From sequence record ON528745: 64,000 nucleotides of DNA; one strand, written 5' to 3'. The stretch is from Shigella phage ESH35. The notes below the pieces were generated by a model. That model did not search any database and was not told the origin of the DNA. It was given only the letters and a program-made list of their open reading frames with translations. This document shows positions 1 through 64,000 of this stretch, piece after piece; position 1 is the stretch's first letter, and every line of letters begins with the position of its first letter. The position numbers were made by a program, and so were the translations under genes.

Positions 1-29
1 GGATTTGACCAACTGCGAGAATATTTTAA

Positions 30-245
30 ATGATGCTCGAAGGAACTGACTATATTCATGATTACCGCGGAAGCGCGGTATATGTAGGTGATGAAGTTGC
101 AGTTTATTATGGGTATGGAACTTTGATGACAGCCAAGGTTATTCAAATTAAAAATAATCGTGCTAAACTTGAAGTTTATTATTCTAATGGTGAAAAGTCT
201 ATTTCTAAGTGGAAATACGGCGATTGTATGGTCAAACTGGGGTAA
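30..245 (+). CDS. hypothetical small protein (71 aa)
   Basis: ATG ORF; start overlaps stop of a partial upstream ORF (1..33) in ATGA arrangement. Confidence 0.45.
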   Translation: MMLEGTDYIHDYRGSAVYVGDEVAVYYGYGTLMTAKVIQIKNNRAKLEVYYSNGEKSISKWKYGDCMVKLG

Positions 246-247
246 AT

Positions 248-418
248 ATGATTTACGATATTAATGTAGCAAGAGCTCCGTCAATGGTTACTATTCCTGC
301 TGAAGAACTAGATCGTCTTCATAAAATTGAAGAACTTCTTTGGGAAATTGAATCTGATTTGCCATCAGGATTAGAATCCTGGATTGATTATGAAGAACTT
401 AATAAATTGCGAAATTAA
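248..418 (+). CDS. hypothetical small acidic protein (56 aa)
   Basis: first ATG after stop of previous ORF; same frame as track ORF 209..418. Confidence 0.4.
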   Translation: MIYDINVARAPSMVTIPAEELDRLHKIEELLWEIESDLPSGLESWIDYEELNKLRN

Positions 419-428
419 TTGGTGAAAA

Positions 429-749
429 ATGACTATTGAAAATAAATTAGATGTTGATGCAGTTCTGAGCGAAATCATTGAAGACCATGATGCATTTTCG
501 GAAAACTATGATTTCGATTTTTCCGATTATCTTAAACCTATCGAAATAGAAGACTGGGTGCAAGATGGTAAATGCCAATATCGTCAGTGTGTTTACTTTA
601 GTCCAAAACATAATGTACATGTAGCGGTAAATGAATCTCGGTCAGGTTCTTATCATTCTGACTGGTATTATGCAGTTCCGACTGTTGAACTAGTCGAGCC
701 CCGTGAACGTGTAGTAACTCAGATAGTACGAGAATGGATTACGATATAA
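429..749 (+). CDS. hypothetical protein (106 aa)
   Basis: ATG ORF, acidic, tightly packed with neighbours. Confidence 0.5.
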   Translation: MTIENKLDVDAVLSEIIEDHDAFSENYDFDFSDYLKPIEIEDWVQDGKCQYRQCVYFSPKHNVHVAVNESRSGSYHSDWYYAVPTVELVEPRERVVTQIVREWITI

Positions 750-872
750 AACCTTGGTGGGCGGCTAGATGGGAAACTGTAGAGCCAGAGCCGGAAGAAC
801 CGGTTTACACTGATGAAGAAACAGTATATAATGAACCAACGATAAATGACTTAATTGATATGGATATGGGAC

Positions 873-1358
873 ATGATTACAGTAGATAAGTGGTTTAGAA
901 TTAATCGTGCTGATACAGGGCTGTGTAATTACTGGCCGGAACTTAGTGCAGGTACTGTCTTTAAAGTTCGTGAACTTGCAAAAGAATGTGAAGATGATAT
1001 AGAGCCTGATACTGGAATTATTGAAATTGAACTTTCCGACGGAAAGATTATTAATATCTATGATAAGCCAATTACGTATTGGTGCTTATGGAATACTGAA
1101 TCCATTGAAAATGGCGAAATTGAAGAAGTTGTAGAGCGAACTAATCAAGTTGTTCAGAAGCCTAAAGCCGATTTTCAAGGTGAACGTATTTCATACGCAT
1201 TAGCTAAATTAGCTGCACAAGAAAATAACGATGGCTATGAAGGAAATTTGATGCAAACTGCGGCAGAATATATTGAATGGCTTGAAACCCAAATTTCTTT
1301 TTCTGACCAAAAGATTCGGCAATATAAGCGATTGAATCAAATGTTTTACAATACTTGA
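873..1358 (+). CDS. 161-aa acidic protein; position and size match T4 Pin (Lon protease inhibitor), inferred only
   Basis: internal ATG of track ORF 855..1358; lies immediately upstream of gene 49 as pin does in T4. Confidence 0.4.
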   Translation: MITVDKWFRINRADTGLCNYWPELSAGTVFKVRELAKECEDDIEPDTGIIEIELSDGKIINIYDKPITYWCLWNTESIENGEIEEVVERTNQVVQKPKADFQGERISYALAKLAAQENNDGYEGNLMQTAAEYIEWLETQISFSDQKIRQYKRLNQMFYNT

Positions 1359-1400
1359 AAATAATAAATACCCTTATCTATTTAAGGTAAGGGTTTTATT

Positions 1401-1874
1401 ATGTTATTGACTGGCAAATTATACAAAGAAGAAAAACAGAAATTTTATGATGCACAAAATGGTAAATGCTTAATTTGCCAACGAGAACTAAATCCTGACG
1501 TTCAAGCTAATCACCTCGACCATGACCATGAATTAAATGGACCAAAAGCAGGAAAGGTACGTGGATTGCTTTGTAATCTCTGCAATGCCGCAGAAGGTCA
1601 AATGAAGCATAAATTTAATCGTTCTGGCTTAAAGGGACAAGGTGTTGATTATCTTGAATGGTTAGAAAATTTACTTACTTATTTAAAATCCGATTACACC
1701 CAAAATAATATTCACCCTAACTTCGTTGGAGATAAATCAAAGGAATTTTCTCGTTTAGGAAAAGAGGAAATGATGGCCGAGATGCTTCAAAGAGGATTTG
1801 AATATAATGAATCTGACACCAAAACACAATTAATAGCTTCATTCAAGAAGCAGCTTAGAAAGAGTTTAAAATGA
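1401..1874 (+). CDS. 49: endonuclease VII (Holliday junction resolvase)
   Basis: 157 aa as in T4 gp49; Cys-rich N-terminus CLICQ...HLDHDH...CNLCN; directly upstream of nrdD. Confidence 0.85.
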   Translation: MLLTGKLYKEEKQKFYDAQNGKCLICQRELNPDVQANHLDHDHELNGPKAGKVRGLLCNLCNAAEGQMKHKFNRSGLKGQGVDYLEWLENLLTYLKSDYTQNNIHPNFVGDKSKEFSRLGKEEMMAEMLQRGFEYNESDTKTQLIASFKKQLRKSLK

Positions 1875-3688
1875 CAATTGAAAAAGAAATTGAAGGATTG
1901 ATTCATAAAACTAATAAAGACCTTTTGAACGAGAATGCTAATAAAGATTCTCGTGTTTTTCCAACTCAACGGGACCTTATGGCTGGTATTGTGTCTAAAC
2001 ACATTGCCAAAAATATGGTCCCGTCTTTTATTATGAAAGCGCATGAAAGCGGAATTATTCATTTCCATGATATTGATTATTCCCCTGCTCTTCCATTTAC
2101 TAATTGTTGTTTAGTAGATTTAAAAGGAATGCTTGAAAACGGATTTAAGCTAGGTAATGCACAGATTGAAACTCCTAAATCAATTGGAGTTGCTACTGCA
2201 ATTATGGCACAAATTACTGCGCAAGTTGCTTCTCACCAATACGGCGGAACGACTTTTGCGAATGTAGATAAAGTACTTTCTCCTTATGTTAAACGCACCT
2301 ATGCAAAACATATTGAGGATGCAGAAAAATGGCAAATCGCTGATGCGTTAAATTATGCTCAATCTAAAACAGAAAAAGATGTATACGATGCATTCCAAGC
2401 TTATGAATATGAAGTAAATACTCTCTTTAGTTCAAACGGACAGACTCCTTTTGTAACAATTACATTTGGTACGGGAACTGACTGGACTGAACGAATGATT
2501 CAGAAAGCAATTCTGAAAAATCGTATTAAAGGTCTCGGTCGTGATGGGATAACTCCTATTTTCCCTAAGCTTGTTATGTTCGTTGAAGAAGGTGTTAATC
2601 TTTATAAAGACGATCCGAACTATGATATTAAGCAGCTTGCTCTAGAGTGTGCAAGCAAAAGGATGTATCCTGATATTATTTCAGCTAAGAACAATAAAGC
2701 TATCACCGGCTCATCTATTCCTGTTTCTCCAATGGGTTGCCGCAGTTTCTTGAGTGCGTGGAAAGATTCAACCGGTAATGAAATTCTTGATGGACGTAAT
2801 AATCTTGGTGTTGTAACACTGAATCTTCCTCGTATTGCGTTGGATTCTTATATTGGAACACAGTTCAATGAACAGAAATTTACTGAATTGTTCAATGAGC
2901 GAATGGATTTATGTTTTGAAGCTTTGATGTGTAGAATTAGTTCCTTAAAAGGAGTTAAAGCGACTGTTGCTCCTATTCTTTATCAAGAAGGTGCATTCGG
3001 GGTTCGTCTTAAACCTGATGACGACATAATTGAGTTATTTAAAAACGGTAGAAGTTCAGTGTCTTTAGGATACATTGGTATTCATGAATTGAATATTCTT
3101 GTCGGTCGTGATATTGGACAAGAAATTTTAACTAAAATGAATGCTCGTCTTAAACAGTGGGCTGAAAGAACTGGGTTTGCTTTTAGTTTGTATTCGACTC
3201 CTGCTGAAAACCTTTGTTATCGCTTCTGTAAACTTGATACAGAAAAATATGGAAGTGTAAAAGATGTTACCGATAAAGGATGGTACACTAACAGTTTCCA
3301 TGTTTCAGTAGAAGAAAATATTACTCCGTTTGAAAAGATTTCTCGCGAAGCCCCATATCATTTCATTGCGACAGGTGGTCACATTTCTTATGTTGAACTT
3401 CCTGATATGAAAAATAACCTAAAAGGTCTTGAGGCTGTCTGGGATTATGCTGCACAACATTTAGATTATTTTGGTGTTAATATGCCAGTAGATAAATGTT
3501 TTACATGTGGAAGTACCCATGAAATGACTCCTACTGAAAACGGATTTGTTTGTTCTATTTGTGGAGAAACTGATCCTAAAAAGATGAACACAATAAGAAG
3601 AACATGTGGTTATTTGGGAAATCCGAACGAACGCGGATTTAATCTCGGCAAAAATAAAGAAATCATGCATAGGGTTAAGCACCAATGA
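1871..3688 (+). CDS. nrdD: anaerobic ribonucleoside-triphosphate reductase, uninterrupted
   Basis: 605 aa; C-terminal CxxC...CxxC zinc site and glycyl-radical region; ATGA overlap with gene 49. Confidence 0.95.
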   Translation: MTIEKEIEGLIHKTNKDLLNENANKDSRVFPTQRDLMAGIVSKHIAKNMVPSFIMKAHESGIIHFHDIDYSPALPFTNCCLVDLKGMLENGFKLGNAQIETPKSIGVATAIMAQITAQVASHQYGGTTFANVDKVLSPYVKRTYAKHIEDAEKWQIADALNYAQSKTEKDVYDAFQAYEYEVNTLFSSNGQTPFVTITFGTGTDWTERMIQKAILKNRIKGLGRDGITPIFPKLVMFVEEGVNLYKDDPNYDIKQLALECASKRMYPDIISAKNNKAITGSSIPVSPMGCRSFLSAWKDSTGNEILDGRNNLGVVTLNLPRIALDSYIGTQFNEQKFTELFNERMDLCFEALMCRISSLKGVKATVAPILYQEGAFGVRLKPDDDIIELFKNGRSSVSLGYIGIHELNILVGRDIGQEILTKMNARLKQWAERTGFAFSLYSTPAENLCYRFCKLDTEKYGSVKDVTDKGWYTNSFHVSVEENITPFEKISREAPYHFIATGGHISYVELPDMKNNLKGLEAVWDYAAQHLDYFGVNMPVDKCFTCGSTHEMTPTENGFVCSICGETDPKKMNTIRRTCGYLGNPNERGFNLGKNKEIMHRVKHQ

Positions 3689-4155
3689 ATTATGATAGAT
3701 TTTATCCTTGCGATTTTGTTAATGGTCCTGGCTGTAGGACCGTTCTTTTCGTTACAGGTTGTTTGCATAAATGTGAAGGGTGTTATAATAAATCAACATG
3801 GAATGCTAGAAATGGTGTTCCATTCACTGGTGAAACACTAGAACAATTAATTGAATGTTTGAATAATGATTATATAGAAGGATTGACTATAACCGGAGGT
3901 GACCCTCTCTATCCTGATAACCGAGATGTTGTTCATTGCATTGTTCAAACAGTAAAAAATTTTTATCCCAATAAAAGCATTTGGTTGTGGACAGGATATA
4001 AATTTGAAGATATTAAACAACTAGAAATGCTTAAATATGTTGATGTTATTATTGATGGGAAGTATGAGAAAAATCTTCCGACCAAAAAGCTGTGGCGAGG
4101 ATCAGATAATCAGCGACTTTGGTCAAATACCGATGGGGTGTGGAAACATGATTAA
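3685..4155 (+). CDS. nrdG: anaerobic RNR activating enzyme (radical SAM)
   Basis: 156 aa; CxxxCxxC motif (CLHKCEGC); ATGA overlap with nrdD stop. Confidence 0.9.
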   Translation: MNYDRFYPCDFVNGPGCRTVLFVTGCLHKCEGCYNKSTWNARNGVPFTGETLEQLIECLNNDYIEGLTITGGDPLYPDNRDVVHCIVQTVKNFYPNKSIWLWTGYKFEDIKQLEMLKYVDVIIDGKYEKNLPTKKLWRGSDNQRLWSNTDGVWKHD

Positions 4156-4269
4156 ATTGAATTATATTATGGACACTATAAATGATATGATTTTTCATTT
4201 TGGTCCAGAATTTTATTCGCAATATAGTTTAGTGCTTATCAATGCTTGGTTAATCAATTAAGGGTAAAT

Positions 4270-4482
4270 ATGTATAAATTTCGTAAAGGTTTAGCTGATT
4301 TTCTTACAACCGTAACATTCTTTTTGTTTATGGCAGTTGGAGCTATTTTCCTTATTCCTTTTATTGCTATATTTTTCGTGATTAGTTTGATTTCTCCAGA
4401 AAAAGGACTATCTTCTAGTGAGTTCAATGAGCGTCTGGATAAAATTACTAATAAGCTGAATGCTGCTCTTAGTAAGGAATAG
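4270..4482 (+). CDS. small membrane protein (70 aa)
   Basis: internal ATG of track ORF with SD-like AGGG upstream; one long hydrophobic segment. Confidence 0.45.
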   Translation: MYKFRKGLADFLTTVTFFLFMAVGAIFLIPFIAIFFVISLISPEKGLSSSEFNERLDKITNKLNAALSKE

Positions 4483-4484
4483 TT

Positions 4485-4793
4485 GTGAAACAAAACAAGA
4501 TTGAAGTCTATGGAATTCCAGATGAAGTAGGTCGTTGTCCTGGATGTCAATCAGTTACAAAACTTCTAAAGGAGCTCAATGCTCCTTTTACTTTCTATAA
4601 AGTTCTTACAAATAATGGTAAGATTGAGTATGATCGTCCACTGATTGTATCTCTTGCTAAACGCGCTGGATTCACATCTCTTAACATTCGTTATCCAGTC
4701 ATTTTCATCAATGATTCTAGACAAAAGAACATTAAACACTTCAAAGAAACTCTCATTTCACTTGGATATGATAGAGATATCATAGAAGACTAA
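4485..4793 (+). CDS. nrdH: glutaredoxin-like protein (NrdH-type)
   Basis: 102 aa, CPGC redox motif near N-terminus, GTG start, next to nrdG. Confidence 0.65.
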   Translation: MKQNKIEVYGIPDEVGRCPGCQSVTKLLKELNAPFTFYKVLTNNGKIEYDRPLIVSLAKRAGFTSLNIRYPVIFINDSRQKNIKHFKETLISLGYDRDIIED

Positions 4794-4796
4794 GAC

Positions 4797-4820
4797 GGGC
4801 CCTCTGGGCCTTTCTTTCTC
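4797..4820 (+). terminator. GC hairpin plus U-rich tract after nrdH
   Basis: GGCCC-tct-GGGCC followed by TTTCTTTCTC. Confidence 0.5.
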
Positions 4821-4891
4821 GCATTCTGTATATTACCATTCTAAGCTATCGTTCCCTTCTTATCGTTCCCTAAAATAATTTCACAAAGTTG

Positions 4892-4920
4892 TTTACAAGA
4901 AGTTCAAACTGTGGTATTAT
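4892..4920 (+). promoter_or_regulatory. T4-type early promoter
   Basis: TTTACA, 17 bp spacer, TGgTATTAT extended -10. Confidence 0.6.
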
Positions 4921-4950
4921 TAACATATGAATTGCCTTTGAGGATTTGAT

Positions 4951-5127
4951 ATGGTTGATAAAGAGATTAAAAAGGATCAGTATTATCGTGTTAACGGACA
5001 TATTGTTATTGTTACAGCAGTAGATGATCTAGATGTTCATTATACTGTACTTAAATGGAATAAACAGATGATTTGCGATCGTGCTGTATTTAGTTCAGTT
5101 GCTAAGGAAATTAAACTCCATGGGTAA
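4951..5127 (+). CDS. hypothetical small protein (58 aa)
   Basis: ATG preceded by GAGGA; just below the ORF-track length cutoff. Confidence 0.35.
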   Translation: MVDKEIKKDQYYRVNGHIVIVTAVDDLDVHYTVLKWNKQMICDRAVFSSVAKEIKLHG

Positions 5128-5413
5128 AACGTATCGTCGTAAAGATTTAAAAGTACGTGATTATGACTATTTCGGAAAGCGTAAAGCTCCTGATGGTGTA
5201 AGTCATAAAGATATGGTTGAAAACATTTTTCGCTCAGATAAATGGCGTAGAATGAAAGGCATTGATTCAGAAGTTAAAGATGAGTTAAATCGTCAATTAC
5301 GTGGTGAAGTAAGAAAGTTGAAAAAATCAGTTTACATTGACGATGATTTTGATTACAATACTTCTCAACGAGTTGCTAAGCGTAAATCAAACGAGTGCTA
5401 TCGTTACAGCTGA
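5120..5413 (+). CDS. hypothetical basic protein (97 aa)
   Basis: internal ATG of track ORF 5081..5413; start overlaps stop of preceding ORF. Confidence 0.4.
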   Translation: MGKTYRRKDLKVRDYDYFGKRKAPDGVSHKDMVENIFRSDKWRRMKGIDSEVKDELNRQLRGEVRKLKKSVYIDDDFDYNTSQRVAKRKSNECYRYS

Positions 5414-5420
5414 GGAAAAT

Positions 5421-5552
5421 ATGAATATCAAACGCATGCTTTTTAAACAGGGATTATATACTTTAAATGTTGCTCCAAAAGGCGATACGACCAAGTGGTC
5501 AGTAAATGACTGGATTAAATTTATTGATGAAAATGGTAATTGGAAAATTTAA
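5421..5552 (+). CDS. hypothetical small protein (43 aa)
   Basis: ATG with GAGGA upstream; followed immediately by next start. Confidence 0.25.
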   Translation: MNIKRMLFKQGLYTLNVAPKGDTTKWSVNDWIKFIDENGNWKI

Positions 5553-5753
5553 ATGAATCCTGAATCTAAATTATCGCAACGAATTGCTGAAGCTCGTCGC
5601 CAGTTCTTTGAAAATATGATAGCCCAGGGTATTGATGACGAAGTTTTTCTGAACTGGTTTTGGAATCACAAATATTCAAAATGCGCAGGAGCAATATTAA
5701 TATCAGCCGCAATGATGTACGAAGGCTGGAAGGGTGCCAAACAGTTTAGCTAA
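5553..5753 (+). CDS. hypothetical small protein (66 aa)
   Basis: ATG directly after previous stop. Confidence 0.4.
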   Translation: MNPESKLSQRIAEARRQFFENMIAQGIDDEVFLNWFWNHKYSKCAGAILISAAMMYEGWKGAKQFS

Positions 5754-5771
5754 GGGCTTCGGCCCTTTTTG
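5753..5771 (+). terminator. rho-independent terminator, UUCG tetraloop hairpin
   Basis: AGGGC-ttcg-GCCCT followed by TTTTT. Confidence 0.65.
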
Positions 5772-5805
5772 GATAATAAAATTTTAACGCAATTGAGGAT
5801 AATGT

Positions 5806-6132
5806 ATGACTATTCAAATTAAAAACGCCATCAATTCTTATGCATATGATAAAGTAGTTTCTCTGCTAGAAAAAGGCGATATTGTAACTCCTCAAATTTT
5901 GGATAAATGGGAAAAAGAGCTTCATCAGACGATGAAACAGAATGATCAGAAGATTGGACGAAATACTGTCCGTGAATTGTTGGTTCAATATATCTTGTCA
6001 GAATTTGATGTTAAAGCTTTTGGTGTAGAATCTAAAGCTTATCAAAAACATGAAATTTCCGATAAAACTATTCGTCGTATGAAAAATCAACGCAAGAAAA
6101 AATTTGCTGACCTGAAAATTGCTAAGGTATGA
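5806..6132 (+). CDS. hypothetical protein (108 aa)
   Basis: ATG with GAGGA 8 nt upstream. Confidence 0.5.
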   Translation: MTIQIKNAINSYAYDKVVSLLEKGDIVTPQILDKWEKELHQTMKQNDQKIGRNTVRELLVQYILSEFDVKAFGVESKAYQKHEISDKTIRRMKNQRKKKFADLKIAKV

Positions 6133-6350
6133 ATATGAACGAAGCTCTTATTAACGATTTACGTCTTGCCGGATATGAAGTAAATACAAATGGCATTGGT
6201 TTAACTCAAATTGAAGGAAATGGATTCATCCTTGAGTATGAATTTAGCCAATGGTGGTTATACGCTAATTATGGCGAATTGATTGAATACGTTGACCAGT
6301 TTGATTCACTAGATGCAGCTCTCGAAGCGGCTAAGTTGATGAATGTATGA
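6129..6350 (+). CDS. hypothetical small acidic protein (73 aa)
   Basis: ATGA overlap with previous ORF. Confidence 0.45.
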   Translation: MNMNEALINDLRLAGYEVNTNGIGLTQIEGNGFILEYEFSQWWLYANYGELIEYVDQFDSLDAALEAAKLMNV

Positions 6351-6616
6351 AATTTATTAATATTTCTATTACTATTGAAAATTATGGCATTTTCTATGTT
6401 GACCAATACATGAAAATTTCATTTTTCCCAAATAAGACTGGTATTGGATATTGGGAAAGCCATGTTTCTGAATTAAATGAAAGTGAATATGTTAGTACAC
6501 ATGAAAAGTTTTTAGACTTTTTATATCATGCTGATCTAACTAGTCATTATATAGATATTCATGAATTTAAAAAGATGATGGAAAAAGTATTCCAAGCATA
6601 CTGTTTACTTAGATAA
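6347..6616 (+). CDS. hypothetical protein (89 aa)
   Basis: ATGA overlap with previous ORF. Confidence 0.45.
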   Translation: MKFINISITIENYGIFYVDQYMKISFFPNKTGIGYWESHVSELNESEYVSTHEKFLDFLYHADLTSHYIDIHEFKKMMEKVFQAYCLLR

Positions 6617-6638
6617 CTGATATCCTCTATGCTTTAAG

Positions 6639-6673
6639 ATAGATCTTCAAATATTATGATATAATAGATCTAT
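6639..6673. repeat. 8-bp inverted repeat (ATAGATCT / AGATCTAT) bracketing a TATAAT hexamer upstream of gene 55
   Basis: read directly; perfect MotA-box-like TATGCTTTA at 6628..6636 lies just upstream. Confidence 0.5.
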
Positions 6674-6694
6674 GAATTGAGCTAAGAGGTGAAA

Positions 6695-7252
6695 ATGACA
6701 GAAACTAAGCCTAAATATAATTACGTAAACAATAAAGAGCTTTTACAAGCTATTATTGATTGGAAAACAGAATTAGCAAATAATAAAGACCCAAATAAAG
6801 TAGTTCGTCAGAATGATACTATCGGATTAGCCATTATGCTTATTGCAGAAGGCTTATCTAAGCGTTTCAACTTTTCAGGATACACCCAGTCCTGGAAACA
6901 AGAAATGATTGCAGATGGTATAGAAGCTTCTATTAAGGGGCTTCATAATTTTGATGAAACGAAATATAAAAACCCACATGCATATATAACTCAAGCTTGT
7001 TTTAATGCATTCGTCCAACGTATTAAAAAAGAACGTAAGGAAGTTGCAAAGAAATATAGTTACTTCGTTCACAATGTCTATGACAGCCGTGACGACGATA
7101 TGGTTGCGTTAGTAGATGAAACTTTTATTCAAGACATCTATGATAAAATGACGCATTACGAAGAATCAACCTATAGAACACCGGGGGCTGAAAAGAAAAG
7201 TGTTGTAGACGATTCTCCTAGTTTGGATTTTTTATATGAGGCTAACGATTAA
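6695..7252 (+). CDS. 55: sigma factor for late transcription
   Basis: 185 aa from ATG 6695 (track ORF starts at GTG 6689); near-identical to recalled T4 gp55. Confidence 0.9.
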
Positions 7253-7454
7253 CCTCTCCGGATTCTTGGAAGAAATACCTGAAGTTGAAGCTATTCCCTA
7301 TTTACTTAAAATGTATCTCAGGGAAGTTTTAGCTCTTGACATTGATATTGATCCAGAAAATCCGTATGATACCGCTTTTAAATCTAATGGTGTAGAATTA
7401 AACTATCGGTATCATTTAACAGATGATGATTTTTATTTTATATTAGAGAAATAA
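7236..7454 (+). CDS. hypothetical small acidic protein (72 aa)
   Basis: ORF overlapping end of gene 55. Confidence 0.4.
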
Positions 7455-7455
7455 T

Positions 7456-7773
7456 ATGACTGATAAACCCGAAATTAATGATGAAGTGGAAAAGCTTATT
7501 TCTTCTATTGAAGAAAAGAACCGTCTTGAAGCAGAAAGAAAAGCAAATAAGTTATTGTCTAAAAACAAACGCGAACTGAACCGTCTTTATAAGCACGCTC
7601 AGATTGCAGCTGAAAACAATAATTTCGCTCAATACGAATATGCTATCAAGAAAAGTCGGGATATTCTAAAACAGCCATATAACGATGAACTCATTAGTAT
7701 TCTTTGGAAGACTACTAGATCGCAGATTGAGGATATGATTGATGCTTACACACGTAAAATTCAAGCGTCTTAA
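7456..7773 (+). CDS. hypothetical protein (105 aa)
   Basis: ATG ORF, charged, helical-looking. Confidence 0.5.
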   Translation: MTDKPEINDEVEKLISSIEEKNRLEAERKANKLLSKNKRELNRLYKHAQIAAENNNFAQYEYAIKKSRDILKQPYNDELISILWKTTRSQIEDMIDAYTRKIQAS

Positions 7774-7945
7774 AATTAATGCAGGATTTACTGAATCTTT
7801 GAATGGTCATCTTTGCGTGAAAATTTCTGAAAAAGAATACCATGATAGTTCAATTAAAGAAGTTAATCCTCCTATTGTAAGAGCAGACCCTAATATGAAA
7901 GTGTGGGTTGATTCCTATCAAGTCAAAAAATGGTGGCAACTGTGA
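7742..7945 (+). CDS. hypothetical small protein (67 aa)
   Basis: second ATG of track ORF 7739..7945. Confidence 0.35.
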   Translation: MLTHVKFKRLKINAGFTESLNGHLCVKISEKEYHDSSIKEVNPPIVRADPNMKVWVDSYQVKKWWQL

Positions 7946-7948
7946 AAG

Positions 7949-8122
7949 ATGAACACCCAGACTTCTGAAATAGATTATAATAAAATTCGTTCCTCTAAAG
8001 AGGAAATGATGAGACGCTTTAAAGAGTCTCATGATAAAGCTAAAGCAGAAGGAACTATAAAATATAAGCGCATAAAATTTAAAAGTTCTAACGAGCCTCT
8101 GTATGGCGTATTATGTGGATAG
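7949..8122 (+). CDS. hypothetical basic protein (57 aa)
   Basis: ATG ORF ending at the hairpin at 8121. Confidence 0.35.
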   Translation: MNTQTSEIDYNKIRSSKEEMMRRFKESHDKAKAEGTIKYKRIKFKSSNEPLYGVLCG

Positions 8123-8136
8123 GAGCTTCGGCTCCT
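8121..8136 (+). terminator. UUCG-tetraloop hairpin (terminator-like)
   Basis: AGGAGC-ttcg-GCTCCT; weak U tract. Confidence 0.4.
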
Positions 8137-8138
8137 AT

Positions 8139-8164
8139 ATTGCTTTATAAATTTTTGGTAAAAT
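8139..8164 (+). promoter_or_regulatory. MotA-dependent middle promoter for alpha-gt
   Basis: MotA box ATTGCTTTA, 11 bp, then TAAAAT. Confidence 0.55.
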
Positions 8165-8188
8165 AAACCAAAACAAAGAGGATATTAA

Positions 8189-9391
8189 ATGAAAGTATGT
8201 ATTTTTATGGTTCGAGGTCTTGAAGGTTGTGGTGTAACTAAATTTTCTCTTGAGCAACGTGATTGGTTTATTAAGAATGGTCATGAAGTAACTTTGGTTT
8301 ATGCTAAAGATAAATCATTTACTCGTAATTGCGCGCATGATTATAAATCATTTTCAATTCCGGTTTTATTGGCAAAAGAATATGATAAAACACTTAAGCT
8401 GGTAAATGATTGTGATATTCTAATTATCAATTCAGTTCCTGCTACTTCGGTTGAAGAAGACACTATTAATAACTATAAAAAAATTATTGATAACATTAAA
8501 CCTTCTGTTCGTGTTGTAGTTTATCAACATGACCATTCTTCTCTTTCTTTGCGCCGAAATTTGGGATTAGAAGAAACTGTTCGTCGAGCTGATGTTATTT
8601 TTAGCCATTCTGATAATGGTGATTTTAATAAAGTTCTGATGAAAGAATGGTATCCTGAAACAGTTTCTCTGTTTGATGATATTGAAGAAGCACCGACAGT
8701 ATATAACTTTCAGCCTCCTATGGATATTGCGAAGGTTCGGTCAACCTACTGGAAAGATGTTTCTGAAATTAACATGAATATCAACCGTTGGATTGGTCGT
8801 ACGACCACATGGAAAGGTTTTTATCAGATGTTTGATTTTCATGAAAAACATCTTAAACCTGCAGGACTAAGTACTATTATGGAAGGTCTGGAACGTTCTC
8901 CAGCGTTCATTCCTATTAAAGAAAAAGGAATTCCATACGAGTATTATCGTCTTCATCAAGTAGACCAAATTAAAATTGCTCCTAATTTGCCAACGCAAAT
9001 TCTTGACCGTTATGTAAATAGCGAAATGCTTGAACGTATGAGTAAATCCGGATTTGGTTATCAGTTGAGTAAGTTGGATAAAAAATATCTACAGCGTTCT
9101 TTAGAATATACTCATCTCGAGCTTGGTGCATGTGGAACAATTCCGGTATTTTGGAAATCTACTGGCGAAAATTTAAAATTCCGTGTTGATAATACTCCTT
9201 TGACCTCGCATGATAGCGGTATCATTTGGTTTGATGAAAATGATATGGAATCAACATTTGAACGTATTAAAGAACTGTCATCTGACCGAGCTCTTTATGA
9301 CCGTGAGCGAGAAAAAGCATATGAATTTTTGTATCAGCATCAAGATTCAAGCTTCTGCTTTAAAGAACAGTTTGACATTATTACAAAATAA
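8189..9391 (+). CDS. agt: DNA alpha-glucosyltransferase
   Basis: 400 aa; near-identical to recalled T4 alpha-gt. Confidence 0.92.
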   Translation: MKVCIFMVRGLEGCGVTKFSLEQRDWFIKNGHEVTLVYAKDKSFTRNCAHDYKSFSIPVLLAKEYDKTLKLVNDCDILIINSVPATSVEEDTINNYKKIIDNIKPSVRVVVYQHDHSSLSLRRNLGLEETVRRADVIFSHSDNGDFNKVLMKEWYPETVSLFDDIEEAPTVYNFQPPMDIAKVRSTYWKDVSEINMNINRWIGRTTTWKGFYQMFDFHEKHLKPAGLSTIMEGLERSPAFIPIKEKGIPYEYYRLHQVDQIKIAPNLPTQILDRYVNSEMLERMSKSGFGYQLSKLDKKYLQRSLEYTHLELGACGTIPVFWKSTGENLKFRVDNTPLTSHDSGIIWFDENDMESTFERIKELSSDRALYDREREKAYEFLYQHQDSSFCFKEQFDIITK

Positions 9392-9405
9392 AGGGCTTCG
9401 GCCCT
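9392..9405 (+). terminator. UUCG-tetraloop hairpin after alpha-gt
   Basis: AGGGC-ttcg-GCCCT then TTT. Confidence 0.5.
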
Positions 9406-9432
9406 TTAGCTTTATACGGAGTTTGATATAAT
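9406..9432 (+). promoter_or_regulatory. middle-promoter-like element for gene 47
   Basis: TTAGCTTTA (one mismatch to MotA box), 12 bp, then TATAAT. Confidence 0.45.
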
Positions 9433-9571
9433 GATATTTCTTGGATATGTGATACTTTTTCTTGCATTTTATCTATTCACTAGAGCATGCTGGATTGGGT
9501 TCTTTAGCACTCCAGATGGATTTATTTCAATAATTTTATTTTGCATTTCAATGACGGTTCTTGATATATGA
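9431..9571 (+). CDS. small membrane protein (46 aa), doubtful
   Basis: ATG ORF, two hydrophobic segments; start sits inside the putative -10. Confidence 0.25.
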   Translation: MIFLGYVILFLAFYLFTRACWIGFFSTPDGFISIILFCISMTVLDI

Positions 9572-10587
9572 AAATTTTAAATTTAGGTGATTGGCATTTA
9601 GGCGTTAAAGCCGATGATGAGTGGGTTCAATCCATTCAGTTAGATGGAATTAAACAAGCAATAGAATATTCTAAGAAAAATGGAATTACTACCTGGATTC
9701 AATATGGTGATATTTTTGATGTGCGAAAAGCAATCACACATAAAACTATGGAGTTCGCTCGTGAAATAGTTCAAATGCTTGATGATGCTGGTATTACCCT
9801 GCATACTGTTGTAGGAAACCATGATATGCACTTTAAAAATACTTTAACTCCAAATGCCTCTACTGAGCTTTTGGCTAAATATCCTAATGTTAAAGTATAT
9901 GATAAGCCTACTACAGTAGATTTTGACGGATGTTTAATTGATTTAATTCCTTGGATGTGTGAAGAAAATACTGGTGAAATTCTCGAGCACATAAAAACTT
10001 CTTCTGCTTCTTTTTGTGTTGGTCACTGGGAACTGAATGGATTTTATTTTTATAAAGGAATGAAATCTCACGGTCTTGAACCTGATTTCCTTAAGACTTA
10101 TAAAGAGGTGTGGTCTGGTCACTTCCATACTATTTCTGAGGCTGCAAACGTCAGATATATTGGGACACCATGGACACTAACTGCAGGTGACGAGAATGAC
10201 CCTCGTGGGTTCTGGATGTTTGATACAGAAACAGAACGAATGGAATTTATTCCAAACAACACTACCTGGCATCGTAGAATTCATTATCCATTTAAAGGAA
10301 AAATTGACTATAAAGATTTTACAAATCTATCAGTACGTGTTATAGTAACTGAAGTAGACAAAAATCTAACGAAGTTCGAATCTGAACTAGAAAAAGTTGT
10401 GCATTCGTTACGAGTTGTGTCAAAGATTGATAACTCTGTCGAGTCAGATGACAGTGAAGAAGTTGAAGTTCAATCTCTTCAGACGTTGATGGAAGAATAC
10501 ATTAATGCAATTCCAGACATCACTGATTCTGACCGCGAAGCACTTATTCAATATGCAAATCAGTTATATGTAGAGGCAACGCAATGA
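9568..10587 (+). CDS. 47: recombination endonuclease subunit (Mre11/SbcD-like)
   Basis: 339 aa; phosphoesterase motifs (GDWH, GNHD, GHFH). Confidence 0.92.
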   Translation: MKILNLGDWHLGVKADDEWVQSIQLDGIKQAIEYSKKNGITTWIQYGDIFDVRKAITHKTMEFAREIVQMLDDAGITLHTVVGNHDMHFKNTLTPNASTELLAKYPNVKVYDKPTTVDFDGCLIDLIPWMCEENTGEILEHIKTSSASFCVGHWELNGFYFYKGMKSHGLEPDFLKTYKEVWSGHFHTISEAANVRYIGTPWTLTAGDENDPRGFWMFDTETERMEFIPNNTTWHRRIHYPFKGKIDYKDFTNLSVRVIVTEVDKNLTKFESELEKVVHSLRVVSKIDNSVESDDSEEVEVQSLQTLMEEYINAIPDITDSDREALIQYANQLYVEATQ

Positions 10588-10847
10588 CTTTTGATGAATT
10601 TAAAAATGTTATGATGAGTCAGCATTTTGAATGCGAAGTAAAAGATGATATTGGTCATAAAGAAATTATTGAATATTGGTTTGAACCGTTAGAGGTTGAA
10701 GATAATTGTATTAAAAAGGTTACAGTCTGCACTGACTGGGCTGTATCTTTTAACTTCAACATTTTAGATAATGACACACCTAAATCATTACAAGATATGG
10801 CTGTATCTTGTATTAAGGATGCATACTGTGAAGTTTTCGACATTTGA
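10584..10847 (+). CDS. hypothetical acidic protein (87 aa)
   Basis: ATGA overlap with gene 47 stop. Confidence 0.45.
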   Translation: MTFDEFKNVMMSQHFECEVKDDIGHKEIIEYWFEPLEVEDNCIKKVTVCTDWAVSFNFNILDNDTPKSLQDMAVSCIKDAYCEVFDI

Positions 10848-11034
10848 CATTAATGATGAATTCATAGCAAACATTGATTATACCGAAGAAGATTCTAGAT
10901 ATGTTGGAATAATTTATATCACATCAAAAACAGCACAAGGCGTTGTTTGCATGGCTGAATTTGATGAATACTTTTTAGATTATGATGATATGATAGAATG
11001 GTCTAAAAGATACATTAAAAGGAATCTTTTGTGA
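10819..11034 (+). CDS. hypothetical acidic protein (about 71 aa)
   Basis: internal ATG of track ORF 10771..11034; overlaps gene 46 start. Confidence 0.4.
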   Translation: MHTVKFSTFDINDEFIANIDYTEEDSRYVGIIYITSKTAQGVVCMAEFDEYFLDYDDMIEWSKRYIKRNLL

Positions 11035-12719
11035 AGAATTTTAAACTAAACCGAGTTAGGTATCAAAATATAATGTCAGTAGGTGGAAATCCTATTGACA
11101 TTCAATTAGATAAGGTTCAAAAAACTCTTATTACTGGACGAAATGGCGGTGGTAAGTCTACTATGTTAGAAGCCATCACATTTGGGCTTTTTGGCAAGCC
11201 ATTTCGTGATGTAAAGAAAGGTCAATTAATAAACAGCACAAATAAGAAAGAACTTTTAGTTGAACTGTGGATGGAATATGATGAGAAAAAGTACTATATC
11301 AAAAGAGGACAAAAACCAAACGTTTTCGAAATCACCGTTAACGGTACACGTCTTAATGAATCTGCCAGCAGTAAAGATTTCCAAGCAGAATTTGAACAGC
11401 TTATCGGAATGTCATATGCCAGTTTCAAGCAGATTGTTGTCCTTGGTACAGCAGGGTATACCCCTTTCATGGGTTTGTCGACCCCTGCACGAAGAAAGCT
11501 TGTGGAAGACCTGCTTGAGGTAGGAACATTAGCTGAAATGGATAAGCTTAATAAAGCACTAATACGTGAATTAAATTCACAAAACCAAGTGCTTGATGTT
11601 AAAAAAGATAGTATTATCCAACAAATTAAAATATATAATGATAACGTTGAACGCCAGAAAAAATTAACTGGTGACAACCTTACTCGTCTTCAAAATATGT
11701 ATGATGATTTGGCAAAAGAAGCTAGAACGCTAAAATCAGAAATAGAAGAAGCTAATGAAAGATTAGTTAATATTGTTTTAGACGAAGACCCGACTGATGC
11801 ATTTAATAAAATCGGTCAAGAAGCAGTTTTAATTAAATCAAAAATTGACTCGTATAATAAAGTCATTAATATGTATCATGAAGGTGGATTATGTCCAACC
11901 TGCTTGTCACAATTAAGTTCCGGTGATAAAGTTGTTTCTAAAATTAAAGATAAAGTTTCTGAATGTACGCATTCGTTTGAACAGCTTTCAACACATCGTG
12001 ATAATTTAAAAGTTCTTGTTGATGAATACCGAGATAATATTAAAACCCAGCAGTCGTTGGCAAATGATATTCGCAATAAAAAGCAATCTCTAATCACGAC
12101 GGTAGATAAAGCTAAAAAAGTTAAAGCAGCTATAGAAAAAGCATCTTCTGAGTTTATTGACCATGCTGATGAAATAGCATTGCTTCAAGAAGAACTTGAT
12201 AAAATTGTTAAGACAAAAACTAATTTAGTAATGGAAAAATACCACCGAGGAATTTTGACTGATATGCTCAAAGATTCTGGTATTAAAGGTGCTATTATTA
12301 AAAAGTACATTCCATTATTTAATAAGCAGATTAACCATTATCTTAAAATAATGGAAGCGGATTATGTGTTTACATTAGATGAAGAATTTAATGAGACAAT
12401 TAAATCCCGTGGTCGTGAAGATTTTAGTTATGCTTCATTCAGTCAAGGTGAAAAAGCGCGAATTGATATTGCTCTTTTATTTACTTGGCGTGATATTGCT
12501 GAAAAAGTTTCAGGTGTTAAAATAAGTTGTTTATTTCTTGATGAAGTGTATGACGGTGCATTTGATGCTGAAGGCATTAAAAATGTAGCTAAAATTTTAG
12601 ATGGTTTGAAGGATACCAACTTCTTCATAATTTCGCATAAAGACCATGATCCGCAGGATTATGGACAGCATATTAAAATGGAAAAAGTTGGTAGATTTAG
12701 TGTTGCCACTATTAATTAA
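11031..12719 (+). CDS. 46: recombination endonuclease subunit (Rad50/SbcC-like ATPase)
   Basis: 562 aa, GTG start; Walker A GRNGGGKST, CPTC zinc hook, long coiled coil, C-terminal Walker B. Confidence 0.92.
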   Translation: MKNFKLNRVRYQNIMSVGGNPIDIQLDKVQKTLITGRNGGGKSTMLEAITFGLFGKPFRDVKKGQLINSTNKKELLVELWMEYDEKKYYIKRGQKPNVFEITVNGTRLNESASSKDFQAEFEQLIGMSYASFKQIVVLGTAGYTPFMGLSTPARRKLVEDLLEVGTLAEMDKLNKALIRELNSQNQVLDVKKDSIIQQIKIYNDNVERQKKLTGDNLTRLQNMYDDLAKEARTLKSEIEEANERLVNIVLDEDPTDAFNKIGQEAVLIKSKIDSYNKVINMYHEGGLCPTCLSQLSSGDKVVSKIKDKVSECTHSFEQLSTHRDNLKVLVDEYRDNIKTQQSLANDIRNKKQSLITTVDKAKKVKAAIEKASSEFIDHADEIALLQEELDKIVKTKTNLVMEKYHRGILTDMLKDSGIKGAIIKKYIPLFNKQINHYLKIMEADYVFTLDEEFNETIKSRGREDFSYASFSQGEKARIDIALLFTWRDIAEKVSGVKISCLFLDEVYDGAFDAEGIKNVAKILDGLKDTNFFIISHKDHDPQDYGQHIKMEKVGRFSVATIN

Positions 12720-13429
12720 TGTTTGTGCTTACAGTTATCATTATGCCACCTTGATAAATTTCCGAAAGTGGTAACTTTACCACAATGGACGCAAGTACCA
12801 GTCTTTTCAGTTTTCTTGCGTCCATTTGGATTTTTCTTGCAGAAATTTCTATGCGCTGCGATAACGCATTTCTTGCCTATCATTCCGCAGAATTCGCAGG
12901 ATGTTTCTTCAAGAATGATTGCTTTAAGCCCGTTTGAGATATTATTTCTGTGTTCTTTAGACATCGGTGGTCTAACTTTAGGATTAGGGTGATTCGGGCA
13001 GTTATCAAAATGCCATCGATTCATATTCCCGCTTAATCCGGACTTACCGCAATGTGGACAAGTTAGTCTTGCTTTATTAGCTACTGCATCAGACATTTTC
13101 TTTCGTGTCTCCTGGGAGAATTCTTTATTCTTTTCTATTTCCCAGAGTTTACGACGAATCCAACCGAAAGTTTTATTGTTACGTTTAGCGTATTTCGTGG
13201 AAACTGTCATCATGTTAGCAGCATAGACTAATTTTGGTTCAGAAGGATAAATTTTTACTAAAAGTTGATGAGCTACATAGTGCTCTTCCGGTGTTAAATC
13301 TACTAAGTTTGAAGCATCATCGCTGCCATTTAAACAGCGTGGTATAATGTGATGAGATTCAGTATAGCAATCAAGTTTTCGAGATTTAGCATTAGAGATT
13401 AACTTTTCATAAATTAGTTTATAATTCAT
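12716..13429 (-). mobile_element. free-standing HNH homing endonuclease with three C-x2-C...H...C zinc-knuckle repeats
   Basis: N-terminal HNH motif (SHHIIPR...NLVDLTPEEH); antisense to neighbours; 4-bp tail-to-tail overlap with gene 46. Confidence 0.75.
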
Positions 13430-13462
13430 AACATATCCTTTTGATACAGCGAGTGATAAACA

Positions 13463-13470
13463 TATTTATA
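13463..13470 (-). promoter_or_regulatory. late promoter TATAAATA for the HNH gene
   Basis: exact TATAAATA on - strand about 35 nt upstream of start; AAGGA SD at 6 nt spacing. Confidence 0.55.
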
Positions 13471-13480
13471 CGGAGGAACT

Positions 13481-13672
13481 GTGGCAGAATATTCAACTGG
13501 ACAGCATCTATTAACTTTTCCTGAAATAAAACGATATATTCTGAGAAATAATTTTTCTAATGAAGAGCATATAGTTACTGAATCTATGCTTAGGAATGCA
13601 TTTAAAGCAGAATATACAAAAATAATGTCCAATAGAAATGAAGCTTGGACTGTTACTGATTATTATGACTAA
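13481..13672 (+). CDS. hypothetical protein (63 aa)
   Basis: GTG start with GGAGG upstream. Confidence 0.4.
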   Translation: MAEYSTGQHLLTFPEIKRYILRNNFSNEEHIVTESMLRNAFKAEYTKIMSNRNEAWTVTDYYD

Positions 13673-13681
13673 AGGTGTATT

Positions 13682-14071
13682 ATGACTAAAATTACTGTGA
13701 ATTATACTGTTGATGTAAAAGATATTCAGCCAAAACACGTGCGTTCTGAATCAAATCCACAAAACCAAAATAAAATTCGTCGAGCATGGGTTTTGTCTCT
13801 TTCTGATAACGCAATGGAAGTTATTCAGAACAAAATTAAATCTGCACCTGCTCGTCATGCGTATTATGAAGCTATCGATCGTGAAGTAAGTAATAAATGG
13901 ATTGAACTAATGCGCAAACATACTACAGAATCCCTAAACGCCGGTGCTAAATTTATTATGACTTCATGCGGTGAACGTCTTGAAGATGAATATTGCGGCA
14001 ATGCAGATGAACGTCTGATTGTTGCTGCTCAAATTGTTGCCGAAACAATCGCAGCTGATTTTAATCGTTAA
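13682..14071 (+). CDS. rpbA: RNA-polymerase-binding protein RpbA-like (by size and position)
   Basis: 129 aa, between genes 46 and 45 as in T4. Confidence 0.5.
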
Positions 14072-14126
14072 TTGCTTTATTAAATTAGTTATAAAATTAA
14101 ATCTCATTTGAATTGAAGGAAATTAC

Positions 14127-14813
14127 ATGAAACTGTCTAAAGATACTACTGCTCTGCTTAAAAATTTCGCTACTATTAACTCTGGTATTATGCTTAAATC
14201 AGGTCAATTTATTATGACTCGTGCGGTTAATGGTACAACTTATGCGGAAGCAAATATTTCTGACGTTATTGATTTTGATGTAGCAATTTACGATTTGAAC
14301 GGTTTTCTCGGTATTCTGTCTCTAGTTAATGATGATGCAGAAATTTCCCAGTCAGAAGATGGAAATATTAAAATTGCTGATGCCCGCTCAACAATTTTTT
14401 GGCCAGCAGCCGATCCGAGTACAGTAGTTGCTCCTAATAAACCAATTCCATTCCCGGTAGCATCTGTTGTTACTGAAATTAAAGCTGAAGACCTTCAACA
14501 GCTGTTGCGTGTATCTCGTGGTCTGCAGATTGATACAATTGCTATCACGGTAAAAGAAGGTAAAATCGTAATTAACGGTTTTAATAAAGTAGAAGATTCT
14601 GCTCTTACCCGTGTTAAATATTCTTTGACTCTTGGTGATTATGATGGTGAAAATACATTTAATTTCATTATCAATATGGCAAATATGAAAATGCAACCAG
14701 GAAATTATAAACTTCTGCTCTGGGCAAAAGGTAAACAAGGCGCTGCTAAATTTGAAGGTGAACACGCGAATTATGTAGTAGCTCTTGAAGCTGATTCTAC
14801 CCACGATTTTTAA
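14127..14813 (+). CDS. 45: sliding clamp
   Basis: 228 aa; position in the 45-44-62 operon. Confidence 0.92.
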   Translation: MKLSKDTTALLKNFATINSGIMLKSGQFIMTRAVNGTTYAEANISDVIDFDVAIYDLNGFLGILSLVNDDAEISQSEDGNIKIADARSTIFWPAADPSTVVAPNKPIPFPVASVVTEIKAEDLQQLLRVSRGLQIDTIAITVKEGKIVINGFNKVEDSALTRVKYSLTLGDYDGENTFNFIINMANMKMQPGNYKLLLWAKGKQGAAKFEGEHANYVVALEADSTHDF

Positions 14814-14816
14814 TAG

Positions 14817-14832
14817 AGGGCTTCGGCCCTTT
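14817..14832 (+). terminator. UUCG-tetraloop hairpin after gene 45
   Basis: AGGGC-ttcg-GCCCT then TTT. Confidence 0.5.
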
Positions 14833-14864
14833 ATAATTTACACTAAAACTTGAATGAGGAAATT

Positions 14865-15824
14865 ATGATTACCGTAAATGAAAAAGAACACATTCTTGAA
14901 CAGAAATATCGTCCATCTACTATCGATGAATGTATTCTTCCCGCCTTTGATAAAGAAACCTTTAAATCTATTACAAGTAAAGGTAAGATTCCACATATTA
15001 TTCTTCATTCTCCTTCTCCAGGAACAGGTAAAACAACTGTAGCAAAAGCATTGTGTCATGATGTAAATGCTGATATGATGTTTGTGAATGGGTCAGATTG
15101 TAAAATTGATTTCGTTCGTGGTCCTTTGACTAATTTTGCCAGCGCCGCTTCATTTGATGGTCGTCAAAAAGTAATCGTTATTGATGAATTTGACCGTTCA
15201 GGGTTAGCAGAGTCTCAGCGACATCTTCGTTCCTTTATGGAAGCTTATAGTTCAAACTGCAGTATTATTATTACTGCTAACAATATTGATGGTATTATTA
15301 AACCGCTTCAGTCACGCTGTCGAGTTATTACATTCGGTCAACCAACTGATGAAGATAAAATTGAAATGATGAAGCAGATGATTCGTCGATTAACTGAAAT
15401 CTGCAAGCATGAAGGAATTGCTATAGCTGATATGAAAGTTGTAGCAGCTTTGGTTAAAAAGAATTTTCCTGATTTTCGTAAAACTATTGGTGAGCTCGAT
15501 AGTTATTCATCTAAAGGTGTTTTGGATGCTGGTATTTTATCACTGGTTACTAACGATCGTGGTGCTATTGATGATGTTCTTGAATCTCTCAAAAATAAAG
15601 ATGTTAAACAGCTCAGAGCTTTAGCGCCAAAATATGCAGCTGATTATTCGTGGTTCGTAGGTAAACTTGCCGAAGAAATCTATACACGCGTAACTCCACA
15701 AAGTATTATTCGTATGTATGAAATTGTTGGTGAAAATAACCAGTATCACGGAATTGCGGCTAATACTGAATTACATTTAGCATATCTTTTCATTCAATTA
15801 GCATGCGAAATGCAGTGGAAGTGA
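14865..15824 (+). CDS. 44: clamp loader large subunit (AAA+)
   Basis: 319 aa from internal ATG; Walker A GTGKTT; matches recalled T4 gp44. Confidence 0.92.
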
Positions 15825-15825
15825 T

Positions 15826-16389
15826 ATGAGCTTATTTGAAGATGATATTCAATTAAACGAGCATCAAGTTGCTTGGTATTCAAAAGATTGGACAGCTGTC
15901 CAATCTGCTGCTGATTCTTTTAAGGAAAAAGCTGAAAATGAATTTTTTGAAATAATTGGAGCTATTAATAATAAAACTAAATGCTCTATTGCTCAAAAAG
16001 ATTATTCAAAATACATGGTTGAGAATGCATTATCACAATTTCCTGAATGCATGCCAGCTGTATATGCTATGAATTTAATTGGATCAGGTTTAAGCGATGA
16101 AGCCCATTTTAATTATCTGATGGCTGCTGTTCCTCGTGGTAAAAGATATGGTAAATGGGCAAAACTGGTCGAAGATTCTACTGAAGTATTGATTATTAAG
16201 TTGCTTGCTAAGCGATATCAAGTTAATACAAATGATGCAATTAACTATAAATCAATTCTTACTAAAAATGGAAAACTTCCTTTAGTATTAAAAGAACTAA
16301 AAGGTTTAGTCACGGATGATTTTTTAAAAGAAGTGACTAAGAATGTAAAAGAACAGAAACAACTCAAAAAACTAGCATTGGAATGGTAA
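15826..16389 (+). CDS. 62: clamp loader small subunit
   Basis: 187 aa, immediately after gene 44. Confidence 0.85.
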
Positions 16390-16390
16390 A

Positions 16391-16759
16391 ATGATTGAAA
16401 TTACTCTTAAAAAACCTGAAGATTTTCTGAAAGTAAAAGAAACTTTGACTCGTATGGGAATTGCTAATAATAAAGATAAAGTTCTGTATCAGTCCTGCCA
16501 CATTCTTCAGAAAAAAGGACTATACTATATCGTCCATTTTAAAGAAATGCTTCGTATGGATGGTCGTCAGGTTGAAATGACAGAAGAAGATGAAGTTCGT
16601 CGTGATTCGATTGCGTGGCTGTTAGAAGATTGGGGATTGATTGAAATCGTTCCTGGTCAAAGAACTTTTATGAAAGATTTAACCAATAACTTCCGAGTTA
16701 TTTCTTTTAAACAAAAACATGAATGGAAACTTGTTCCTAAATATACGATTGGTAATTAA
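16391..16759 (+). CDS. regA: translational repressor RegA
   Basis: 122 aa, position between 62 and 43. Confidence 0.85.
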   Translation: MIEITLKKPEDFLKVKETLTRMGIANNKDKVLYQSCHILQKKGLYYIVHFKEMLRMDGRQVEMTEEDEVRRDSIAWLLEDWGLIEIVPGQRTFMKDLTNNFRVISFKQKHEWKLVPKYTIGN

Positions 16760-16760
16760 T

Positions 16761-16982
16761 ATGACTGCTATAATTCCGCAAGAATACATGGCGTCTCTTA
16801 AAGAAAAATATAATCTTTCTGCAACAGAAACACTTTTTGATTTACCAGAAAACCTCCAACTAAAATTTCAGGTAGAATTTCAAAAATTAGTTCACCCAGA
16901 ACAAAAACACTTTACCGCAGTGGTTAAGTCAATTAATGCAGATGGATTAACAATTTTTCACCGACAACTGGTATTAATTTAA
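16761..16982 (+). CDS. hypothetical protein (73 aa)
   Basis: internal ATG of track ORF 16719..16982. Confidence 0.4.
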   Translation: MTAIIPQEYMASLKEKYNLSATETLFDLPENLQLKFQVEFQKLVHPEQKHFTAVVKSINADGLTIFHRQLVLI

Positions 16983-16986
16983 GCAA

Positions 16987-17006
16987 GGGGCTTCGGCCCC
17001 TTATTT
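16987..17006 (+). terminator. UUCG-tetraloop terminator
   Basis: GGGGC-ttcg-GCCCC then TTATTT. Confidence 0.6.
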
Positions 17007-17023
17007 GGAGTATAATATATCAA

Positions 17024-17060
17024 GAGCCTAATAACTCGGGCTATAAACTAAGGAATATCT
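17024..17060 (+). promoter_or_regulatory. gene 43 translational operator hairpin plus RBS
   Basis: AGCC-loop-GGCT hairpin then AAGGAA and ATG, matching the recalled T4 gp43 autoregulatory site. Confidence 0.55.
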
Positions 17061-19757
17061 ATGAAAGAATTTTATATCTCTATCGAAACAGTCGGAAATA
17101 ATATTGTTGAACGTTATATTGATGAAAATGGAAAGGAACGTACCCGTGAAGTAGAATATCTTCCGACTATGTTTAGGCATTGTAAGGAAGAGTCAAAATA
17201 CAAAGACATTTATGGTAAAAATTGTGCTCCTCAAAAATTTCCATCAATGAAAGATGCACGAGACTGGATGAAACGAATGGAAGACATTGGTCTCGAAGCT
17301 CTCGGTATGAACGATTTTAAACTCGCTTATATCAGTGATACATATGGTTCAGAAATTGTTTATGACCGAAAATTTGTTCGTGTAGCTAACTGTGACATTG
17401 AGGTTACTGGTGATAAATTTCCTGACCCAATGAAAGCAGAATATGAAATTGATGCTATCACTCATTATGATTCAATTGACGATCGTTTTTACGTCTTTGA
17501 TTTGTTGAATTCAATGTACGGTTCAGTATCAAAATGGGATGCAAAGTTAGCTGCTAAGCTTGACTGTGAAGGTGGTGATGAAGTTCCTCAAGAAATTCTT
17601 GACCGAGTAATTTATATGCCATTTGATAATGAGCGTGATATGCTCATGGAATATATTAATCTCTGGGAACAGAAACGACCTGCTATTTTTACCGGTTGGA
17701 ATATTGAGGGATTTGACGTTCCGTATATCATGAATCGTGTTAAAATGGTTCTCGGTGAACGTAGTATGAAACGCTTCTCTCCAATCGGTCGAGTAAAATC
17801 TAAACTAATTCAAAATATGTACGGTAGCAAAGAAATTTATTCTATTGATGGCGTATCTATTCTTGATTATTTAGATTTATACAAGAAGTTCGCATTTACT
17901 AATTTGCCATCGTTCTCTTTGGAATCAGTTGCTCAACATGAAACCAAAAAAGGTAAATTGCCGTACGATGGTCCTATTAATAAACTTCGTGAGACTAATC
18001 ATCAACGATACATTAGTTATAACATCATTGACGTAGAATCAGTTCAAGCAATTGATAAAATTCGTGGGTTTATCGATCTAGTTTTAAGTATGTCTTATTA
18101 CGCTAAAATGCCTTTTTCTGGTGTAATGAGTCCTATTAAAACTTGGGATGCTATTATTTTTAACTCACTGAAAGGTGAACATAAGGTTATTCCTCAACAA
18201 GGTTCGCACGTTAAACAGAGTTTTCCAGGTGCATTTGTGTTTGAACCTAAACCGATTGCTCGTCGATACATTATGAGTTTTGACTTGACGTCTCTGTATC
18301 CTAGCATTATTCGTCAGGTTAACATTAGTCCTGAGACTATTCGTGGGCAGTTTAAAGTTCATCCAATTCATGAATATATCGCAGGAACAGCTCCTAAGCC
18401 AAGTGATGAATATTCTTGCTCTCCGAATGGATGGATGTATGATAAGCACCAAGAAGGTATCATTCCAAAGGAAATCGCTAAAGTATTTTTCCAGCGTAAA
18501 GATTGGAAAAAGAAAATGTTCGCGGAAGAAATGAATGCCGAAGCTATTAAAAAGATTATTATGAAAGGTGCAGGGTCTTGCTCAACTAAACCAGAAGTTG
18601 AACGATATGTTAAGTTCAATGATGATTTCTTAAACGAATTATCGAATTACACTGAATCTGTTCTTAATAGTCTGATTGAAGAATGTGAAAAAGCTGCTAC
18701 ACTCGCTAACACAAATCAGCTGAACCGTAAAATTCTTATTAACAGTCTTTATGGTGCTCTTGGTAATATTCATTTCCGCTACTATGATTTGCGAAATGCT
18801 ACTGCTATCACAATTTTCGGTCAAGTCGGTATTCAGTGGATTGCTCGTAAAATTAATGAGTATCTAAATAAAGTATGTGGAACTAATGGTGAAGATTTCA
18901 TCGCAGCAGGTGATACTGATTCGGTATATGTTTGTGTAGATAAAGTTATTGAAAAAGTAGGTCTTGACCGCTTTAAAGAACAAAATGATTTAGTTGAATT
19001 CATGAATCAGTTCGGTAAGAAAAAGATGGAACCTATGATTGATGTTGCATATCGTGAGTTATGTGATTATATGAATAATCGCGAGCATCTGATGCATATG
19101 GACCGTGAAGCTATTTCTTGTCCTCCGCTTGGTTCAAAGGGTGTTGGTGGATTTTGGAAAGCGAAAAAACGTTATGCTCTGAACGTTTATGATATGGAAG
19201 ATAAGCGATTTGCTGAACCACATCTAAAAATCATGGGTATGGAAACTCAGCAGAGTTCAACACCAAAAGCAGTACAAGAAGCTCTCGAAGAAAGTATTCG
19301 TCGTATTCTTCAAGAAGGTGAAGAGTCTGTCCAAGAATATTACAAGAACTTCGAGAAAGAATATCGTCAACTTGACTATAAAGTTATTGCTGAAGTAAAA
19401 ACTGCGAACGATATAGCGAAATATGATGATAAAGGTTGGCCAGGATTTAAATGCCCGTTCCATATTCGTGGTGTGCTAACTTATCGTCGAGCTGTTAGCG
19501 GTTTAGGTGTAGCTCCAATTTTGGATGGAAATAAAGTAATGGTTCTTCCATTGCGTGAAGGAAATCCATTTGGTGACAAATGCATTGCTTGGCCGTCGGG
19601 TACAGAACTTCCAAAAGAAATTCGTTCTGACGTACTGTCTTGGATTGACTACTCAACTTTGTTCCAAAAATCGTTTGTTAAACCGCTTGCGGGCATGTGT
19701 GAATCGGCTGGTATGGACTATGAAGAAAAAGCTTCGTTAGACTTCCTGTTTGGCTGA
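17061..19757 (+). CDS. 43: DNA polymerase (family B)
   Basis: 898 aa; exonuclease and polymerase motifs (DIE, SLYPSII, DTDS). Confidence 0.97.
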   Translation: MKEFYISIETVGNNIVERYIDENGKERTREVEYLPTMFRHCKEESKYKDIYGKNCAPQKFPSMKDARDWMKRMEDIGLEALGMNDFKLAYISDTYGSEIVYDRKFVRVANCDIEVTGDKFPDPMKAEYEIDAITHYDSIDDRFYVFDLLNSMYGSVSKWDAKLAAKLDCEGGDEVPQEILDRVIYMPFDNERDMLMEYINLWEQKRPAIFTGWNIEGFDVPYIMNRVKMVLGERSMKRFSPIGRVKSKLIQNMYGSKEIYSIDGVSILDYLDLYKKFAFTNLPSFSLESVAQHETKKGKLPYDGPINKLRETNHQRYISYNIIDVESVQAIDKIRGFIDLVLSMSYYAKMPFSGVMSPIKTWDAIIFNSLKGEHKVIPQQGSHVKQSFPGAFVFEPKPIARRYIMSFDLTSLYPSIIRQVNISPETIRGQFKVHPIHEYIAGTAPKPSDEYSCSPNGWMYDKHQEGIIPKEIAKVFFQRKDWKKKMFAEEMNAEAIKKIIMKGAGSCSTKPEVERYVKFNDDFLNELSNYTESVLNSLIEECEKAATLANTNQLNRKILINSLYGALGNIHFRYYDLRNATAITIFGQVGIQWIARKINEYLNKVCGTNGEDFIAAGDTDSVYVCVDKVIEKVGLDRFKEQNDLVEFMNQFGKKKMEPMIDVAYRELCDYMNNREHLMHMDREAISCPPLGSKGVGGFWKAKKRYALNVYDMEDKRFAEPHLKIMGMETQQSSTPKAVQEALEESIRRILQEGEESVQEYYKNFEKEYRQLDYKVIAEVKTANDIAKYDDKGWPGFKCPFHIRGVLTYRRAVSGLGVAPILDGNKVMVLPLREGNPFGDKCIAWPSGTELPKEIRSDVLSWIDYSTLFQKSFVKPLAGMCESAGMDYEEKASLDFLFG

Positions 19758-19770
19758 TAGAATAAATCTA

Positions 19771-19791
19771 GGGACCTCCGGGTCCCTTTTT
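19771..19791 (+). terminator. rho-independent terminator after gene 43
   Basis: GGGACC-tccg-GGTCCC then TTTTT. Confidence 0.7.
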
Positions 19792-19874
19792 CATACAAGT
19801 AATATAAATCTATACTTATGAAAAACAGATGATTCTGGACCTTTAGAATTCCCTAAAAAATTTTCACAAAACTG

Positions 19875-19903
19875 TTTACAAGACTGTTCTTCTGTGGTAC
19901 TAT
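19875..19903 (+). promoter_or_regulatory. T4-type early promoter with conserved leader
   Basis: TTTACA, 17 bp, TGgTACTAT; leader shared with copies at 38436 and 48910. Confidence 0.6.
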
Positions 19904-19940
19904 ACAACTATCAACTACTGATACAGATTTGGAGAATAAA

Positions 19941-20177
19941 ATGAAAATTGTTATGGGATGCTTAGCAGTTTGTTTAGTTGCATTAGTAGCAGTTCCATTT
20001 GTTAGTGTTGAAAATGATACTCAACCTGTGATTAAATCTAGCACCGTTATTCACACTAATGGTAAAATATCAGTTAAAATTGATGATAATCTTCATATGA
20101 ATACTAATGGAACGTTGGGTGTTCAATTAGGTAATACCTGTGTAAGCACTACTGGAGTAATTACTACTTGTATTTGA
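19941..20177 (+). CDS. small secreted protein with signal peptide (78 aa)
   Basis: GGAGA SD; hydrophobic N-terminus. Confidence 0.45.
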   Translation: MKIVMGCLAVCLVALVAVPFVSVENDTQPVIKSSTVIHTNGKISVKIDDNLHMNTNGTLGVQLGNTCVSTTGVITTCI

Positions 20178-20187
20178 GGAAATTATT

Positions 20188-20568
20188 ATGAAAATCGCTA
20201 TTTTGGTTATTGCATTAGGTCTTACTGGCTGTGTAGCTCAAGGACCGGTAGTAAATCAATCTGATGTAGGAAAAATTGTAAACTGTTCAAGCAAATTTTA
20301 TAATCCTAATGTTAAGTGTTATAAAGAAGCTCCAAAACAGACAGTAGAACAGATGCAGGCGAATTTTGACGAAGCTATTCGCCCAGATGAATCTGCTCAA
20401 GCATATCGTAATTCAGATGTAATTACACGCGAAGAAAAAATTGAAAACTACTGCGCCGAAATTTGGGCTAATTGGGCTAATAATTACCAATGGCGTACTG
20501 GTAAAAATGCTCCGATGGAGTATGTAGTGAATTCTTATAATTCATGTGTAAAAAATTTGACTAAGTGA
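20188..20568 (+). CDS. putative lipoprotein (126 aa)
   Basis: signal peptide ending in lipobox LTGC. Confidence 0.5.
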   Translation: MKIAILVIALGLTGCVAQGPVVNQSDVGKIVNCSSKFYNPNVKCYKEAPKQTVEQMQANFDEAIRPDESAQAYRNSDVITREEKIENYCAEIWANWANNYQWRTGKNAPMEYVVNSYNSCVKNLTK

Positions 20569-20575
20569 GGAAAAC

Positions 20576-20827
20576 ATGGAAACTTTAGTAGCAGGTTCAA
20601 TTTTTATGGTTTTAGTTTCAGGTGTGTTGGCTATTATTATATACATGCTTCCATGGTTCATCGCCTTGATGCGTGGGTCAAAATCAACAGTAGGAATCTT
20701 TTTCACGTCTTTACTGTTTAACTGGTCAATTATTGGTTGGTTTATTACATTTATTTGGTCAATTGCGGGTGAAACTAAAAAGTCTGCACAACCAAATCAG
20801 GTAATTATCATCAGAGAGAAGGAATGA
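20576..20827 (+). CDS. imm: immunity (superinfection exclusion) membrane protein
   Basis: 83 aa, two transmembrane segments, between 43 and 42. Confidence 0.65.
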   Translation: METLVAGSIFMVLVSGVLAIIIYMLPWFIALMRGSKSTVGIFFTSLLFNWSIIGWFITFIWSIAGETKKSAQPNQVIIIREKE

Positions 20828-20973
20828 AAAGCAAAATTATAGCAGTGTTGCTTTTAATCTTGATGATTATAATAAGTATATACTATAGTGTAACGGTTCC
20901 TCTTATGATTCCAACTATTATTTTAGGTTGGGGTTTATTACTGTTACAAGTTAAATATGAATGTATCAATTGA
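20824..20973 (+). CDS. small membrane protein (49 aa)
   Basis: ATGA overlap with imm; entirely hydrophobic. Confidence 0.3.
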   Translation: MKSKIIAVLLLILMIIISIYYSVTVPLMIPTIILGWGLLLLQVKYECIN

Positions 20974-20980
20974 GGTTTAA

Positions 20981-21721
20981 ATGATTAGTGACTCTATGAC
21001 AGTTGAAGAAATCCGTCTTCATTTGGGGCTTGCATTAAAAGAAAAAGATTTCGTAGTTGATAAAACTGGTGTTAAAACTATTGAAATTATTGGCGCATCA
21101 TTTGTAGCAGATGAACCGTTTATTTTTGGCGCTCTTAATGATGAATACATTCAGCGTGAACTTGAATGGTATAAATCTAAGAGCTTGTTTGTTAAAGATA
21201 TTCCAGGTGAAACACCAAAGATTTGGCAGCAGGTAGCATCTTCTAAAGGCGAAATTAACTCGAATTATGGTTGGGCTATCTGGTCAGAAGATAACTATGC
21301 CCAGTATGATATGTGTTTAGCTGAACTTGGTCAAAATCCTGATTCTCGACGTGGTATCATGATTTATACTCGTCCATCCATGCAATTTGACTACAATAAA
21401 GATGGTATGTCAGATTTCATGTGTACGAATACAGTACAGTACCTGATTCGTGATAAGAAAGTCAATGCAGTAGTAAGCATGCGTTCAAATGACGTGGTCT
21501 TCGGATTCCGTAATGATTATGCATGGCAAAAATACGTATTAGATAAATTAGTATCTGATTTGAATGCAGGTGATTCAACTCGTCAGTATAAAGCAGGTTC
21601 CATTATATGGAATGTCGGGAGCCTTCATGTGTATTCCCGTCATTTTTATTTGGTTGACCATTGGTGGAAAACTGGTGAAACACATATTGCGAAAAAAGAT
21701 TATAACGGTGAGTGGAAATGA
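20981..21721 (+). CDS. 42: dCMP hydroxymethylase
   Basis: 246 aa, thymidylate-synthase-like fold motifs. Confidence 0.93.
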   Translation: MISDSMTVEEIRLHLGLALKEKDFVVDKTGVKTIEIIGASFVADEPFIFGALNDEYIQRELEWYKSKSLFVKDIPGETPKIWQQVASSKGEINSNYGWAIWSEDNYAQYDMCLAELGQNPDSRRGIMIYTRPSMQFDYNKDGMSDFMCTNTVQYLIRDKKVNAVVSMRSNDVVFGFRNDYAWQKYVLDKLVSDLNAGDSTRQYKAGSIIWNVGSLHVYSRHFYLVDHWWKTGETHIAKKDYNGEWK

Positions 21722-22560
21722 TTCAATTCGTAATTCCAAGCTATCAACGCGTAGGGGCAGTTTCTGCCCTTGATATGTTTCCATCTGATTATGAACCGCA
21801 TATTGTAGTACGTGAACACGAAGAAAAAGCTTATTATGACGCTTACGGGTCTAGAGCTAAAATTATAACTATTCCTGATGATGTTAACGGAATTGCTGGT
21901 ACTCGTAAAGCAATTACTGATATGTATGCAGGTCAACGAATTTGGATGATTGATGATGATACTACTATTTGTATGAGTTCAATGCGAAAGAAAGATGATC
22001 GTCGCTGTGTAGATAAAATTAATCAATTAACTCGTGAACAGTTCTATGAATTGATTCAATACGTTAAAGATGCCATGGATTGCGGTTATTATCATGGCCA
22101 TGCTCGTCTACCTATTTTTAAAATTACTTCATCTTGGGGTAATTATCGTGAAAATTCATATGGATTCACGAATACTTGGTATGACCTTGGAAAACTTACA
22201 ACAGAACAAATTGGGTATGGAAAAATTGATTTATGCGAAGATATGTATGCATTTCTCAATTTAATTAATCAAGGTTATCCGCATTTGGCCTTGTTCAAAT
22301 ATCTGGTTGTATCTGGAAAAGCACAGGCTCCGGGCGGGTGCAGTTCAATTCGTAGTAATTCAAAACATAATAGAGCTCTTGAGCAAATCAATAGAGAGTT
22401 TCCAGAGCAAGCTCGTTGGAAAACTTCTAATATTGAAAAACGAAAATCGTTGGGTGAAGAAGACGAGCCATTAAAGGTTCTTCGCATGTGTGTTTCGCGC
22501 AAAGAAAAATCAGAAGCATTTCATAAGTTTAATGCTATTCATCCAATAGCAGTTGATTAA
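21718..22560 (+). CDS. GT-A fold glycosyltransferase at the beta-gt locus (T2/T6 beta-alpha-gt type, inferred)
   Basis: 280 aa; DxD motif (IDDD); unlike recalled T4 beta-gt; ATGA overlap with gene 42. Confidence 0.6.
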   Translation: MIQFVIPSYQRVGAVSALDMFPSDYEPHIVVREHEEKAYYDAYGSRAKIITIPDDVNGIAGTRKAITDMYAGQRIWMIDDDTTICMSSMRKKDDRRCVDKINQLTREQFYELIQYVKDAMDCGYYHGHARLPIFKITSSWGNYRENSYGFTNTWYDLGKLTTEQIGYGKIDLCEDMYAFLNLINQGYPHLALFKYLVVSGKAQAPGGCSSIRSNSKHNRALEQINREFPEQARWKTSNIEKRKSLGEEDEPLKVLRMCVSRKEKSEAFHKFNAIHPIAVD

Positions 22561-22637
22561 TGCCTAAATTTATTGTGTTATAATTACTCTATCTTTAACC
22601 AGTGAGGAAAATATAATGATGCCTATGGAAAAAATGA

Positions 22638-23819
22638 ATGTCTATTGCAGATTTAAAATCCCGTTTGATTAAAGCTTCCACTTCTAAAATGACTGCTGAA
22701 CTGACTACATCTAAATTCTTTAATGAAAAGGATGTAATCCGTACAAAAATCCCAATGCTTAATATTGCTATTTCTGGTGCGATTGATGGCGGCATGCAGT
22801 CTGGTTTAACTATTTTCGCAGGGCCTTCTAAACACTTTAAATCAAATATGTCTTTGACTATGGTTGCGGCATATTTGAACAAATATCCTGACGCGGTTTG
22901 TCTATTCTATGATAGTGAATTTGGTATTACTCCAGCTTATTTGCGATCTATGGGAGTTGACCCGGAACGAGTAATTCATACGCCGATTCAGTCAGTTGAA
23001 CAGCTGAAAATTGATATGGTGAACCAGCTTGAAGCTATTGAGCGTGGTGAAAAGGTTATTGTATTCATCGACTCAATTGGTAATATGGCTTCTAAGAAAG
23101 AAACGGAAGATGCCTTGAATGAAAAATCTGTGGCAGATATGACTCGTGCTAAATCACTGAAGTCATTATTCCGTATTGTTACTCCTTATTTTAGTATTAA
23201 AAATATTCCATGTGTTGCAGTTAACCATACAATTGAAACAATTGAAATGTTTAGTAAAACCGTGATGACAGGTGGTACAGGCGTAATGTATTCGGCTGAT
23301 ACTGTATTCATTATCGGTAAGCGTCAGATTAAAGATGGTTCTGATCTTCAGGGGTATCAATTTGTTCTAAATGTAGAAAAATCTCGTACCGTTAAAGAAA
23401 AAAGTAAATTCTTTATTGATGTTAAATTTGACGGTGGTATCGATCCTTATTCTGGATTGTTAGATATGGCTCTAGAATTAGGATTTGTAGTAAAACCTAA
23501 AAATGGCTGGTATGCTCGTGAATTTCTTGACGAAGAAACCGGCGAGATGATTCGCGAAGAAAAATCTTGGCGTGCAAAAGATACTAACTGCACTACATTC
23601 TGGGGTCCTTTATTTAAGCATCAACCATTCCGAGATGCTATTAAACGTGCTTATCAGTTAGGTGCTATTGATAGTAATGAAATTGTTGAAGCTGAAGTTG
23701 ATGAATTGATTAACTCAAAGGTTGAAAAATTTAAATCTCCAGAAAGTAAAAGTAAATCAGCTGCTGATTTAGAAACTGACCTCGAGCAGTTAAGTGATAT
23801 GGAAGAATTTAATGAATAA
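22638..23819 (+). CDS. uvsX: RecA-like recombinase
   Basis: 393 aa; Walker A GPSKHFKS; matches recalled T4 UvsX. Confidence 0.95.
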   Translation: MSIADLKSRLIKASTSKMTAELTTSKFFNEKDVIRTKIPMLNIAISGAIDGGMQSGLTIFAGPSKHFKSNMSLTMVAAYLNKYPDAVCLFYDSEFGITPAYLRSMGVDPERVIHTPIQSVEQLKIDMVNQLEAIERGEKVIVFIDSIGNMASKKETEDALNEKSVADMTRAKSLKSLFRIVTPYFSIKNIPCVAVNHTIETIEMFSKTVMTGGTGVMYSADTVFIIGKRQIKDGSDLQGYQFVLNVEKSRTVKEKSKFFIDVKFDGGIDPYSGLLDMALELGFVVKPKNGWYAREFLDEETGEMIREEKSWRAKDTNCTTFWGPLFKHQPFRDAIKRAYQLGAIDSNEIVEAEVDELINSKVEKFKSPESKSKSAADLETDLEQLSDMEEFNE

Positions 23820-24156
23820 AGATGATTTAGATTTAGATCTAGAAATTATCGATGAATCCCCCTCTTCGGAGGGGGAAGAAGAAAGAAAAGAACGTCTTTT
23901 TAATGAATCTCTTAAGATAATTAAATCCGCTATGGAAAATGTTATCCAGGAGATTGTCATTAAACTAGAAGATGGTTCTACACATATAGTGTATGTAACT
24001 AAACTGGATTGGGTTGATGGAAAGGTTGTAATGGACTTTGCTGTTCTTGACCAAGAAAGAAAAGCTGAGTTAGCTCCTCATGTAGAAAAATGTATTACAA
24101 TGCAACTACAAGATGCATTTAATAAAAGGTCAAAGAAAAAGTTTAAATTCTTTTAA
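23812..24156 (+). CDS. 40: head vertex assembly chaperone gp40
   Basis: 114 aa from internal ATG overlapping uvsX stop. Confidence 0.7.
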   Translation: MNKDDLDLDLEIIDESPSSEGEEERKERLFNESLKIIKSAMENVIQEIVIKLEDGSTHIVYVTKLDWVDGKVVMDFAVLDQERKAELAPHVEKCITMQLQDAFNKRSKKKFKFF

Positions 24157-24165
24157 GGAGTAAGT

Positions 24166-25593
24166 GTGGTAGAAATTATTCTTTCTCATCTTATATTTGA
24201 TCAAGCTTATTTTTCAAAAGTTTGGCCATATATGGATTCAGAATATTTTGAAAGTGGTCCAGCTAAAAATACATTCAAATTAATTAAATCTCATGTTAAT
24301 GAGTACCATAGCGTTCCATCTATTAATGCGTTAAATGTTGCATTAGAAAATAGTTCATTTACTGAAACAGAATATTCTGGTGTAAAAACACTTATTTCAA
24401 AACTGGCTGATTCTCCGGAAGACCACAGCTGGTTAGTAAAAGAAACAGAAAAATATGTTCAGCAAAGGGCGATGTTTAACGCCACATCTAAAATAATTGA
24501 AATTCAAACTAATGCTGAGCTTCCTCCGGAAAAACGAAATAAGAAAATGCCGGATGTTGGTGCTATTCCTGACATCATGCGCCAAGCATTATCAATTTCA
24601 TTTGATAGTTACGTTGGTCATGATTGGATGGATGACTACGAAGCACGTTGGCTATCTTATATGAATAAAGCTCGTAAGGTTCCATTTAAACTCAGAATTC
24701 TAAACAAAATTACGAAAGGCGGAGCTGAAACTGGAACGCTGAACGTTTTAATGGCTGGCGTTAACGTTGGTAAGTCATTAGGATTGTGTTCATTGGCAGC
24801 AGATTATTTACAGCTCGGACATAATGTTCTTTACATTTCCATGGAAATGGCAGAAGAAGTCTGCGCTAAACGTATTGATGCTAATATGCTTGATGTTTCT
24901 CTTGATGACATTGATGATGGGCATATTTCTTACGCTGAGTATAAAGGAAAAATGGAAAAATGGCGTGAGAAATCTACTCTCGGTCGTTTAATCGTTAAAC
25001 AGTATCCTACTGGTGGAGCAGATGCTAATACATTTCGATCGCTTTTAAACGAATTAAAGCTCAAGAAGAATTTTGTTCCAACAATCATTATTGTCGACTA
25101 TCTGGGTATTTGTAAATCTTGCCGCATTAGAGTTTACTCAGAAAATAGTTACACAACTGTTAAAGCCATTGCAGAGGAATTACGTGCTCTTGCTGTTGAA
25201 ACCGAAACTGTTCTTTGGACTGCAGCACAGGTTGGTAAACAAGCTTGGGATTCTTCTGATGTTAACATGAGCGATATTGCAGAATCTGCCGGTCTTCCAG
25301 CAACAGCTGATTTTATGCTTGCGGTCATTGAAACCGAGGAGTTAGCAGCTGCTGAACAACAACTTATTAAGCAAATCAAATCACGATATGGTGATAAGAA
25401 TAAATGGAATAAGTTTTTGATGGGTGTTCAAAAAGGAAATCAGAAATGGGTAGAAATTGAACAAGATTCTACTCCAACCGAAGTGAGTGAAGTAGCAGGT
25501 TCACAACAGATTCAGGCTGAACAGAATCGCTATCAAAGAAACGAATCAGCTCGAGCTCAGTTAGATGCTTTGGCAAATGAATTAAAATTTTAG
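24166..25593 (+). CDS. 41: replicative DNA helicase (DnaB-like)
   Basis: 475 aa, GTG start after AAGGAG; Walker A GVNVGKS. Confidence 0.97.
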   Translation: MVEIILSHLIFDQAYFSKVWPYMDSEYFESGPAKNTFKLIKSHVNEYHSVPSINALNVALENSSFTETEYSGVKTLISKLADSPEDHSWLVKETEKYVQQRAMFNATSKIIEIQTNAELPPEKRNKKMPDVGAIPDIMRQALSISFDSYVGHDWMDDYEARWLSYMNKARKVPFKLRILNKITKGGAETGTLNVLMAGVNVGKSLGLCSLAADYLQLGHNVLYISMEMAEEVCAKRIDANMLDVSLDDIDDGHISYAEYKGKMEKWREKSTLGRLIVKQYPTGGADANTFRSLLNELKLKKNFVPTIIIVDYLGICKSCRIRVYSENSYTTVKAIAEELRALAVETETVLWTAAQVGKQAWDSSDVNMSDIAESAGLPATADFMLAVIETEELAAAEQQLIKQIKSRYGDKNKWNKFLMGVQKGNQKWVEIEQDSTPTEVSEVAGSQQIQAEQNRYQRNESARAQLDALANELKF

Positions 25594-25594
25594 T

Positions 25595-25622
25595 TTACAA
25601 GCTGACAAGACTATGGTATAGT
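25595..25622 (+). promoter_or_regulatory. early-promoter-like element
   Basis: TTTACA, 16 bp, TATAGT. Confidence 0.45.
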
Positions 25623-25651
25623 AGTCTTGTTGGTTAAATGAGGAGATTGTT

Positions 25652-25828
25652 ATGGAATTGGTAAAGGTAGTTTTTATGGGGTGGTTTAAGAATGAAAGCA
25701 TGTTTACTAAAGAAATCACAATGATGAAAGATGACGTTCAATGGGCTACTACTCAATATGCTGAAGTTAATAAAGCATTAGTTGAAGCTTTCATTGATGA
25801 CAAGAAAGTATGTGAAGTGGATTGCTGA
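25652..25828 (+). CDS. dmd: Dmd-like small protein (antitoxin against RnlA/LsoA in T4)
   Basis: 58 aa, strong GAGGAG SD; size and position between 41 and 61. Confidence 0.6.
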   Translation: MELVKVVFMGWFKNESMFTKEITMMKDDVQWATTQYAEVNKALVEAFIDDKKVCEVDC

Positions 25829-25835
25829 GGATAAT

Positions 25836-26093
25836 ATGCATATTGTTTTATTTAAACCTACTCCGTATAACGTCAGGAAAAATACTCAATTCAAAGCACT
25901 TATTGCAGATACATGGGAATTGGTGTTAGATATTCCAGCAGAAGAAAGTCCTCCATTTGGTCGAGTGGAATTTATTAAGTTTGCTGTACGTCCTACGAAG
26001 AGGCAGATTCGTCAGTATAAAAGGTATTTTCGTAAAATCGTTAAGCTAGAGAAACAGTTTGTAACATGTGATTACGCAGAAGTTTTAAAATAG
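25836..26093 (+). CDS. hypothetical basic protein (85 aa)
   Basis: internal ATG of track ORF 25782..26093; Arg/Lys-rich. Confidence 0.45.
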   Translation: MHIVLFKPTPYNVRKNTQFKALIADTWELVLDIPAEESPPFGRVEFIKFAVRPTKRQIRQYKRYFRKIVKLEKQFVTCDYAEVLK

Positions 26094-26153
26094 CTGTTTA
26101 CTTTTGTTGGAAATTGAGATACTATATAAACATAAACTACTGAGGAGATTATC

Positions 26154-26447
26154 ATGAAAAAATTTATTTTTGCTACAATTTTTACTTTGGCTTCTTGTGC
26201 TGCTCAGCCTGCTATGGCAGGTTATGATAAAGATTTGTGCGAATGGTCTATGACTGCTGATCAGACTGAGGTTGAAACTCAAATTGAAGCAGATATTATG
26301 AATATCGTTGAGCGCGATCGCCCTGAAATGAAAGCTGAAGTGCAAAAACAGCTTAAGTCTGGTGGTGTAATGCAGTATAATTATGTTCTATATTGCGATA
26401 AAAACTTTAATAATAAAAATATCATCGCTGAAGTGGTAGGTGAATAA
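26154..26447 (+). CDS. sp: spackle-like periplasmic protein
   Basis: 97 aa with cleavable signal peptide; GAGGAG SD. Confidence 0.65.
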   Translation: MKKFIFATIFTLASCAAQPAMAGYDKDLCEWSMTADQTEVETQIEADIMNIVERDRPEMKAEVQKQLKSGGVMQYNYVLYCDKNFNNKNIIAEVVGE

Positions 26448-27073
26448 TGCTCTATCAAATGCACAAGTGCAAAGATACATACAAATATAAAGGTGCCCAG
26501 TGTTATATCATTAATCGTGAAAACGCGGGTCCAGGTCATTCGCATCAATCACGGTTTGTATTCGTTAAAAACAATGAAATTATAGCAGTTGCTAATTATA
26601 TGCTTGTGACTAATGATGTTAATCCGGTGCCTTTTACATATTATAATCTAATGGACTTGGCGTACGATTATAATTGGTTTAATCATGACACTTTGGCTCA
26701 TATCGAAGGCGTAGGATTTGACATCTCTTATTCTAGTTACTCGTTGTGTCCTATGAGCAGAGCTCATAAAGAGCCTGAATATTTTTCATTTCGTCGGCGT
26801 GTAGACTCTAAACGCAGTACAGAGTATGTCGGTGGAATCTTTGTTAAAGATAATCGAATTACTCGCATTATTTATCCTTTGGGCTGTGGTCAAAAAGATA
26901 TTGATGTTGATTTAGACTTTACTGAAAACATCATTAATCATATTGCTTCTGTGTATTTTGATATTGATCACAAAATTGTAATATGTGGATATGAATTACC
27001 ATCAGAAAAACAGTCTAAAGTAGATGTTTCTATTGATGACCAAATTTTTAATGCTTTTATGAATAGAGGTTAA
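26447..27073 (+). CDS. hypothetical protein (208 aa) at the T4 61.2 position
   Basis: ATGA overlap with sp; synteny only. Confidence 0.5.
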   Translation: MLYQMHKCKDTYKYKGAQCYIINRENAGPGHSHQSRFVFVKNNEIIAVANYMLVTNDVNPVPFTYYNLMDLAYDYNWFNHDTLAHIEGVGFDISYSSYSLCPMSRAHKEPEYFSFRRRVDSKRSTEYVGGIFVKDNRITRIIYPLGCGQKDIDVDLDFTENIINHIASVYFDIDHKIVICGYELPSEKQSKVDVSIDDQIFNAFMNRG

Positions 27074-27074
27074 T

Positions 27075-27239
27075 ATGAAAACATATAAAGAATTTATTAA
27101 AGAAGATATGGTAGCTGGAGATTCAGGTGGTAATCCTGAAAATATCTCTACTGGAACAACGTCAGGTGCTGTAGTAAATAAAGGTCCTGAACAGATTCCT
27201 AAAAAGAAAAAAGAGGAATCTAAAGAAAAAGAAGAGTAA
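27075..27239 (+). CDS. hypothetical small protein (54 aa), Lys/Glu-rich tail
   Basis: ATG ORF filling the gap before gene 61. Confidence 0.35.
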   Translation: MKTYKEFIKEDMVAGDSGGNPENISTGTTSGAVVNKGPEQIPKKKKEESKEKEE

Positions 27240-27241
27240 AA

Positions 27242-28270
27242 ATGTCATTAATACCTTGGATTGATAATGAGTTTGCATACCGTGCATTGGCTCATTTACC
27301 TAAATTCGCACAAGTAAATAATAGTTCAACTTTTAAATTACGGTTTAGATGTCCCGTTTGTGGAGATTCAAAAACCGATCAAAATAAAGCCCGTGGATGG
27401 TATTATGGCGATAATAATGAAGGAAATATTCATTGTTATAACTGTAACTATCATGCACCAATTGGAATATATTTAAAGGAGTTTGAACCTGATTTATATC
27501 GTGAGTATATCTTTGAAATAAGAAAAGAAAAAGGTAAAAGTCGTCCAGTAGAAAAACCTAAAGAACTTCCTAAACAACCTGAGAAAAAAATAATTAAATC
27601 TCTTCCGTCATGTATTAGATTAGATAAACTGGCGGAAGACCATCCAATTATAAAATATGTAAAAGCTCGTTGTATTCCAAAGGATAAATGGAAATATCTT
27701 TGGTTTACAACCGAATGGCCTAAATTAGTTAATAGTATAGCGCCAGGAACATATAAAAAGGAAATACCTGAGCCTCGTCTTGTTATTCCAATTTATAATG
27801 CTAACGGAAAAGCCGAGTCTTTTCAAGGCCGTGCATTAAAGAAAGATGCTCCTCAAAAATATATCACCATAAAAGCTTATCCTGAAGCAACAAAAATCTA
27901 TGGCGTTGAACGAGTTAAAGATGGTGATGTATATGTTCTAGAAGGACCTATAGATTCACTTTTTATTGAAAATGGTATAGCTATTACGGGTGGTCAATTA
28001 GACCTAGAAGTTGTTCCATTTAAAGATAGACGTGTGTGGGTTTTAGATAATGAACCTCGTCATCCTGACACTATTAAACGAATGACTAAATTAGTTGATG
28101 CAGGAGAAAGGGTTATGTTTTGGGACAAATCTCCCTGGAAATCAAAAGATGTTAATGATATGATTAGAAAGGAAGGTGCAACCCCTGAACAAATTATGGA
28201 ATATATGAAAAATAATATTGCTCAGGGGTTGATGGCTAAAATGCGGTTATCTAAATATGCTAAGATTTAA
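27242..28270 (+). CDS. 61: DNA primase
   Basis: 342 aa; N-terminal zinc-binding CPVCGDS...CYNCN; TOPRIM-like region. Confidence 0.92.
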   Translation: MSLIPWIDNEFAYRALAHLPKFAQVNNSSTFKLRFRCPVCGDSKTDQNKARGWYYGDNNEGNIHCYNCNYHAPIGIYLKEFEPDLYREYIFEIRKEKGKSRPVEKPKELPKQPEKKIIKSLPSCIRLDKLAEDHPIIKYVKARCIPKDKWKYLWFTTEWPKLVNSIAPGTYKKEIPEPRLVIPIYNANGKAESFQGRALKKDAPQKYITIKAYPEATKIYGVERVKDGDVYVLEGPIDSLFIENGIAITGGQLDLEVVPFKDRRVWVLDNEPRHPDTIKRMTKLVDAGERVMFWDKSPWKSKDVNDMIRKEGATPEQIMEYMKNNIAQGLMAKMRLSKYAKI

Positions 28271-28467
28271 ATTAACCCAACTAAAGCGAATGCTAAATCT
28301 ACAAATGTATCAAGAGTAACTACTGGAATATTAATACCATGTGCAATTGCAACAGGTGATAGAATAAAGTTCCAGAGTAAAATTCCTACCATAGCAGAAA
28401 TAGTAAAAGCTATACGTTTTTTATTACCTTTTATGGCATTAACAAGTGCCATTAATTTTTGTACCAT
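28267..28467 (-). CDS. antisense small hydrophobic protein (66 aa)
   Basis: strong AAGGAGG SD 4 nt upstream; tail-to-tail 4-bp overlap with gene 61; two hydrophobic segments. Confidence 0.35.
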   Translation of the reverse strand: MVQKLMALVNAIKGNKKRIAFTISAMVGILLWNFILSPVAIAHGINIPVVTLDTFVDLAFALVGLI

Positions 28468-28478
28468 ATGTCCTCCTT

Positions 28479-28504
28479 ATTGCTTTATATATTTATTGTA
28501 TAAT
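28479..28504 (+). promoter_or_regulatory. MotA-dependent middle promoter for gene 56
   Basis: perfect MotA box ATTGCTTTA, 11 bp, then TATAAT. Confidence 0.55.
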
Positions 28505-28540
28505 TAATCTACTAACCCATGAATTGAAAGGAAAAATAAC

Positions 28541-29059
28541 ATGCCACATTTCAACGAATGTAGTCAACTGATCGAAGGCGCTGATAAAGCTCAAAATGAA
28601 TATTGGGATATTCTCGGTGATGAAAAAGACCCGCTGCAGGTAATGCTTGACATGCAGAAATCTCTGCAGATTCGTTTAGCTAAAGATAAACCTGAATATA
28701 ATCGTCATCCTGATGATTTGGCTACTGCCGGTGAAGTTGTTGATTGGCTACGTAATCAGAAAGATTATATTGACGATGAATTCCGTGAACTTCTGACATC
28801 TCTTGGCGGTATGAGCAATGGCGAAAAAGATGCATCTGCTGTATGGAAGCCTTGGAAAGCTCAACATGGTGAACGCCGTGAAACTCTGATTACTGATTTG
28901 TCTCCACAAGACCAATTGGAAATTAAATTTGAAATGATTGATATTCTCCATTTCGTTCTGAACATGTTCCAAGGTCTTGGTCTTACAGCTGAAGAAATCT
29001 TTAAACTTTATTACCTGAAAAATGCTGAAAATTTCGCACGTCAAGACCGAGGTTATTAA
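28541..29059 (+). CDS. 56: dCTPase/dUTPase (MazG-like NTP pyrophosphohydrolase)
   Basis: 172 aa, acidic EExxE-type motifs. Confidence 0.7.
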   Translation: MPHFNECSQLIEGADKAQNEYWDILGDEKDPLQVMLDMQKSLQIRLAKDKPEYNRHPDDLATAGEVVDWLRNQKDYIDDEFRELLTSLGGMSNGEKDASAVWKPWKAQHGERRETLITDLSPQDQLEIKFEMIDILHFVLNMFQGLGLTAEEIFKLYYLKNAENFARQDRGY

Positions 29060-29089
29060 CAGCTCGTCTTAAAAGCCGCGAGAATTTAT

Positions 29090-29097
29090 TATAAATA
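29090..29097 (+). promoter_or_regulatory. late promoter TATAAATA upstream of soc
   Basis: exact TATAAATA about 30 nt upstream of soc start. Confidence 0.55.
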
Positions 29098-29127
29098 ATC
29101 ATGTAATTTAAATAAAAGGAGAATTAC

Positions 29128-29385
29128 ATGGCTAGTACTCGCGGTTATGTTAATATCAAAACATTTGACCAAGCAGTTGATGGTGGTACAATTCAGGGTA
29201 AAGAAATTTCTGTAGCTTTCCCTCTTTATTCTGATGTTCACAAAATTTCTGGTGCTCATTATCAGACATTCCCTTCTGAAAAAGCAGCATATTCTACAGT
29301 ATATGAAGAAAATCAGCGTACTAAATGGATCACTGCTAATGAAGGTCTTTGGACTGTTACACCGACACCAGGTGTCGGTGGTTAA
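29128..29385 (+). CDS. soc: small outer capsid protein
   Basis: 85 aa; closely matches recalled T4 Soc. Confidence 0.8.
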   Translation: MASTRGYVNIKTFDQAVDGGTIQGKEISVAFPLYSDVHKISGAHYQTFPSEKAAYSTVYEENQRTKWITANEGLWTVTPTPGVGG

Positions 29386-29394
29386 ATAATTTAA

Positions 29395-29418
29395 GGAATC
29401 CTCCGGGATTCCTTTTTT
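29395..29418 (+). terminator. rho-independent terminator after soc
   Basis: GGAATCC-tccg-GGATTCC then TTTTTT. Confidence 0.7.
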
Positions 29419-29428
29419 CATTTTATGG

Positions 29429-29457
29429 TTTACATGTCAAAATGAGTGTGGTATAAT
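29429..29457 (+). promoter_or_regulatory. T4-type early promoter
   Basis: TTTACA, 17 bp, TGgTATAAT. Confidence 0.6.
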
Positions 29458-29483
29458 AAAAATATCTTATAGAGGAGAACACT

Positions 29484-29696
29484 ATGTTAAATCGTTGGAT
29501 TAAACCAAATGAAGACCTCCAGAAGGTTCTTGATAAAGCTATCGCTGATAAATGGGGTATGAAAAGCTGGGATTGTGATGTCGTCACGCATTCATTCATG
29601 ATGCACGCAGATGGTTCAGTCGAGTTCAATGCTGAAATGCGATATACTGACTGGGGTGGATTTCAAAGAGTCGAATTTCAAAGAGGATTTTTGTGA
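29484..29696 (+). CDS. hypothetical protein (70 aa)
   Basis: ATG with AGAGGAG SD. Confidence 0.45.
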   Translation: MLNRWIKPNEDLQKVLDKAIADKWGMKSWDCDVVTHSFMMHADGSVEFNAEMRYTDWGGFQRVEFQRGFL

Positions 29697-30037
29697 TGTT
29701 TATCTTTAATTGGTTTAAAAGTTTCTTTACGGATTTTTTCTCTACGACTCCTGGGGAAGGTGTAGTTCCTATTTCAAATGACTACCTCCCTTTAACTGTA
29801 GTTGAATATGTTTATATGGGAGATGGAACAGTAGAAGCAGTTACTATGACTTATGAAGAAGCCCAAGAATATTATAAAAATCCTTGGCGCTGGTCAACAC
29901 CTACTACATCATCTAATACGCAGAATACACAGTCTAGTTCTGATTCATATGACACTAATGTTCCTGTTCATGTATGGACGGGCGATTCGTGTGGAAGTTC
30001 TTGCGATTCTAGTTGTTCATCTACATCATGCGATTGA
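29696..30037 (+). CDS. hypothetical protein with Ser/Cys-rich C-terminal tail
   Basis: hydrophobic N-terminus; C-terminus [18 protein letters not shown]. Confidence 0.45.
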
Positions 30038-30045
30038 GGAAAAAT

Positions 30046-30531
30046 ATGGAAGCGATTTTGTTTGAAATGTATATTAGCAGTAATAGCATGTCGTTTGCTA
30101 AAGACGTTCCAATTACCGTAGCAGTAATGATTGATAAGGGTTATTGTGACCCAATGTATCTCGTAGAAAATTTTGTTTCAATGCCAGTTCCAGAAGATGC
30201 TGAAATAAAACTTAAAAAGATTGGTATTATTGAAACTGTACCAAATATTCCGTTTAGAGCAATTGAAGCATTTACTAAATCTGAATACATTAATGTTAGC
30301 ACAGAACATTATAATGATAAACCTTTATCTTTCTATTCGTATGATTCAGTATATAGTTGGAAAATAGATAAAGGAAATAAATTTATAATTGTGAGTGAAG
30401 ATGCTTTATCATACTTTATTTCTTCTGTATGGAATAGTTTACATCCAAATTTGCTAAAAATTCATGAATTTGATGATGCTCCTACTGTTGTTTTAGGTAA
30501 AACAAATGAAAGTTCTGAAGAAAATGTTTGA
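30046..30531 (+). CDS. hypothetical protein (161 aa)
   Basis: internal ATG of track ORF with GAGGA SD. Confidence 0.45.
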
Positions 30532-30709
30532 ATGGTTCAATAGACCAAACTCAATGTACATTGATGATGGTTGGGTTGAACAAGCAAATAAAGAAATGCA
30601 GAACGAGTCAGAAGAATGGATGAAATCAATGATTAGTGCTGAGAAAGAAAAGAAATTAGAACGCTCAGCGCTTAAATTGATGAGAGACATCTATGGTGAT
30701 AAATCATGA
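30524..30709 (+). CDS. hypothetical small protein (61 aa)
   Basis: internal ATG overlapping previous stop. Confidence 0.35.
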
Positions 30710-30870
30710 CCAAAGATATGACGTTAGAAGAGGCTAAAGCTAAAGCAAATGAAGCCTTGGATTTGCTTCTTAAAATTGGCAGTAAAATGATGGAAGAAAA
30801 TGAGAAGTATATCCAGGAAAATAAAATTCCTGACGGTCCATTAGTAGGCAAAAGGAAATCACATGATTGA
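30706..30870 (+). CDS. hypothetical small protein (54 aa)
   Basis: ATGA overlaps at both ends. Confidence 0.3.
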
Positions 30871-31333
30871 AGTAGCAAAATTATATTCAATAGAATTTAT
30901 GTCCAAAGAAGGTAAATCAGTAAATACACTTGATAAAAAATGCTCATTGATTATTCCTTTAGCAGAAAATCCGGATTTTTTAATTAAAGATATAAAAGAA
31001 AGAAAATATCCAGAAAATGTTATTCTAATTATAAAGCATACTGAAGATATTTTGCAGAATACTGATTCACCGTTTTCTTCTTCTGAAGCTTTAACTATTA
31101 AAGGCTATAAAAGAGCTCATGAATATGGTCTTTTTGACCTGTTTGAAGATGATAAAGTTAAATTAGCGAGTCAGCCTTTTAAAAGTAAAACATTCATTAT
31201 TGAAGATATTAAAGATATAAATGCATTTGTTAAGATGGTCTGGGCTCATTTTGATGTTGGACTACGCTGGAGAATGTCCGAAGAAGAAAGAAAGATTATT
31301 GAAGCTAATCGTCAATTTGGTTTTTATCGCTAG
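30863..31333 (+). CDS. hypothetical protein (156 aa)
   Basis: ATG ORF; sits where T4 mrh lies relative to modB, identity not established. Confidence 0.45.
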
Positions 31334-31341
31334 GAATTAAT

Positions 31342-31524
31342 ATGGATTTATTTGAGATGTTAGAAGATAATCATTCTACGAATATCCAGAATGATTCTAG
31401 TGATTATAAGAAAGAGTACCGTATAGTATTACAGAATTATGGAATTGAAGCCCCAGATGCTCTTCTAGAAGAACTAGCTTCATACCATCTTGACCCTCCG
31501 CCTTGGGCTCCCTGGGCAAAATAA
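31342..31524 (+). CDS. hypothetical small acidic protein (60 aa)
   Basis: ATG ORF. Confidence 0.35.
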   Translation: MDLFEMLEDNHSTNIQNDSSDYKKEYRIVLQNYGIEAPDALLEELASYHLDPPPWAPWAK

Positions 31525-31536
31525 TTCAAAAAGTTG

Positions 31537-31565
31537 TTTACTTTCCTTTCTAACGATGATATGAT
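31537..31565 (+). promoter_or_regulatory. early-promoter-like element upstream of modB
   Basis: TTTACT, 17 bp, TATGAT. Confidence 0.4.
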
Positions 31566-31591
31566 AGCTTCTGAAGTATACGGAGGCTATC

Positions 31592-32215
31592 ATGATTATT
31601 AATCTTGCAGATGTTGAACAGTTATCTATAAAAGCTGAAAGCGTTGATTTTCAATATGATATGTATAAAAAGGTCTGTGAAAAATTTACTGACTTTGAAC
31701 AGTCAATTCTTTGGCAATGTATGGAAGCCAAAAAGAATGAAGCTCTTCATAGGCAGTTGAATAAAATCATTAAAAAGCATTTAACTAAATCACCTTATCA
31801 GTTATATCGTGGTATATCAAAATCGACAAAAGAACTCATTAAAGATTTACAAGTTGGAGAAGTGTTTTCAACGAACAGGGTAGATTCATTTACTACTAGT
31901 TTGCACACAGCATGTGGTTTTTCTTATGTTGAGTATTTCACTGAAATAATATTTCGCTTAAAAACTGATAAAGCTTTTAATTATTCTGACCATATCAGCG
32001 ATATTATACTTTCTTCTCCTAATACTGAGTTTAAGTACACGTATGAAGATACTGGTGGGCTAGATTCAGAGCGTACTGATAACTTAATGATGATTGTGCG
32101 TGAACAAGAATGGATGATTCCAATTGGAAAGTATAGAATAACTTCTATTTCAAAAGAAAAATTACACGATTCATTTGGAACATTTAAAGTGTATGATATT
32201 GAGGTAGTTGAATGA
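31592..32215 (+). CDS. modB: ADP-ribosyltransferase (ModB-like)
   Basis: 207 aa; R...S-T...E catalytic triad pattern; paralogue of next gene. Confidence 0.65.
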   Translation: MIINLADVEQLSIKAESVDFQYDMYKKVCEKFTDFEQSILWQCMEAKKNEALHRQLNKIIKKHLTKSPYQLYRGISKSTKELIKDLQVGEVFSTNRVDSFTTSLHTACGFSYVEYFTEIIFRLKTDKAFNYSDHISDIILSSPNTEFKYTYEDTGGLDSERTDNLMMIVREQEWMIPIGKYRITSISKEKLHDSFGTFKVYDIEVVE

Positions 32216-32814
32216 AATATTCAGCAATGCAATTAAAAGATTTTAAAATCAAATCAATGGATGCATCTGTGCGTGCTTCTATTCGTGAAGAATTACTTTC
32301 CGAAGGATTTAATTTATCTGAAATTGAACTTTTAATTCATTGTATTACTAATAAACCAGACGATCATTCTTGGTTAAATGAAATAGTCAAATCTCGTTTG
32401 GTTCCAAACGATAAACCTCTTTGGAGAGGTGTTCCAGTTGAGACTAAACAGGTGTTAAATCAAGGAATTGATATTATTACATTTGATAAAGTAGTATCAG
32501 CTTCATATGATAAAAATATAGCTCTACATTTTGCTTCTGGATTAGAATACAACACACAAGTTATTTTTGAATTCAAAGCTCCTATGGTGTTTAATTTCCA
32601 GGAGTATGCTATAAAAGCTTTACGTTGTAAAGAATATAGTCCGAGTTTTAAGTTTCCGGATAGCCATCGCTATCGTAATATGGAATTAGTTTCAGATGAA
32701 CAAGAAGTAATGATACCAGCTGGAAGTGTATTTAGAATTGCGGATAGATACGAGTATAAAAAGTATTCAACATACACTATCTATACTCTTGATTTTGAAG
32801 GATTTAATCTATAA
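32212..32814 (+). CDS. modA: ADP-ribosyltransferase (ModA-like)
   Basis: 200 aa; same triad pattern; ATGA overlap with modB. Confidence 0.65.
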   Translation: MKYSAMQLKDFKIKSMDASVRASIREELLSEGFNLSEIELLIHCITNKPDDHSWLNEIVKSRLVPNDKPLWRGVPVETKQVLNQGIDIITFDKVVSASYDKNIALHFASGLEYNTQVIFEFKAPMVFNFQEYAIKALRCKEYSPSFKFPDSHRYRNMELVSDEQEVMIPAGSVFRIADRYEYKKYSTYTIYTLDFEGFNL

Positions 32815-32871
32815 TGGAAGGACTTAGATTCATTATACCATGAAAGTTTTAAAGCATTTTTCATAAAGTTG

Positions 32872-32900
32872 TTTACAAGCCAAGGTAAAAATGTTATAGT
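32872..32900 (+). promoter_or_regulatory. T4-type early promoter
   Basis: TTTACA, 17 bp, TATAGT. Confidence 0.5.
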
Positions 32901-32930
32901 ATAAGTAGTTAACCCGTCCGTGAGAAAAAT

Positions 32931-33677
32931 ATGAAACTGTCTAAAAATCAAATTCGTAAAATTACACGTCGTCTAGAGCACACTCAGGCATCTGCTAAAA
33001 GACGTTCTAAAGATTTTAACTTAGACTTCAATTACATTAAGAACATTTTAGATCAGAAAGTTTGCGCTTACTCAGGAGAACCTTTTGATAATCGTATTGA
33101 AGGAGAGAAATTATCATTAGAACGTTTTGATAATAACGTTGGATACATTAAAGGGAATGTTATTGCAGTAAAGAAAAAGTACAATACATTTCGTTCTGAT
33201 TATACTTTAGAAGAGTTGATTGAAAAACGGGATTTATTTGCTTTGCGAATTGGTCGTTCATCTGCGAAAAAAGTTCATAAACTAAATTTAGATGAAAAGA
33301 AATGGGCTAAAATCAAAAAGACTTATAATCAAATTAAAGCTATACAGAAAAAACGTGAAAATCGAATTGAACACATTTCTCAGCTTTCTAAATCAAAACA
33401 GACCTCTGACATTAAGCTAAGGATTATAGCACTTAAAGCTCGTATTGATGGTTCTCGCATAGCAGAAGGCGCTGAAGTTGTTAAACTGAACGTTCTTCTT
33501 AAAGGCTCGGATTGGAAAATTGTGAAAAAGTTGTCAGAAGCAGAAATGCAATATGATATGTGTGATAAAATTATTCAAGGTGTAGAGCGGTATCAAAACT
33601 TGTCTTTTATTGATAAACTTAAACTGAAAAGAGGATACCCGCTAAATTGTTCAATTTTTAAACTTATCCGAGGATAA
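32931..33677 (+). CDS. basic protein (248 aa) at the T4 srd position
   Basis: size and synteny only. Confidence 0.45.
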   Translation: MKLSKNQIRKITRRLEHTQASAKRRSKDFNLDFNYIKNILDQKVCAYSGEPFDNRIEGEKLSLERFDNNVGYIKGNVIAVKKKYNTFRSDYTLEELIEKRDLFALRIGRSSAKKVHKLNLDEKKWAKIKKTYNQIKAIQKKRENRIEHISQLSKSKQTSDIKLRIIALKARIDGSRIAEGAEVVKLNVLLKGSDWKIVKKLSEAEMQYDMCDKIIQGVERYQNLSFIDKLKLKRGYPLNCSIFKLIRG

Positions 33678-33678
33678 T

Positions 33679-33990
33679 ATGGTTTATGTATATGCGATAG
33701 TTTACCGAGACAAAGACGGATTTACGGCGCCAGTTCCACTTGATGAACATCGTCCTGCTGTGTTTTTTGAAAGAGAGATTGCTGATAGAGTTTTTACTAC
33801 TCTCAAAGACCAATATAAACTAGCTTTAGGTATGGGAATTCCAAGACTAGTTGAGACTCCACGCAAGTTTTGGTTTAATAAAATAGAAGTTAAACATGTT
33901 AAGCCTGATGTAGATACACAAAGATTATATCAACGAATTCTAGATACTGGGCGTATTGTTAGTATTCCAATTGCAGGGACTTTCCGATGA
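33679..33990 (+). CDS. hypothetical protein (103 aa)
   Basis: ATG ORF overlapping dda start. Confidence 0.45.
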   Translation: MVYVYAIVYRDKDGFTAPVPLDEHRPAVFFEREIADRVFTTLKDQYKLALGMGIPRLVETPRKFWFNKIEVKHVKPDVDTQRLYQRILDTGRIVSIPIAGTFR

Positions 33991-35306
33991 CATTTGATGA
34001 TTTGACAGAAGGCCAGAAAAACGCCTTTAACATCGTTATGAGGGCTATTAAAGAAAAGAAACATCATGTAACTATTAATGGACCTGCTGGTACTGGTAAG
34101 ACTACTCTTACTAAGTTCATCATTGAAGCTTTAATATCAACAGGCGAAACTGGTATCATTTTGGCAGCTCCTACACATGCAGCTAAAAAGATTCTTTCAA
34201 AACTGTCGGGGAAAGAAGCGAGTACTATTCACAGCATTCTTAAAATTAACCCGGTAACATATGAAGAAAATGTTCTTTTTGAACAGAAGGAAGTACCAGA
34301 TTTAGCTAAATGCAGGGTATTAATCTGCGATGAAGTGTCAATGTATGATAGAAAGCTATTTAAAATTCTGCTTTCAACTATTCCACCTTGGTGTACTATA
34401 ATTGGAATAGGGGATAATAAGCAAATTAGACCTGTTGATCCAGGAGAAAATACTGCTTATATCAGTCCATTCTTTACACACAAAGATTTTTATCAGTGTG
34501 AACTTACTGAAGTTAAACGCAGTAATGCTCCTATTATTGATGTAGCTACTGATGTTCGTAACGGTAAGTGGATTTATGATAAAGTTGTTGACGGGCATGG
34601 AGTACGTGGATTTACTGGTGATACCGCTTTACGCGATTTTATGGTAAATTATTTTTCAATCGTCAAATCGCTAGATGATTTGTTTGAAAATCGCGTAATG
34701 GCATTTACGAATAAATCTGTTGACAAGTTAAACAATATTATTCGCAAAAAGATTTTTGAAACTGATAAAGATTTTATTGTCGGTGAAATTATTGTAATGC
34801 AAGAACCGTTAATTAAAACATATAAAATTGATGGAAAGCCTGTATCAGAAATTATTTTTAATAACGGACAATTAGTTCGTATTATAGAAGCAGAGTATAC
34901 ATCGACGTTTGTTAAAGCTCGTGGTGTTCCTGGAGAATATCTAATTCGTCATTGGGATTTAACAGTAGAAACTTACGGTGATGATGAATATTATCGTGAA
35001 AAGATTAAAATAATTTCATCTGATGAAGAGTTATATAAGTTTAACCTATTTTTAGGTAAAACGGCAGAAACTTATAAAAATTGGAACAAAGGCGGAAAAG
35101 CTCCGTGGAGTGATTTTTGGGATGCTAAATCACAGTTCAGTAAAGTGAAAGCACTTCCTGCATCAACATTCCATAAAGCTCAGGGTATGTCTGTAGACCG
35201 TGCTTTCATTTATACGCCTTGTATTCATTATGCAGATGCTGAATTAGCTCAACAACTTCTTTATGTTGGTGTTACCCGTGGTCGTTATGACGTATTTTAT
35301 GTGTGA
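33987..35306 (+). CDS. dda: SF1 DNA helicase Dda
   Basis: 439 aa; Walker A GPAGTGKTT; matches recalled T4 Dda. Confidence 0.92.
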   Translation: MTFDDLTEGQKNAFNIVMRAIKEKKHHVTINGPAGTGKTTLTKFIIEALISTGETGIILAAPTHAAKKILSKLSGKEASTIHSILKINPVTYEENVLFEQKEVPDLAKCRVLICDEVSMYDRKLFKILLSTIPPWCTIIGIGDNKQIRPVDPGENTAYISPFFTHKDFYQCELTEVKRSNAPIIDVATDVRNGKWIYDKVVDGHGVRGFTGDTALRDFMVNYFSIVKSLDDLFENRVMAFTNKSVDKLNNIIRKKIFETDKDFIVGEIIVMQEPLIKTYKIDGKPVSEIIFNNGQLVRIIEAEYTSTFVKARGVPGEYLIRHWDLTVETYGDDEYYREKIKIISSDEELYKFNLFLGKTAETYKNWNKGGKAPWSDFWDAKSQFSKVKALPASTFHKAQGMSVDRAFIYTPCIHYADAELAQQLLYVGVTRGRYDVFYV

Positions 35307-35312
35307 GGATAT

Positions 35313-35573
35313 ATGATTAACATCAATTCAAAATATTTAAATCGTCTAATAGATGGTATAAGGAAGCATACTAATAAGCAAGATAATCTCGATGTTATGG
35401 TAACAGGAGCTGAGCTCCTTCATAAGCTTTATCTTATAAGTGATACTATATTAGCAATTAAACGAATTGAAAAACAATCATATCACAGTAATACAGATAC
35501 GGTAATTACACTAGATGAAAGTGTCTGTAAATTACTAATTAAATTTGAGGAAGCTATTCGTGGAAATAACTAA
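35313..35573 (+). CDS. hypothetical protein (86 aa)
   Basis: ATG ORF. Confidence 0.45.
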   Translation: MININSKYLNRLIDGIRKHTNKQDNLDVMVTGAELLHKLYLISDTILAIKRIEKQSYHSNTDTVITLDESVCKLLIKFEEAIRGNN

Positions 35574-35805
35574 AGACCAGTTTTATCTGCTTCAAGATAA
35601 AGTGAGCGAAATTTATGAAATAGCTTATAGTAAAAATCGTAGAAATGTAAAAATTGAATCTGGCAAGTTAATGCTTCAATTAGAAGAAATTGAACGAGAT
35701 TTAATTGCGTTAGAATTCTTTTGTGGTGAAGTGAAAACTGTTACAATCAGTGATTATGTTTTAGGCGAAATTAGCCATCTTTATAAGGCGATTATTAATG
35801 ATTGA
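35545..35805 (+). CDS. hypothetical protein (86 aa), paralogue of 35798..36040
   Basis: shared C-terminal motif (TISDYVLGEISHLYKAI vs YIQDYTVGQIRDLARKV); start uncertain. Confidence 0.4.
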   Translation: MRKLFVEITKDQFYLLQDKVSEIYEIAYSKNRRNVKIESGKLMLQLEEIERDLIALEFFCGEVKTVTISDYVLGEISHLYKAIIND

Positions 35806-36040
35806 ATTAAGTTGGTATCAGTTTAAATCTCTTATGGCAAATGTTAAAGCTGTCATTGAAGAAAATCCAGGACCTGAAAATGTAACTATTCGTGAAAAAG
35901 CTTCAAAGATAGTATACAGTCTTGAAGAGATGCAAAAAGATATTGAATCTATGGCAAAATTTATTGATGAGCCCATTAATAAAGTTTATATCCAAGATTA
36001 TACTGTAGGTCAAATTCGCGATTTAGCGAGGAAAGTTTAA
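35798..36040 (+). CDS. hypothetical protein (80 aa), paralogue of previous ORF
   Basis: ATG ORF; ATGA overlap with dexA. Confidence 0.45.
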   Translation: MIELSWYQFKSLMANVKAVIEENPGPENVTIREKASKIVYSLEEMQKDIESMAKFIDEPINKVYIQDYTVGQIRDLARKV

Positions 36041-36723
36041 TGTTTGATTTTATTATAGATTTTGAAACGATGGGAAGCGGTGAAAAAGCAGCTGTTATTG
36101 ATTTGGCTGTAATTGCTTTTGACCCTAACCCGGAAGTTGTTGAAACATTCGATGAACTAGTTTCACGTGGCATTAAAATTAAATTTGACTTAAAAAGTCA
36201 AAAAGGACATCGTCTTTTTACTAAAAGCACTATCGAATGGTGGAAGAATCAATCTCCTGAAGCTAGAAAAAATATTGCACCATCAGATGAAGATGTAAGC
36301 ACTATCGATGGTATTGCAAAATTCAATGATTACATCAATGCACATAACATCGATCCTTGGAAATCTCAAGGTTGGTGCCGTGGAATGTCGTTTGATTTTC
36401 CAATTTTAGTCGATCTCATTCGCGATATTCAACGTCTTAACGGCGTTTCCGAGAATGAGCTTGATACATTTAAGTTAGAACCGTGTAAATTCTGGAATCA
36501 ACGCGACATTCGTACTAGAATTGAAGCACTTCTCCTTGTTCGTGATATGACCACTTGTCCTCTTCCAAAGGGAACTTTAGATGGATTCGTTGCACATGAT
36601 TCTATTCATGACTGTGCGAAAGACATCCTGATGATGAAGTATGCTTTGCGATACGCTATGGGTCTTGAAGATGCTCCGTCAGAGGAAGAGTGCGATCCTC
36701 TGTCTCTTCCAACAAAACGATAA
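36040..36723 (+). CDS. dexA: exonuclease A
   Basis: 227 aa; DEDD-type motif FETMG near N-terminus. Confidence 0.85.
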   Translation: MFDFIIDFETMGSGEKAAVIDLAVIAFDPNPEVVETFDELVSRGIKIKFDLKSQKGHRLFTKSTIEWWKNQSPEARKNIAPSDEDVSTIDGIAKFNDYINAHNIDPWKSQGWCRGMSFDFPILVDLIRDIQRLNGVSENELDTFKLEPCKFWNQRDIRTRIEALLLVRDMTTCPLPKGTLDGFVAHDSIHDCAKDILMMKYALRYAMGLEDAPSEEECDPLSLPTKR

Positions 36724-36730
36724 AAAGTTG

Positions 36731-36759
36731 TTTACTTCCTCGGTTAGTTGTGGTATTAT
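36731..36759 (+). promoter_or_regulatory. T4-type early promoter
   Basis: TTTACT, 17 bp, TGgTATTAT. Confidence 0.55.
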
Positions 36760-36786
36760 AACACCATAGCTACTGAGGATAATAAA

Positions 36787-37299
36787 ATGAAAATTTATCG
36801 TGTTGAATCATCGTTTAGCGCATTAAATGATGATAGTGGTATAATGAAAATTAGGCAAGAGTTATGTGTTCAATCAACTCCTTATCGTGGATTTGATTCT
36901 ATGAAAACTCGAACTTGGCTAAAATTTTGCGGTATTAATTCATCGTCATTTCATCATCATAGCGATAATTATGAAAGCCATGAAAGTATTCCTATTCCAC
37001 ACGATGATAAGTTATTAGTTGAAAATGCTAATGATGCTATTAAAACTAAATGGAATAAAGATTATTCACGAATTGAAAATTATATTCCATTGTGGTTTAT
37101 TGCATTATATCATTTTGCTTTCGCTAGTGAATATGATATAATGAGATGGTTTACTCGAGAAGAGCGTGAAGACTTAAAAGATCGTGGAATGTACATTGCG
37201 ATTTATGAAGTGCCAGATGATCAAGTTATCATTGGTGGGCATCAAGTAATGTTTCGCAAATCGCATGCCGAATTAAAAGGCTTTATTACCTTAGATTAA
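36787..37299 (+). CDS. hypothetical protein (170 aa) with His-rich segment
   Basis: internal ATG downstream of promoter; HHHSDNYESHESIPIPH. Confidence 0.45.
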   Translation: MKIYRVESSFSALNDDSGIMKIRQELCVQSTPYRGFDSMKTRTWLKFCGINSSSFHHHSDNYESHESIPIPHDDKLLVENANDAIKTKWNKDYSRIENYIPLWFIALYHFAFASEYDIMRWFTREEREDLKDRGMYIAIYEVPDDQVIIGGHQVMFRKSHAELKGFITLD

Positions 37300-37308
37300 A
37301 GGAAAATT

Positions 37309-37809
37309 ATGATTAAAATTAATACTACGTATCAAATGAAAAAACCATCTGAAATTGATTTCCAGACAATGTCGAATACGACTGATAGCAAGTTTTGGGA
37401 ACTTCTTGGTACAACTGGCGGATATCCTTTTACTGTTATTAGTGTTAATAGCGGAATTCTCATTGGTACAGTGTACATGGAAATTAGAAACTATTATGGA
37501 AGGGTATCATCATTCATCATCTATGAAGAAGATTTCAATTTATTGACAGAAATTGAAAAAGAAGAACAAGAAAAATCCCATATTGATATGGATTTAGTTT
37601 CTATGTATGTAACACCAGTTGAAAAAATTGAAGACCCGACTGATTTGTTGTGTAAGGCAGTTTATATTCGTCGTCCATTCGCGAATCCGATTGGCGGTTG
37701 GGTAACTGATCAGTGGATTGAAGATGGTGTTGAACTTCTGAACGTAGTTCATGCTGGAGAGTACTCTGTAGTTCCTCGCAGCGCAGTGATTAATGTTCGT
37801 GTAAGCTAG
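37309..37809 (+). CDS. hypothetical protein (166 aa), paralogue of 37883..38374
   Basis: shared C-terminal region (TDQWIEDGVELLNVVHAGEYSVVP vs TDQWVEDGVKLYNAVFLGTYKVIP). Confidence 0.5.
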   Translation: MIKINTTYQMKKPSEIDFQTMSNTTDSKFWELLGTTGGYPFTVISVNSGILIGTVYMEIRNYYGRVSSFIIYEEDFNLLTEIEKEEQEKSHIDMDLVSMYVTPVEKIEDPTDLLCKAVYIRRPFANPIGGWVTDQWIEDGVELLNVVHAGEYSVVPRSAVINVRVS

Positions 37810-37838
37810 TTTACAAACTCTTGGGATCAGAGTATAAT
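37810..37838 (+). promoter_or_regulatory. T4-type early promoter
   Basis: TTTACA, 17 bp, TATAAT. Confidence 0.6.
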
Positions 37839-37882
37839 GGTCCTGCGGAGTATAAAATCTTTTTAACAAGTGAGAGATAATT

Positions 37883-38374
37883 ATGAATATTAATATCGGT
37901 GAAATTGCTCGTGTATCTGATAAATCCCGTTCTAAAGCAGCAGGAAAATTGGTTGAAGTCGTAAGCATTCAGCTTAAACATGGTGTTAAAGATGAAGATT
38001 CTGAAGTAAAAGTGCGTATCATTCCTAAAGATGGAATGTCTAAACCTCAGTTTGGTTATGTTCGATGGAAATTTCTTGAGCCTGCGTTTTTGAAAGCTGT
38101 TCCCGCTAAAGGAATTGAAACGATTGATACTTCGCATGTAGGTGTAGACTTTAAGTGGAAACTTGGTCAAGCTATCAAGTTCGTTGCTCCTTATGAGTTT
38201 GAATTTACTGAAGGTGAGGAAGGTGTTGTTAACCGTACTCGCGCTATGTGTGCATACATTACTGATCAATGGGTAGAAGATGGCGTTAAGTTATACAACG
38301 CGGTATTTTTAGGAACATACAAAGTCATTCCTGAAAGTTGGATTAAACACTACAGCAAAGCTCGCTATGCATAA
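37883..38374 (+). CDS. hypothetical protein (163 aa), paralogue of 37309..37809
   Basis: see previous ORF. Confidence 0.5.
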   Translation: MNINIGEIARVSDKSRSKAAGKLVEVVSIQLKHGVKDEDSEVKVRIIPKDGMSKPQFGYVRWKFLEPAFLKAVPAKGIETIDTSHVGVDFKWKLGQAIKFVAPYEFEFTEGEEGVVNRTRAMCAYITDQWVEDGVKLYNAVFLGTYKVIPESWIKHYSKARYA

Positions 38375-38405
38375 AGTTTAATTTTTTTTTCATAAAACTA
38401 TATAC

Positions 38406-38448
38406 ATCAGTAGTTGATTATGGTACTATATCAATATCAACTACTGAT
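38406..38448. repeat. 13-bp perfect inverted repeat (ATCAGTAGTTGAT / ATCAACTACTGAT) flanking a -10-like TGGTACTAT
   Basis: read directly; right arm equals the leader of the early-promoter cassettes. Confidence 0.7.
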
Positions 38449-38472
38449 ACAGAAAACAACTTGGAGAATAAA

Positions 38473-38742
38473 ATGGAAAACTTAATTATCATCGAGCAAT
38501 CTTTCAACGATTATGGTATGGCTTACGGTTATCGTGCGATAATGGAAGATTCTCGTGGATGTGTTATCGATATTGCTGAATGTAAAGATTTACTGCAGCT
38601 TTTGAAGATTGTTCGCAAAAATTGGGATTGTGAAAACATTAAAGCTCGTGTTGTTACAGAAGAAGAAACTGTTTTTCATGATGTAAAATTCGCTAAAGGT
38701 GCTGCTACTCTTCTGAAACGTATCGCTCCACTGTTCAATTAA
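38473..38742 (+). CDS. hypothetical protein (89 aa)
   Basis: GGAGA SD and leader identical to that of ORF 19941. Confidence 0.45.
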   Translation: MENLIIIEQSFNDYGMAYGYRAIMEDSRGCVIDIAECKDLLQLLKIVRKNWDCENIKARVVTEEETVFHDVKFAKGAATLLKRIAPLFN

Positions 38743-38755
38743 TGAGGAAATTGTA

Positions 38756-38971
38756 ATGAAACGTAAAATTGTTCAGAATTGCACTAATGACGAATTTGAA
38801 GATGTATTATTTGATCCAGATTTGGTAGTGGTTCAAAAGGAACATACCGTTAAGTTTACTCACTTGACTTCGGTTTATGTGTATGAAAAGGTTGGTGATA
38901 AACAACCAATTTACGGTGTATTTCGTGAAATTACTGAAGATGGCACAACTTACTGGAAGGAAATTTATTAA
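38756..38971 (+). CDS. hypothetical protein (71 aa)
   Basis: ATG with GAGGA SD. Confidence 0.45.
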
Positions 38972-39396
38972 TGGCTATTAAATTTGAAGTTAATAAATGG
39001 TATCAATTTAAAAATAAACAAGCTCAAGAAGATTTTATCAAGGACCATACTGAAAACGGAATTTATGCACGACGTCTTGGTATGGAACCTTTTAGAGTTA
39101 CAGATATTGACTATCTTGGTCGTCCTACTAAAATTATGTCATTTACTGGCACAATTGGATATGCAACACATGGTGATATCCTTGACGAAAACTTTATCTG
39201 GCTCTCTACTAACGAAGCCGAGTTCTTTGATGAAGTGGAAAATCCATATCAGGCAGCTGAAGAGCAAGAGCAGGAAGAGAAAGAGCAAGAACAAATAGAA
39301 GATTTCACAGAATTTCCTGTCATGAAAGTTACTATTGAAAATAATGAACAGGCATGGTCCTTGTATCAAATGCTGAAAGCACACTTTAAGGAATAA
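38971..39396 (+). CDS. acidic protein (141 aa) at the T4 goF position
   Basis: size and synteny; [12 protein letters not shown] tract. Confidence 0.4.
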
Positions 39397-39398
39397 TT

Positions 39399-39575
39399 AT
39401 GCCAACGTATGATTATAAATGCCAATCCGAAGATTGCGGGCATGAATATGAAAAAATTAAAAAGATTTCTGAACGAGAAAATGATGTTTGCCCTAAATGT
39501 CATCGTTTGTCTACTCGTCGGCCTTCTGCTCCTAAGCATGTGAATGGCGGTTTTTACGATTTACTTAAAGGGTGA
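39399..39575 (+). CDS. zinc-ribbon protein (FmdB-like, 58 aa)
   Basis: CQSEDCGH...CPKCH double CxxC pattern. Confidence 0.5.
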   Translation: MPTYDYKCQSEDCGHEYEKIKKISERENDVCPKCHRLSTRRPSAPKHVNGGFYDLLKG

Positions 39576-39577
39576 TT

Positions 39578-39952
39578 ATGTTTAAAATCGGTAAGAAATA
39601 TCGTGTTCGCGAAGGTGAAGAAAAGAAATATCTACTTTCTGCTAGTAATAGGAATGGTTCTATTAATGCCGTAATATCTACAAGCGAATTTATCGTTGAA
39701 GATATGAAAGGTCATAATGTTACAATGATTAGTACAGCAACTAGCAGAAATGCTGGAAAAATTCTTCACAGTCTGCGGAGTGAAGTTCTAATTTATGATG
39801 AAGAATTTGACTTCTTCGAAGAAGTTCCTGAAGATTTTGATTTTGAATGCACTATCACTATGAAATCTGGTGACCCTCTTTCTTTTACAGTTAAAGATGA
39901 AAGAAGCCGTTTGAGAATTATTAGTCTCCTTCAAGCCATTAAATTTAAGTGA
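39578..39952 (+). CDS. hypothetical protein (124 aa)
   Basis: internal ATG of track ORF 39572..39952. Confidence 0.45.
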   Translation: MFKIGKKYRVREGEEKKYLLSASNRNGSINAVISTSEFIVEDMKGHNVTMISTATSRNAGKILHSLRSEVLIYDEEFDFFEEVPEDFDFECTITMKSGDPLSFTVKDERSRLRIISLLQAIKFK

Positions 39953-40218
39953 AAATTATGAAATATATTAATCGTTCTATCGCGGCATTAGTATTAGCAG
40001 TGTCTTTAGCAGGATGTACTGATGCTGATAATGCAACCAAAGTTTTATCTTCAAGTGGTTTTACTAATATTGAAATCACTGGATATAATTGGTTTGGTTG
40101 TTCTGAAAATGATTTCCAACATACTGGATTTCGTGCTATTGGACCTACTGGGCAGAAAGTAGAAGGAACAGTATGTTCTGGGCTGTTCTTTAAGGATTCA
40201 ACTATTCGTTTTAAATAA
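39949..40218 (+). CDS. putative lipoprotein (89 aa)
   Basis: signal peptide with lipobox LAGC. Confidence 0.5.
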   Translation: MKIMKYINRSIAALVLAVSLAGCTDADNATKVLSSSGFTNIEITGYNWFGCSENDFQHTGFRAIGPTGQKVEGTVCSGLFFKDSTIRFK

Positions 40219-40219
40219 A

Positions 40220-40233
40220 AGGCCTTCGGGCCT
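40220..40233 (+). terminator. UUCG-tetraloop hairpin
   Basis: AGGCC-ttcg-GGCCT then TTT. Confidence 0.5.
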
Positions 40234-40260
40234 TTAGCTTTATGATTGCCGGAGTATAAT
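40234..40260 (+). promoter_or_regulatory. middle-promoter-like element for gene 39
   Basis: TTAGCTTTA, 12 bp, TATAAT; same module as upstream of gene 47. Confidence 0.45.
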
Positions 40261-40284
40261 ATTCCCGAAACCAAACGAGGATAA

Positions 40285-42105
40285 GTGATGATTAAGAATG
40301 AAATTAAAATTCTGAGCGATATTGAACATATCAAAAAGCGTAGCGGCATGTATATTGGCTCTTCTGCTAATGAAATGCATGAGCGCTTTCTGTTTGGTAA
40401 ATGGGAAAGTGTTCAGTATGTACCTGGTCTTGTTAAGCTTATTGATGAAATTATCGATAACTCAGTAGATGAAGGTATTCGTACTAAGTTTAAATTCGCG
40501 AATAAAATTAATGTTACCATTAAAGATAATCAGGTAACAGTTGAAGATAACGGTCGCGGTATTCCACAAGCGATGGTTAAAACACCTACTGGTGAAGAAA
40601 TTCCTGGTCCTGTTGCTGCCTGGACTATTCCAAAAGCAGGTGGTAACTTCGGTGATGATAAAGAACGCGTCACCGGTGGTATGAATGGTGTTGGTTCTAG
40701 TTTGACAAACATTTTTTCTGTGATGTTTGTCGGTGAAACTGGCGATGGTCAAAATAATATTGTAGTTCGTTGTTCAAATGGTATGGAAAATAAATCCTGG
40801 GAAACTATTCCTGGAAAATGGAAAGGAACTCGTGTTACTTTCATTCCTGATTTTATGTCATTTGAAACTAATGAGCTGTCTCAGGTTTATCTTGACATTA
40901 CACTGGACCGTCTCCAGACACTTGCTGTCGTTTATCCTGATATTCAATTTACTTTTAATGGTAAAAAGGTTCAGGGCAATTTTAAGAAATATGCACGACA
41001 GTATGATGAACATGCTATTGTTCAAGAACAAGAAAATTGTTCTATTGCGGTTGGTCGTTCACCGGATGGTTTTCGTCAATTAACTTACGTGAATAACATT
41101 CATACTAAGAATGGTGGCCATCACATTGACTGTGTTATGGATGATATTTGCGAAGACCTTATTCCACAAATCAAACGTAAATTCAAAATTGATGTAACTA
41201 AAGCACGCGTTAAAGAATGTTTGACTATCGTTATGTTTGTTCGTGATATGAAAAACATGCGATTTGATTCTCAAACTAAAGAGCGTTTGACTTCTCCATT
41301 TGGCGAAATTCGTAGTCATATTCAACTTGATGCTAAAAAGATTTCACGCGCTATTCTAAATAATGAAGCAATTCTGATGCCGATTATTGAAGCTGCGTTG
41401 GCTCGTAAATTGGCGGCAGAAAAAGCAGCAGAAACTAAAGCAGCTAAAAAGGCTTCTAAAGCTAAGGTTCATAAACATATCAAAGCGAATCTTTGTGGTA
41501 AAGATGCTGACACTACTCTTTTCTTGACTGAGGGTGATTCTGCTATCGGATATCTTATTGATGTTCGTGATAAAGAACTTCATGGTGGTTATCCATTGCG
41601 TGGTAAAGTTCTTAACAGCTGGGGTATGTCATATGCTGATATGCTTAAAAACAAAGAACTATTTGATATTTGCGCAATCACTGGATTAGTTCTTGGTGAA
41701 AAAGCTGAAAACTTGAATTATCATAATATTGCTATTATGACCGATGCTGACCATGATGGTCTAGGAAGCATTTATCCTTCTCTGCTCGGGTTTTTTAGTA
41801 ATTGGCCAGAATTGTTTGAGCAAGGACGAATTCGCTTTGTCAAAACTCCTGTAATCATCGCTCAGGTCGGTAAAAAACAAGAATGGTTTTATACAATCGC
41901 TGAATATGAGAGTGCCAAAGATGCTCTACCTAAACATAGCATCCGTTATATTAAAGGACTTGGCTCTTTGGAAAAATCTGAATATCGTGAGATGATTCAA
42001 AATCCAGCATATGATGTTGTTAAACTTCCTGAGAACTGGAAAGAGCTTTTTGAAATGCTCATGGGAGATAATGCTGACCTTCGCAAAGAATGGATGAGCC
42101 AGTAG
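40285..42105 (+). CDS. 39: DNA topoisomerase II large (ATPase) subunit, unsplit
   Basis: 606 aa from GTG (605 from ATG 40288); GHKL ATPase motifs. Confidence 0.93.
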   Translation: MMIKNEIKILSDIEHIKKRSGMYIGSSANEMHERFLFGKWESVQYVPGLVKLIDEIIDNSVDEGIRTKFKFANKINVTIKDNQVTVEDNGRGIPQAMVKTPTGEEIPGPVAAWTIPKAGGNFGDDKERVTGGMNGVGSSLTNIFSVMFVGETGDGQNNIVVRCSNGMENKSWETIPGKWKGTRVTFIPDFMSFETNELSQVYLDITLDRLQTLAVVYPDIQFTFNGKKVQGNFKKYARQYDEHAIVQEQENCSIAVGRSPDGFRQLTYVNNIHTKNGGHHIDCVMDDICEDLIPQIKRKFKIDVTKARVKECLTIVMFVRDMKNMRFDSQTKERLTSPFGEIRSHIQLDAKKISRAILNNEAILMPIIEAALARKLAAEKAAETKAAKKASKAKVHKHIKANLCGKDADTTLFLTEGDSAIGYLIDVRDKELHGGYPLRGKVLNSWGMSYADMLKNKELFDICAITGLVLGEKAENLNYHNIAIMTDADHDGLGSIYPSLLGFFSNWPELFEQGRIRFVKTPVIIAQVGKKQEWFYTIAEYESAKDALPKHSIRYIKGLGSLEKSEYREMIQNPAYDVVKLPENWKELFEMLMGDNADLRKEWMSQ

Positions 42106-42134
42106 TTTACTTTACCACAAGGATGTGGTATAAT
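42106..42134 (+). promoter_or_regulatory. T4-type early promoter
   Basis: TTTACT, 17 bp, TGgTATAAT. Confidence 0.6.
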
Positions 42135-42159
42135 TAATTGGGCAAATGAGGATATTGGA

Positions 42160-42363
42160 ATGAAATCATATAAAGTAAATTTAGAACTTTTTGATAAAGC
42201 AGTTCATCGAGAATATAGAATCATTCAACGCTTTTTCGATATGGGAGAAGCCGAAGAATTTAAAAACCGCTTTAAAGATATTAGAGATAAAATTCAATCC
42301 GACACTGCAACTAAAGATGAACTACTAGAAGTTGCTGAAGTTATTAAGCGTAATATGAATTAA
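42160..42363 (+). CDS. hypothetical protein (67 aa)
   Basis: ATG with GAGGA SD. Confidence 0.4.
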
Positions 42364-42373
42364 TGAGGAAATT

Positions 42374-44551
42374 ATGATTATCACCACTGAAAAAGAAACA
42401 ATTCTTGGTAATGGTTCTAAATCAAAAGCATTTAGCATCACAGCATCTCCTAAAGTATTTAAAATTCTGTCATCTGATTTGTATACAAACAAAATTCGCG
42501 CAGTTGTTCGTGAATTGATTACCAACATGATTGATGCCCATGCTCTCAATGGAAATCCTGAAAAATTTATCATTCAAGTTCCTGGACGTTTAGATCCACG
42601 ATTTGTTTGTCGAGATTTTGGTCCGGGTATGAGTGATTTTGATATTCAGGGTGATGATAATTCTCCTGGGTTATATAATTCATACTTCAGTTCATCTAAG
42701 GCTGAATCTAACGATTTCATTGGCGGATTTGGTTTAGGTTCTAAATCTCCGTTTAGTTATACTGATACGTTTAGTATTACTTCGTATCATAAAGGTGAAA
42801 TTCGTGGTTATGTAGCTTACATGGATGGTGATGGTCCACAAATTAAACCTACATTCGTGAAAGAAATGGGTCCAGATGATAAAACTGGTATTGAAATCGT
42901 AGTTCCAGTTGAAGAAAAAGACTTTAGAAACTTTGCTTATGAAGTTTCTTATATCATGCGACCGTTCAAAGATTTGGCTATTATTAATGGTCTTGACCGC
43001 GAAATTGATTATTTTCCGGATTTTGATGACTATTACGGTGTAAATCCAGAAAGATACTGGCCTGATCGTGGTGGATTATATGCTATCTATGGTGGTATTG
43101 TTTATCCTATCGATGGTGTTATTAGAGACCGTAACTGGCTAAGCATTCGCAATGAAGTGAATTACATTAAATTTCCAATGGGTTCACTTGATATTGCTCC
43201 ATCTCGCGAGGCTCTTTCACTGGATGATCGTACTCGTAAAAATATTATTGAACGAGTTAAAGAACTCAGTGAGAAAGCATTTAATGAAGATGTAAAACGA
43301 TTTAAAGAATCTACATCTCCCCGTCACACATATCGTGAATTGATGAAGATGGGGTATTCTGCTCGAGATTATATGATTAGTAATTCAGTCAAATTCACGA
43401 CTAAAAATCTGTCATATAAAAAGATGCAGAGCATGTTTGAACCTGACAGTAAGTTATGTAATGCAGGCGTGGTGTATGAAGTAAATCTTGACCCTCGACT
43501 GAAACGCATTAAGCAAAGTCATGAAACATCAGCCGTTGCGTCAAGTTATCGTCTGTTTGGTATTAATACAACAAAAATTAATATCGTTATTGATAATATT
43601 AAAAATCGTGTTAATATTGTCCGTGGATTAGCACATGCGCTAGATGATAGTGAATTTAATAACACTTTAAATATTCATCACAATGAGCGTCTTCTGTTTA
43701 TTAATCCGGAAGTAGAATCGCAGATTGATTTACTACCTGATATTATGGCAATGTTTGAAAGTGATGAAGTTAACATTCATTATTTGTCAGAAATTGAAGC
43801 TTTAGTTAAAAGCTATATTCCAAAGGTAGTTAAAAGTAAAGCTCCTCGTCCTAAAGCTGCTACAGCATTTAAGTTTGAAATTAAAGATGGGCGTTGGGAA
43901 AAAGAGGAATTATTTACACTTACGTCAGAAGCAGATGAAATTACTGGTTATGTAGCGTATATGCATCGTTCTGATATTTTCTCTATGGATGGTACTACAT
44001 CACTTTGTCATCCATCTATGAATATTTTGATTCGTATGGCTAATCTTATTGGCATTAATGAATTTTATGTTATTCGTCCGCTTTTACAGAAAAAGGTAAA
44101 AGAACTCGGTCAGTGCCAATGTATTTTTGAAGCTTTGCGTGATTTATATGTAGATGCTTTTGATGATGTAGATTATGATAAGTATGTAGGTTATTCAAGT
44201 TCAGCTCAACGATATATTGATAAAATTATCAAGTATCCTGAACTAGATTTTATGATGAAGTACTTCAGTACAGATGAAGTTTCTGAAGAATATACACGAC
44301 TTGGTAATATGGTTAGTTCATTACGCGGTGTGTATTTCAATGGTGGAAAAGATACCATCGGTCATGATATCTGGACAGTAACTAATCTCTTTGATGAATT
44401 ATCACGTAATGCTTCAAAAAATAGTGATAAAATGGTTGCTGAGTTTACCAAGAAATTCCGTATTGTTTCCGACTTCATCGGATATCGCAACTCTTTAAGT
44501 GATGATGAAGTTTCCCAAATCGCTAAAACTATGAAGGCCCTTGCGGCCTAA
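42374..44551 (+). CDS. rIIA: rIIA membrane-associated protein
   Basis: 725 aa as in T4; N-terminal GHKL-like ATPase motif. Confidence 0.92.
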
Positions 44552-44562
44552 TAAGGAAAATT

Positions 44563-45501
44563 ATGTACAATATTAAATGCCTGACCAAAAACGAACAAGC
44601 TGAAATTGTTAAGCTGTATTCAAGTGGTAATTACACCCAACAGGAATTGGCTGATTGGCAAGGTGTATCGGTTGACACAATTCGTCGTGTTTTGAAAAAT
44701 GCTGAAGAAGCTAAACGCTCTAAAGTTACTATTAGCGGTGATATTACAATTAAAGTTAATAGCGATGCAGTTATTGCTCCAGTTGCTAAATCTGACATTA
44801 TTTGGAATGCATCTAAAAAATTCATTTCAATTACTGTTGACGGTGTAACTTATAACGCAACTCCTAATACTCATTCAAACTTCCAGGAAATTCTTAATCT
44901 GCTTGTAGCAGATAAGTTGGAAGAAGCGGCACAAAAAATTAATGTTCGTCGCGCTGTTGAAAAATATATTTCCGGCGATGTTCGAATTGAAGGCGGAAGC
45001 TTGTTCTATCAAAATATCGAATTACGGTCTGGTTTAGTTGATCGTATTCTCGATTCGATGGAAAAAGGTGAAAACTTTGAATTTTATTTTCCGTTCTTGG
45101 AAAATCTGCTGGAAAACCCAAGCCAGAAAGCGGTATCTCGACTCTTTGATTTCTTGGTAGCAAACGATATTGAAATTACAGAAGATGGTTACTTCTATGC
45201 TTGGAAAGTAGTTCGTGACAACTACTTTGACTGTCACTCAAACACCTTTGATAACAGTCCTGGTAAAGTAGTTAAAATGCCGCGTACTCGTGTGAATGAC
45301 GATGATACACAAACTTGTTCTCGTGGTCTGCATGTGTGTTCTAAATCTTATATTCGTCACTTTGGCAGTTCAACCAGCCGAGTTGTAAAAGTTAAAGTAC
45401 ATCCACGTGATGTAGTATCAATTCCGATTGATTACAACGATGCTAAAATGCGTACCTGCCAATACGAAGTAGTTGAAGACGTTACTGAACAATTTAAATA
45501 A
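44563..45501 (+). CDS. rIIB: rIIB protein
   Basis: 312 aa as in T4, immediately after rIIA. Confidence 0.88.
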   Translation: MYNIKCLTKNEQAEIVKLYSSGNYTQQELADWQGVSVDTIRRVLKNAEEAKRSKVTISGDITIKVNSDAVIAPVAKSDIIWNASKKFISITVDGVTYNATPNTHSNFQEILNLLVADKLEEAAQKINVRRAVEKYISGDVRIEGGSLFYQNIELRSGLVDRILDSMEKGENFEFYFPFLENLLENPSQKAVSRLFDFLVANDIEITEDGYFYAWKVVRDNYFDCHSNTFDNSPGKVVKMPRTRVNDDDTQTCSRGLHVCSKSYIRHFGSSTSRVVKVKVHPRDVVSIPIDYNDAKMRTCQYEVVEDVTEQFK

Positions 45502-45514
45502 GGGCTTCGGCCCT
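45501..45514 (+). terminator. UUCG-tetraloop hairpin after rIIB
   Basis: AGGGC-ttcg-GCCCT; weak U tract. Confidence 0.4.
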
Positions 45515-45533
45515 TATCATATTAAGGAAAATT

Positions 45534-45728
45534 ATGTTAGGTTATCAAGCACGAGTAAAAGAAGAATACGATCAATTAATGCTCAAAATTAATGCACTGA
45601 GCAAATTTTTAGAAAGCGCAAAGTTTCTAACAGTTAACGCAGTTGAGCAAGAACTGCTACTTTCGCAGTTCATCTCAATGAAATCTTATGCTGAGTGTCT
45701 AGAGAAAAGAATCGCACAATTCAAATAA
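45534..45728 (+). CDS. hypothetical protein (64 aa)
   Basis: ATG with AAGGAAA upstream. Confidence 0.4.
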   Translation: MLGYQARVKEEYDQLMLKINALSKFLESAKFLTVNAVEQELLLSQFISMKSYAECLEKRIAQFK

Positions 45729-45731
45729 AAT

Positions 45732-45755
45732 AAGGGCTTCGGCCCTTTTGTTTTA
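45732..45755 (+). terminator. rho-independent terminator
   Basis: AAGGGC-ttcg-GCCCTT then TTTGTTTT. Confidence 0.7.
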
Positions 45756-45791
45756 AGAGAAATTATGATTCCGACATAAAGGAAAGTTTAA

Positions 45792-46349
45792 ATGCAGAAA
45801 ACGAATCCGGGTTTACAGAGACTATTTCAGATTCCGACATTTACCCTATCGAACAGTGACTTGACTAGTGAAATGAAGGTCAAAATTGCTGATACAGCAA
45901 GATACTCTTTAAAACAAAACCCGAACCAGGATAAAGCAGAAGTTATCGAAAGATGCCGTATCGCTGTGTACGCAGAGTTTTTTGTGGCAGATTGGCTAAG
46001 CGGATATGTCAATAAAGGCCAAGAAAATGTCGATGATCCGTACACGTATGCATGGGATGTTTTAGCGCATCCAAAATATTGCGGGCTTCGTGTAGAAGTC
46101 AAAACACATCAAACTGACTCGCGTTGGATTTCGGTAACAACGGGATGCAGCGGAGAGTATCCATATGGTTCTGGAATAAATTTAGGGCCCATTCTAAATC
46201 ATCAAGTCGCTGACTGTATAATTATATTCAACACTAAAGAAATTCATCCAGGTGTCATCCAGTACACTCCGAAGTTCATCGGTGACAGAGAAGACCTTCG
46301 TAAGGTTGTAAGAAAAAGCAACTACAACGGATGGTATCTTTCCATTTAA
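45792..46349 (+). CDS. denB: endonuclease IV-like (DenB position)
   Basis: 185 aa as in T4, after rIIB. Confidence 0.65.
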   Translation: MQKTNPGLQRLFQIPTFTLSNSDLTSEMKVKIADTARYSLKQNPNQDKAEVIERCRIAVYAEFFVADWLSGYVNKGQENVDDPYTYAWDVLAHPKYCGLRVEVKTHQTDSRWISVTTGCSGEYPYGSGINLGPILNHQVADCIIIFNTKEIHPGVIQYTPKFIGDREDLRKVVRKSNYNGWYLSI

Positions 46350-46368
46350 AAATTTTTTCACAAAACGG

Positions 46369-46397
46369 TTTACATACCACAAGGACCGTGGTACTAT
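46369..46397 (+). promoter_or_regulatory. T4-type early promoter cassette
   Basis: TTTACA, 17 bp, TGgTACTAT; modules shared with 46875 and 48881. Confidence 0.6.
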
Positions 46398-46425
46398 TAC
46401 CCTATCAACTACGGAGGAGCGGAAA

Positions 46426-46689
46426 ATGAAATTTAAATTTTATTACGCTAAACATAAAATAACTGATGAGTTTGTGTCAGTTGAATATTCTAGCGATGAT
46501 GAAGGCATGATTTATACTCGCTTAGGATTATCGCATTGGGAGTCTGATCAGCCTTATTTTTCAACTCCCGAAGAAATTACACGCTTAGTTAATGGTCATA
46601 TGAATGACCACTGGAATGTAATTCTTTCAGATAGTCTTAAAGCGGCTATTAATAGTAATGAAATGAAAATCGCTGAGATTGAGCTATGA
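46426..46689 (+). CDS. hypothetical acidic protein (87 aa)
   Basis: GGAGGAG SD. Confidence 0.45.
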   Translation: MKFKFYYAKHKITDEFVSVEYSSDDEGMIYTRLGLSHWESDQPYFSTPEEITRLVNGHMNDHWNVILSDSLKAAINSNEMKIAEIEL

Positions 46690-46867
46690 GTTCATTATGG
46701 TGGTGTTTCGTTTGGTTAATTAGTATTCCATTAATTTGTTTAACATTTACTTTTGTGATGAGGTTATTATGAAAATTTTGAATTCTGTACTTATTGCTTG
46801 TGCGTGGTGGGTTGCACAGGTTTCAGCAGTGGTGATTGGTATTCACATTTATTACGAATATTTTTAA
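46686..46867 (+). other. two overlapping micro-ORFs (28 aa and 32 aa) encoding hydrophobic peptides
   Basis: ATG ORFs 46686..46772 and 46769..46867; ATGA coupling. Confidence 0.2.
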
Positions 46868-46874
46868 AAAGTTG

Positions 46875-46903
46875 TTTACAAGACTGTTCTTCCGTGGTAC
46901 TAT
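46875..46903 (+). promoter_or_regulatory. T4-type early promoter cassette
   Basis: TTTACA, 17 bp, TGgTACTAT. Confidence 0.6.
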
Positions 46904-46931
46904 TACCCTATCAACTACGGAGGAACAGAAA

Positions 46932-47045
46932 ATGAAAAAGATTGTTAAAGCTATATGGAATGTAGTTATAATACTAATAGTTTTGAGTATATTCCCAATC
47001 GTTTTAATGATTGATGTATTAAACGTTTACTTTGGATTTATGTGA
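46932..47045 (+). CDS. small membrane peptide (37 aa)
   Basis: GGAGGA SD, single transmembrane segment. Confidence 0.3.
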   Translation: MKKIVKAIWNVVIILIVLSIFPIVLMIDVLNVYFGFM

Positions 47046-47052
47046 GGAAAAT

Positions 47053-47211
47053 ATGAATATTGCAAAATTATTAGGAGTTATTTCATTTATTTGTTGGATA
47101 GTAGCATGTGTTTTAACTATCTGTATTGATGCTAGCAGTGTGTTTTCACAAGCTTTAGCCCAGGGTATGTGTGCATATTTAACATTTGTGTTGTTATCTA
47201 CTAATGATTAA
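47053..47211 (+). CDS. small membrane protein (52 aa)
   Basis: GAGGA SD, two hydrophobic segments. Confidence 0.3.
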   Translation: MNIAKLLGVISFICWIVACVLTICIDASSVFSQALAQGMCAYLTFVLLSTND

Positions 47212-47344
47212 GAAAATCTTGGGCTATTCACTAGCCCTTGCTACTTTATTGGTAGCACTATATTATGGAGTAATGTTCGGATTAATTCAAGTCGTGCTTT
47301 TCATTTCTGATGTTATTATGGCACTACATTCACTAGTATGGTAA
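47204..47344 (+). CDS. small membrane protein (46 aa)
   Basis: overlapping start; hydrophobic. Confidence 0.25.
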   Translation: MIKKILGYSLALATLLVALYYGVMFGLIQVVLFISDVIMALHSLVW

Positions 47345-47348
47345 ATTT

Positions 47349-48677
47349 ATGCAACTGAATAATCGCGATTTAAAAAGTATCATTGATAATGAAGCACTGG
47401 CTTATGCTATGTACACGGTTGAAAATCGTGCTATCCCAAATATGATTGACGGATTTAAGCCAGTTCAACGATTTGTTATTGCTCGAGCTCTTGATTTGGC
47501 ACGAGGAAATAAAGATAAGTTTCACAAACTCGCTTCTATCGCAGGTGGTGTAGCGGACCTTGGATATCATCATGGCGAAAACTCTGCACAAGACGCAGGT
47601 GCTTTGATGGCTAACACTTGGAATAATAACTTTCCTCTGTTAGATGGTCAAGGAAACTTCGGTTCTCGTACCGTTCAAAAAGCAGCGGCAAGTCGTTATA
47701 TTTTTGCTCGTGTAAGTAAAAATTTCTATAACGTATATAAAGATACTGAGTATGCTCCGGTACATCAAGATAAAGAACACATTCCGCCTGCTTTCTATTT
47801 GCCTATTATTCCTACTGTTCTTCTTAATGGCGTTTCCGGTATTGCAACTGGTTATGCAACTTACATTCTTCCTCATAGTGTTTCTTCTGTCAAGAAAGCT
47901 GTACTGCAAGCTCTTCAAGGAAAGAAAGTAACTAAACCGAAGGTAGAATTCCCAGAATTTCGTGGTGAAGTTGTTGAAATTGATGGGCAGTATGAAATTC
48001 GTGGAACATATAAGTTTACTTCACGAACTCAAATGCATATCACTGAGATTCCATATAAGTATGATCGTGAAACTTATGTGAGTAAAATCTTAGACCCACT
48101 TGAAGATAAAGGCTTCATTACATGGGATGATGCTTGCGGTGAGCACGGTTTTGGATTCAAAGTTAAATTCCGCAAAGAATATTCTTTGAGCGATAATGAA
48201 GAAGAACGCCATGCAAAAATTATGAAAGACTTCGGGTTGATTGAGCGTCGTTCTCAGAATATTACGGTTATTAATGAGAAAGGAAAACTACAAGTTTACG
48301 ATAACGTAGTTGATTTAATTAAAGATTTCGTTGAAGTTCGTAAAACTTATGTCCAAAAACGAATTGATAACAAAATTAAAGAAACTGAGTCAGCTTTTCG
48401 TTTAGCCTTTGCCAAGGCACATTTCATTAAGAAAGTAATTTCAGGTGAAATTATTGTACAGGGTAAAACTCGTAAAGAACTGACCGAAGAACTTTCGAAA
48501 ATCGATATGTATTCTTCTTATGTTGATAAATTAGTTGGAATGAATATTTTTCATATGACTTCCGACGAAGCAAAGAAACTTGCTGAAGAAGCTAAAGCTA
48601 AAAAAGAAGAAAACGAATATTGGAAAACTACTGATGTAGTTACTGAATACACCAAAGATTTAGAGGAAATCAAATGA
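47349..48677 (+). CDS. 52: DNA topoisomerase II medium (GyrA-like) subunit
   Basis: 442 aa as in T4. Confidence 0.92.
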   Translation: MQLNNRDLKSIIDNEALAYAMYTVENRAIPNMIDGFKPVQRFVIARALDLARGNKDKFHKLASIAGGVADLGYHHGENSAQDAGALMANTWNNNFPLLDGQGNFGSRTVQKAAASRYIFARVSKNFYNVYKDTEYAPVHQDKEHIPPAFYLPIIPTVLLNGVSGIATGYATYILPHSVSSVKKAVLQALQGKKVTKPKVEFPEFRGEVVEIDGQYEIRGTYKFTSRTQMHITEIPYKYDRETYVSKILDPLEDKGFITWDDACGEHGFGFKVKFRKEYSLSDNEEERHAKIMKDFGLIERRSQNITVINEKGKLQVYDNVVDLIKDFVEVRKTYVQKRIDNKIKETESAFRLAFAKAHFIKKVISGEIIVQGKTRKELTEELSKIDMYSSYVDKLVGMNIFHMTSDEAKKLAEEAKAKKEENEYWKTTDVVTEYTKDLEEIK

Positions 48678-48823
48678 GTCCATTCATTGGTATTACAAGC
48701 GCTGCATTAGTATCTGGTAGCATTTTACTGGCGGGTTTAGGCGTTGTTCCAGCCGTAGCAGGAGGTCTTCTTGCGTTCGGAATTCAACGTGTTATCATGA
48801 CAGTTATCACAGTCATGCAGTAA
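48674..48823 (+). CDS. small membrane protein (49 aa)
   Basis: ATGA overlap with gene 52; Gly/Ala-rich hydrophobic. Confidence 0.35.
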   Translation: MSPFIGITSAALVSGSILLAGLGVVPAVAGGLLAFGIQRVIMTVITVMQ

Positions 48824-48827
48824 TTTT

Positions 48828-48860
48828 AGGGAGAGCCGAGGCTCTCCCTTTTTTATTTTA
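48828..48860 (+). terminator. rho-independent terminator
   Basis: 9-bp stem AGGGAGAGC-cgag-GCTCTCCCT then TTTTTTATTTT. Confidence 0.8.
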
Positions 48861-48880
48861 AAATTTTTTTCACAAAACGG

Positions 48881-48909
48881 TTTACAACCAAAGCATACTG
48901 TGGTACTAT
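48881..48909 (+). promoter_or_regulatory. T4-type early promoter cassette upstream of motA
   Basis: TTTACA, 17 bp, TGgTACTAT. Confidence 0.6.
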
Positions 48910-48950
48910 ACAACTATCAACTACTGATACAGAATTACGGAGATTAGAAA

Positions 48951-49586
48951 ATGTCTAAAGTAACTTACATCATCAAAGCTTCTAACGATGTTCTGAATGA
49001 AAAAACTGCTGCGATTTTAATTACTATTGCTAAGAAAGATTTCATTACAGCTGCAGAAGTTCGTGAGGTGCATCCAGATTTAGGTAACGCAGTAGTTAAT
49101 AGTAATATTGGGGTATTGATTAAAAAAGGCCTGGTGGAGAAATCTGGTGATGGATTAATCATTACAGGTGAAGCTCAGGATATTATTTCAAACGCAGCAA
49201 CTTTATACGCGCAGGAAAATGCTCCGGAACTGCTGAAAAAACGAGCAACTCGTAAAGCTCGTGAGATTACTTCTGATATGGAAGAAGATAAAGACCTCAT
49301 GTTAAAACTTTTAGATGAAAATGGATTTGTTCTTAAAAAGGTCGAAACTTATCGCAGTAACTATCTCGCTATTTTAGAAAAACGCACTCACGGAATTCGT
49401 AATTTTGAAATTAACAATAATGGAAATATGCGAATTTTTGGATACAAAATGATGGAACATCATATTCAGAAATTTACTGATATCGGAATGTCATGTAAAA
49501 TCGCTAAAAACGGTAATGTGTATCTTGACATTAAACGTTCAGCAGAAAACATTGAAGCTGTAATCACTGTAGCATCTGAACTGTGA
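48951..49586 (+). CDS. motA: middle-transcription activator MotA
   Basis: 211 aa as in T4, upstream of asiA. Confidence 0.8.
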   Translation: MSKVTYIIKASNDVLNEKTAAILITIAKKDFITAAEVREVHPDLGNAVVNSNIGVLIKKGLVEKSGDGLIITGEAQDIISNAATLYAQENAPELLKKRATRKAREITSDMEEDKDLMLKLLDENGFVLKKVETYRSNYLAILEKRTHGIRNFEINNNGNMRIFGYKMMEHHIQKFTDIGMSCKIAKNGNVYLDIKRSAENIEAVITVASEL

Positions 49587-49596
49587 GGAATAAATA

Positions 49597-49926
49597 ATGA
49601 ACAAGTTAGAAATTATCAATGAACTTCGTCGTTGTGCAGAACCTACTCAAGAGGGTTGGGATATCTGGTACCATGGAGCTTATCTTGGAAGTATCGTAAA
49701 GATTAAGACTGGTAAATATTTAATCATCCGTGGCGGTTCTGAAGCCTCTATGGGAATTCGCAAGAACTTTATGGCAGCGATCAGTACTTTTGTTCAAGCG
49801 GCTTATGAAATTTACCTTGCTGATTATAAAGAATTCCAGGAATCTCAACCAGTTATTCGCTCAATTGGTGTTAACAAAGCTCAACAGAAAACTTTGTGGC
49901 AGCGTATTAAAGGATGGTTTAAATGA
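49597..49926 (+). CDS. hypothetical protein (109 aa)
   Basis: ATG with GAGGA SD. Confidence 0.45.
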
Positions 49927-50384
49927 ACCCATTTATTAATCGTTTAAAAATGTTGAATGTTCCTTTATCTCGTGAGACTCCAGAAAGTCTTGTTGAAAAA
50001 TTTAAAGCGCATGGTTATAAATGCACAGAAGAAGATATTCTGAAAGAAGTTCCTGAAATCTGTTGGCAGTCTGCATATTGGGACGAAAATCAAAAATATC
50101 AACGACGAATTGTTTGCGCAGCCAACCGTTTTAAATTAAAAGATGGACGAACTCTTATTATTCCAGGTGCTCGTCATTATTCTAAAGATATGGCAGAAGT
50201 TTTAGATGTAGTTAAACCTCAATTAGTTACTCAGCAAGTTTGTGATGATGACCAAGGGTTTATTGACCAATATAGTAATTATTGGACACGTGAAGAAGCA
50301 ATGATTATTGCAACTTACGCCGGACAAGTACGTATTGAACGCGGTGGTAGTGAAAAAGAACTTTACTCTGAGGACCTTTACTAA
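49923..50384 (+). CDS. hypothetical protein (153 aa)
   Basis: ATGA overlap. Confidence 0.5.
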
Positions 50385-50680
50385 TGAATATTAAAAAGTT
50401 TCAAATTGATGGAATTATGAATCAAATCCAGGCATTGGAATATGCCAATAAAATGATGTCAACTAATTGGGGAATTTATGCCAATGAACCGGTATTTAAG
50501 TTCTGTAATATGGAATTCACCAAAAAGCTCGTAGGAAAAGATTATGTATGTCCATTTAGTTCTCCAATAAATGGAATGCTAAAACCTGCTTTACGCGATC
50601 TTTATATTGCGATGAACGAAGAAATGATAAAAGAATTAAAACGTCAACTGAAGGTGATTCAATTTGGCCAGGGAAATTAA
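50384..50680 (+). CDS. hypothetical protein (98 aa)
   Basis: start abuts previous stop. Confidence 0.45.
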   Translation: MNIKKFQIDGIMNQIQALEYANKMMSTNWGIYANEPVFKFCNMEFTKKLVGKDYVCPFSSPINGMLKPALRDLYIAMNEEMIKELKRQLKVIQFGQGN

Positions 50681-50882
50681 TTCAAAATCTGACTATTTTA
50701 ATTCTCTCAATGATAAAGATAAAAATCTAATACGGCATTTTATCGTTGAGATGGGATATACTGATACACGTGATTTAAGAGAACATATATTTGAATGTGG
50801 TGTAGCTAAAAAGTTTTCATTCACATGCAAATGTTTAAGAGAGGTAATTCAGCACTATGAACAATTTAGTCGCAAAACATAA
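50664..50882 (+). CDS. hypothetical protein (up to 72 aa; start uncertain)
   Basis: TTG-initiated track ORF; first in-frame ATG at 50751. Confidence 0.25.
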   Translation: MAREINSKSDYFNSLNDKDKNLIRHFIVEMGYTDTRDLREHIFECGVAKKFSFTCKCLREVIQHYEQFSRKT

Positions 50883-50965
50883 TTTTAATAAAGCTTCTGT
50901 TCATAAGGATAAGAAGAAAGCGTTTAAAGAATCTAATCGCAAACAGAAACATAAGGGGAAGGTCT

Positions 50966-51244
50966 ATGATTATTGATTCTCAATCCGTGGTTCAATACAC
51001 AATCAAAATTGATATTCTAGAAAAGCTATATAAGTTTCTACCAAATCTATACCATTCAATTGTCAATGAATTAGTTGAAGAACTACATCTTGAGAATAAC
51101 GATTTCTTAATTGGAACTTATAAAGACCTCTCAAAAGTAGGATATTTTTACGTAATTCCAGCTCCAGGAAAAAGTATTGATGATGTATTAAAAACTATAA
51201 TGATTTATGTCCATGATTACGAAATTGAAGATTATTTCGAATGA
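50966..51244 (+). CDS. hypothetical acidic protein (92 aa) at the T4 arn position
   Basis: size and synteny only. Confidence 0.4.
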   Translation: MIIDSQSVVQYTIKIDILEKLYKFLPNLYHSIVNELVEELHLENNDFLIGTYKDLSKVGYFYVIPAPGKSIDDVLKTIMIYVHDYEIEDYFE

Positions 51245-51393
51245 GTCATAATCTTGAAATGGTAATCGAGCATAATGCAGCTCAGGAACGCGAGTCGTTC
51301 AAGGAATTCGTAGAAAAAATTTTTGAAGAAAATAACACAGACCAGTTTACAAATCAAGCGTCTGATGATATTATAACAAAGTCAACTAATTGA
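51241..51393 (+). CDS. hypothetical small acidic protein (50 aa)
   Basis: ATGA overlap. Confidence 0.3.
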   Translation: MSHNLEMVIEHNAAQERESFKEFVEKIFEENNTDQFTNQASDDIITKSTN

Positions 51394-51405
51394 GTGGTAT
51401 AGTTA

Positions 51406-51678
51406 ATGAATAAAAATATTGATACAGTTCGTGAAATTATTACTGTTGCGTCTATTTTGATTAAATTTTCCAGAGAAGATATTGTTGAGAATCGTGCTAA
51501 TTTTATTGCATTTCTGAATGAGATTGGAGTAACGCATGAAGGTAGAAAATTAAATCAGAATTCATTCCGTAAAATTGTTTCTGAATTAACCCAAGAAGAT
51601 AAGAAAACCCTCATCGACGAATTCAACGAGGGTTTTGAGGGTGTATATCGATATCTAGAGATGTATACAAACAAATAA
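51406..51678 (+). CDS. asiA: anti-sigma-70 protein AsiA
   Basis: 90 aa; matches recalled T4 AsiA. Confidence 0.9.
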   Translation: MNKNIDTVREIITVASILIKFSREDIVENRANFIAFLNEIGVTHEGRKLNQNSFRKIVSELTQEDKKTLIDEFNEGFEGVYRYLEMYTNK

Positions 51679-52335
51679 TTATTTAGCCCTTCCTAATATT
51701 CTGGCCGCCTGAGAACATATTGATTCAAGGCGGTCATTACTTATATGATCATTTCTATACCAGTACATGGTTATTGTTCCAGCATAGATGTTATCCAAAT
51801 TAAAATATGGACAACTGTACATGTAGTTTATTTCGGGAGTAGGCTTTTTAGTTGGTAAAAAAGCAAATTTTGAGTTGGAATAATAATGACGTCCATTTAA
51901 ATGAACTGTATATTCATCCATAGTTTTATCAACAGGATATCCTCCAAGTGATTTTTCACTTATTGTTGAAGGTAATTTTCCTTCATATGCTATAACATCA
52001 ACAAAATAGTTTAAGTTTTTAGGGCGGAAAGAATACACCGCACTAAAGTCTGCCTCAGATGATATGTGAACTATCTGGAGTTGTTCCAGGGCGACAGATT
52101 CAAAGCGTGCATTTCTTTCCTTTTCAATAATTTCACTGTATGTTTCATACTTTGATTGCTTATAGTACTCAAAGAAACTATCTCCCCTATACCAAACAAT
52201 CGCCATCATAAATAAAAGAATTACGACAGCTACCCGGGAAGCAAGAACTTTCCCGGTAGCGTTATCTTTGAACAAGCGATCTAGAACACCAAATAGAATA
52301 TCAGAGGGCGAAAATGATATTCTAGGTGCTGCCAT
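51679..52335 (-). CDS. t: holin T
   Basis: 218 aa as in T4; one N-proximal transmembrane segment and large C-terminal domain; convergent with asiA. Confidence 0.9.
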   Translation of the reverse strand: MAAPRISFSPSDILFGVLDRLFKDNATGKVLASRVAVVILLFMMAIVWYRGDSFFEYYKQSKYETYSEIIEKERNARFESVALEQLQIVHISSEADFSAVYSFRPKNLNYFVDVIAYEGKLPSTISEKSLGGYPVDKTMDEYTVHLNGRHYYSNSKFAFLPTKKPTPEINYMYSCPYFNLDNIYAGTITMYWYRNDHISNDRLESICSQAARILGRAK

Positions 52336-52365
52336 AGACCCTCCTTTTAAGGATATTTATTCAAA

Positions 52366-53142
52366 TTATACTCTTGGACCATATATTGCTCCAACGTTTT
52401 GCCATGTCGGTGTAGACCCTATGACGGCATAACCAGCAGCTCCGCCATCGTATTCAGATCCTTGACCACGAATATTACATCTACCTCCTGCGGAGCCAAC
52501 TTCGCCACCGCCACCGCCGCTATAGATACCGTTCACAGACCCTGCGCCAGGCGCAGAAATAGTACCAGCAGTTGCTCCTGATTGCATATCAATAGATCCG
52601 CCCGGTGCGCCAAACGGACGCCCGCCGCCGCCGCCAAAAGTCAATCTCATTTGTGAAAAAGGAGAATAATATCCGCCGCCGCCACCGCCGCCACCTCCAG
52701 CAATAGCTCCGCCATTATTAATTCTTAGTCTCCCACCAATATCGTTTTGAATACAATGACCTCCAGCTGAGCCAGGACTATTGCTACCGCCATTACCGCC
52801 ACGTCCATACATCGTTACGCCGTGTATATTCAACTGAACATATTCATTCGGTGTATCTCCATACATGAAGAATAAAGGAACATCTTTAGAATATGATACT
52901 AAATCTCCAGTGATATTAAACACTATAGGTGCACTACCTGCCTCAAAACATCTATCTCGGAACCATTGACCATTGAAGTTATGGTCTGCTCCAAGTGTGT
53001 GAATTACTTCAACAGATCGACCTATCATATTACTCATCCAAAACGGAATTCCCATTCTCAATCTCTGTGCGGCACCACCCATCCAAGGATCTCCAGTCTG
53101 TACCCTTGCAGACCATCCTACCCACGGTCCTGTTACTGCCAT
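52366..53142 (-). CDS. 38: tail-fibre adhesin gp38, T2-type with glycine-rich motifs
   Basis: 258 aa from ATG after GGAGG SD; poly-Gly runs between variable segments. Confidence 0.85.
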
Positions 53143-53154
53143 ATAAACCTCCAA

Positions 53155-53168
53155 GGGGCCGAAGCCCC
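53155..53168. other. GC-rich hairpin between genes 37 and 38
   Basis: GGGGC-cgaa-GCCCC read on + strand. Confidence 0.4.
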
Positions 53169-53173
53169 TCTTA

Positions 53174-56100
53174 TTATTTTAACAATGATTTAACTAATGC
53201 TTTAAGTTCTTCAATTTCTGATTTAAGTTCCGCAATTTCTGCAGTATGCTCATTGATTGCAGCTGTATTTAAACCAATTACACCGTTATAGTTCAAACGA
53301 AGTAAAGCTTCGCCATCAGGGTCACCTTCAACTAATTCAGGCAAAATAGCTTGAACTTCTTGAGCTATCAAACCGGCGTTTGGTTCCCATTTCTGATTAC
53401 CTTCTTCATCTAGGCCTCGCTTCTGCATATAAGTGTAACCATTAATTTTTGAAAGCTTCTCAGAAGCATTTTCAAATTTAACGAGGTCTTTTTTAACACG
53501 AATATCAGAACGGACATAAACATCACGGACAAACGTTGAATAACTATCATTTGCCTGAACGAGATGCCCATGAGAAACGATAGCTCTTCCAACTTCTGTC
53601 CAAAAAGCACCGGTTGAATCCCAAAGCCCAGGATGAGATTGATAGCCTGCTCCCCAGTTTGCAATATGTATACCATTGGCAACCATATTGATTCGGCCGT
53701 CACCGCCATGAACTAACCCAGTGTCATTATCACCAATAACAACGCATGCGCCTGTCCATACAGGGTCACCTCCACCAGCTGATAATCTTACTCCAGCTTT
53801 AACCATGTCAGGAACGTACATGTTTCCATTATGGTGGAATTCGAAGATAGCTTGCGGATCGCTAGCATTTTCCTGATTACCTACACGGATAATACCTTGT
53901 GCCCAGTTATTAGTAATGCGTCGCATACCGAAATCAACACCAGATACGTACCCTTCATTAGTAATAACAGATTTTCCTTTAATAATAGGATAATAGCAGT
54001 CATTGCCGACACTACCAAAATCCACAAATATAGGAGCTTCTTGATGCCATTGGTTTCCCCAGTCACCAGCTTGATGCGCAGTCCATTGAGTCCCATTTAT
54101 ATGGAGACGATCGCAGTTAAAGTTAAATGTTGCAGCACCTTGTGGAATCAGCGCGATTTCACCAATAGAGTTAATTTGCACAGCCCCATTGGTTTTATAG
54201 TTGTAGAATGATACGGTATTATCAGCGCCGCCTTTACCAATATACCATTGATTTTCTCCACCGCCAGTAGAAAGAAGGTAGCTTGCATCAGTCGCTGAAG
54301 GCGCAGCTAAGTTAATAGCATCAGAATCTCTTCTAATAATCAACTTGCCGGTCATCGTGTCGCCTTCTTTCGAAACACGAGTCGCAATAGCATCGCGAAT
54401 ATTAGTTACGTCGCCAGCTGAAGTAAACGTTTTCCAGATATCAGACCAGATATTACCATTGCGAGCAATAGTAGCTTCACCGCCGCCAACAGAAACGTTA
54501 TCTGGGAAGTTAACAGTACCGTCTTGATTAAAACGAGACGTATGGCCTTGTGAACCATCTTCTTTCAGATGATGAATAACGAATGTACCCGAATTAATTT
54601 CAGTACCTAAAGACCAAACGGATTTACCGTTTAGAAACTTCTGTTTAACAATAGGATAATATTTGCTTACAGCATCGTCATCGATTTCCTGGAAAACAGG
54701 AGCTGCTTGAGCATATTGAATATCATAACCACCAGCGCCTGCACCATGGCCAACAAATTTAATATAGCCGTTCGCAGTGATCGTATTGTATTTTGATTGT
54801 AAATCTGGAATAGTAACTTTACCAGTATCTAAAGCCATACTAAACGGGCGAAGTGGACCGATATCGCCATCTTTGCCTTCGCCATAAGCAGTTGGAATAA
54901 TATGAAGACTTTCTTCTGAACGTCTAAAAATGGCTCCATAATCTGCGTTCCAAATACGAAGAGCATTCACTGCTCCAGATGAAATTTCACCTGTTGTGTG
55001 AACTCCTCTATCTCCAGCAGTAACACCAGATGATTCAAATGAACCATTAACGTTCATTTCTACTTCACCTGTTGTAAGTCTTTGAATATAGCTCATCCAA
55101 CTAGTTGCATCAGAAATTTCCATGACATTTTTACGATTACCTACGCTAGGATTAGTAAACGTGTTACCCCACACGGAAATTGTCATATTATCAACTGAAC
55201 TACTACCAGTTGTGTTACCTCTAAACAACAGAGTAGATGCATTGTTGCGGCCGTCAATATTAACCGAACCACCAATAACATTAATATCACCTGGAGTAAC
55301 TAACAAACCGCCTTGAGTATTAATGTTTGTAGTACCCTTACCGCGGAAATAATGATGATAGTTACCGCCTTGGTAATATCCTAAAAGAGTTTGACCGTCA
55401 CCATACGCGTTATTATCATGGTAAGTAACAACAGTGGCCAAAGCATAGTTTTCTGTCGGTGGCGTTGTCATAAGAAGCCCATCTGGAGAATAAGCCATAA
55501 CCATTTTTCTAAGGCTTTGCGTTTCTCCTGGGCCATAGATGAAAGTTTTTGTTCCGTTGTTTACTGTATAGAAATATCCATCTTGATGCCATTTTAACCC
55601 AGTGTCATTATCACCAAGAGCAATTGAGGCAGTCCCTAATTCAGAATATCCTTTTGGACCGCCTGGGGTACCTATAGAAATAGAATGACCCGCTTTCAAC
55701 CCACCGGACCACGTAAACGACCAAAGATAGGCATCTAACCCGTCACCGGCGTACCAGGTTATCCCGTCGTTATCTTTAACTTCATGGAATATACCAGATC
55801 CTACGGCATTTCGCATAACACGGAGGTGGTTAATAGCCGTTTCGCTTTCTGCCAATGGAGTGTTATTTGCTAATGAATAGATATCATAATCGCCTGTCTT
55901 CTTCCCATTTGTAATAACTTTATCGGTCAGAATTTGTGGAGACGAAATAGATTTCCATGCTGATACTTCAGGTGAAGTAAATAGGCCACTGCCTGAAAAT
56001 GCATAAGTGCTTTCGCTACCAGCGGCGTAGTCTTGAACCCTGATATTAAGTACTTGTGTAGTTAAACCATCATTAGCCGGGGCATAAATGATTCCACGTT

Positions 56101-56488
56101 CGCGACTATTGCCATCGAAAAAACGAACATGCGCTGTACCTGAACTTTTTGTAATAAGTTCTCCGCCTTCAGTCATAATCTGCCCGGCGGCAATAATATC
56201 ACGAGTTACTCGAGCAATACCAGTTAAATTAAAATTACCTGTCTGAGTGAATGTGCCATTTAAAGTATAATCGCCAGTTTGGTTATAATTGCCTGTATGA
56301 ATAACATTCCCGTCAATATTACCGCCTTTAGCAAAACCCAGATCAATAATATTTCCTTGGTCATCTTTAGTAAAAAGTACACGGTCTTTTAAGTTTATAG
56401 CCAATTCACCTTCGGCTAATACTGAAGCGGCAGGACGTGCTCCTGCAGTTTTGCTTCTTTTAAATTGTATTTGTTTTAAAGTAGCCAT
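53174..56488 (-). CDS. 37: long tail fibre distal subunit with C-terminal intramolecular-chaperone-like domain
   Basis: 1104 aa; C-terminal SDIRVKKDL...coiled-coil segment. Confidence 0.9.
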
Positions 56489-56496
56489 AAGTCCTC

Positions 56497-57153
56497 TTAA
56501 TAATAGCCGAAATCTTGAACAGAATCCTTAATAACAATTTGGTCAAATCGTGGAACATGTGAGGGTTGAGATGCAGGATTCTGTGAAAAAAGGTTTGGCG
56601 CAGTTAAATTTCCTGTCATAGTGTCTCCAGAGCGTAATACCCTAGAGTTTGCGTTTGCTGTAACAATATTTATTGCTCCATCAACATAATCTTTCCGCGT
56701 AAGGTCATAATTATTTACTGGTGATAACGAAGTTACACGGATTTGTGATGCTTCAATTACGCCCTTTGAGCTAATATCTCCATTTCGTGTGTTAATTACT
56801 ACAGTTCTACCTGCTGTTCCTTGTGATGATTTAAAACCAATACCATACCACGAAACAATATCCATATTTGTAGTATCATACGTGGCACTATCACCAGGAC
56901 CAGCAAAAATACCATTATCGCCTGACCCTGCGCCAGGAACAGTCATTCCTTTATTAAAAATTACTTTATTTAAATAAGTACCACCATTAGCTTTAGAAAC
57001 GAAATCGTTATCTGCAGCTTGTGGTTTATTATATTCTGAATATATTTTAAATGATTTATAGAGTACATCGTCACCGGCTGGATTCAATGGAAAATTTCCT
57101 TGATGCCAAATGACAGAGCCTCCGGTTGTTGAACCTACTTTTAAATCAGCCAT
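56497..57153 (-). CDS. 36: long tail fibre distal connector
   Basis: 218 aa, between 35 and 37. Confidence 0.85.
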   Translation of the reverse strand: MADLKVGSTTGGSVIWHQGNFPLNPAGDDVLYKSFKIYSEYNKPQAADNDFVSKANGGTYLNKVIFNKGMTVPGAGSGDNGIFAGPGDSATYDTTNMDIVSWYGIGFKSSQGTAGRTVVINTRNGDISSKGVIEASQIRVTSLSPVNNYDLTRKDYVDGAINIVTANANSRVLRSGDTMTGNLTAPNLFSQNPASQPSHVPRFDQIVIKDSVQDFGYY

Positions 57154-57176
57154 TGTATGCCCCTTTATTTTAATAG

Positions 57177-57184
57177 TATTTATA
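57177..57184 (-). promoter_or_regulatory. late promoter TATAAATA for gene 36
   Basis: exact TATAAATA on - strand about 23 nt upstream of gene 36 start. Confidence 0.55.
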
Positions 57185-57209
57185 AAGAAAAAGGGAACCC
57201 GAAGGCTCC
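57185..57209 (-). terminator. hairpin plus U tract after gene 35
   Basis: GGGAGCC-ttcg-GGTTCCC then TTTTTCTTT on - strand. Confidence 0.55.
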
Positions 57210-57215
57210 CTCAAT

Positions 57216-58331
57216 TTAAACTTCTCTAAATTCTTGTCCAAACACTTTACCAGTTTTAGACGATGCTTGTGTAGGAAGTACCATTATATCTGGAGGTGAA
57301 GCAGATTCACAGACATAATTAACTCGAATACCATTGACGCCAAATTCTGCAGGTTTTGAAATTCCGCCATTTCTTGATACTTCAGAAAAACTTAAATTCC
57401 TCATGCCACCTTGACCTGCTTGTGCAGTTCTTTGTGCATATATCGTAAATCCTACTGCATTTTCAGGAACAACTACATAGTCTTCCTTTAATTCCCATGA
57501 CTCAGCTTGTCCAGTAAACTCAGCATGTGTTGAAGAAATATATCCATCCGATTCATCATAAAAACGGATAGATATATTTGTAGTTCCAAGAGCAAGTAAA
57601 TCGGCATCAGCATATAGTTGTGCTTTAAGATAAAGAACATCGCCAGGAATTAAATTGTAGTCAGAAAGTTTACTTATCGCGGATGAAGTTGGTAGACGTG
57701 CAATTTCGTTATTAGTTCCACCAACCGCTGACATAAACTGCTCAACGCTTTCATATGTTCTTCTTGGAAACCCGGTAGCTCCAACGTCTTCTAAACTGTC
57801 AAATACAACATCTAAAATAGTTTGATAATCATCTGTGCTTTTTCTATTACTCAGTTTAACATGTTCTAATGCAATAGCTCTTTTAGAAGAAGTATAAAAG
57901 GCAGCATATGATACGTCAAATCTTGACAATATAGAATCAGATGGAAAAGCAGACGTTCCCGCAACTCTTAGCCAAGATACTACCTCAGGAGGAAAATTAA
58001 CCTTTCCGCTAGTTAATATAGCAACAAGTCTATTATTCGTCAAAGAGTTCATGAAACTAACAAAAGCAGCAGATGTTGTATCATTTGAAGTAGAAAAAAC
58101 ATATGACTTACTATCAACCAATGCTCCTGTAGAAGGGTCAAAAACTCTTAAATGAAGACCTGCGTTAAATGTTTGACTTCCGATAGGATTATCCTGAAAT
58201 TTGACATATGGTCCTGCTGTAGAAAGCGGGCAAGAACCCGCTATACTTATTTTATATCTTACTGAATTACTTTCCGATAAAAATGGCGTTTGGACATATC
58301 CTTGTCCAAACTTTGCCATAAATTTTTCCAT
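57216..58331 (-). CDS. 35: long tail fibre hinge protein
   Basis: 371 aa, between 34 and 36. Confidence 0.85.
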   Translation of the reverse strand: MEKFMAKFGQGYVQTPFLSESNSVRYKISIAGSCPLSTAGPYVKFQDNPIGSQTFNAGLHLRVFDPSTGALVDSKSYVFSTSNDTTSAAFVSFMNSLTNNRLVAILTSGKVNFPPEVVSWLRVAGTSAFPSDSILSRFDVSYAAFYTSSKRAIALEHVKLSNRKSTDDYQTILDVVFDSLEDVGATGFPRRTYESVEQFMSAVGGTNNEIARLPTSSAISKLSDYNLIPGDVLYLKAQLYADADLLALGTTNISIRFYDESDGYISSTHAEFTGQAESWELKEDYVVVPENAVGFTIYAQRTAQAGQGGMRNLSFSEVSRNGGISKPAEFGVNGIRVNYVCESASPPDIMVLPTQASSKTGKVFGQEFREV

Positions 58332-58339
58332 AATACCTC

Positions 58340-61300
58340 TTATTCAACCCATTCAAATTTAACAGTTTTATTCACTGGGTCAGGAATAATGCGAACATTA
58401 CCAATTCGTAAGAAATCACGAATAGTAAGATTCCCCATTATAGCATTATCAGATGGTAAAGCACCAATATCAGATGGCTGAGGAGGGTTACCTCCATCAA
58501 ATACCTGAACAAAACTTGACCAAGAGTTTTTGGTTTTCTGCCATGTACGTGTCCAGCGAGTGGTACGCGCTTCTGGTGTCGTTGGATAAGTAATCCAATC
58601 TTGGTAAAGCGAATCAAGTGTGTTACCAAACTGAGTCAGTGTACCAGGAGATTTAACTTCTTCGCCACGTTCTAAATATGGAAGACCAGTCACTTCATTA
58701 GTTTTTTCAACCATTTTAAAATAACCCGGGAACTGGTTATAAGTGGCTGAATCATTAATATCGATTGACCAGAATCCTACAGTATCAGATGTTGGAGCAC
58801 GGGTATATAAATCAGAGGTTTTAGTACCCTGAGAACGAATTCTCGAGTTAACAGTCAAACCACCTGAATTTATAGTAGCACCTTTGGCAATGATTAAGCT
58901 TTCACCAATCGTTACTTGGCCAGATGCATTATTAATAGCTAATGGGCGTAATCCATTAAATCCACCAGTCTGATCACCCGATGCAGTAAGCATAAAATTC
59001 GTTACTGATCCATCATTGCGAACAATAAAACCGTAATTTCCGTTAATAGCACGGAAAGCATTTGCGCTTCGAGAAATAATTTCACCAGTTGCAGTGACTG
59101 AATTACCAAATGTTGCTACGCCATTTGCATTCAATGTTCCTGAAGCATTAACATTTATCGGTGTTACTGTACCGTTGATATTAAATGTTATATTTCCGGC
59201 TTTATTGCGCTGAGAATAAAAATGACTAGATGTTTCATCACTAACTTCAAATACGGTAGAACGTGTTGTATCTAATTCCCCACTAAATTGATTTCCCCAC
59301 ACTCTAACCGTCATCGTTTGGGCTGGGTTTGTTCCAGTTTGAGGTCCTTTCTCAAAAATCAATCGAGTTGCTGTTCCAGTATTAGAAATAGTTAATGTAC
59401 TATTTGCTGAAACTGATCCACCGAACGTAGCAGTACTAGATGATACAAGAGGGGCACTCAGATTCGTTTGTTGAGTTAAGGTTAGTGAACCATTAACCGT
59501 CTGCGCAATATCCCTACGAATGAACTGAGATGAATCTAGACCATCCAATAAATTACTATCTGCAGCTTTTGCTTTTAATGGCAAATAATTTGCTAATACA
59601 CGGTTTAATTCGTATGGTGATACTGCATAGCTATTTTTCTCGTATAGCTCTAAGTCCTGAGTAGAACCGGCTGTATCATTACCAACGAATGTAATTGAAC
59701 CAGATGAAGTTTTAACAAAGCCTCTTACTAGGGTAGTAGCTGCCCAAGTAGGTTCACTCTGCACAATCCATTTTAAATTTTTTGGAGATACAGCAGTATT
59801 TGCCGATGTTCCAGCAACAGTTTCGGTTTGTGTTGCAACTTTAATAACACCTTCTTGTTCTTCAGTAGATTTAGTACCTAAAAGCTTTTTAGGAGTTATT
59901 AAAACATTATCTAATTTTCCAGCAGCAGCTTCAACTTGTGTAGCCACACGAAGTGTACCACGTTGTGTCTCATTTGCTTCAAGAATATTAAGGGTATAAT
60001 GGTCCCAGAGAGTTCCTGATTCAACTAATCCAGATAGAGCAACAACAGAAGTACGATCAGTACTATTAAATCTAGTTTTAATTTTTAATGGTGTAGAGAT
60101 ACGAGTATCGTCGACGCCTGCGTCGAATTCAACTTGTGTAGCAATTTCAGCTATACCACTTAAACTTTCAGTTGCTCTACGGTCATTTAAAGTTTTAGGA
60201 GTGACTGCACGAGTATAATCAGTTCCTGTATTAACTTCACTTTGCGTAGCAATTTCAATTAATCCAATTCTTCCATCAGTTGATGTCTTTTTGTGTAACG
60301 TTTCTGGCGTTACAACAGCATTTGCCCATCCTTCTTGACTTTGACCAGCAATTACTTCACTTTCAACTGCTAAAATTACTGCACCCTGTTGAGTAGGCGT
60401 AGCTTTATACTGGTCCAAAGCTTTTGGCGAAACAACTAAATTATTAGTGTTTTTATTATAAACATTCGTACCATTTAATTCACGGCTAGAAGCTGGAGTA
60501 GCACCTGCAGTAGATACAAAAGTTACAATACCAGATAATGACTCAGAACCCTGGCGGGCTTGAAGCTTTTTAGGAGTGATGATTGTAGTATCATCGGTTC
60601 CTGCATTAGTTTCTTGCTGCGTAGCAATTTCAGCAACACCTCTGCGAGTTTCAGTAGCTGTTCTTTCATTCAGCTTTTTAGGAGTGATGATAAGGTCATC
60701 TGCAAAAGAGAATGTGGTATCCTGATTTACTTGCGCAGTTGTTGCTATTCTTGCGATACCTCTACGAGTTTCTGTAGCAGTACGGTTAGCTAATGTTTCT
60801 GGAGTAATTGCTAATTCTTTTTGTGGAGAATTTTCTAAATCGGCATTAGCTTGAGCTTGTGTAGCTAAAGCAATTACGCCTAATCTTGCTCTAGTAGAAT
60901 CATTCAAAGAGTCTACTCTTTCTACGGTTGGAACGTTTTGTTGTACAACCCAGTATTTTCCGTCAGAATCTTCTATATAAGCAAGTTGTAAAACTGGAAC
61001 ATAATTAGTTTCACCGTTAAAAACTAATTCTTGAACAGTCACCCATTCAGCTTCAGGTGGATACTCTGAACGTTTTGGGAATTGCAGCAATTGAACTGAA
61101 GAAGCAATTTTATCTTCACCGGCAGCTTTGATTTTAACTGTTTGTCCTTTTCTCATGTAATTCATGGAAATTTTAACAGTATCACCAACAGAAATATTAG
61201 TTGGAAGCTGAAGCTCAATTGTTTGAGTTGTTCCATTATTCGCACCAAATACCATAACTTCTTCATTTGGACGAATGTTTGAATTAGTTGTTATGATACG

Positions 61301-62209
61301 TAAACGTGCTTTACTGTCCCCGTCAAATAATCTCCATAATTTCTCATTATCGTCATACATCAAGAAACCGTCAATAGATGTACGGCCTTCAATAGAATGA
61401 GTTCCAACTTCTTGTACTGAAGTGGTTTCATCATATGTTGTAACAATTGTATGATAAAGCGGATTTAGTTTATCTAAATCAACGAAATTAATAATATCGC
61501 CATGATTAGCAAATCTTGGAAGTTTAACATTAATTGGTGCAGCAGAAGTAAATCTACGTACGATAAAATCATTAGATTGCGCCTGATAGAGACTTGCTGG
61601 TGTTACAACGACAGCTTCTCTACTATAATCGGCAACATACATTTGCCACAGACGATTACTAAAAATTAAAACTATCTGCGATTTTGGATGAGTCATTAGT
61701 ACTGAACGTACTTGTTGACCTCTGAAGTTTACAATACTTTGCACTGGAGCTACAATTAAAACTTGGTTAACTCCAGGTTTTCCTCCAATATCTTGGAGAA
61801 CGATAGTATCACCATCAATTGGAGAAGATGGCAAAGTAAATGTAATGTCATTACCCGCTGCGGTGTTAACCGAAATAGCTTCACCAGATTTTAATTGATA
61901 TGAACCAGATGAAACCGTAATCCAGTTAGCATCGGTACGTAATGCTCTCCAGCGTCCGCTATTAAAAGCTCCTGCCGGTTTTGGAATATCATTTATAGCA
62001 GCCCAAAAGCTGTTATCATAAATGATTACAAAATCTTTTAAATATCCACGAGTTGGATCGTATTGTTGAACTGTGTTTTCTTGAATTAAGTAATCAACGT
62101 TAACACCGTCAGTTCCTACGGCACGATCAGCTAAAGCTACGTTGATTATTTTATCACCACCTGCGTCCAGACCGTCTTCTGCTCTGAACTTTCTTTTAAT
62201 CTCGGCCAT
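58340..62209 (-). CDS. 34: long tail fibre proximal subunit
   Basis: 1289 aa as in T4; internal repeat motifs. Confidence 0.93.
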   Translation of the reverse strand: MAEIKRKFRAEDGLDAGGDKIINVALADRAVGTDGVNVDYLIQENTVQQYDPTRGYLKDFVIIYDNSFWAAINDIPKPAGAFNSGRWRALRTDANWITVSSGSYQLKSGEAISVNTAAGNDITFTLPSSPIDGDTIVLQDIGGKPGVNQVLIVAPVQSIVNFRGQQVRSVLMTHPKSQIVLIFSNRLWQMYVADYSREAVVVTPASLYQAQSNDFIVRRFTSAAPINVKLPRFANHGDIINFVDLDKLNPLYHTIVTTYDETTSVQEVGTHSIEGRTSIDGFLMYDDNEKLWRLFDGDSKARLRIITTNSNIRPNEEVMVFGANNGTTQTIELQLPTNISVGDTVKISMNYMRKGQTVKIKAAGEDKIASSVQLLQFPKRSEYPPEAEWVTVQELVFNGETNYVPVLQLAYIEDSDGKYWVVQQNVPTVERVDSLNDSTRARLGVIALATQAQANADLENSPQKELAITPETLANRTATETRRGIARIATTAQVNQDTTFSFADDLIITPKKLNERTATETRRGVAEIATQQETNAGTDDTTIITPKKLQARQGSESLSGIVTFVSTAGATPASSRELNGTNVYNKNTNNLVVSPKALDQYKATPTQQGAVILAVESEVIAGQSQEGWANAVVTPETLHKKTSTDGRIGLIEIATQSEVNTGTDYTRAVTPKTLNDRRATESLSGIAEIATQVEFDAGVDDTRISTPLKIKTRFNSTDRTSVVALSGLVESGTLWDHYTLNILEANETQRGTLRVATQVEAAAGKLDNVLITPKKLLGTKSTEEQEGVIKVATQTETVAGTSANTAVSPKNLKWIVQSEPTWAATTLVRGFVKTSSGSITFVGNDTAGSTQDLELYEKNSYAVSPYELNRVLANYLPLKAKAADSNLLDGLDSSQFIRRDIAQTVNGSLTLTQQTNLSAPLVSSSTATFGGSVSANSTLTISNTGTATRLIFEKGPQTGTNPAQTMTVRVWGNQFSGELDTTRSTVFEVSDETSSHFYSQRNKAGNITFNINGTVTPINVNASGTLNANGVATFGNSVTATGEIISRSANAFRAINGNYGFIVRNDGSVTNFMLTASGDQTGGFNGLRPLAINNASGQVTIGESLIIAKGATINSGGLTVNSRIRSQGTKTSDLYTRAPTSDTVGFWSIDINDSATYNQFPGYFKMVEKTNEVTGLPYLERGEEVKSPGTLTQFGNTLDSLYQDWITYPTTPEARTTRWTRTWQKTKNSWSSFVQVFDGGNPPQPSDIGALPSDNAIMGNLTIRDFLRIGNVRIIPDPVNKTVKFEWVE

Positions 62210-62253
62210 TCTCCCGGGCTCCTATTGTGTTTTCAATAATAAGTATTTATACT

Positions 62254-62261
62254 TGTTTACT
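62254..62261 (-). promoter_or_regulatory. late promoter TATAAATA for gene 34
   Basis: exact TATAAATA on - strand about 45 nt upstream; AGGAG SD. Confidence 0.6.
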
Positions 62262-62313
62262 TTAAGATTTGGATGGTATATAATAGAAATCTCACTAATT
62301 GAACGAGGTTCAT

Positions 62314-63231
62314 ATGGATTTAGAAATGATGCTGGATGAAGATTACAAAGAAGGAATCTGCTTAATTGACTTTAGTCAAATTGCGCTTTCAACTGCTTTG
62401 GTAAACTTCCCAGATAAAGAAAAAATTAATTTATCAATGGTTCGTCATTTGATATTGAACTCAATTAAGTTTAATGTCAAAAAAGCAAAAACGCTCGGAT
62501 ACACTAAAATTGTACTGTGTATTGATAACGCGAAATCTGGATATTGGCGTCGTGATTTCGCGTATTATTACAAGAAAAACCGTGGAAAAGCACGAGAAGA
62601 ATCTACTTGGGACTGGGAAGGTTATTTTGAATCCAGTCATAAAGTTATAGATGAATTAAAAGCTTATATGCCATACATCGTTATGGATATTGATAAGTAT
62701 GAAGCAGATGACCATATTGCTGTTCTTGTTAAAAAGTTCTCTTTAGAAGGACACAAGATTTTAATCATTTCATCGGATGGTGACTTTACTCAACTTCACA
62801 AATATCCAAATGTTAAGCAATGGTCACCGATGCATAAGAAATGGGTTAAAATTAAAAGCGGTTCTGCTGAAATTGACTGTATGACTAAAATCCTTAAAGG
62901 CGACAAAAAGGATAACGTTGCTTCAGTTAAAGTACGATCTGACTTTTGGTTTACCAGAGTTGAAGGTGAACGAACTCCTTCAATGAAAACTTCAATCGTT
63001 GAAGCTATTGCTAATGACCGTGAGCAAGCTAAGGTGCTTCTCACAGAATCTGAATATAATCGTTATAAAGAAAATTTAGTTCTAATTGATTTTGATTATA
63101 TTCCTGATAATATTGCTTCAAACATTGTGAATTACTATAATTCATATAAATTACCACCGCGTGGCAAAATTTATTCATATTTTGTAAAAGCGGGTCTTTC
63201 TAAATTAACTAATAGCATTAATGAATTTTGA
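62314..63231 (+). CDS. rnh: RNase H (5-prime to 3-prime exonuclease, FEN family)
   Basis: 305 aa from internal ATG; matches recalled T4 RNase H N-terminus MDLEMMLDEDYKEG. Confidence 0.9.
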   Translation: MDLEMMLDEDYKEGICLIDFSQIALSTALVNFPDKEKINLSMVRHLILNSIKFNVKKAKTLGYTKIVLCIDNAKSGYWRRDFAYYYKKNRGKAREESTWDWEGYFESSHKVIDELKAYMPYIVMDIDKYEADDHIAVLVKKFSLEGHKILIISSDGDFTQLHKYPNVKQWSPMHKKWVKIKSGSAEIDCMTKILKGDKKDNVASVKVRSDFWFTRVEGERTPSMKTSIVEAIANDREQAKVLLTESEYNRYKENLVLIDFDYIPDNIASNIVNYYNSYKLPPRGKIYSYFVKAGLSKLTNSINEF

Positions 63232-63239
63232 GGTGAATA

Positions 63240-63509
63240 ATGGCTAAAAAAGAAATGGTTGAATTTGATGAAGCTATCCATGGCGAAGACTTGGCTAAAT
63301 TTATTAAAGAAGCATCTGATCATAAACTGAAAATTTCCGGTTATAATGAACTGATTAAAGATATTCGAATTCGTGCTAAAGATGAACTTGGCGTTGATGG
63401 TAAGATGTTTAATCGTCTATTAGCTTTGTATCATAAAGATAACCGTGATGTGTTTGAAGCTGAAACTGAAGAGGTAGTTGAACTTTATGACACAGTTTTC
63501 TCTAAATGA
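63240..63509 (+). CDS. dsbA: dsDNA-binding protein DsbA (late transcription enhancer)
   Basis: 89 aa, between rnh and 33. Confidence 0.75.
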   Translation: MAKKEMVEFDEAIHGEDLAKFIKEASDHKLKISGYNELIKDIRIRAKDELGVDGKMFNRLLALYHKDNRDVFEAETEEVVELYDTVFSK

Positions 63510-63825
63510 TATTCGTCCGGTCGATGAGACCGGTCTTTCAGAAAAAGAACTTTCAATTAAGAAAGAAAAGGATGAAATAGCAAAGCTTCTTGATCGTCAA
63601 GAAAATGGATTTATTATTGAAAAAATGGTAGAAGAGTTTGGAATGAGTTATCTTGAAGCTACAACAGCATTCTTAGAAGAAAATTCTATTCCTGAAACTC
63701 AATTTGCTAAATTTATTCCTTCGGGTATAATTGAAAAAATTCAGTCAGAAGCTATTGACGAAAATCTTTTACGTCCTTCTGTTGTTCGTTGTGAAAAAAC
63801 TAATACATTAGATTTTCTACTATGA
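63487..63825 (+). CDS. 33: late transcription co-activator gp33
   Basis: 112 aa from internal ATG. Confidence 0.8.
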   Translation: MTQFSLNDIRPVDETGLSEKELSIKKEKDEIAKLLDRQENGFIIEKMVEEFGMSYLEATTAFLEENSIPETQFAKFIPSGIIEKIQSEAIDENLLRPSVVRCEKTNTLDFLL

Positions 63826-64000
63826 TTAAACTCCGCATGCCTGCTGGTGGTGAAAGATATATTGATGGTAAATCAGTTTATAAATTATACTTAATGATAA
63901 AACAACATATGAATGGAAAGTATGATGTAATTAAGTATAATTGGTGCATGCGGGTGTCTGATGCCGCTTATCAAAAGCGAAGGGATAAGTATTTTTTCCA
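63822..64000 (+). CDS. 59: helicase loader gp59, 5-prime part (runs off window)
   Basis: ATGA overlap with gene 33; N-terminus MIKLRMPAGGERYIDG matches recalled T4 gp59. Confidence 0.8.
   Translation, partial: MIKLRMPAGGERYIDGKSVYKLYLMIKQHMNGKYDVIKYNWCMRVSDAAYQKRRDKYFF

Follow-up and report, generated by a model that had tools for sequence, protein, structure and literature searches.

What do the seven tightly packed open reading frames (ORFs) between soc and modB encode, and are they peculiar to this phage or shared with its relatives? The DNA analysed here, a stretch of 64,000 nucleotides from Shigella phage ESH35 (hereafter the window), is a segment of a T4-like phage genome (Tequatrovirus) whose + strand is the direction of T4 early transcription. 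The gene order around the locus is 61 (primase), a 66-aa minus-strand ORF, 56 (dCTPase), soc, the seven ORFs, modB, modA, srd, dda.1, and dda, with the seven ORFs closely packed on the + strand at 29484–31524. A preliminary description of this block could match none of the ORFs to a known product and portrayed the interval as hyperplastic and as differing in size from that of T4. Comparison with T4 leads to another answer: the seven ORFs are ordinary copies of the T4 early genes mrh.2, mrh.1, mrh, srh, modA.4, modA.3, and modA.2. Our analyses, read jointly, make it very probable that the block is the Tequatrovirus copy of the T4 mrh.2–modA.2 cluster, a translationally coupled and non-essential early operon for host takeover.

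Between soc and modB, the T4 reference genome (NC_000866) carries these seven genes and no others (13198–15232, T4p022–T4p028), and the window is colinear one to one with both T4 and RB32 in gene order and orientation. Homology searches returned T4 counterparts and PHROG families for all seven ORFs, as well as Pfam families for Mrh, ModA.3, and Mrh.1. Each ORF that had been left without a match is thus a named T4 gene, and phenotypes have been published for mrh and srh; what survives of the original statement is that the other five have no assigned function. All seven are conserved homologues of T4 genes, and those T4 genes are themselves characterised only in part. The distance from the soc stop codon to the modB start codon is 2206 bp in the window versus 2200 bp in T4 and, because these lengths are nearly equal, the interval is neither differently sized nor hyperplastic. 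Since genes, order, and spacing are the same as in T4, the block was already known, although most of its proteins are without an assigned biochemical function.

Table 1. Genes and regulatory elements of the soc–modB interval (positions refer to the window; identities are global amino acid identities to the T4 protein)
Feature	Position	Strand	Identity to T4	Remarks
Intrinsic terminator hairpin after soc	29393–29414	+		AAGGAATCC-TCCG-GGATTCCTT plus T-run; from terminator scan; 5′ boundary of the unit
T4-type early (σ70) promoter	29429–29457	+		(G)TTTACA, 17-nt spacer, TGgTATAAT; directly after the soc terminator
mrh.2 orthologue	29484–29696	+	58.6%	70 aa; RB27-type allele
mrh.1 orthologue	29696–30037	+	99.1%	113 aa; acidic; conserved Ser/Cys-rich C-terminal tail
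mrh orthologue	30046–30531	+	77.0%	161 aa
srh orthologue	30506–30709	+	98.5%	67 aa; 26-nt overlap with the 3′ end of mrh
modA.4 orthologue	30706–30870	+	96.3%	54 aa
modA.3 orthologue	30863–31333	+	95.5%	156 aa; distant Mrh paralogue
modA.2 orthologue	31342–31524	+	98.3%	60 aa; acidic; conserved C-terminal motif
Second early-type promoter, serving modB	31537–31565	+		TTTACT, 17-nt spacer, TGaTATGAT; 3′ boundary of the unit
RNA hairpin at the modB start	31555–31600	+		Shine-Dalgarno sequence and AUG of modB pair with the stretch containing the proximal promoter −10

T4 and the window also agree in gene lengths (except for two residues in Mrh.2), in the gene overlaps, in the soc terminator with its early promoter, and in the modB promoter with its hairpin. 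They differ in that mrh.2 (58.6%) and mrh (77%) are alleles other than those of T4, and in that T4 has segF and dam near this locus, upstream, whereas SegF and Dam are encoded nowhere in the whole window. On the absence of segF the preliminary description was correct, as a tblastn search with T4 SegF found no match anywhere in the window. A megablast search with 29000–31700 against 50,697 phage records returned 608 matching records, 494 of which match over 80% or more of the query. The nearest relatives of this segment are RB33 (KM607001) and RB32 (DQ904452), at 97.4% nucleotide identity and with the same seven genes annotated; unlike the window, both contain a second, partial copy of srh, a duplication of 91 bp (RB32ORF024c).

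Dhakavirus and Mosigvirus share most of the block genes. Dhakavirus JS10 has every one of them except mrh, and Mosigvirus RB69 contains mrh.2, a Mrh.1-like ORF025c, two short mrh fragments, ORF024c, modA.2, and a ModA.4-like ORF020c. The block is therefore stable within Tequatrovirus and no hyperplastic hotspot, with some gain and loss at the scale of the subfamily. Relative to T4, dN/dS is 0.31 for mrh.2, 0.02 for mrh.1, 0.35 for mrh, 0.03 for srh, 0.10 for modA.4, and 0.23 for modA.3, placing these six genes under purifying selection (0.02–0.35); modA.2 differs from its T4 counterpart by one nucleotide and is too similar to be scored. Each of the seven proteins matches its own PHROG family (E 4e-31 to 2e-61), and Shine-Dalgarno (SD) sequences or coupled starts were found for the shorter block genes. 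By these sequence hallmarks, the seven ORFs are real genes and not chance frames.

The layout of the block agrees largely with the preliminary description. Its claim of tight coupling is confirmed by the gene junctions, which from mrh.2 to modA.2 measure −1, +8, −26, −4, −8, and +8 nt in order. Six of the seven ORFs lie where it placed them; the exception is the fourth, srh, for which the ATG at 30506 (67 aa, as in the T4 annotation) is preferable to the ATG at 30524 (61 aa) because the divergent homologue P0169 opens with MKPLSWLKDW and lacks the internal Met. The strong early promoter reported at 29429 was recovered as well: it matches 11 of 12 consensus positions plus the extended −10 TG and is the top site in the scanned region of 4.6 kb (28400–33000). 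The soc terminator is kept in T4, RB32, JS10, and RB69, with a compensatory stem change in T4 (GGACTCC/GGAGTCC), and in the same four phages the GTTTAC −35 element does not vary; the SD sequence and the start of mrh.2 are conserved there too. A scan for MotA boxes, which mark middle promoters, gave a single weak TGCTT match within the block, at 30764. Rfam searches of the whole window, a tRNA scan, and a repeat search of 29000–32300 revealed nothing relevant.

At the 3′ boundary, the promoter scan identified the modB promoter as a 9/12 match with TG; T4 has the identical site, and JS10 and RB69 conserve it. The RNA hairpin that overlaps it has a minimum free energy of −20.8 kcal/mol (z = −5.2 versus shuffled sequences) and is retained in JS10 through compensatory changes. 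In the T4 genes e, soc, 49, and I-TevI, hairpins that sequester the ribosome-binding site (RBS) tie translation to the promoter that made the mRNA. The modB hairpin resembles these in pairing the SD sequence and AUG with a segment that is found only in read-through transcripts, and it differs from them in that both promoters of the modB region are of the early type. Our literature searches found no description of an RBS-sequestering hairpin for modB.

Two proteins of the block, Mrh and ModA.3, belong to the same Pfam family, PF24070 (T4_MRH), with E 5.6e-43 and 146.7 bits for Mrh and E 4.6e-38 and 130.7 bits for ModA.3; both matches span profile positions 1–143 of 144 and compare with a gathering cut-off of 24.4. 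The two proteins share about 20% identity, and Mrh is also assigned to phrog_1234. Within its family Mrh is highly polymorphic, forming 109 clusters at 90% identity that span 74–97%, and the family itself is very narrow, with 14 clusters at 50% identity in a profile search of 1.84 billion representative proteins. Structure prediction, which the preliminary description had suggested for each ORF, was run on Mrh and Srh with unequal success. The AlphaFold2 model of the Mrh monomer, built from a 33-sequence alignment of Mrh and ModA.3 relatives, has a mean pLDDT of 40.8 and is unusable because the family is too narrow; that of Srh reached 76.8. Sequence searches of the PDB with Mrh and ModA.3 found no relative and no Mrh entry. 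Recombinant Mrh has been described as eluting as a megadalton homo-oligomer, and its cryo-EM structure, at 3.3 Å, has been announced but not shown (PMC8076793). Literature searches on modA.2, modA.3, and modA.4 returned unrelated papers only.

Srh falls into phrog_2441, a family annotated as “decoy of host sigma32,” and we compared it with Escherichia coli σ32 (RpoH). Residues 23–60 of Srh align with residues 244–279 of σ32, within region 4.2, at 32% identity over 38 aa (pairwise BLASTP E 7e-4). The Smith-Waterman score of this pair is 58, a value reached by none of 3000 shuffled sequences (maximum 56), and the other six proteins of the block score 24–34. An hhalign comparison instead paired DDGWVEQAN of Srh with DDNWEEQAAN of σ32 (residues 214–222), at only 12.5% probability over 12 columns. 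The resemblance of Srh to σ32 is real but short, and Srh may be a functional mimic of σ32. Srh cannot be classed in the σ family itself: there is no match to a Pfam sigma-factor domain in Srh, and the AlphaFold2 model, a weak result given its very shallow alignment, shows a single uninterrupted helix (residues 22–63) instead of the helix-turn-helix of σ region 4.2. A Foldseek search of the PDB with this model gave nothing meaningful (best E 5.5), and a PDB sequence search with Srh found no relative. The likeness of Srh to T4 Srd (“decoy of σ70/σS”) and to AsiA is one of mechanism only: all three are small, made early, and proposed to disturb the working of a host σ factor. Srh differs from them in its predicted single long helix, in lacking a sigma-domain Pfam match, and in having a binding partner that is only proposed.

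The remaining four proteins are small and carry short conserved motifs. Mrh.2 (phrog_1873, E 4e-31) is 100% identical to the RB27 allele, and its motifs MLNRWIKPN and VHSFMM are invariant across three genera. In Tequatrovirus it exists as two deeply diverged allele classes, with 118 records at 95% identity or above, 346 at 60–80%, and 4 between. Deletions of up to 526 bp in mrh.2 are viable (PMC8262927). Mrh.1 matches Pfam PF23836 (DUF7206) over the full profile (positions 1–107 of 107; E 1.5e-29; 103.1 bits against a gathering cut-off of 25.6). Its C-terminal tail, W-x-GDS...SCDS..SS.SCD, is kept in JS10 and in RB69 ORF025c, and it has a second motif, 11 letters long, that is conserved across genera; a PDB sequence search with Mrh.1 found no relative. 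A match of the tail to FxLD lanthipeptide precursors (E 0.034, 14 bits against a cut-off of 30) was dismissed as an effect of Ser/Cys composition. ModA.4 (phrog_2681, E 1.7e-37) shares a C-terminal PDGPLVGK motif with RB69 ORF020c. ModA.2 (phrog_1647) has a C-terminal motif, LASY..DPPPWAPW.K, that is conserved across genera, and the protein is found in 992 phage records, Klebsiella and Enterobacter phages among them.

Published phenotypes are available for part of the block. Effects of mrh and srh on T4 late transcription, both at 42 °C and in certain rpoH (σ32) mutants, are described in PMC6070864, which cites Mosig et al. 1998; under either of these conditions Mrh is reported to inhibit the expression of late genes. 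The σ32 link of the two genes goes back to genetics of the 1990s and is taken here from the citing papers PMC6070864 and PMC8076793. In the transposon mutagenesis of T4 (HIDEN-SEQ), the supplementary data (bioRxiv 10.1101/2025.11.20.689424) list all insertion sites as tolerated in all seven genes; CRISPRi-ART scores mrh.1 as “Semi-Fit” and the other six genes as “Not Fit” (PMC11879866 supplement). By these published T4 screens, laboratory hosts can be infected without any one of the seven genes, and whatever they do must therefore be conditional. The preliminary description was right to place the block where host-takeover genes accumulate: this early part of T-even genomes is dispensable and contains host-modulating genes.

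These observations suggest how the block may operate. Unmodified host σ70 RNA polymerase would fire the promoter at 29429–29457 in the first minutes of infection, and the seven cistrons would be translated as one coupled unit, an arrangement that we propose because their start and stop codons overlap or sit 8 nt apart. Transcripts reading through into modB should not be translated there because the hairpin pairs the SD sequence and AUG with the promoter −10 segment; it would thus hide the modB start in read-through RNA, whereas RNA from modB's own proximal promoter would leave the start free. Among the products, Srh, with one long predicted helix and a stretch resembling σ32 region 4, would compete with σ32 for a partner, in keeping with the “decoy” idea. 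ModA.3, as a distant paralogue of Mrh, probably acts in a manner related to it. Mrh.2, Mrh.1, ModA.4, and ModA.2, all small and acidic or helical, most likely bind host proteins during takeover, beside ModB, ModA, and Srd. We predict with modest confidence that these four are host-protein-binding takeover factors because of their early expression, small size, acidity, short conserved motifs, and neighbours (ModB, ModA, and Srd).

Other readings of the block can be weighed against this evidence. Were it an accessory island specific to this phage, newly acquired in a hyperplastic region and lacking counterparts in T4, the absence of segF and dam, which T4 carries nearby, would be in keeping, as would the gain and loss of genes at this interval in other genera (no mrh in JS10; a fragmented mrh and ORF024c in RB69). 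The one-to-one colinearity with T4 at 59–99% amino acid identity, the equal length of the interval, and the presence of the block in at least 494 sequenced phages speak against such an island; colinearity and interval length refute it, and we give it almost no credence. Equally far-fetched is the view that some of the shorter ORFs (54–70 aa) are unexpressed chance frames in AT-rich DNA, for which their shortness is the argument. The mrh.2, srh, and modA.4 genes have dN/dS values of 0.03–0.31 and a dedicated PHROG family each, motif-bearing orthologues persist at 35–60% identity in other genera, and SD sequences or coupled starts are present.

A more serious competitor, though still an unlikely one, holds that at least one of the seven proteins neutralises a bacterial immune system, or affects host range, rather than modulating transcription. 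The genes are early, dispensable, small, and acidic, and the region also holds ADP-ribosyltransferases that the HIDEN-SEQ main text ties to defence evasion. The split of Mrh.2 into two allele classes and the polymorphism of Mrh form a pattern typical of arms-race genes, but allelic mosaicism is widespread in T-even genomes anyway. Homology to described systems is absent from PADLOC, NCBIfam, and Pfam beyond orphan families: searches with the seven proteins gave no PADLOC match at E ≤ 0.1, a weak test of an anti-defence role because PADLOC models defence systems and not anti-defence, and sub-threshold noise only in NCBIfam. The HIDEN-SEQ comparisons in the sections available show no conditional depletion of block genes (q = 1.0), and none of the seven is among the new anti-defence genes named there. 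That there is a host-range or counter-defence factor among the five unstudied proteins, acting via a short conserved motif, likewise strikes us as improbable. Candidates for such a role can still be pointed out: Mrh.2, with its deeply diverged alleles and almost no intermediates; Mrh.1, with its conserved Ser/Cys tail and the sole marginal CRISPRi fitness signal in the block; and ModA.2, with its DPPPWAPW tail and its spread over Klebsiella and Enterobacter T4-like phages.

Read as the Tequatrovirus copy of the T4 mrh.2–modA.2 cluster, the block belongs to the textbook map of T4, is present in hundreds of sequenced relatives, and carries little weight as a discovery. The value of the analysis lies in correction: the ORFs receive their proper names, the start of srh is set right, and the interval is no longer to be called unusual. 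That five widely conserved early products have no assigned function is a gap already recognised. Should a counter-defence or host-range role prove true for any of them, it would assign a role to genes that have gone without one ever since the sequencing of T4.

Divergence of the window from T4 over mrh.2, mrh and their neighbours is, at the level of amino acid identity, mosaic. Mrh.2 (58.6%), Mrh (77%) and the products of genes 56 (74%) and soc (80%) are far diverged from their T4 counterparts, and interleaved with them are mrh.1, srh and modA.2-4, whose products remain 95-99% identical. Across Tequatrovirus there are two discrete allele classes of Mrh.2, and the protein in the window is the RB27 allele at 100% identity. 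In RB32 and RB33, 91 bp of srh are duplicated between mrh and srh (RB32ORF024c); this partial duplication is absent from the window, and because of it the megablast match to these two phages is split in two pieces. Between genes 61 and 56, T4 carries dam, whereas the window has on the opposite strand an ORF for a hydrophobic 66-aa protein, a homologue of RB69ORF029w. No homologue of Dam or SegF was found anywhere within the 64 kb.

Coordinates of features in the window and in RB32
Feature	Position	Strand	Remark
66-aa ORF	28267-28467	-	
soc late-promoter motif	29090-29097		31 nt upstream of soc start
mrh.2	29484-29696	+	
Mrh.1 C-terminus	29975-30034	+	
mrh	30046-30531	+	
RB32ORF024c	3007-3123 in L001 (the RB32 stretch)		corresponds to window ~30506-30531
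modA.4, modA.3, modA.2	30706-31524	+	
Proximal early promoter	31537-31565	+	
modB RBS hairpin	31555-31600	+	-20.8 kcal/mol, z = -5.2
modB start	31592		

The C terminus of Mrh.1 is an acidic tail rich in Ser and Cys that ends in SCD or SCE in three genera. A match of this tail to a lanthipeptide precursor model was sub-threshold (E 0.034) and driven by composition, and we rejected it. In T4, the CRISPRi fitness signal of mrh.1 is marginal, and no other gene of the block gives one (supplementary data of PMC11879866). Many T4-like genomes in GenBank call modA.2, modA.3 and modA.4 [quoted passage not shown] (for example, PP400785, ON528743, and MT968995). This label is an annotation error that arises from the shared gene symbol modA.

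Upstream of the block, the late-promoter motif TATAAATA fits the view of soc as a late gene that sits between early units. At the other end, the Shine-Dalgarno sequence and AUG of modB are sequestered in a predicted strong hairpin, which is the same in T4 and RB32 and is retained in JS10 through compensatory changes; we found no source that describes such an arrangement for modB. Because the -10 element of the proximal early promoter lies inside the 5' arm of this hairpin, a translational block would affect modB transcripts only where these read through from the upstream operon.

Follow-up and report, generated by a model that had tools for sequence, protein, structure and literature searches.

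A serine- and cysteine-rich C-terminal tail ending in Cys-Asp characterises the Mrh.1 (DUF7206) proteins of T4-like phages

The DNA analysed here, a stretch of 64,000 nucleotides from Shigella phage ESH35 (ON528745) that is referred to below as the window, belongs to a Tequatrovirus (T4-like) genome. The 2 kb around the open reading frame (ORF) under study are 97% identical to phages RB32 and RB33 and match 589 phage records. The genes follow the order 61 (primase), 56 (dCTPase), soc, mrh.2, mrh.1, mrh, srh, modA.4/.3/.2, modB, modA and srd, which is also the order of the RB32 annotation. The neighbours mrh, srh, modA, modB and srd are described as host-takeover modulators; for mrh and srh in particular, the role described is to modulate late transcription during heat shock or in rpoH mutants. 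The features of the locus are collected in Table 1.

Table 1. Features of the mrh.1 locus, in window coordinates, with the evidence for each.
Feature	Position	Strand	Evidence or remark
Intrinsic terminator after soc, 9-bp stem, T-run	about 29393..29424	+	sequence
Early sigma-70-type promoter, TTTACA-17-TATAAT, extended -10 TG	29429..29457	+	11/12 consensus matches
mrh.2, 70 aa	29484..29696	+	phrog_1873; TGA stop overlaps mrh.1 ATG (TGATG at 29694-29698)
Shine-Dalgarno sequence GAGGA	29683..29687	+	8 nt 5' of mrh.1 ATG; read from sequence
mrh.1 CDS, 113 aa + stop	29696..30037	+	Pfam DUF7206, phrog_2031
N-terminal amphipathic helix, residues 3-15	29702..29740	+	AF2 helix, hydropathy, alignments
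Beta-hairpin, residues 34-52, near-invariant E-Y-V-Y-M-G-D-G-x-x-E-x-V	29795..29851	+	AF2, alignments
Short helix, residues 53-66	29852..29893	+	AF2
Variable Thr/Ser/Gln-rich disordered linker, residues 67-93	29894..29974	+	pLDDT below 50, alignment A1
Conserved C-terminal tail, residues 94-113	29975..30034	+	alignments
mrh, 161 aa, next operon gene	30046..30531	+	Pfam T4_MRH; 8 nt past mrh.1 stop
modA.4 homologue	30706-30870		
modA.3 homologue	30863-31333		
modA.2 homologue	31342-31524		

The ORF starts with an ATG that lies one codon downstream of an in-frame GTG (29693). The sequence and the ORF listing agree with the sequence-only reading of this DNA as to its general layout, an aromatic-rich hydrophobic start, a Thr/Ser/Gln-rich linker and a Ser/Cys tail. 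The protein matches Pfam DUF7206 (PF23836) over the entire profile (positions 1-107 of 107) with 103.1 bits against a cut-off of 25.6 (E = 1.5e-29), and phrog_2031, a group of unknown function, over its full length (E = 3.7e-33). Phage RB32 carries the same 113-aa CDS, annotated as mrh.1 and 'hypothetical protein'. Residues 1-94 are 100% identical to T4 Mrh.1 (UniProt P20706), the whole protein is 97% identical to an RB68-type cluster (n=515 sequences), and the alignments show all motifs of the family, namely the N-terminal WxK helix, the EYVYMGDG hairpin and the C-terminal ...SCD. It is near certain that the ORF is the ortholog of the T4 early gene mrh.1 and a DUF7206 member; it has the same synteny as the T4 gene and differs from it in nothing of substance. 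Since both the gene and the family are already catalogued, the ORF is not a new entity.

NCBIfam gave nothing above threshold, the anti-defence and defence models of PADLOC gave no match at E <= 1, and sequence searches of the PDB, whether with the single protein or with the profiles of the family and of the tail, returned nothing significant; a match of GDSYSSG to a lipase in the PDB (E = 1.3) was attributed to chance. A literature search found no paper discussing Mrh.1, and 'mrh.1' occurred in the main text of none of the papers searched. What is new here is a family-wide definition of the tail (two Cys, a terminal Cys-Asp and S-[Y/C]-D units), the finding of this tail on other protein scaffolds, and the exclusion of a membrane or periplasmic reading.

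Judging from its sequence, the promoter downstream of soc would drive mrh.2, mrh.1, mrh and the genes beyond. Translation of mrh.1 is probably coupled to that of mrh.2, because their start/stop overlap recurs in four (L008, L010, L012 and L014) of five loci examined from distant T4-like genera; in the fifth (L013), the ORF upstream of mrh.1 is an unrelated one. Digestion of Mrh.1 with trypsin gives peptides of 8, 53, 4 and 48 residues, of which, going by the size range usable in mass spectrometry, the hydrophobic 8-mer is the sole one of detectable size. The T4 transcript of mrh.1 (T4 coordinates 14685-15026, equivalent to 29696-30037 of the window) has been classed as 'early', and in the same time-resolved T4 proteome Mrh.2, Mrh and Srh were detected and Mrh.1 was listed as 'NA', that is, not detected (PMC9697503 Table S2). 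This absence says little, since standard proteomics with trypsin is in effect blind to a protein that yields a single tryptic peptide of detectable size. From the conservation at the protein level, we infer that mrh.1 is translated. The 39-56 region is reported to be non-essential under laboratory conditions, and phages with as much as 526 bp deleted around mrh.2 are viable (PMC8262927), so any role of mrh.1 is probably conditional.

Two observations concern the annotation of the surroundings. In several GenBank Tequatrovirus records, for example ON528743.1 (RASTtk annotation), modA.4, modA.3 and modA.2 are called 'molybdenum ABC transporter, periplasmic molybdenum-binding protein', a label that looks like a collision with the gene name of bacterial modA and not like homology. 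Between the primase gene 61 and the dCTPase gene 56, the minus strand (28267-28467) carries a hydrophobic ORF of 66 aa (MVQKLMALVNAIKGNKKRIAFTISAMVGILLWNFILSPVAIAHG...), annotated in RB32 as 'similar to RB69ORF029w'. Its product resembles a small membrane protein, and its transcription would run opposite to that of the early genes.

An AlphaFold2 (AF2) model of Mrh.1, built with a 100-sequence alignment, contains a single confidently folded element, the hairpin, with strands at residues 34-40 and 46-52 and pLDDT values of 79-89. Most of residues 70-113 have a pLDDT below 50. The model of an RB69-type member has the same hairpin, followed by a helical basic linker and a disordered tail, and a Foldseek search of the Mrh.1 model against the PDB gave no significant fold match. 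Outside the tail, the alignments leave few near-invariant positions: K8, F15, P19 and the hairpin pattern E37-Y-x-Y-x-G-D-G...E47...V49. In other genera, the linker is basic and helical and includes a short hydrophobic stretch (IVVTAAAV). A member of 164 aa from Escherichia phage 235Ecol030PP (P0003) is a mosaic: between a T4-type N-terminus and a T4-type tail with four Cys, about 50 inserted residues match the RB69-type linker (MEEIIRQPEKAGNVG...KLKEHLD), which shows recombination inside the disordered linker. Two further sequences are probably assembly or sequencing artefacts. Both are database entries in which the N-terminus of Mrh.1 is fused to unrelated sequence. In one, an ENA entry of 150 aa (P0007), the upstream part looks derived from a eukaryotic repeat; the other (P0006, 141 aa) is a frameshifted read-through.

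The N-terminal helix follows the family motif M-I-x-W-L-K-N-L-F, in a Tequatrovirus version that is one turn longer. Its hydrophobic moment is 0.39-0.47, and the highest Kyte-Doolittle mean over 19 residues is 0.84, whereas a cut-off of about 1.6 is in common use for membrane spans. The hydrophobic segment is broken up by K8 and D13, and in most relatives it is reduced to the nine residues MIxWLKNLF, after which the sequence turns polar, as in MINWLKNLFKTK of the RB69 type. Inspection of the N-terminus revealed neither the succession of a basic n-region, an h-region and a cleavage site nor a lipobox. The Srh orthologues (MKPLSWLKDWLDRPG...; srh at 30506-30709 of the window and at 1848-2048 of L010) begin much like Mrh.1 (MIRWLKNFFKIRPGEG..., 29696-29745), with W-L-K-x-x-[LF]-x-x-x-P as the common start motif. 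This likeness could reflect a common docking helix or a partial duplication; homology of the two N-termini (WLKxxF...P) is unsupported by BLASTP, the segment being too short.

The four Cys of this Mrh.1 are residues 99, 103, 107 and 112, with a spacing of 4-4-5, and D113 is the terminal Asp. In the curated alignment A1, C107 and C112 fall in two Cys columns that are invariant (13/13 sequences), and C99 and C103 are specific to Tequatrovirus, other genera having at these positions Ser or Tyr, a single-nucleotide change away from Cys. The 100-sequence MAFFT alignment instead places C103 in a Cys column conserved at 90%. The assignment of the first universal Cys thus depends on the alignment, the tail being of low complexity. 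Composition alone makes the tail only moderately unusual: at the Cys background of the window (1.3%), four Cys in 14 residues have P = 2.5e-5 per 14-residue stretch, and about 0.3 such stretches are expected among the large plus-strand ORFs of the window. No second ORF in the window has such a tail. That the tail is more than a product of chance follows from its conservation in homologues.

Viral contigs together with a profile search yielded 106 proteins, and a single-sequence search gave close relatives only. These proteins come from T4-like phages of Escherichia, Shigella, Serratia, Edwardsiella, Enterobacter and Cronobacter and from metagenomes; mapping of the host range by tblastn with divergent members returned Serratia phages only. 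Among the 101 full-length homologues, the tail ends in Cys-Asp in 99 and in Cys-Asn in two, and in none do residues extend beyond this pair. All 101 have at least two Cys in the tail, and 90 have exactly two in the whole protein, both of them in the tail. The conserved Cys tail, the loss of which in homologues had been named as the refuting observation, is thereby confirmed, and in the closer comparison of Cys spacing that had been called for, the two Cys themselves are kept but lie 5-13 residues apart, with a mode of 7. The regular repeat of Ser and Cys described earlier is real in this protein, with its four Cys, but is specific to Tequatrovirus; the family tail has two Cys, of which the last two of the Tequatrovirus protein would be the universal counterparts. 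Nor is the tail, described earlier as unusual for a phage early protein, unique to this one; it is the most conserved part of the family and defines mrh.1 across the T4-like phages.

The composition of the tail is narrow. The last 20 residues consist of 48% Ser, 17% Asp, 13% Gly, 10% Cys and 8% Tyr, and across 102 sequences they include no Lys, Arg, Glu, His, Gln, Leu, Ile or Met. In these 102 sequences, a tail Cys is followed by Asp 191 times and by another residue 21 times, and Tyr, Cys or Phe precedes a tail Asp in 285 of 365 cases. These counts show that the tail is built of S-[Y/C]-D units, typically three, with the two-Cys consensus SSYDSGS(S)CDSSSSSCD. Between genera, the Ser codons alternate between TCN and AGY and third positions vary while the peptide stays constant. 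Selection has therefore acted on the protein and not on DNA or RNA.

The same tail occurs on other scaffolds. Two proteins (P0108 and P0109) are without the hairpin and keep the helix, the hydrophobic stretch and the tail. P0108 is surrounded by unrelated small genes, and the contig of P0109 carries a family-A DNA polymerase, from which it follows that the phage is not T4-like. Small tail-bearing proteins without the EYVYMGDG hairpin are encoded on two non-T4-like contigs (L015, 4001-4294; L016, 3642-3920): a family-A DNA polymerase is present on one, an HNH-like ORF together with a Band_7 protein on the other. In a further protein (P0111), the tail SYDSPSCDSGSSFSGSCD goes with a different N-terminus that contains Cys; this protein was the single match of a 42-aa tail profile in 5.8 billion proteins, a result that is no census, as poly-Ser candidates probably filled the candidate list. 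The presence of the tail on different scaffolds points to the tail itself as the functional unit.

At the DNA level, the commonest form of the tail was scanned for as a single codon pattern (CD, five Ser-like codons, CD and a stop). Among viral contigs, the pattern was found in five T4-like contigs only (L009-L013; L008 is one of the same contigs). It was found in none of 185,579 bacterial and archaeal genomes, and its two matches in metagenomes, about the chance level, were both in unrelated Cys-rich proteins. At least in the scanned form, the tail motif thus appears to be specific to phages and not a copy of a host sequence.

Taken together, these features lead us to a tentative reading, which may well prove wrong, of Mrh.1 as a cytoplasmic, largely disordered effector. 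The N-terminal helix and the hairpin would dock to a partner or mediate self-association, and the flexible tail would be the working part, offering two conserved thiols, nearby Asp side chains and the free terminal carboxylate. With these groups, the tail might chelate a metal ion of the Zn or Fe type, or act on a host target as a dithiol/disulfide or covalent 'swinging arm'. Two-Cys proteins with the helical linker may complete a four-ligand site by pairing, and the Tequatrovirus form, which is without that linker, would hold four Cys in one chain; both arrangements suit a site with four ligands supplied by one chain or shared between two. The role is probably conditional, for example in host takeover, stress or counter-defence.

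This reading is favoured by the retention of the two Cys in every homologue, amid many Ser and although one nucleotide change would turn Cys into Ser; this suggests that thiol-specific chemistry matters. On the same grounds, metal binding or modification of the tail would seem the most reasonable of the roles proposed by the sequence-only reading. Any mechanism has to accommodate the strict position of the motif at the free C-terminus and its last residue, which is Asp, rarely Asn and never Glu. The tail is acidic, its low pLDDT marks it as disordered, and the hydropathy of Mrh.1, which has no hydrophobic span, places it in the cytoplasm. Against the metal reading stands the fact that two Cys alone make no tetrahedral site, self-association being an assumption, and the variable spacing of the Cys, unlike the fixed geometry of a zinc knuckle, would argue against a rigid knuckle. 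The proposal as a whole is also weakened by the lack of tail structure in the AF2 model, the lack of sequence or fold matches in the PDB and the location of the gene in a region that is non-essential in the laboratory (PMC8262927).

Familiar Cys-containing sites can be compared with the tail. The sequence does not resemble a zinc ribbon or finger: there is no CxxC/CxxH knuckle pair, given the spacing in this protein and in its relatives, and no Pfam zinc-binding domain. Metallothioneins have a Cys content of about 15-30%, in CxC/CxxC clusters, and this likeness was discarded as well, with Cys at 4 of 113 residues here and two Cys in most relatives. A metal or disulfide site shared with the Cys of Mrh.2 (WDCDV) and of Mrh (GYCDP) was rejected because Mrh.2 has no such Cys in the RB69-, JS98- and related orthologs, relatives in which mrh does not adjoin mrh.1 either.

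Closer analogues are flexible tails. SlyD and HypB have metal-binding tails rich in Cys, His and Asp, and the zinc hook of Rad50 takes two Cys from each of two chains. Mrh.1 resembles them in combining soft and hard ligands (Cys and Asp) in a flexible tail, and two Cys per chain in most members and four in Tequatrovirus would fit a site of the Rad50 type formed across two chains or within one. In contrast to these proteins, the putative metal-binding tail of Mrh.1 has no His and no CxxC knuckles and a Cys spacing of 5-13. The GGCGG-COOH carrier tail of SoxY and the CxxxxC shuttle tail of the R1 subunit of class Ia ribonucleotide reductase are disordered, thiol-bearing C-terminal 'swinging arms' in which the protein body docks and the chemistry falls to one or two thiols, and Mrh.1 likewise has a thiol pair at its C-terminus. 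It is, however, related to them neither in sequence nor in fold, is without an enzyme body, has Asp as its last residue and is spaced by Ser/Asp/Tyr.

Should this chemistry apply to the tail as such, the S-[Y/C]-D tail ending in Cys-Asp-COOH could be a portable, phage-specific thiol 'warhead' of an undescribed kind, which captures a metal or links itself by redox or covalent chemistry to a host target, and which the T4-like phages share, with occasional transfer to unrelated small proteins of other phages. We regard this generalisation as possible yet doubtful.

Among the alternatives, the tail may be a short linear docking motif, for instance a decoy or mimic, whose host or phage partner reads the free ...S-C-D terminus together with the S-[Y/C]-D units and is blocked or redirected by Mrh.1, much as the C-terminal peptides of SSB and FtsZ are recognised. 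In such a motif, Cys would contribute shape and hydrogen bonding and not chemistry. The strictly C-terminal, never extended position of the tail, its disorder, which is expected of a peptide that folds on binding, its occurrence on different scaffolds and the vicinity of mrh and srh, described as modulators of host transcription or heat shock, all suit this explanation. It fails to explain why Cys is never swapped for the similar and locally abundant Ser, the spacing between the motif elements is variable, and the absence of the scanned tail form from cellular genomes leaves no evident host sequence to be mimicked. On balance, we consider a docking motif somewhat unlikely.

A second alternative, which we take to be clearly unlikely, makes the tail a substrate for post-translational chemistry: a RiPP-like core with lanthionine, thiazole/oxazole or thioether links, a carrier loaded covalently on Cys or on the terminal Asp/Asn, as in SoxY and Pup, or a pseudo-substrate of a Ser/Tyr-modifying enzyme. 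All tail residues except Gly are potential nucleophiles, and the C-terminal 20 or so residues are rich in Ser, Cys and Gly like those of RiPP precursors (lanthipeptides, microcin B17) and class IIb microcins. There is even a weak match to the FxLD lanthipeptide precursor model TIGR04363 (E = 0.034), but its score of 14.1 bits is below the cut-off of 30, and the match is therefore compositional. Mrh.1 also differs from such precursors in its size, 113 aa with a folded hairpin in place of a leader plus core, in the absence of a leader, a double-glycine site or an export signal, and in its end, Cys-Asp and not Ser. Furthermore, the genes flanking mrh.1 in the window and in RB32 (soc, mrh.2, mrh, srh, modA.x, modB/modA) include no LanB/C/M, YcaO, radical SAM, dehydratase or cyclase gene and none for export. 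Pup, the prokaryotic ubiquitin-like protein, is small, mostly disordered and has a C-terminal Glu or Gln. Mrh.1 shares the small size, the predominant disorder and an invariant acidic or amide residue at its end, where the alternation of Asp and Asn (99 versus 2) recalls the Gln/Glu of Pup; the two proteins have no sequence similarity, however, which leaves an analogy only, and neither T4 nor the surroundings of mrh.1 are known to encode a PafA/Dop-type ligase.

Self-assembly, with IVVTAAAV and the [S/G]-Y-[S/G] repeats forming a cross-beta structure or a condensate stabilised by Cys, is suggested by the resemblance of SSYSSYDSGS to FUS-type low-complexity motifs and by the hydrophobic segment that precedes the tail in most genera. 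It is very unlikely: Tyr and the hydrophobic stretch are both missing from the Tequatrovirus form, which has nevertheless preserved its Cys and the tail end. The tail is also only about 20 residues long, and low-complexity domains do not typically show position-specific conservation such as that of the terminal CD. Export or membrane anchoring of a protein whose periplasmic domain is rich in disulfides, or acylation of its Cys, as proposed earlier from the aromatic-rich N-terminus and the four tail Cys, is hardly credible, since the N-terminus is neither a signal peptide nor a membrane span, the lipobox (L-[AS]-[GA]-C) that would mark a bacterial lipoprotein or S-acylated protein behind its signal peptide is absent, all Cys lie at residues 99-112, and most members have two.

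Mrh.1 is one of many T4 early proteins to which no function is assigned, and it is conserved across the T4-like phages of enterobacteria. Its functional unit appears to be the C-terminal stretch of about 20 residues with two irreplaceable thiols and an obligatory terminal Asp, which provides a handle for experiments. If the tail does not prove to be a new metal-binding or covalent motif, Mrh.1 is an ordinary conserved ORF of unknown function; if it does, it would represent a new kind of short effector module in the biology of phages and their hosts.

Follow-up and report, generated by a model that had tools for sequence, protein, structure and literature searches.

Two pairs of adjacent small genes in the early region of Shigella phage ESH35 raise the question of how such pairs arise. 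An initial annotation of this DNA (sequence record ON528745; the whole stretch of 64,000 nucleotides analyzed is called the window here) had proposed that members of both pairs were duplicated in tandem and then diverged, as is typical for genes under host-driven selection. We analyzed whether whole genes or single domains were copied in each pair, and which readings of their history agree with the variation among related phages.

Gene order and the motB promoter

Megablast of positions 35300–38400 matched 548 phage records and placed the window in Tequatrovirus, with HEMP5, AR1, wV7 and RB18 as the nearest relatives at 97–99% identity. T4 gene names were assigned by synteny with the annotated AR1, T4 and wV7 records. 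All four ORFs that had been paired in the initial annotation are present, and by synteny the pair at 37309–37809 and 37883–38374 is motB.1 and motB, whereas the pair at 35545–35805 and 35798–36040 is dexA.2 and dexA.1. Both pairs lie on the plus strand, as does the annotated exonuclease A gene dexA (36040–36723), the conserved 3′ neighbor of the dexA.2/dexA.1 small-gene family. Synteny further identified dda (33987–35306), motB.2 (36787–37299), ar1_010 (38473–38742), cef (38756–38971), 39.2 (39399–39575), 39.1 (39949–40218) and gene 39 (from 40285). Two plus-strand genes of AR1, ar1_017 (35313–35573) and ar1_005 (39572–39952), are missing from T4. In an all-against-all BLASTP comparison of 272 ORFs, MotB.1/MotB was one of only four paralogue pairs in the window; the other three were modA/modB, two long minus-strand ORFs that probably code for tail fibres, and a marginal match (E 0.006).

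The initial annotation had assigned motB a perfect early promoter of its own at 37810. A separate promoter is indeed found there (37810–37838, plus strand; TTTACA-17-TATAAT). It agrees with the sigma-70 consensus at 11/12 positions and is the top match of a 4-kb scan. Its -10 hexamer and spacer are perfect, the -35 hexamer follows the E. coli consensus at only 5/6 positions, and the promoter is to this extent imperfect. GTTTAC is the usual -35 element of T4 early promoters and fits the motB promoter sequence. Both hexamers are identical in T4, where one spacer base differs, and the wV7 record annotates a promoter at the same site. For T4, the motB promoter has been mapped by primer extension and RegB cleavage at GGAG of the motB leader was characterized experimentally (PMC1702504). 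The promoter at 37810 is this known motB early promoter. In the window, the motB leader contains GGAG at 37847–37850 (plus strand) and an A-rich tract, matching the RegB cleavage site of T4 motB mRNA, and from this conservation we infer that the GGAG at 37847 corresponds to the T4 site. With a separate early promoter and a leader sensitive to RegB, motB would be expressed in part independently of motB.1. A stable 13-bp hairpin (z -5.6) is located 3′ of motB at 38406–38448.

Domains of MotB.1, MotB and GoF

MotB.1 (166 aa) and MotB (163 aa) had been described in the initial annotation as homologous in their C-terminal halves, and this was confirmed. BLASTP aligned aa 130–158 of MotB.1 (37696–37782) with aa 124–152 of MotB (38252–38338) at 16/29 identities and E 9e-10. 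The Smith-Waterman score was 98, compared with a mean of 29 (sd 4.5) for shuffled sequences, i.e., a Gumbel p of 2e-9. The common block, TDQW[IV]EDGV.L.N.V..G.Y.V[IV]P.S, is not low-complexity, and the similarity is not limited to it. Profile-profile comparison with hhalign extended the alignment to aa 82–163 of MotB.1, within its C-terminal half (aa 82–166; 37552–37809, plus strand), and to the domain at aa 65–157 of MotB (38075–38353, plus strand), with prob 99.5% and E 3e-23. Hence the objection raised in the initial annotation itself, that a short low-complexity stretch might account for the similarity, does not apply.

Family alignments for MotB and MotB.1 were assembled from 65 IMG/VR loci around dexA together with AR1, T4 and database homologues. 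MotB matches the Pfam family motB (PF17613) over the full profile with 321.5 bits. MotB.1 reaches 33.4 bits at a gathering threshold of 25 bits, with a match to profile positions 114–153 only, and the MotB-like phrog_1671 covers its aa 79–162. Judged by these profile matches, MotB.1 is a partial member of the MotB family (PF17613), through its C-terminal domain only. Near-invariant columns of the MotB.1 family all fall within aa 110–158.

The common C-terminal domain of T4 MotB and MotB.1, together with a proposed duplication, was reported by Patterson-West et al. 2021 (Viruses 13:84; PMC7827196). From HHpred, the MotB domain is called an OB-fold in the literature. AF2 predicted a compact C-terminal domain in MotB.1 at about aa 111–165, a five-strand barrel. 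The model tentatively suggests a domain more like a five-strand SH3/Tudor-like barrel than an OB-fold. Sequence searches with MotB and MotB.1 against PDB chains yielded no significant match, and an NCBIfam scan returned noise only. A Foldseek search of BFVD with the two-domain MotB.1 model retrieved MotB-type proteins at TM-scores of about 0.3, where the flexible linker makes the superposition of the N-termini not judgeable. A motif of the MotB.1 linker, hIDMDLvsMYvtPV, recurs N-terminally in 180-aa forms and is predicted to be disordered in the MotB.1 of the window. MotB of T4 binds DNA tightly and non-specifically and confers a fitness gain on the phage; it co-purifies on DNA with H-NS and StpA and alters the H-NS footprint, and both DNA binding and H-NS association were reported for T4 MotB only (PMC6070864, PMC7827196).

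N-terminally, the two proteins part. With hhalign, no relationship was detectable between the N-terminal domains of MotB.1 (aa 1–82; 37309–37554, plus strand) and MotB (prob 0.06%), whereas the MotB.1 domain matched the N-terminal domain of GoF (38971–39396, plus strand) over 77 columns with prob 95.7% and E 8e-9. The N-terminal part of MotB is KOW-like and matches the MotB N-terminal profile; by the same comparison, this domain is missing from MotB.1. The LSm/SH3-like N-terminal domain of MotB.1 was modeled by AF2 as a bent five-strand sheet with one helix, which places it among the small β-barrels of the GoF/MotB.1/Frd.2 family. This LSm-like N-terminal family was described by Kim et al. 2025 (CSBJ 27:2051; PMC12152347), who found no laboratory phenotype for a T4 motB.1 deletion. 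On the basis of the sequence comparisons, we regard MotB.1 as a domain chimera, GoF-like at the N-terminus and MotB-like at the C-terminus, and not as a whole-gene duplicate of MotB. Since its N-terminus matches GoF and not MotB, the history of this pair would be one of domain-level duplication and shuffling. Downstream of dexA, one to three tandem ORFs carry the common C-terminal domain in the 68 loci surveyed, preceded by N-termini of MotB type, MotB.1 type or other types. MotB.1-family proteins range from 119 to 252 aa, and their N-termini belong to several unrelated types.

A further relative of GoF is found in ORF 39572–39952 (ar1_005). Its aa 1–86 matched a GoF N-terminal profile at E 1.6e-6 to 4e-11, with its own orthologues left out of that profile, and shuffling gave p 3e-4 against MotB.1 and 4e-3 against GoF. 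Narrow orthologue sets of GoF and ar1_005 matched weakly (hhalign, E 0.06), and the link needed a diverse profile. Iteration with the full-length ORF was rejected as evidence of N-terminal homology, because it chained via multidomain proteins into MotB. Neither GoF nor this ORF had a match in the local Pfam scan. On these profile matches, ORF 39572–39952 is a second GoF-like gene in the dexA-39 interval, newly recognized here. Four of the genes located between dexA and gene 39 can thus be assigned to two domain families that are interlinked.

The T4 reference sequence of motB.1 has one extra G compared with the window (GGATTGGAAGATGG in the T4 reference, GGATTGAAGATGG in the window). It cuts the T4 reference protein to 119 aa, within the core motif, and the DNA 3′ of it still codes for the remaining C-terminal domain in another frame. 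The 76-nt T4 segment was matched exactly by two copies of the reference record only; in 13 other records, of T4, T4T, RB55 and RB59, the match extends over 75 nt, and MotB.1 is annotated as 143 aa in T4T and one re-sequenced T4. Kim et al. (PMC12152347) gave T4 sequences by NC_000866.4 coordinates, used gene-synthesized plasmids and observed a 13.8-kDa monomer. Because the constructs were specified in this way and the monomer has this mass, truncated MotB.1 may have been assayed. The T4 reference MotB.1 (119 aa, 13.8 kDa) is without most of the common domain, and published assays based on NC_000866.4 were possibly carried out on a truncated protein.

The DexA.1/DexA.2 family

For the second pair, the initial annotation had noted a common C-terminal motif. 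Homology was confirmed, whereas its restriction to the C-terminus was not: DexA.2 and DexA.1 align over their whole length with 20/80 identical residues (25%) and E 5e-8 (BLASTP), the shuffle p is 6.5e-8, and hhalign matched their orthologue sets at E 7e-6 over 78 columns. HMM iterations seeded with either protein converged on an identical set of 52 ORFs. The start codon of dexA.2 (T4 Y00H) is likely GTG at 35560, yielding 81 aa (35560–35805) as annotated in T4 and wV7, and not TTG at 35545, from which the mechanical ORF was read; GAGGAA is found before this GTG at 35547–35552. At its 5′ end, dexA.1 (T4 Y00G; 35798–36040, 80 aa) shares 8 nt with the end of dexA.2, and at its 3′ end the stop codon overlaps the dexA start (TAATG). 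An AF2 model of DexA.1 (pLDDT 94) has the order strand-helix-helix-strand-helix.

Homologues of DexA.2 and DexA.1 with 88–99% identity carry precomputed matches to PF26837 (Phage_T4_Y00H_G), a name that we read as a composite of what T4 DexA.2 and DexA.1 are called in UniProt style. With PF26837 on homologues of both proteins, Pfam has therefore already merged them. The DexA-family ORFs had no match in our local Pfam scan, for which the Pfam copy was without the PF26837 model. PHROGs 1671 and 1700 and Pfam PF17613 and PF26837 are independently curated families that join the same paralogues. The 80-aa proteins of the DexA family are in part labeled "dextranase" or "exonuclease" in RefSeq, which appears to be a carry-over of the gene name.

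Upstream of dexA.2, ORF 35313–35573 (ar1_017) matches phrog_5263, as do DexA.2 and DexA.1. A family HMM built without the group of this ORF aligned its aa 1–82 end to end with profile positions 1–77 (E 1e-5 to 2e-6). Against single-copy members from other genera, hhalign gave end-to-end alignments for DexA.1 (E 1.9e-17), DexA.2 (E 8e-11) and ORF 35313–35573 (prob 95%, E 3e-8). Direct hhalign comparison of its group with the DexA.1 or DexA.2 orthologue sets, all low-diversity profiles (Neff about 1.2–1.5), gave no match, and only the diverse single-copy profile links this ORF to DexA.1 and DexA.2. Its close homologues P0094 and P0095 have no Pfam match on record. These profile alignments newly assign ORF 35313–35573 to the DexA.1/DexA.2 family, as a third member that has diverged strongly.

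Over 37 loci, the family is present in one copy in 28, two copies in five and three copies in four. The last copy overlaps or adjoins the dexA start in 34/37 loci, and family members retrieved independently of dexA as an anchor likewise sit between dda and dexA. In several loci with no detected member, the same place is occupied by an ORF of 80 aa with a similar pattern. In a neighbor-joining tree of about 80 sites, DexA.1, DexA.2 and one single-copy lineage formed a clade with 97% bootstrap. ORF 35313–35573 fell outside this clade, grouping weakly and without bootstrap support with a single-copy lineage. The clade argues for DexA.2/DexA.1 as a genuine tandem duplication. The proposal of tandem duplication thus stood for this pair and failed for MotB.1/MotB as whole genes, whose N-termini are unrelated by hhalign.

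HMMER, run over the whole of 1.84 billion representative proteins, returned only 27 clusters: two long, repetitive proteins, P0131 and P0132, that were judged false positives, a few fragments or a fusion, and otherwise proteins of about 73–86 aa. The DexA.1/DexA.2 family is therefore narrow. DexA.2 protein was detected in T4 infection, and of all T4 proteins only DexA.2 and one other were found as cGAS conjugates made by CBASS Cap2 (PMC10097602). The genes from dda.1 to dexA.1 have been proposed to form a single transcript.

Origin of the paralogues and known systems

Orthologue dN/dS computed against seven Tequatrovirus loci was 0.00 for dexA and 0.02 for dda. It was 0.11 for dexA.1, 0.15 for motB.1 (alignable part), 0.17 for dexA.2, 0.24 for goF and 0.25 for motB. 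The range of 0.11–0.25 indicates purifying selection on the accessory genes, more relaxed than on dda and dexA. Between the paralogues, pS was 0.75 in the MotB core and 0.57 in the DexA pair, i.e., synonymous sites were saturated; paralogue dN/dS is therefore uninformative and no signal of selection can be read from it. Direct DNA-level repeats between the paralogues were not found, apart from short chance matches. Only some relatives possess ar1_017, ar1_010 and ar1_005. Gene content, domain content and length variation among close relatives fit an accessory region of fast turnover, for which host-driven selection is plausible.

We consider it very probable that both pairs are old protein-level paralogues in a variable early block, dda-dexA-39, with domain reshuffling behind MotB.1/MotB and a three-member Y00H_G family behind DexA.2/DexA.1. 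MotB would combine a small β-barrel C-terminal domain with a KOW-like N-terminus, and MotB.1 the same C-terminal domain with the LSm/SH3-like N-terminus common to GoF, ORF 39572–39952 and, per the literature, Frd.2. These domains would have been duplicated and reshuffled with no copying of whole genes. From the conservation pattern, the common C-terminal domain may act as an anchor, by nucleic-acid binding or through a common partner, and exchangeable N-terminal domains may provide differing specificities. DexA.2, DexA.1 and ORF 35313–35573 would be three tandem members of one family of about 80 aa (PF26837). Most T4-like genera carry just one copy, whose translation is almost always coupled to that of dexA; DexA.2/DexA.1 would have been duplicated in tandem in or near the Tequatrovirus lineage, and the third copy would be older or imported by recombination.

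Import could also be a more general explanation, with ORF 35313–35573, the MotB.1 allele and ORF 39572–39952 recombined in from other T4-like phages and the arrays being mosaics of diverged alleles. We regard this as possible, if on balance doubtful. It agrees with the abrupt change in identity of motB.2 and motB.1, from about 100% to about 63% or 52%, between phages with 99–100% identical dda and dexA. It also agrees with the presence of ORF 35313–35573 in only 3/7 close relatives, at 97–100% identity, and with its position outside the DexA.1/DexA.2 clade. However, this position comes from the tree of about 80 sites and has no bootstrap support, no close-matching donor lineage was found, and the interval has neither flanking DNA repeats nor mobile-element genes.

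Plain whole-gene tandem duplication of both pairs, followed by divergence under host-driven diversifying selection, seems unlikely to us. The members of each pair are neighbors on one strand and similar in length (166/163 aa and 81/80 aa), DexA.2 and DexA.1 form a well-supported clade, accessory-gene dN/dS exceeds that of dda and dexA, and gene content differs among close relatives, all as this explanation would have it. Moreover, at the fold level each half of MotB and of MotB.1 is a small β-barrel, and sequence methods leave room for a very old whole-gene duplication of this pair, both N-termini sharing that fold. But MotB.1 resembles GoF and not MotB in its N-terminus, and many relatives have the same C-terminal domain behind other N-termini. 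Diversifying selection is at odds with the purifying orthologue ratios and finds no readable signal in the saturated paralogues. Direct DNA-level repeats between the paralogues were not found, apart from short chance matches.

Chance similarity or an artefact of the genome's AT-rich composition, to which the short BLAST block of the first pair (29 aa) and the low identity of the second might point, is negligible as an explanation, since the pairwise alignments called for in the initial annotation are significant for both pairs (shuffle p 2e-9 and 6.5e-8), profile-profile comparison agrees (E 3e-23 and 7e-6) and the Pfam and PHROG families join the same proteins independently.

Within our preferred reading of old, reshuffled paralogues, functions can be proposed tentatively. 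DexA-family proteins might be small helical partners or modulators made alongside Dda and DexA, which we state with low confidence. It is rather improbable, in our estimate, that the Y00H_G proteins act as Dda/DexA partners or regulators or as host-immunity decoys, with the MotB-type C-terminal domain as a DNA or nucleoid anchor for swapped N-terminal effector modules. Coupling to dexA, the DexA.2-cGAS conjugation, and the variation in copy number and N-terminal type among near-identical phages allow such roles. If Y00H_G proteins were partners, regulators or decoys, some Tequatroviruses would have expanded them from one to two and three copies while adapting to different hosts.

Both relationships are already known, as MotB/MotB.1 was published in 2021 and DexA.1/DexA.2 is one Pfam family. 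The discovery value is hence small, and it is the side results that are of practical use. Gene order, promoter and common C-terminal domain of MotB.1/MotB in the window are as in T4, and the published T4 statement of a common C-terminal domain, differing N-termini and possible duplication is reproduced. In contrast to the T4 reference protein of 119 aa and the 143 aa of other T4 records, MotB.1 of the window has 166 aa with a complete C-terminal domain and differs from T4 by a 22-aa linker insertion, i.e., a 66-nt in-frame insertion at 37553–37618. To the GoF/MotB.1/Frd.2 family of Kim et al. 2025, in which some relatives have two such domains in one ORF, the window adds ORF 39572–39952, which is not in T4 and not named in that paper. 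The dexA-39 interval is better viewed as a set of shuffled small β-barrel domains than as duplicated genes.

DexA.2 and DexA.1 of the window occupy the same dda-dexA position as the PF26837 family, and the window phage has a third tandem member whose close homologues carry no recorded Pfam match. AR1-like phages, which have three Y00H_G copies and two GoF-like genes, provide a natural series of one, two and three copies for deletion experiments. The window also contains modA/modB as tandem early paralogues (31592–32215 and 32212–32814; 27% identity), and tandem duplication is therefore recurrent in the early region. Unlike motB.1 and motB, modA and modB are homologous as whole genes, with a known activity as ADP-ribosyltransferase.

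Duplicated domains between dexA and gene 39

The dexA-39 interval contains one more paralogue in addition to MotB.1 (37309-37809), MotB (37883-38374) and GoF, since the 126-residue ORF at 39572-39952, which corresponds to ar1_005 of phage AR1 and is missing in T4, has an N-terminal LSm-like domain of the GoF/MotB.1 type. Only gene 39.2 lies between it and goF. In several other T4-like genera, the ORF at the goF position carries two tandem N-terminal LSm-like domains in one protein, i.e., an internal domain duplication. Among the surveyed dexA loci of T4-like phages, such ORFs were found in L008 (6992-7672), L010 (6459-7247), L012 (6987-7883), L040 (6455-7132) and others.

The MotB-type C-terminal domain occurs in three consecutive ORFs in the loci L027 (5736-7207) and L029 (1341-2866), with one N-terminus of the MotB.1 type and two of the MotB type in each triplet. 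A DexA.1-family gene is missing from both loci, and dda therefore adjoins dexA directly.

Sequence features of motB.1 and its flanks

Compared with T4, motB.1 in the window has a 66-nt in-frame insertion (37553-37618), by which the linker of the protein gains EEQEKSHIDMDLVSMYVTPVEK. This inserted stretch is predicted to be disordered. A motif that resembles it, I[DT]DMD..MY....P, is found at the extreme N-terminus of 180-residue MotB.1-like proteins of other phages.

Comparison with the window also located a single extra G in motB.1 of the T4 reference (L002, NC_000866.4; locus 3292-3651, minus strand; window 37715-37727). With this base, MotB.1 ends within its conserved TDQWIEDGV motif and is shortened to 119 residues (13.8 kDa). 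In 13 other T4, T4T, RB55 and RB59 records the extra G is absent and MotB.1 has 143 residues. The additional base is probably a sequencing error of the reference or a strain-specific frameshift, and published MotB.1 assays that relied on the reference for their constructs may have worked with the truncated protein.

Just upstream of motB.2 we found a second promoter-like site, TTTACT-17-TATTAT (36731-36759), with an extended -10 element including the TG; from this putative promoter motB.2 and motB.1 would be driven. On the other side, 30 nt downstream of the motB stop codon, lies an inverted repeat (38406-38448) whose 13-bp arms pair perfectly and enclose an inner stem of 5 bp. The 101-nt stretch containing it (38372-38472) folds with -23.6 kcal/mol (z = -5.6 versus shuffled sequences). 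We rejected a canonical terminator at this site because the T-run precedes the repeat instead of following it.

Further tandem paralogues

The ORF at 35313-35573 (ar1_017 in AR1), present in only part of the Tequatroviruses and missing in T4, adds a third tandem copy, very divergent in sequence, to the DexA.1/DexA.2 family (PF26837). RefSeq and NCBI label the 81-residue DexA.2 (35560-35805) a 'dextranase', and other records label DexA.1 and DexA.2 'exonuclease'; both terms look like annotations transferred from the gene symbol rather than indications of function.

An all-against-all search revealed another pair of adjacent tandem paralogues just upstream of srd (31592-32215 and 32212-32814; 27% identity over 182 residues, E = 5e-14), which occupies the place of modA/modB in T4 and AR1.

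Follow-up and report, generated by a model that had tools for sequence, protein, structure and literature searches.

PeSLs (promoter-early stem-loops) were defined in phages RB49 and phi1 as early promoters in intergenic positions that are joined to a stem-loop (Arbiol et al. 2010, PMC2839356). The stem-loop most commonly lies between the -35 and -10 elements or over the -10, and PeSLs have been proposed both as attenuators of upstream transcription and as sites of recombination; one PeSL stem-loop cut lacZ expression to the level of the strong rrnB T1 terminator (PMC2839356). The class has since been extended to PST/T4 (Comeau et al. 2014, PMC4122927), and its T-even analogues sit on T4 early promoters and have weaker, AT-rich stem-loops (PMC2839356; PMC4122927). 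A related arrangement exists at the T4 genes e, soc, 49 and I-TevI, where a promoter lies within the region of the 5' strand of an RNA structure: the long RNAs fold and the promoter-proximal ones do not (PMC3014915). Here we analysed 64,000 nucleotides of Shigella phage ESH35 (ON528745), referred to below as the window, and describe an inverted repeat at 38406-38448. Judged by its structure and context, the element appears to be a further member of the PeSL class, of a sub-type that overlaps the -10 and that is present in T4 itself.

The repeat consists of a left arm, ATCAGTAGTTGAT (38406-38418), and a right arm, ATCAACTACTGAT (38436-38448), which form a perfect 13-bp inverted repeat. As the original prediction had stated, the two 13-mers are exact reverse complements of each other, the 17 bp between them include TGGTACTAT, and a T9 run (38382-38390) lies just 5' of the repeat. 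Counting perfect repeats with loops of 3-40 nt, the window holds only two with arms of at least 13 bp, compared with a mean of 0.03 and a maximum of one in 60 first-order Markov resamples of the window. The other one, AATTATACTTAAT ... ATTAAGTATAATT at 63883-63942, has a 34-nt loop and TATAAT in its right arm. Exact copies of the right arm of 38406-38448 occur at 19910 and 48916, each after the -10 box of an early promoter, and close variants at 46404, 46910 and 26132. Copies and variants all stand at an equal distance after a TGGTACTAT-type -10 and ahead of a Shine-Dalgarno sequence (SD) and an ATG, in agreement with the description of this arm as the canonical cassette leader. The left arm had been called an inverted copy of that leader, and indeed it is the sole inverted copy in the window and is itself unique there; promoters with the right arm and no left arm exist elsewhere in the window. 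Complementarity of the arms ends exactly at 13 bp, and no inverted -10 or leader follows beyond. The -10 and leader recur as a block at about 19895-19922 and 48901-48928, with variants elsewhere, and the repeated promoter plus leader provides homology for exchange between cassettes.

The window derives from a T4-like phage (Tequatrovirus) that is 98-99% identical to AR1, Sf22 and RB18 in the repeat region. Genes are arranged in the order dexA, a motB.2-like ORF, a motB.1-like ORF, motB, an 89-aa ORF, cef, goF, 39.2, 39.1 and 39. The repeat sits in the 98-bp gap between the co-directional upstream gene motB (37883..38374, plus strand, as are all features given here) and the 89-aa ORF (38473..38742; phrog_3720, annotated as of unknown function), which is followed by cef (38756-38971) and then goF. 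In this gap, the repeat is embedded in what we predict from the sequence to be a T4-type early promoter, since the expected parts are all in place: a -35, a 17-bp spacer with an extended -10, an A/T tract, and an SD with a start codon. The -35 was assigned as ATATAC (38400..38405) by alignment with the other cassettes of the window, which places it in register with GTTTAC, the T4 early consensus. It matches the consensus at 4/6 positions and is invariant in Tequatrovirus, and the corresponding sequence in orthologous promoters of other genera is GTTTAC, GTATAC or TGTAC. In the TTGACA register the -35 reads TATACA (38401-38406) and the spacer is 17 bp. Upstream of it, the tract TTTAAT9CATAAAAC, which includes the T9 run (38382..38390), is A/T-rich and resembles an UP element. 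The left arm (38406..38418) fills the spacer between -35 and -10, a segment in which sigma-70 reads no bases, and would be transcribed only in RNA begun upstream. The loop (38419..38435) holds the extended -10 TGgTACTAT (38421-38429, hexamer 38424-38429), a sequence shared with five further cassettes of the window. It also forms a 5-bp helix at its apex, 38421-38425 with 38429-38433. The right arm (38436..38448) is the conserved cassette leader and forms the first 13 nt of the predicted transcript, which would start at about 38436-38437. The SD GGAG (38463-38466) and the ATG (38473..38475) of the 89-aa ORF, which is predicted to be driven by this promoter, are both outside the hairpin. Other early cassettes of the window share the -10 TGGTACTAT and the 13-nt leader letter for letter and have a matching layout. 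The T4 records NC_000866 and AF158101 contain only CDS features and no promoter annotation at the repeat locus, and a literature search found no T4 Term-seq or TSS-mapping paper.

The nearest source of RNA that reads through the repeat is the early promoter of motB (37809..37838), with GTTTAC, an 18-nt gap in this register and TATAAT; it is an annotated promoter in phages wV7 and Kha5h. A consensus terminator scan of 36600-39100 revealed no terminator-like site between motB and the repeat and nothing at the repeat on either strand. The motB promoter has a weaker -10-enclosing hairpin of its own (37826-37860, ACTCTTGGGATCA ... GGTCCTGCGGAGT), which is kept with compensating and wobble changes in Gaprivervirus and Dhakavirus (both ~925-955 of the extracted regions) and in PP01 (~935-968). 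GGAG, the SD of the downstream ORF, is also the cleavage motif of the T4 endoribonuclease RegB. It is followed here by A-rich sequence, and after a RegB cut at 38463-38466 the motB message would have a new 3' end 15-16 nt away from the hairpin. The 89-aa ORF is missing in T4 (NC_000866 ~6483-6575) and several relatives, apparently through deletion between short AAAAT-type repeats inside the ORF; a remnant frame of 4-11 codons stays, with 11 codons in T4.

Folding of read-through RNA, a check proposed with the original prediction, yields a hairpin with a 13-bp stem. RNA 38376-38490 folds to -25.7 kcal/mol (z = -5.8 versus 200 shuffles), and above the 13-bp stem the predicted fold continues with an internal loop (2x2), an apical helix of 5 bp (UGGUA/UAUCA) and, at the tip, a CUA triloop. 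The outcome differs with the origin of the transcript. A locally started RNA, beginning with the right arm, is predicted to be unstructured (-0.6 kcal/mol), whereas a read-through RNA with both arms forms a predicted 43-nt hairpin of about -20 kcal/mol between motB and the ORF. Because both arms are contained only in RNA from the motB promoter or further upstream, the hairpin is restricted to read-through RNA. The duplex of spacer and leader is worth -19.3 kcal/mol compared with -6.6 +/- 2.3 kcal/mol for shuffled spacers (p = 0.002). In the minimum-energy fold, the T9 run also pairs weakly with the SD region, with a small effect on the cost of opening the SD.

According to constrained partition functions, opening costs more in read-through than in local RNA by 1.1 kcal/mol for the SD and by 2.8 kcal/mol for SD-AUG. 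At promoters without a hairpin, the same difference ranges from -0.4 to +3.8 kcal/mol for the SD and reaches up to +7.2 kcal/mol for SD-AUG (at 19903), and in two other cassettes of the window that do mask, 36759 and 46903, SD opening is 11-16 kcal/mol costlier in read-through RNA. Masking of the SD by the repeat hairpin was rejected because the extra cost of 1.1-2.8 kcal/mol is at the level of hairpin-less promoters. The proposal of an RNA hairpin sequestering the leader of the downstream ORF was therefore half right: structural conservation and covariation (see below) agree with a hairpin specific to read-through RNA, but only the first 13 nt of the leader are paired, and SD and AUG stay open at an extra cost of 1-3 kcal/mol.

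Comparison of this junction in related phages, which had likewise been suggested, showed that the repeat is not absent from relatives. T4 has an identical repeat between motB and cef (T4 coordinates about 6582-6624), and 475 of the 497 public phage records that cover at least 80% of a 47-nt query match it at ≥99%. In the three variant records that were fetched, differences are confined to the loop. Among 13 distinct Tequatrovirus sequence variants, 0/26 arm positions vary, and the T-run, five loop positions and three leader positions after the right arm do. The T-run measures T9 here, T5 in T4 and T6 in many relatives. The repeat is thus real, non-random and conserved. Within Tequatrovirus there is invariance only and no covariation, and part of the invariance, that of the right arm, is accounted for by the conserved leader. 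In phage ECO07P2 (121-167 of the extracted region) the hairpin loop TACTATACAACTATCAAC replaces TACTATATCAATATCAAC and both arms are kept. Other early cassettes typically have this ACAACT version of the loop, and its presence in ECO07P2 suggests gene conversion or exchange between cassettes with retention of the arms. In PP01 and RB51 (~1480-1960 of the extracted region), motB and the cassette are separated by an extra motB-like ORF; similarity to the window restarts at GCATAAAGTTT, the last motB codons plus the 5' edge of the cassette, and this junction looks like a recombination joint.

Regions upstream of cef were also gathered from an annotated phage collection and from IMG/VR. The first distant BLAST hits (80-85% identity) were paralogous cassettes upstream of e.8-like genes rather than orthologues and were rejected. 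Upstream of cef, nine or more further T4-related genera also have a promoter with a hairpin whose apex holds the -10, usually GATACTAT; these comprise Mosigvirus, Dhakavirus, Gaprivervirus, Kanagawavirus, Marfavirus, Karamvirus, Moonvirus and Roskildevirus together with further IMG/VR lineages. The stems differ between lineages, for example GGTCTAT/ATAGACC, GGGCTAT/ATAGCCC and GGGTTAT/ATAACCC, or GGTAGGAGCGTG/TATGCTCCTACC, GGTAGGAGCATG/TATGTTCCTACC and GGTGTAGGAC/GTTCCTACACC. Seventeen distinct sequences were aligned without gaps and with the hairpin apex as anchor, a choice that favours structure somewhat; 86% of cells are paired and 8 of the 13 pairs have changed on both sides. The covariation score is 0.456 versus 0.195 for shuffled alignments (0/500 shuffles reach 0.456), and slid controls stay at or below 0.218. 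The slid controls, and pairs of sister sequences that are one compensated change apart, make the conclusion of covariation robust. The stems of the other genera contain 30 G-U pairs but a single C-A mismatch, and seven of the G-U pairs (7:1 versus A-C) lie outside positions fixed by the promoter consensus. From this asymmetry it follows that selection acts on the sense-strand RNA and not on duplex DNA or a cruciform. Comparative sequence data thus indicate that RNA is the selected structure, with the pairing rather than the sequence conserved across genera.

The orthologous hairpins of the other genera end 14-36 nt before the ATG and leave the SD free. They are followed by A/C-rich tails of the AUCAAC/AAAC type, in which the first 8 nt contain 0-2 U. 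Individual pairs cannot be equated with those of Tequatrovirus, the stem register of which is different. A covariance model of the 17 other-genera hairpins gave the Tequatrovirus hairpin 10.3 bits (E about 7), which is noise level for a model without power; run over the window with no filters, the same model returned no hit better than E = 0.48. Given this score and the shift in register, the homology is one of position and architecture and not of individual pairs. The promoter upstream of cef on IMG/VR contig 2706795719 (~315-350), from a distant relative, has the stem AAAAGAGG/CCTCTTTT and then a U-run around the -35 GTTTAC, and by its sequence this is probably a true terminator overlapping a promoter.

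Embedded hairpins recur in the window. The energy of the duplex between spacer and downstream sequence, compared with shuffled spacers, identifies the design at 5 of about 19 candidate early promoters, namely those with -10 ends at 25622, 36759, 38429 and 46903 (p ~0.002-0.003 each) and at 37838 (p = 0.03-0.08). Context was examined for four of them (36759, 37838, 38429 and 46903), and all lie close behind a co-directional ORF with no upstream terminator. The promoters at 29457 and 48909 have a canonical upstream terminator with a T6 run and no embedded hairpin. At 36730-36790 and 46874-46935 the spacer complements the SD region of the gene that follows (TTCCTCGGTTAG.. with ..CTACTGAGGA, and CTGTTCTTCCGT with ACGGAGGAACAG), and according to the modelled opening costs these two cassettes appear to apply the masking principle of e, soc and 49 at early promoters. 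Similar SD-pairing cassettes are found in Mosigvirus Shf125875 (~1915-1975 of the extracted region) and in phage F2 (~1925-1985). The early promoter at 25590-25650 (GTTTAC ... TATAGT), which surfaced as the top hit of the covariance model, has a perfect 9-bp stem, ACAAGACTA/TAGTCTTGT, around its -10. A small hairpin, CCACAAGGA(T/CC)GTGG, lies entirely within the spacer of the early promoters at 42111-42128 and 46374-46391, and the same motif occurs at the cef promoter of Jiaodavirus phages.

The GenBank record of phage ASO78A labels the same hairpin as a WebGeSTer terminator. However, an intrinsic terminator was rejected: G-C pairs make up only 4/13 of the stem, the formal loop measures 17 nt, the tail reads ACAGAAAA, and there is no U-tract in any lineage, whereas true terminators in the window carry T6 runs. 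An antisense terminator for rightward late RNA was rejected as well, as the minus-strand tail GUAUAUAGUUUUAU has no U-tract and the G-U pairs of the other genera become C-A mismatches on that strand. A search of 36000-41000 against Rfam 15 with E up to 1 gave no match.

We favour, although with as much reservation as confidence, the reading of the element as a PeSL-type cassette of promoter plus stem-loop in which the hairpin is a boundary element that acts on read-through RNA only. Locally started RNA would contain the right arm alone and stay open, while RNA from the motB promoter or beyond would contain both arms and fold in the space between motB and the ORF. There, the hairpin could pause or attenuate the polymerase, block 3'-to-5' exonucleases, or both. 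Upstream motB messages would then end or gain stability at the hairpin, and the block of 89-aa ORF, cef and goF would be expressed mainly from its own promoter, uncoupled from promoters upstream. As there is no U-tract, any attenuation would be non-canonical. A structure whose arms use the spacer and the first transcribed nucleotides is also the most economical one to add, since the intergenic gap is not lengthened. Promoter layout, the folding difference and selection on RNA-level pairing can be read from the sequences themselves; the boundary role is what we infer from them.

The main rival fits the same data and gives the hairpin the opposite effect. It holds that the hairpin folds about 43 nt of naked, A/U-rich, untranslated RNA, keeps Rho and RNase E off it and promotes downstream expression. 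The missing U-tract in every lineage is compatible with such protection, as is the distribution of embedded hairpins, which are found where read-through is expected and are absent after real terminators. Moreover, T4 delayed-early RNA is sensitive to Rho and nucleases, and a modifier of this sensitivity, goF, is encoded in the same operon (PMC2988021). However, this argument is purely inferential, about 55 nt of unstructured RNA would be left on each side of the hairpin, and the sole experimental test of a PeSL stem-loop gave reduced downstream expression (PMC2839356). We regard protection of this kind as unlikely, if still worth serious consideration. Translational masking, in which a read-through structure hides the start of the downstream ORF and only promoter-proximal RNA is translated, has the precedent of e, soc, 49 and I-TevI, with the same layout of a 5' arm upstream of the proximal start (PMC3014915). 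The minimum-energy fold does add an outer helix between the U-run and GGAGAAUAAAAU, and the siblings at 36759 and 46903 as well as the Mosigvirus and phage F2 cassettes do pair their spacer with an SD. Yet the additional 1.1-2.8 kcal/mol for opening SD-AUG is far under the 11-16 kcal/mol of true masking cassettes, the U-run of the outer helix varies between T5 and T9, and orthologous hairpins elsewhere stop 14-36 nt short of the ATG. Masking at this promoter is therefore very unlikely.

Explanations at the level of DNA, or without any function, have to account for the same pattern of conservation. The repeat could have no role in RNA and instead mobilise the cassette as a site of recombination or cruciform formation, as in PeSL shuffling or via mini-circles, or be a scar of such an event. 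The genome has repeated copies of the block of -10 and leader, the chimeric loop of ECO07P2 points to cassette exchange, and the genes on either side differ between relatives. However, the homology for recombination comes from promoter and leader and not from the left arm, of which the window has no second copy, and a preference for G-U over A-C of 30:1 (7:1 off the consensus-fixed positions) would not be tolerated by a symmetric duplex or cruciform, so that we consider this quite unlikely. The more specific idea of a scar between two oppositely oriented cassettes, raised in the original prediction, is not supported, as the complementarity stops at exactly 13 bp and the hairpins that other genera have at this place have unrelated arms. 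An absence of function would mean that the left arm arose once, for instance when template switching turned a quasi-palindrome into a perfect one, and is still there only through the high similarity of Tequatrovirus genomes. In favour of this, the region is 92-99% identical among the sampled relatives, covariation is lacking within Tequatrovirus, and a perfect stem without G-U pairs is compatible with a recent templated origin. Nevertheless, neighbouring non-coding positions vary while none of the 26 arm positions does in 13 variants, other early promoters differ freely in their spacers, and at least nine other genera have an equivalent hairpin at the same junction, all of which makes a functionless repeat decidedly improbable. 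The proposal that we find hardly credible is an operator, likewise raised before, at which a dimeric phage or host protein binds two 13-bp half-sites around the -10 and represses or activates the promoter. In its favour are the perfect dyad centred on the -10 and the strict conservation of both arms in Tequatrovirus. But the centres of the half-sites are 30 bp apart, some other promoters have the right arm and lack the left one, and in other genera the arms are unrelated in sequence and their pairing is kept by compensatory changes, with G-U allowed and outnumbering A-C 30:1. Furthermore, the review PMC2988021 describes no site-specific repressor of T4 early promoters.

With its many tandem early promoters, T4 has most genes on several overlapping RNAs. 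If the hairpin is a boundary element, a structure that exists in read-through RNA only would permit these RNAs to be treated differently gene by gene with no added intergenic length. To the picture of PeSLs, our analysis adds that the stem-loop upstream of cef is kept by compensatory change across many genera, that the G-U pattern points to RNA as the selected form, and that a U-tract is consistently missing. The label of terminator, which stems from software and from the analogy with RB49, may thus misdescribe how the element works, and the hairpin should not be annotated as a Rho-independent terminator. A wider generalisation, which we put forward as a long shot, is that promoter-embedded hairpins are a general switch by origin of transcript in T4-type early regions: read-through RNA would be folded and hence masked, cleaved or ended, and a promoter's own RNA would be open. 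If true, the principle known from the late promoters of e, soc, 49 and I-TevI would extend to early promoters across the subfamily. Still bolder would be a variant in which the dyad extrudes in DNA, presents the -10 as a single-stranded loop and accelerates open complex formation on freshly injected DNA.

In comparison with known systems, the element resembles REP-type stem-loops, which are intercistronic stabilisers that block 3' exonucleases, in being a stem-loop without a U-tract between co-transcribed genes; unlike these, it is superimposed on a promoter. With e, soc, 49 and I-TevI it shares the absence of the left arm, which lies upstream of the predicted start, from promoter-proximal RNA. 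However, those genes have late promoters and a buried SD and/or AUG, whereas the promoter here is early and SD and AUG are accessible; the sibling cassettes at 36759 and 46903 do fit that type. The T-even elements at the internal-protein locus, as far as they are described in a later paper, also combine a T4 early promoter with a stem-loop that is weaker, AT-rich and variable in size, and they flank variable genes, but at a different locus (Repoila et al. 1994 via PMC2839356). The closest match is with the PeSLs. As in these, the stem-loop is joined to the promoter, one arm lying in the spacer, the other spanning +1 to +13 and the loop containing the -10. The intergenic site is plastic, with motB and an 89-aa ORF on either side, the latter deleted in T4 and others, and an extra motB-like ORF in PP01 and RB51. 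Conserved repeated copies of -10 and leader would be able to recombine, as the chimeric loop of ECO07P2 suggests. Shared with PeSLs are, moreover, the A/T-rich tract, the early sigma-70-type promoter, the SD and ATG, the repetition in the genome and the position next to an ORF that is present or absent. The PeSLs of RB49 and phi1 differ in their near-consensus TTGACA/TATAAT and their polyG/polyC stems, whereas the stem described here is AT-rich, encloses the -10 and has a transcribed right arm; terminator activity, too, has been shown for one RB49-type stem-loop only. The stem-loops of PST/T4 were placed just upstream of the promoter (PMC4122927), whereas the present one is built around the -10.

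Follow-up and report, generated by a model that had tools for sequence, protein, structure and literature searches.

We analysed a 64,000-nucleotide window of Shigella phage ESH35 (sequence record ON528745), which belongs to a Tequatrovirus (T4-like) genome. A 1.7-kb stretch around the locus described here is 96% identical to EO1, RB18, GiZh, wV7 and many more (533 records), and a 20-kb stretch is 95–96% identical to several Tequatrovirus genomes. Genes in this part of the window run in the order dda, dexA, motB.2, motB.1, motB, ORF93, cef, goF, 39.2, ORF124, 39.1, 39, rIIA.1 and rIIA. The matching records label the same genes cef, goF, 39.2, hypothetical protein (ORF005 in RB18), 39.1 and topoisomerase II large subunit. 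The features of the locus are the following:

38756–38971, plus strand: cef, 71 aa, a suppressor-tRNA modifier and the first gene of the tight block (Pfam T4_Cef, E = 5.5e-35; phrog_1354).
38971–39396, plus strand: goF, 141 aa, by its profile a paralogue of the 124-aa ORF (phrog_622, E = 9.9e-41).
39399–39575, plus strand: orthologue of gene 39.2 (nwgI), 58 aa from an ATG start, with a predicted FmdB-type zinc ribbon and a conserved C-terminal tail, APKHVNGGFYDLLKG (Pfam Zn_ribbon_8, TIGR02605, phrog_1076).
39578–39952, plus strand: ORF124, by its profile a GoF-family paralogue of the RB69ORF005c / RB18ORF005 type, 124 aa from ATG (phrog_622).
39958–40218, plus strand: orthologue of gene 39.1, a predicted prolipoprotein, 86 aa from ATG (phrog_902, E = 4.7e-37).
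40218–40235, plus strand: hairpin AAAGGCC-UUCG-GGCCUUU, directly 3' of the 39.1 stop codon (RNA folding).
40233–40260, plus strand: putative middle-promoter-like site for gene 39, made of the MotA-box-like TTTAGCTTTA, a 12-bp spacer and TATAAT at 40255–40260 (read from the sequence).
40288–42105, plus strand: gene 39, encoding the large subunit of DNA topoisomerase II in unsplit form (605 aa with the ATG start; alternative start at 40285).

Three small ORFs had been proposed upstream of topoisomerase gene 39 in a preliminary description of this DNA, and all three are found at the given place on the plus strand, between goF and gene 39. They are closely packed: the goF stop at 39396 is followed by the 39.2 start at 39399, the 39.2 stop at 39575 by the ORF124 start at 39578, and the ORF124 stop at 39952 by the 39.1 start at 39958, leaving intergenic gaps of 2, 2 and 5 nt, respectively. 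Upstream, the position of cef matches that in T4 and RB18, and the goF label is present in the T4, RB18 and T6 records. ORF124 would measure 126 aa if started at a GTG at 39572. Similarly, 39.1 would reach 89 aa from an upstream GTG at 39949, the length first given for it. The ATG at 39958 (86 aa) is however the most likely start, because the homologues measure 82–86 aa and because T4, which is devoid of the middle ORF, lacks the upstream in-frame GTG. The description of 39.1 as a lipoprotein with an LAGC motif stands, with its length corrected.

The block ends in the hairpin at 40218–40235, whose 7-bp stem and UUCG loop appear in both the minimum free energy (MFE) and the centroid structures. 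The 56-nt stretch folded around it shows no added stability over shuffled versions of itself (MFE -11.5 kcal/mol, z -0.60), and the terminator scan did not pick up the UUCG hairpin. A 'terminator' is annotated at the same position in G4507, fPS-2 and fPS-90, and the hairpin is identical in T4; it is probably a terminator or an RNA-stabilising stem-loop that closes the early unit. The overlapping segment at 40233–40260 may act as a middle-promoter-like site for gene 39, judged against the T4 middle-promoter consensus. Rfam yielded zero matches across the whole window, and PADLOC zero matches for any of the proteins.

Profile matches and purifying selection indicate that the three ORFs are genes rather than chance ORFs. 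In pairwise comparisons with other phages, dN/dS ranges over 0.06–0.12 for 39.2, 0.04–0.12 for 39.1 and 0.23–0.49 for ORF124; the last value is the highest of the block and signifies weaker constraint. No phage family was matched by the overlapping minus-strand ORFs (39945–40349, 39366–39539 and 39139–39384). Expression data are available for T4, where the 39.1 and 39.2 mRNAs are both early. Mass spectrometry of the T4 proteome detected the 39.1 protein, classed as accumulating late, and did not detect the 39.2 protein. A zinc-ribbon fold, predicted through the profiles given below, and expression, documented for T4, both accompany the locus. Were one or more of the ORFs a non-coding chance frame or a decaying remnant, this could account for the absence of ORF124 from T4, its truncation in T2 and its top dN/dS, and also for the lack of a fitness effect of 39.1 and 39.2 in T4. 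Yet all three are under purifying selection, occur at full length in hundreds of genomes and match profiles, and the T4 39.1 protein has been seen directly; we therefore hold such an origin to be vanishingly improbable.

Comparison with T4 is complicated by its reference record. Over a 481-bp stretch, NC_000866/AF158101 and resequenced T4 share 97.1% identity with two extra bases, and the reference differs from every resequenced T4. Built from the 1980s–90s sequences M89919 and X06220, it gives 39.2 as 45 aa and 39.1 as a 65-aa form that begins at an internal ATG and has no signal peptide. MT984581 and other resequenced T4 genomes carry a 58-aa 39.2 and an 86-aa 39.1. We considered decay of both genes in T4, through a frameshift in 39.2 and a lost lipobox in 39.1, and rejected it, as both are intact in resequenced T4. 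Among the three ORFs, only ORF124 is truly missing in T4. The error has spread to downstream resources: it explains why the genome-wide T4 knock-down (CRISPRi) library placed its 39.1 guides on a false start and listed 39.1 as a family singleton (PMC11879866). Knock-down of 39.1, 39.2 and goF under laboratory conditions had no fitness effect there, the 39.1 guides being those set on the mis-annotated start (PMC11879866).

The first of the three genes encodes a predicted zinc ribbon. Its 58-aa product scores 47.7 bits against Pfam PF09723 Zn_ribbon_8 (cut-off 34.4, E = 1.5e-12) and 45.9 against TIGR02605 (CxxC_CxxC_SSSS), the NCBIfam FmdB family zinc ribbon protein (cut-off 31.3, E = 4.5e-12), both above the curated cut-offs, in agreement with the FmdB-like ribbon originally proposed. 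Of the double CxxC pattern described at that time, the two zinc-ligand pairs are present, but only one is a CxxC: the pattern reads C8-x4-C13 (CQSEDC) plus C31-x2-C34 (CPKC). Its similarity to the FmdB family lies in the N-terminal MPxYxYxC motif and the two zinc knuckles. It departs from the family in the first knuckle, which is Cx4C and not CxxC, and in its end, where a phage-specific APKxVNGGFYD tail replaces the Ser-rich one.

From its 81% identity to the resequenced T4 gp39.2 (58 aa), its 93% identity to RB69 39.2 and its place between goF and gene 39, we conclude that the 58-aa ORF is orthologous to gene 39.2 of T4 and RB69. The ligands C8, C13, C31 and C34 are invariant in T4, RB69, RB18 and ZN18, and so are the last 16 residues (SAPKHVNGGFYDLLKG) when compared with T4 and RB69. 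ESH35 and T4/RB69 NwgI thus share a length of 58 aa, position, zinc ligands and C-terminal tail; what sets the ESH35 protein apart from that of T4 is 11 substitutions. Despite the Tequatrovirus background, the ESH35 allele is of the RB69 type, with a dS against T4 of 1.36, compared to 0.13 for the neighbouring 39.1. We found 39.2 in 877 phage records. Some distant phage homologues carry His at the second ligand (CxxH). At only 37–51% overall identity, RB49, Muldoon, POP18 and Ursula keep the tail motif AP[KR]x[VI][NH]GG[FY]YD, and this persistence in distant genera suggests that the tail is functionally important. Its two glycines followed by a hydrophobic residue recall the segment (..SAGGIVL..) with which the mobile loop of GroES binds GroEL, a resemblance that we mention as a lead only.

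According to two papers that cite the original work, gp39.2 (NwgI), a protein of 58 aa, shifts the host GroEL toward an open, GroES-accepting conformation, and T4 with a deletion of 39.2 does not grow on certain groEL mutants (PMC4396842 and PMC5153855, citing Ang & Georgopoulos 2012, Genetics 190:989). We assign this role, known from papers on T4 and RB69, to the ESH35 protein by orthology. NwgI of ESH35 would then be a 58-residue cytoplasmic zinc-ribbon protein, whose four ligands presumably hold one zinc ion and whose conserved tail (APK-x-V-N-GG-F-Y-D) is the probable working surface. It would push host GroEL to an open, co-chaperonin-accepting state; together with the phage co-chaperonin gp31, open GroEL would then continue to fold the major capsid protein even where the host's version of it is poorly compatible with the phage.

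The preliminary description had offered a different function, that of a regulator or anti-sigma-like factor, for which we see no support given what the citing papers report of the orthologue. A role in transcription might be read from the membership in the FmdB family, from the label 'FmdB-like transcriptional regulator' used in phrog_1076 and RefSeq, and from the place of this early gene amid the transcription and RNA modifiers motB, goF and cef. The label, however, was inherited from a family for which regulation is itself a putative role; the protein has 58 residues and no DNA-binding domain, and its tail motif is specific to a phage subgroup. As summarised in the citing papers, genetic and biochemical evidence has the orthologue acting on GroEL, a chaperonin modulation that differs from the regulation of gene expression ascribed to the FmdB family. 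We judge a regulatory or anti-sigma-like function to be quite unlikely. Since gp39.2 is reported in those papers as a GroEL modulator, neither 'regulator' nor 'FmdB-like transcriptional regulator' describes it best; the current label is misleading and 'GroEL modulator NwgI' would serve better.

The second gene, ORF124, finds nothing in Pfam and NCBIfam. Against PHROGs it matches phrog_622 (E = 1.1e-29), the family also matched by goF (E = 9.9e-41), and on the basis of this common profile we conclude that it is a GoF paralogue. The kinship had been missed in the preliminary description. Both proteins align collinearly over both halves at about 21% identity, and their direct comparison is weak (BLASTP E = 0.048; hhalign E = 0.0074, probability 5%). 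[quoted passage not shown] Unlike GoF, it is shorter and has no acidic E/Q-rich linker. That study does not cover ORF124, since T4 is without it (PMC12152347).

An AF2 model of moderate confidence (pLDDT 70.5) folds ORF124 into five strands plus a C-terminal helix, with inserted helices at residues 14–34. Its best matches in the PDB are non-significant (E at least 0.17) and include NusG/KOW, FeoA 2k5l and Lsm; KOW, FeoA and Lsm barrels are likewise the structural neighbours reported for GoF (PMC12152347). The model fits an LSm-like fold but falls short of proof. No effect on RNA stability or RNA binding was found for GoF in wild-type form. We propose that ORF124 is a shortened GoF paralogue, in which a C-terminal helix probably follows an N-terminal domain built as a small LSm/SH3-like beta-barrel. 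Most likely, it would act as a modulator at the RNA level or through protein binding, as proposed for GoF.

Homologues of ORF124 occur in 420 phage records at 80% identity or more and in 157 at less than 60%. The close ones (at least 79% identity) are confined to Tequatrovirus; in Mosigvirus, RB69ORF005c, 42–44% identical, occupies the same place. T6 and RB18 have the gene intact, T2 has a truncated copy and T4 cleanly lacks it: it is an accessory cassette that can be dispensed with. A succession of GoF-like / 39.2 / GoF-like genes is found in Tequatrovirus, Mosigvirus and Citrobacter phage Ursula, and not in RB49 or Muldoon. That three genera conserve it may point to cooperation between the GoF proteins and the GroEL modulator.

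The third gene, 39.1, is 99% identical to gp39.1 of resequenced T4 and 98–99% identical to its counterparts in T2, T6 and RB18. T4 gp39.1 (phrog_902; called 'lipoprotein' in JS98, KP185 and PG7) differs from it by one change in the lipobox, LIGC in T4 to LAGC in ESH35. The N-terminus reads MKYINR / SIAALVLAVS / LAGC, with a signal peptide at residues 1–19 and a lipobox at residues 17–20; the charged n-region, the hydrophobic h-region and the lipobox pattern [LVI][ASTVI][GAS]C are all present. This is a typical lipoprotein signal peptide, conserved across the 39.1 family, which bears out the initial assignment. The predicted lipidation site is Cys20 (codon 40015–40017), which at least 90% of the members aligned retain. 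A strict lipobox is found in 88 of 111 members, and most of the remainder carry either a less stringent lipobox or a membrane anchor. The residue at position +2 is Thr in ESH35 and in 75 of the 88, and Asp in none of them. In E. coli, a +2 residue other than Asp directs a lipoprotein to the outer membrane through Lol sorting.

The mature domain spans about 66 aa. Exactly three cysteines are present in 76 of the 88 mature domains, and Cys48 and Cys73 are nearly invariant in the family. An AF2 model (pLDDT 77.7) consists of one helix packed on four antiparallel strands. Judged from these features, 39.1 is probably a lipoprotein of the outer membrane with one disulfide. After export, the protein would receive its lipid at Cys20; given Thr at +2, its probable destination is the outer membrane, on the inner leaflet. 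From there, an alpha/beta domain of 66 residues, stabilised by the disulfide, would reach into the periplasm.

The 39.1 family extends far beyond T-even phages. It is found in 1,065 phage records, which include T4-like and jumbo phages among others. When 1.84 billion representatives were searched with a profile, 2,236 clusters came out at E ≤ 1e-3, of which 1,125 at E ≤ 1e-10 (clusters counted at 50% identity). Members about 50% identical to 39.1 occur in phages of Klebsiella, Serratia, Aeromonas, Stenotrophomonas and Pseudomonas, and Mosigviruses such as RB69 lack the gene at the corresponding position. Only three of 72,556 plasmids carry it. In bacterial genomes it is rare: a scan with a narrow alignment gave four loci, of which the Streptomyces one is probably spurious, and the clearest example belongs to a prophage-like region that also carries an S24 repressor and a diversity-generating retroelement. 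Other homologues sit in arrays of phage accessory genes, and no conserved gene neighbour emerged among the distant ones. Next to one distant homologue, a 58-aa ORF was considered as a zinc ribbon and rejected, being a membrane peptide.

A Pfam scan of 74 diverse members of the 39.1 family found no family, the 39.1 profile had zero matches among PDB sequences, and when the model was compared with PDB folds the best E was 1.0, which is not significant. In BFVD, the model matched only uncharacterised phage lipoproteins, from PG7, Atu_ph07, pEt-SU and N1M2. A literature search for 39.1 as a lipoprotein returned no paper. The family is large, almost purely phage-borne, and without a Pfam model or structural relative.

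As a small phage lipoprotein, probably anchored in the outer membrane, gp39.1 could be an o-spanin-like lysis protein. The T4 mRNA is nevertheless early, the gene lies in an early region beside replication genes, and no i-spanin partner gene is adjacent to it. Moreover, 39.1 is predicted to fold into an alpha/beta domain, contrary to o-spanins, which are typically proline-rich and extended. The spanins of T4 are pseT.2 and pseT.3. This makes a lysis function extremely unlikely.

Parallels are also offered by the receptor-blocking superinfection-exclusion lipoproteins, such as T5 Llp and phi80/N15 Cor. A gp39.1 of this kind would act from the periplasm to inactivate the receptor that the phage itself uses in the outer membrane. 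Like them, it is a small early phage lipoprotein containing a disulfide, probably placed in the outer membrane; in temperate-type elements it also resembles a moron. Nonetheless, searches of Pfam and the PDB linked it to Llp or Cor neither by sequence nor by a significant fold (the best hit being the one at E = 1.0), and its sequence does not follow differences in receptor specificity. T2, T4 and T6 use different receptors, FadL/OmpF, OmpC/LPS and Tsx, respectively. That 39.1 is 98–99% identical in these three phages, and still about 50% identical across phages of hosts as different as Klebsiella, Serratia, Aeromonas, Stenotrophomonas and Pseudomonas, argues against a receptor-specific blocker, and we find this function unlikely.

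Our best guess is instead that 39.1 binds a conserved envelope component and not a particular phage receptor, and that it thereby protects or conditions the cell envelope during infection. The data hint that this partner could be a conserved periplasmic or outer-membrane component; exclusion of superinfecting phage and resistance to outside damage are two possible roles. For the family as a whole, we tentatively suggest, as a possibility rather than a probability, that it comprises small disulfide-bonded envelope lipoproteins (at least 1,100 and up to about 2,200 clusters) acting on an envelope component conserved in Gram-negative bacteria, and not on a receptor.

Altogether, it is very probable that the locus holds three consecutive accessory genes of the standard T-even early unit cef-goF-39.2-ORF124-39.1, ended by a UUCG hairpin, with the respective roles of NwgI, GoF-like protein and envelope lipoprotein proposed above. 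This analysis itself established which genes are present, their domain family, the features of a lipoprotein, the conservation and the synteny; the GroEL role and T4 expression come from published papers, and the roles of ORF124 and 39.1 are those that we infer. The locus as such was already known, because its genes are 96–99% identical to annotated genes in hundreds of T-even genomes and the function of 39.2/nwgI has been published. For experiments, gp39.1 makes a good target: it is very widespread, strongly constrained, detected as a protein in T4 infection, and has no Pfam model or structural relative. If the proposal made for it is true, 39.1 would be a new envelope-directed effector of host takeover, superinfection exclusion or anti-defence, common to T4-like, jumbo and some temperate phages.

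The block is a mosaic: against T4, synonymous divergence (dS) is about 1.36 in 39.2 (39399-39575) and only 0.13 in 39.1 (39958-40218), some 380 bp away. A recombination boundary must lie between them. The 39.2 allele is of RB69 type, with 93% protein identity to its RB69 counterpart. Between 39.2 and 39.1, the ORF124 cassette has been inserted or deleted at a common junction, ..AAAGGGT(A/G)ATTATG.

For the T4 counterpart of window 39399-40218, we compared the reference record NC_000866 (5398-5839) with the T4 sequence MT984581 (622-1061). The reference record is 97.1% identical to all resequenced T4 genomes, with two extra bases and several substitutions, which are sequence errors of the record. 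Because of these errors, 39.2 is cut to 45 aa in it, and 39.1 appears as a 65-aa product without signal peptide or lipobox. In a T4 CRISPRi library, the 39.1 guides were designed on the false start of the reference record and 39.1 was given as a PHROG singleton (PMC11879866).

Variants of the 39.1 family were noted among proteins P0155, P0195, P0138 and P0041. In P0155 the domain is present in two tandem copies, and a few members carry an N-terminal membrane anchor and no lipobox cysteine; what counts in this family may thus be attachment to the membrane and not lipidation per se. Some distant members sit in temperate-phage-like surroundings (L018, an Achromobacter veterisilvae contig, 3998-4252; comparison locus L006, 4001-4303): one has an S24 repressor on one side and, on the other, a diversity-generating retroelement (bAvd and reverse transcriptase); another lies downstream of a Q-antiterminator-like gene.

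Around these genes, the window contains:
38461-38742, + strand: 93-aa ORF (RB18ORF009 / T2_9; phrog_3720, E=1e-46)
38971-39952, + strand: GoF-like gene, 39.2, GoF-like gene
40218-40260: GGCC-UUCG-GGCC tetraloop hairpin, directly 3' of the 39.1 stop codon, and MotA-box-like site
40285-42105, + strand: gene 39, one unsplit ORF of 605-606 aa

The MotA-box-like sequence TTTAGCTTTA is partly shared with the hairpin; after a spacer of 12 bp comes TATAAT, still upstream of gene 39. T4 is identical throughout 40218-40260. Gene 39 itself differs from that of T4 in lacking the mobA/60.1 insertion and a separate gene 60, the unsplit state being also that of T2, T6, RB18 and RB69. The 93-aa ORF, placed between motB and cef, is another accessory cassette, found in RB18 and T2 and missing in T4.

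In the C-terminal tail of gp39.2 (39525-39575), the motif AP[KR]x[VI][NH]GG[FY]YD is maintained down to 37% overall identity. It resembles the part of the GroES mobile loop that binds GroEL (SAGGIVL), and the tail is a possible mimic of that loop.

Finally, the order GoF-like (phrog_622) / 39.2 zinc ribbon / GoF-like (phrog_622) is kept in Tequatrovirus, Mosigvirus and Citrobacter phage Ursula (comparison loci L010, 1891-2911; L011, 3548-4565; L013, 1-777), and is not kept in RB49 or Muldoon. Its conservation hints that GoF-family proteins are functionally linked to the GroEL modulator.
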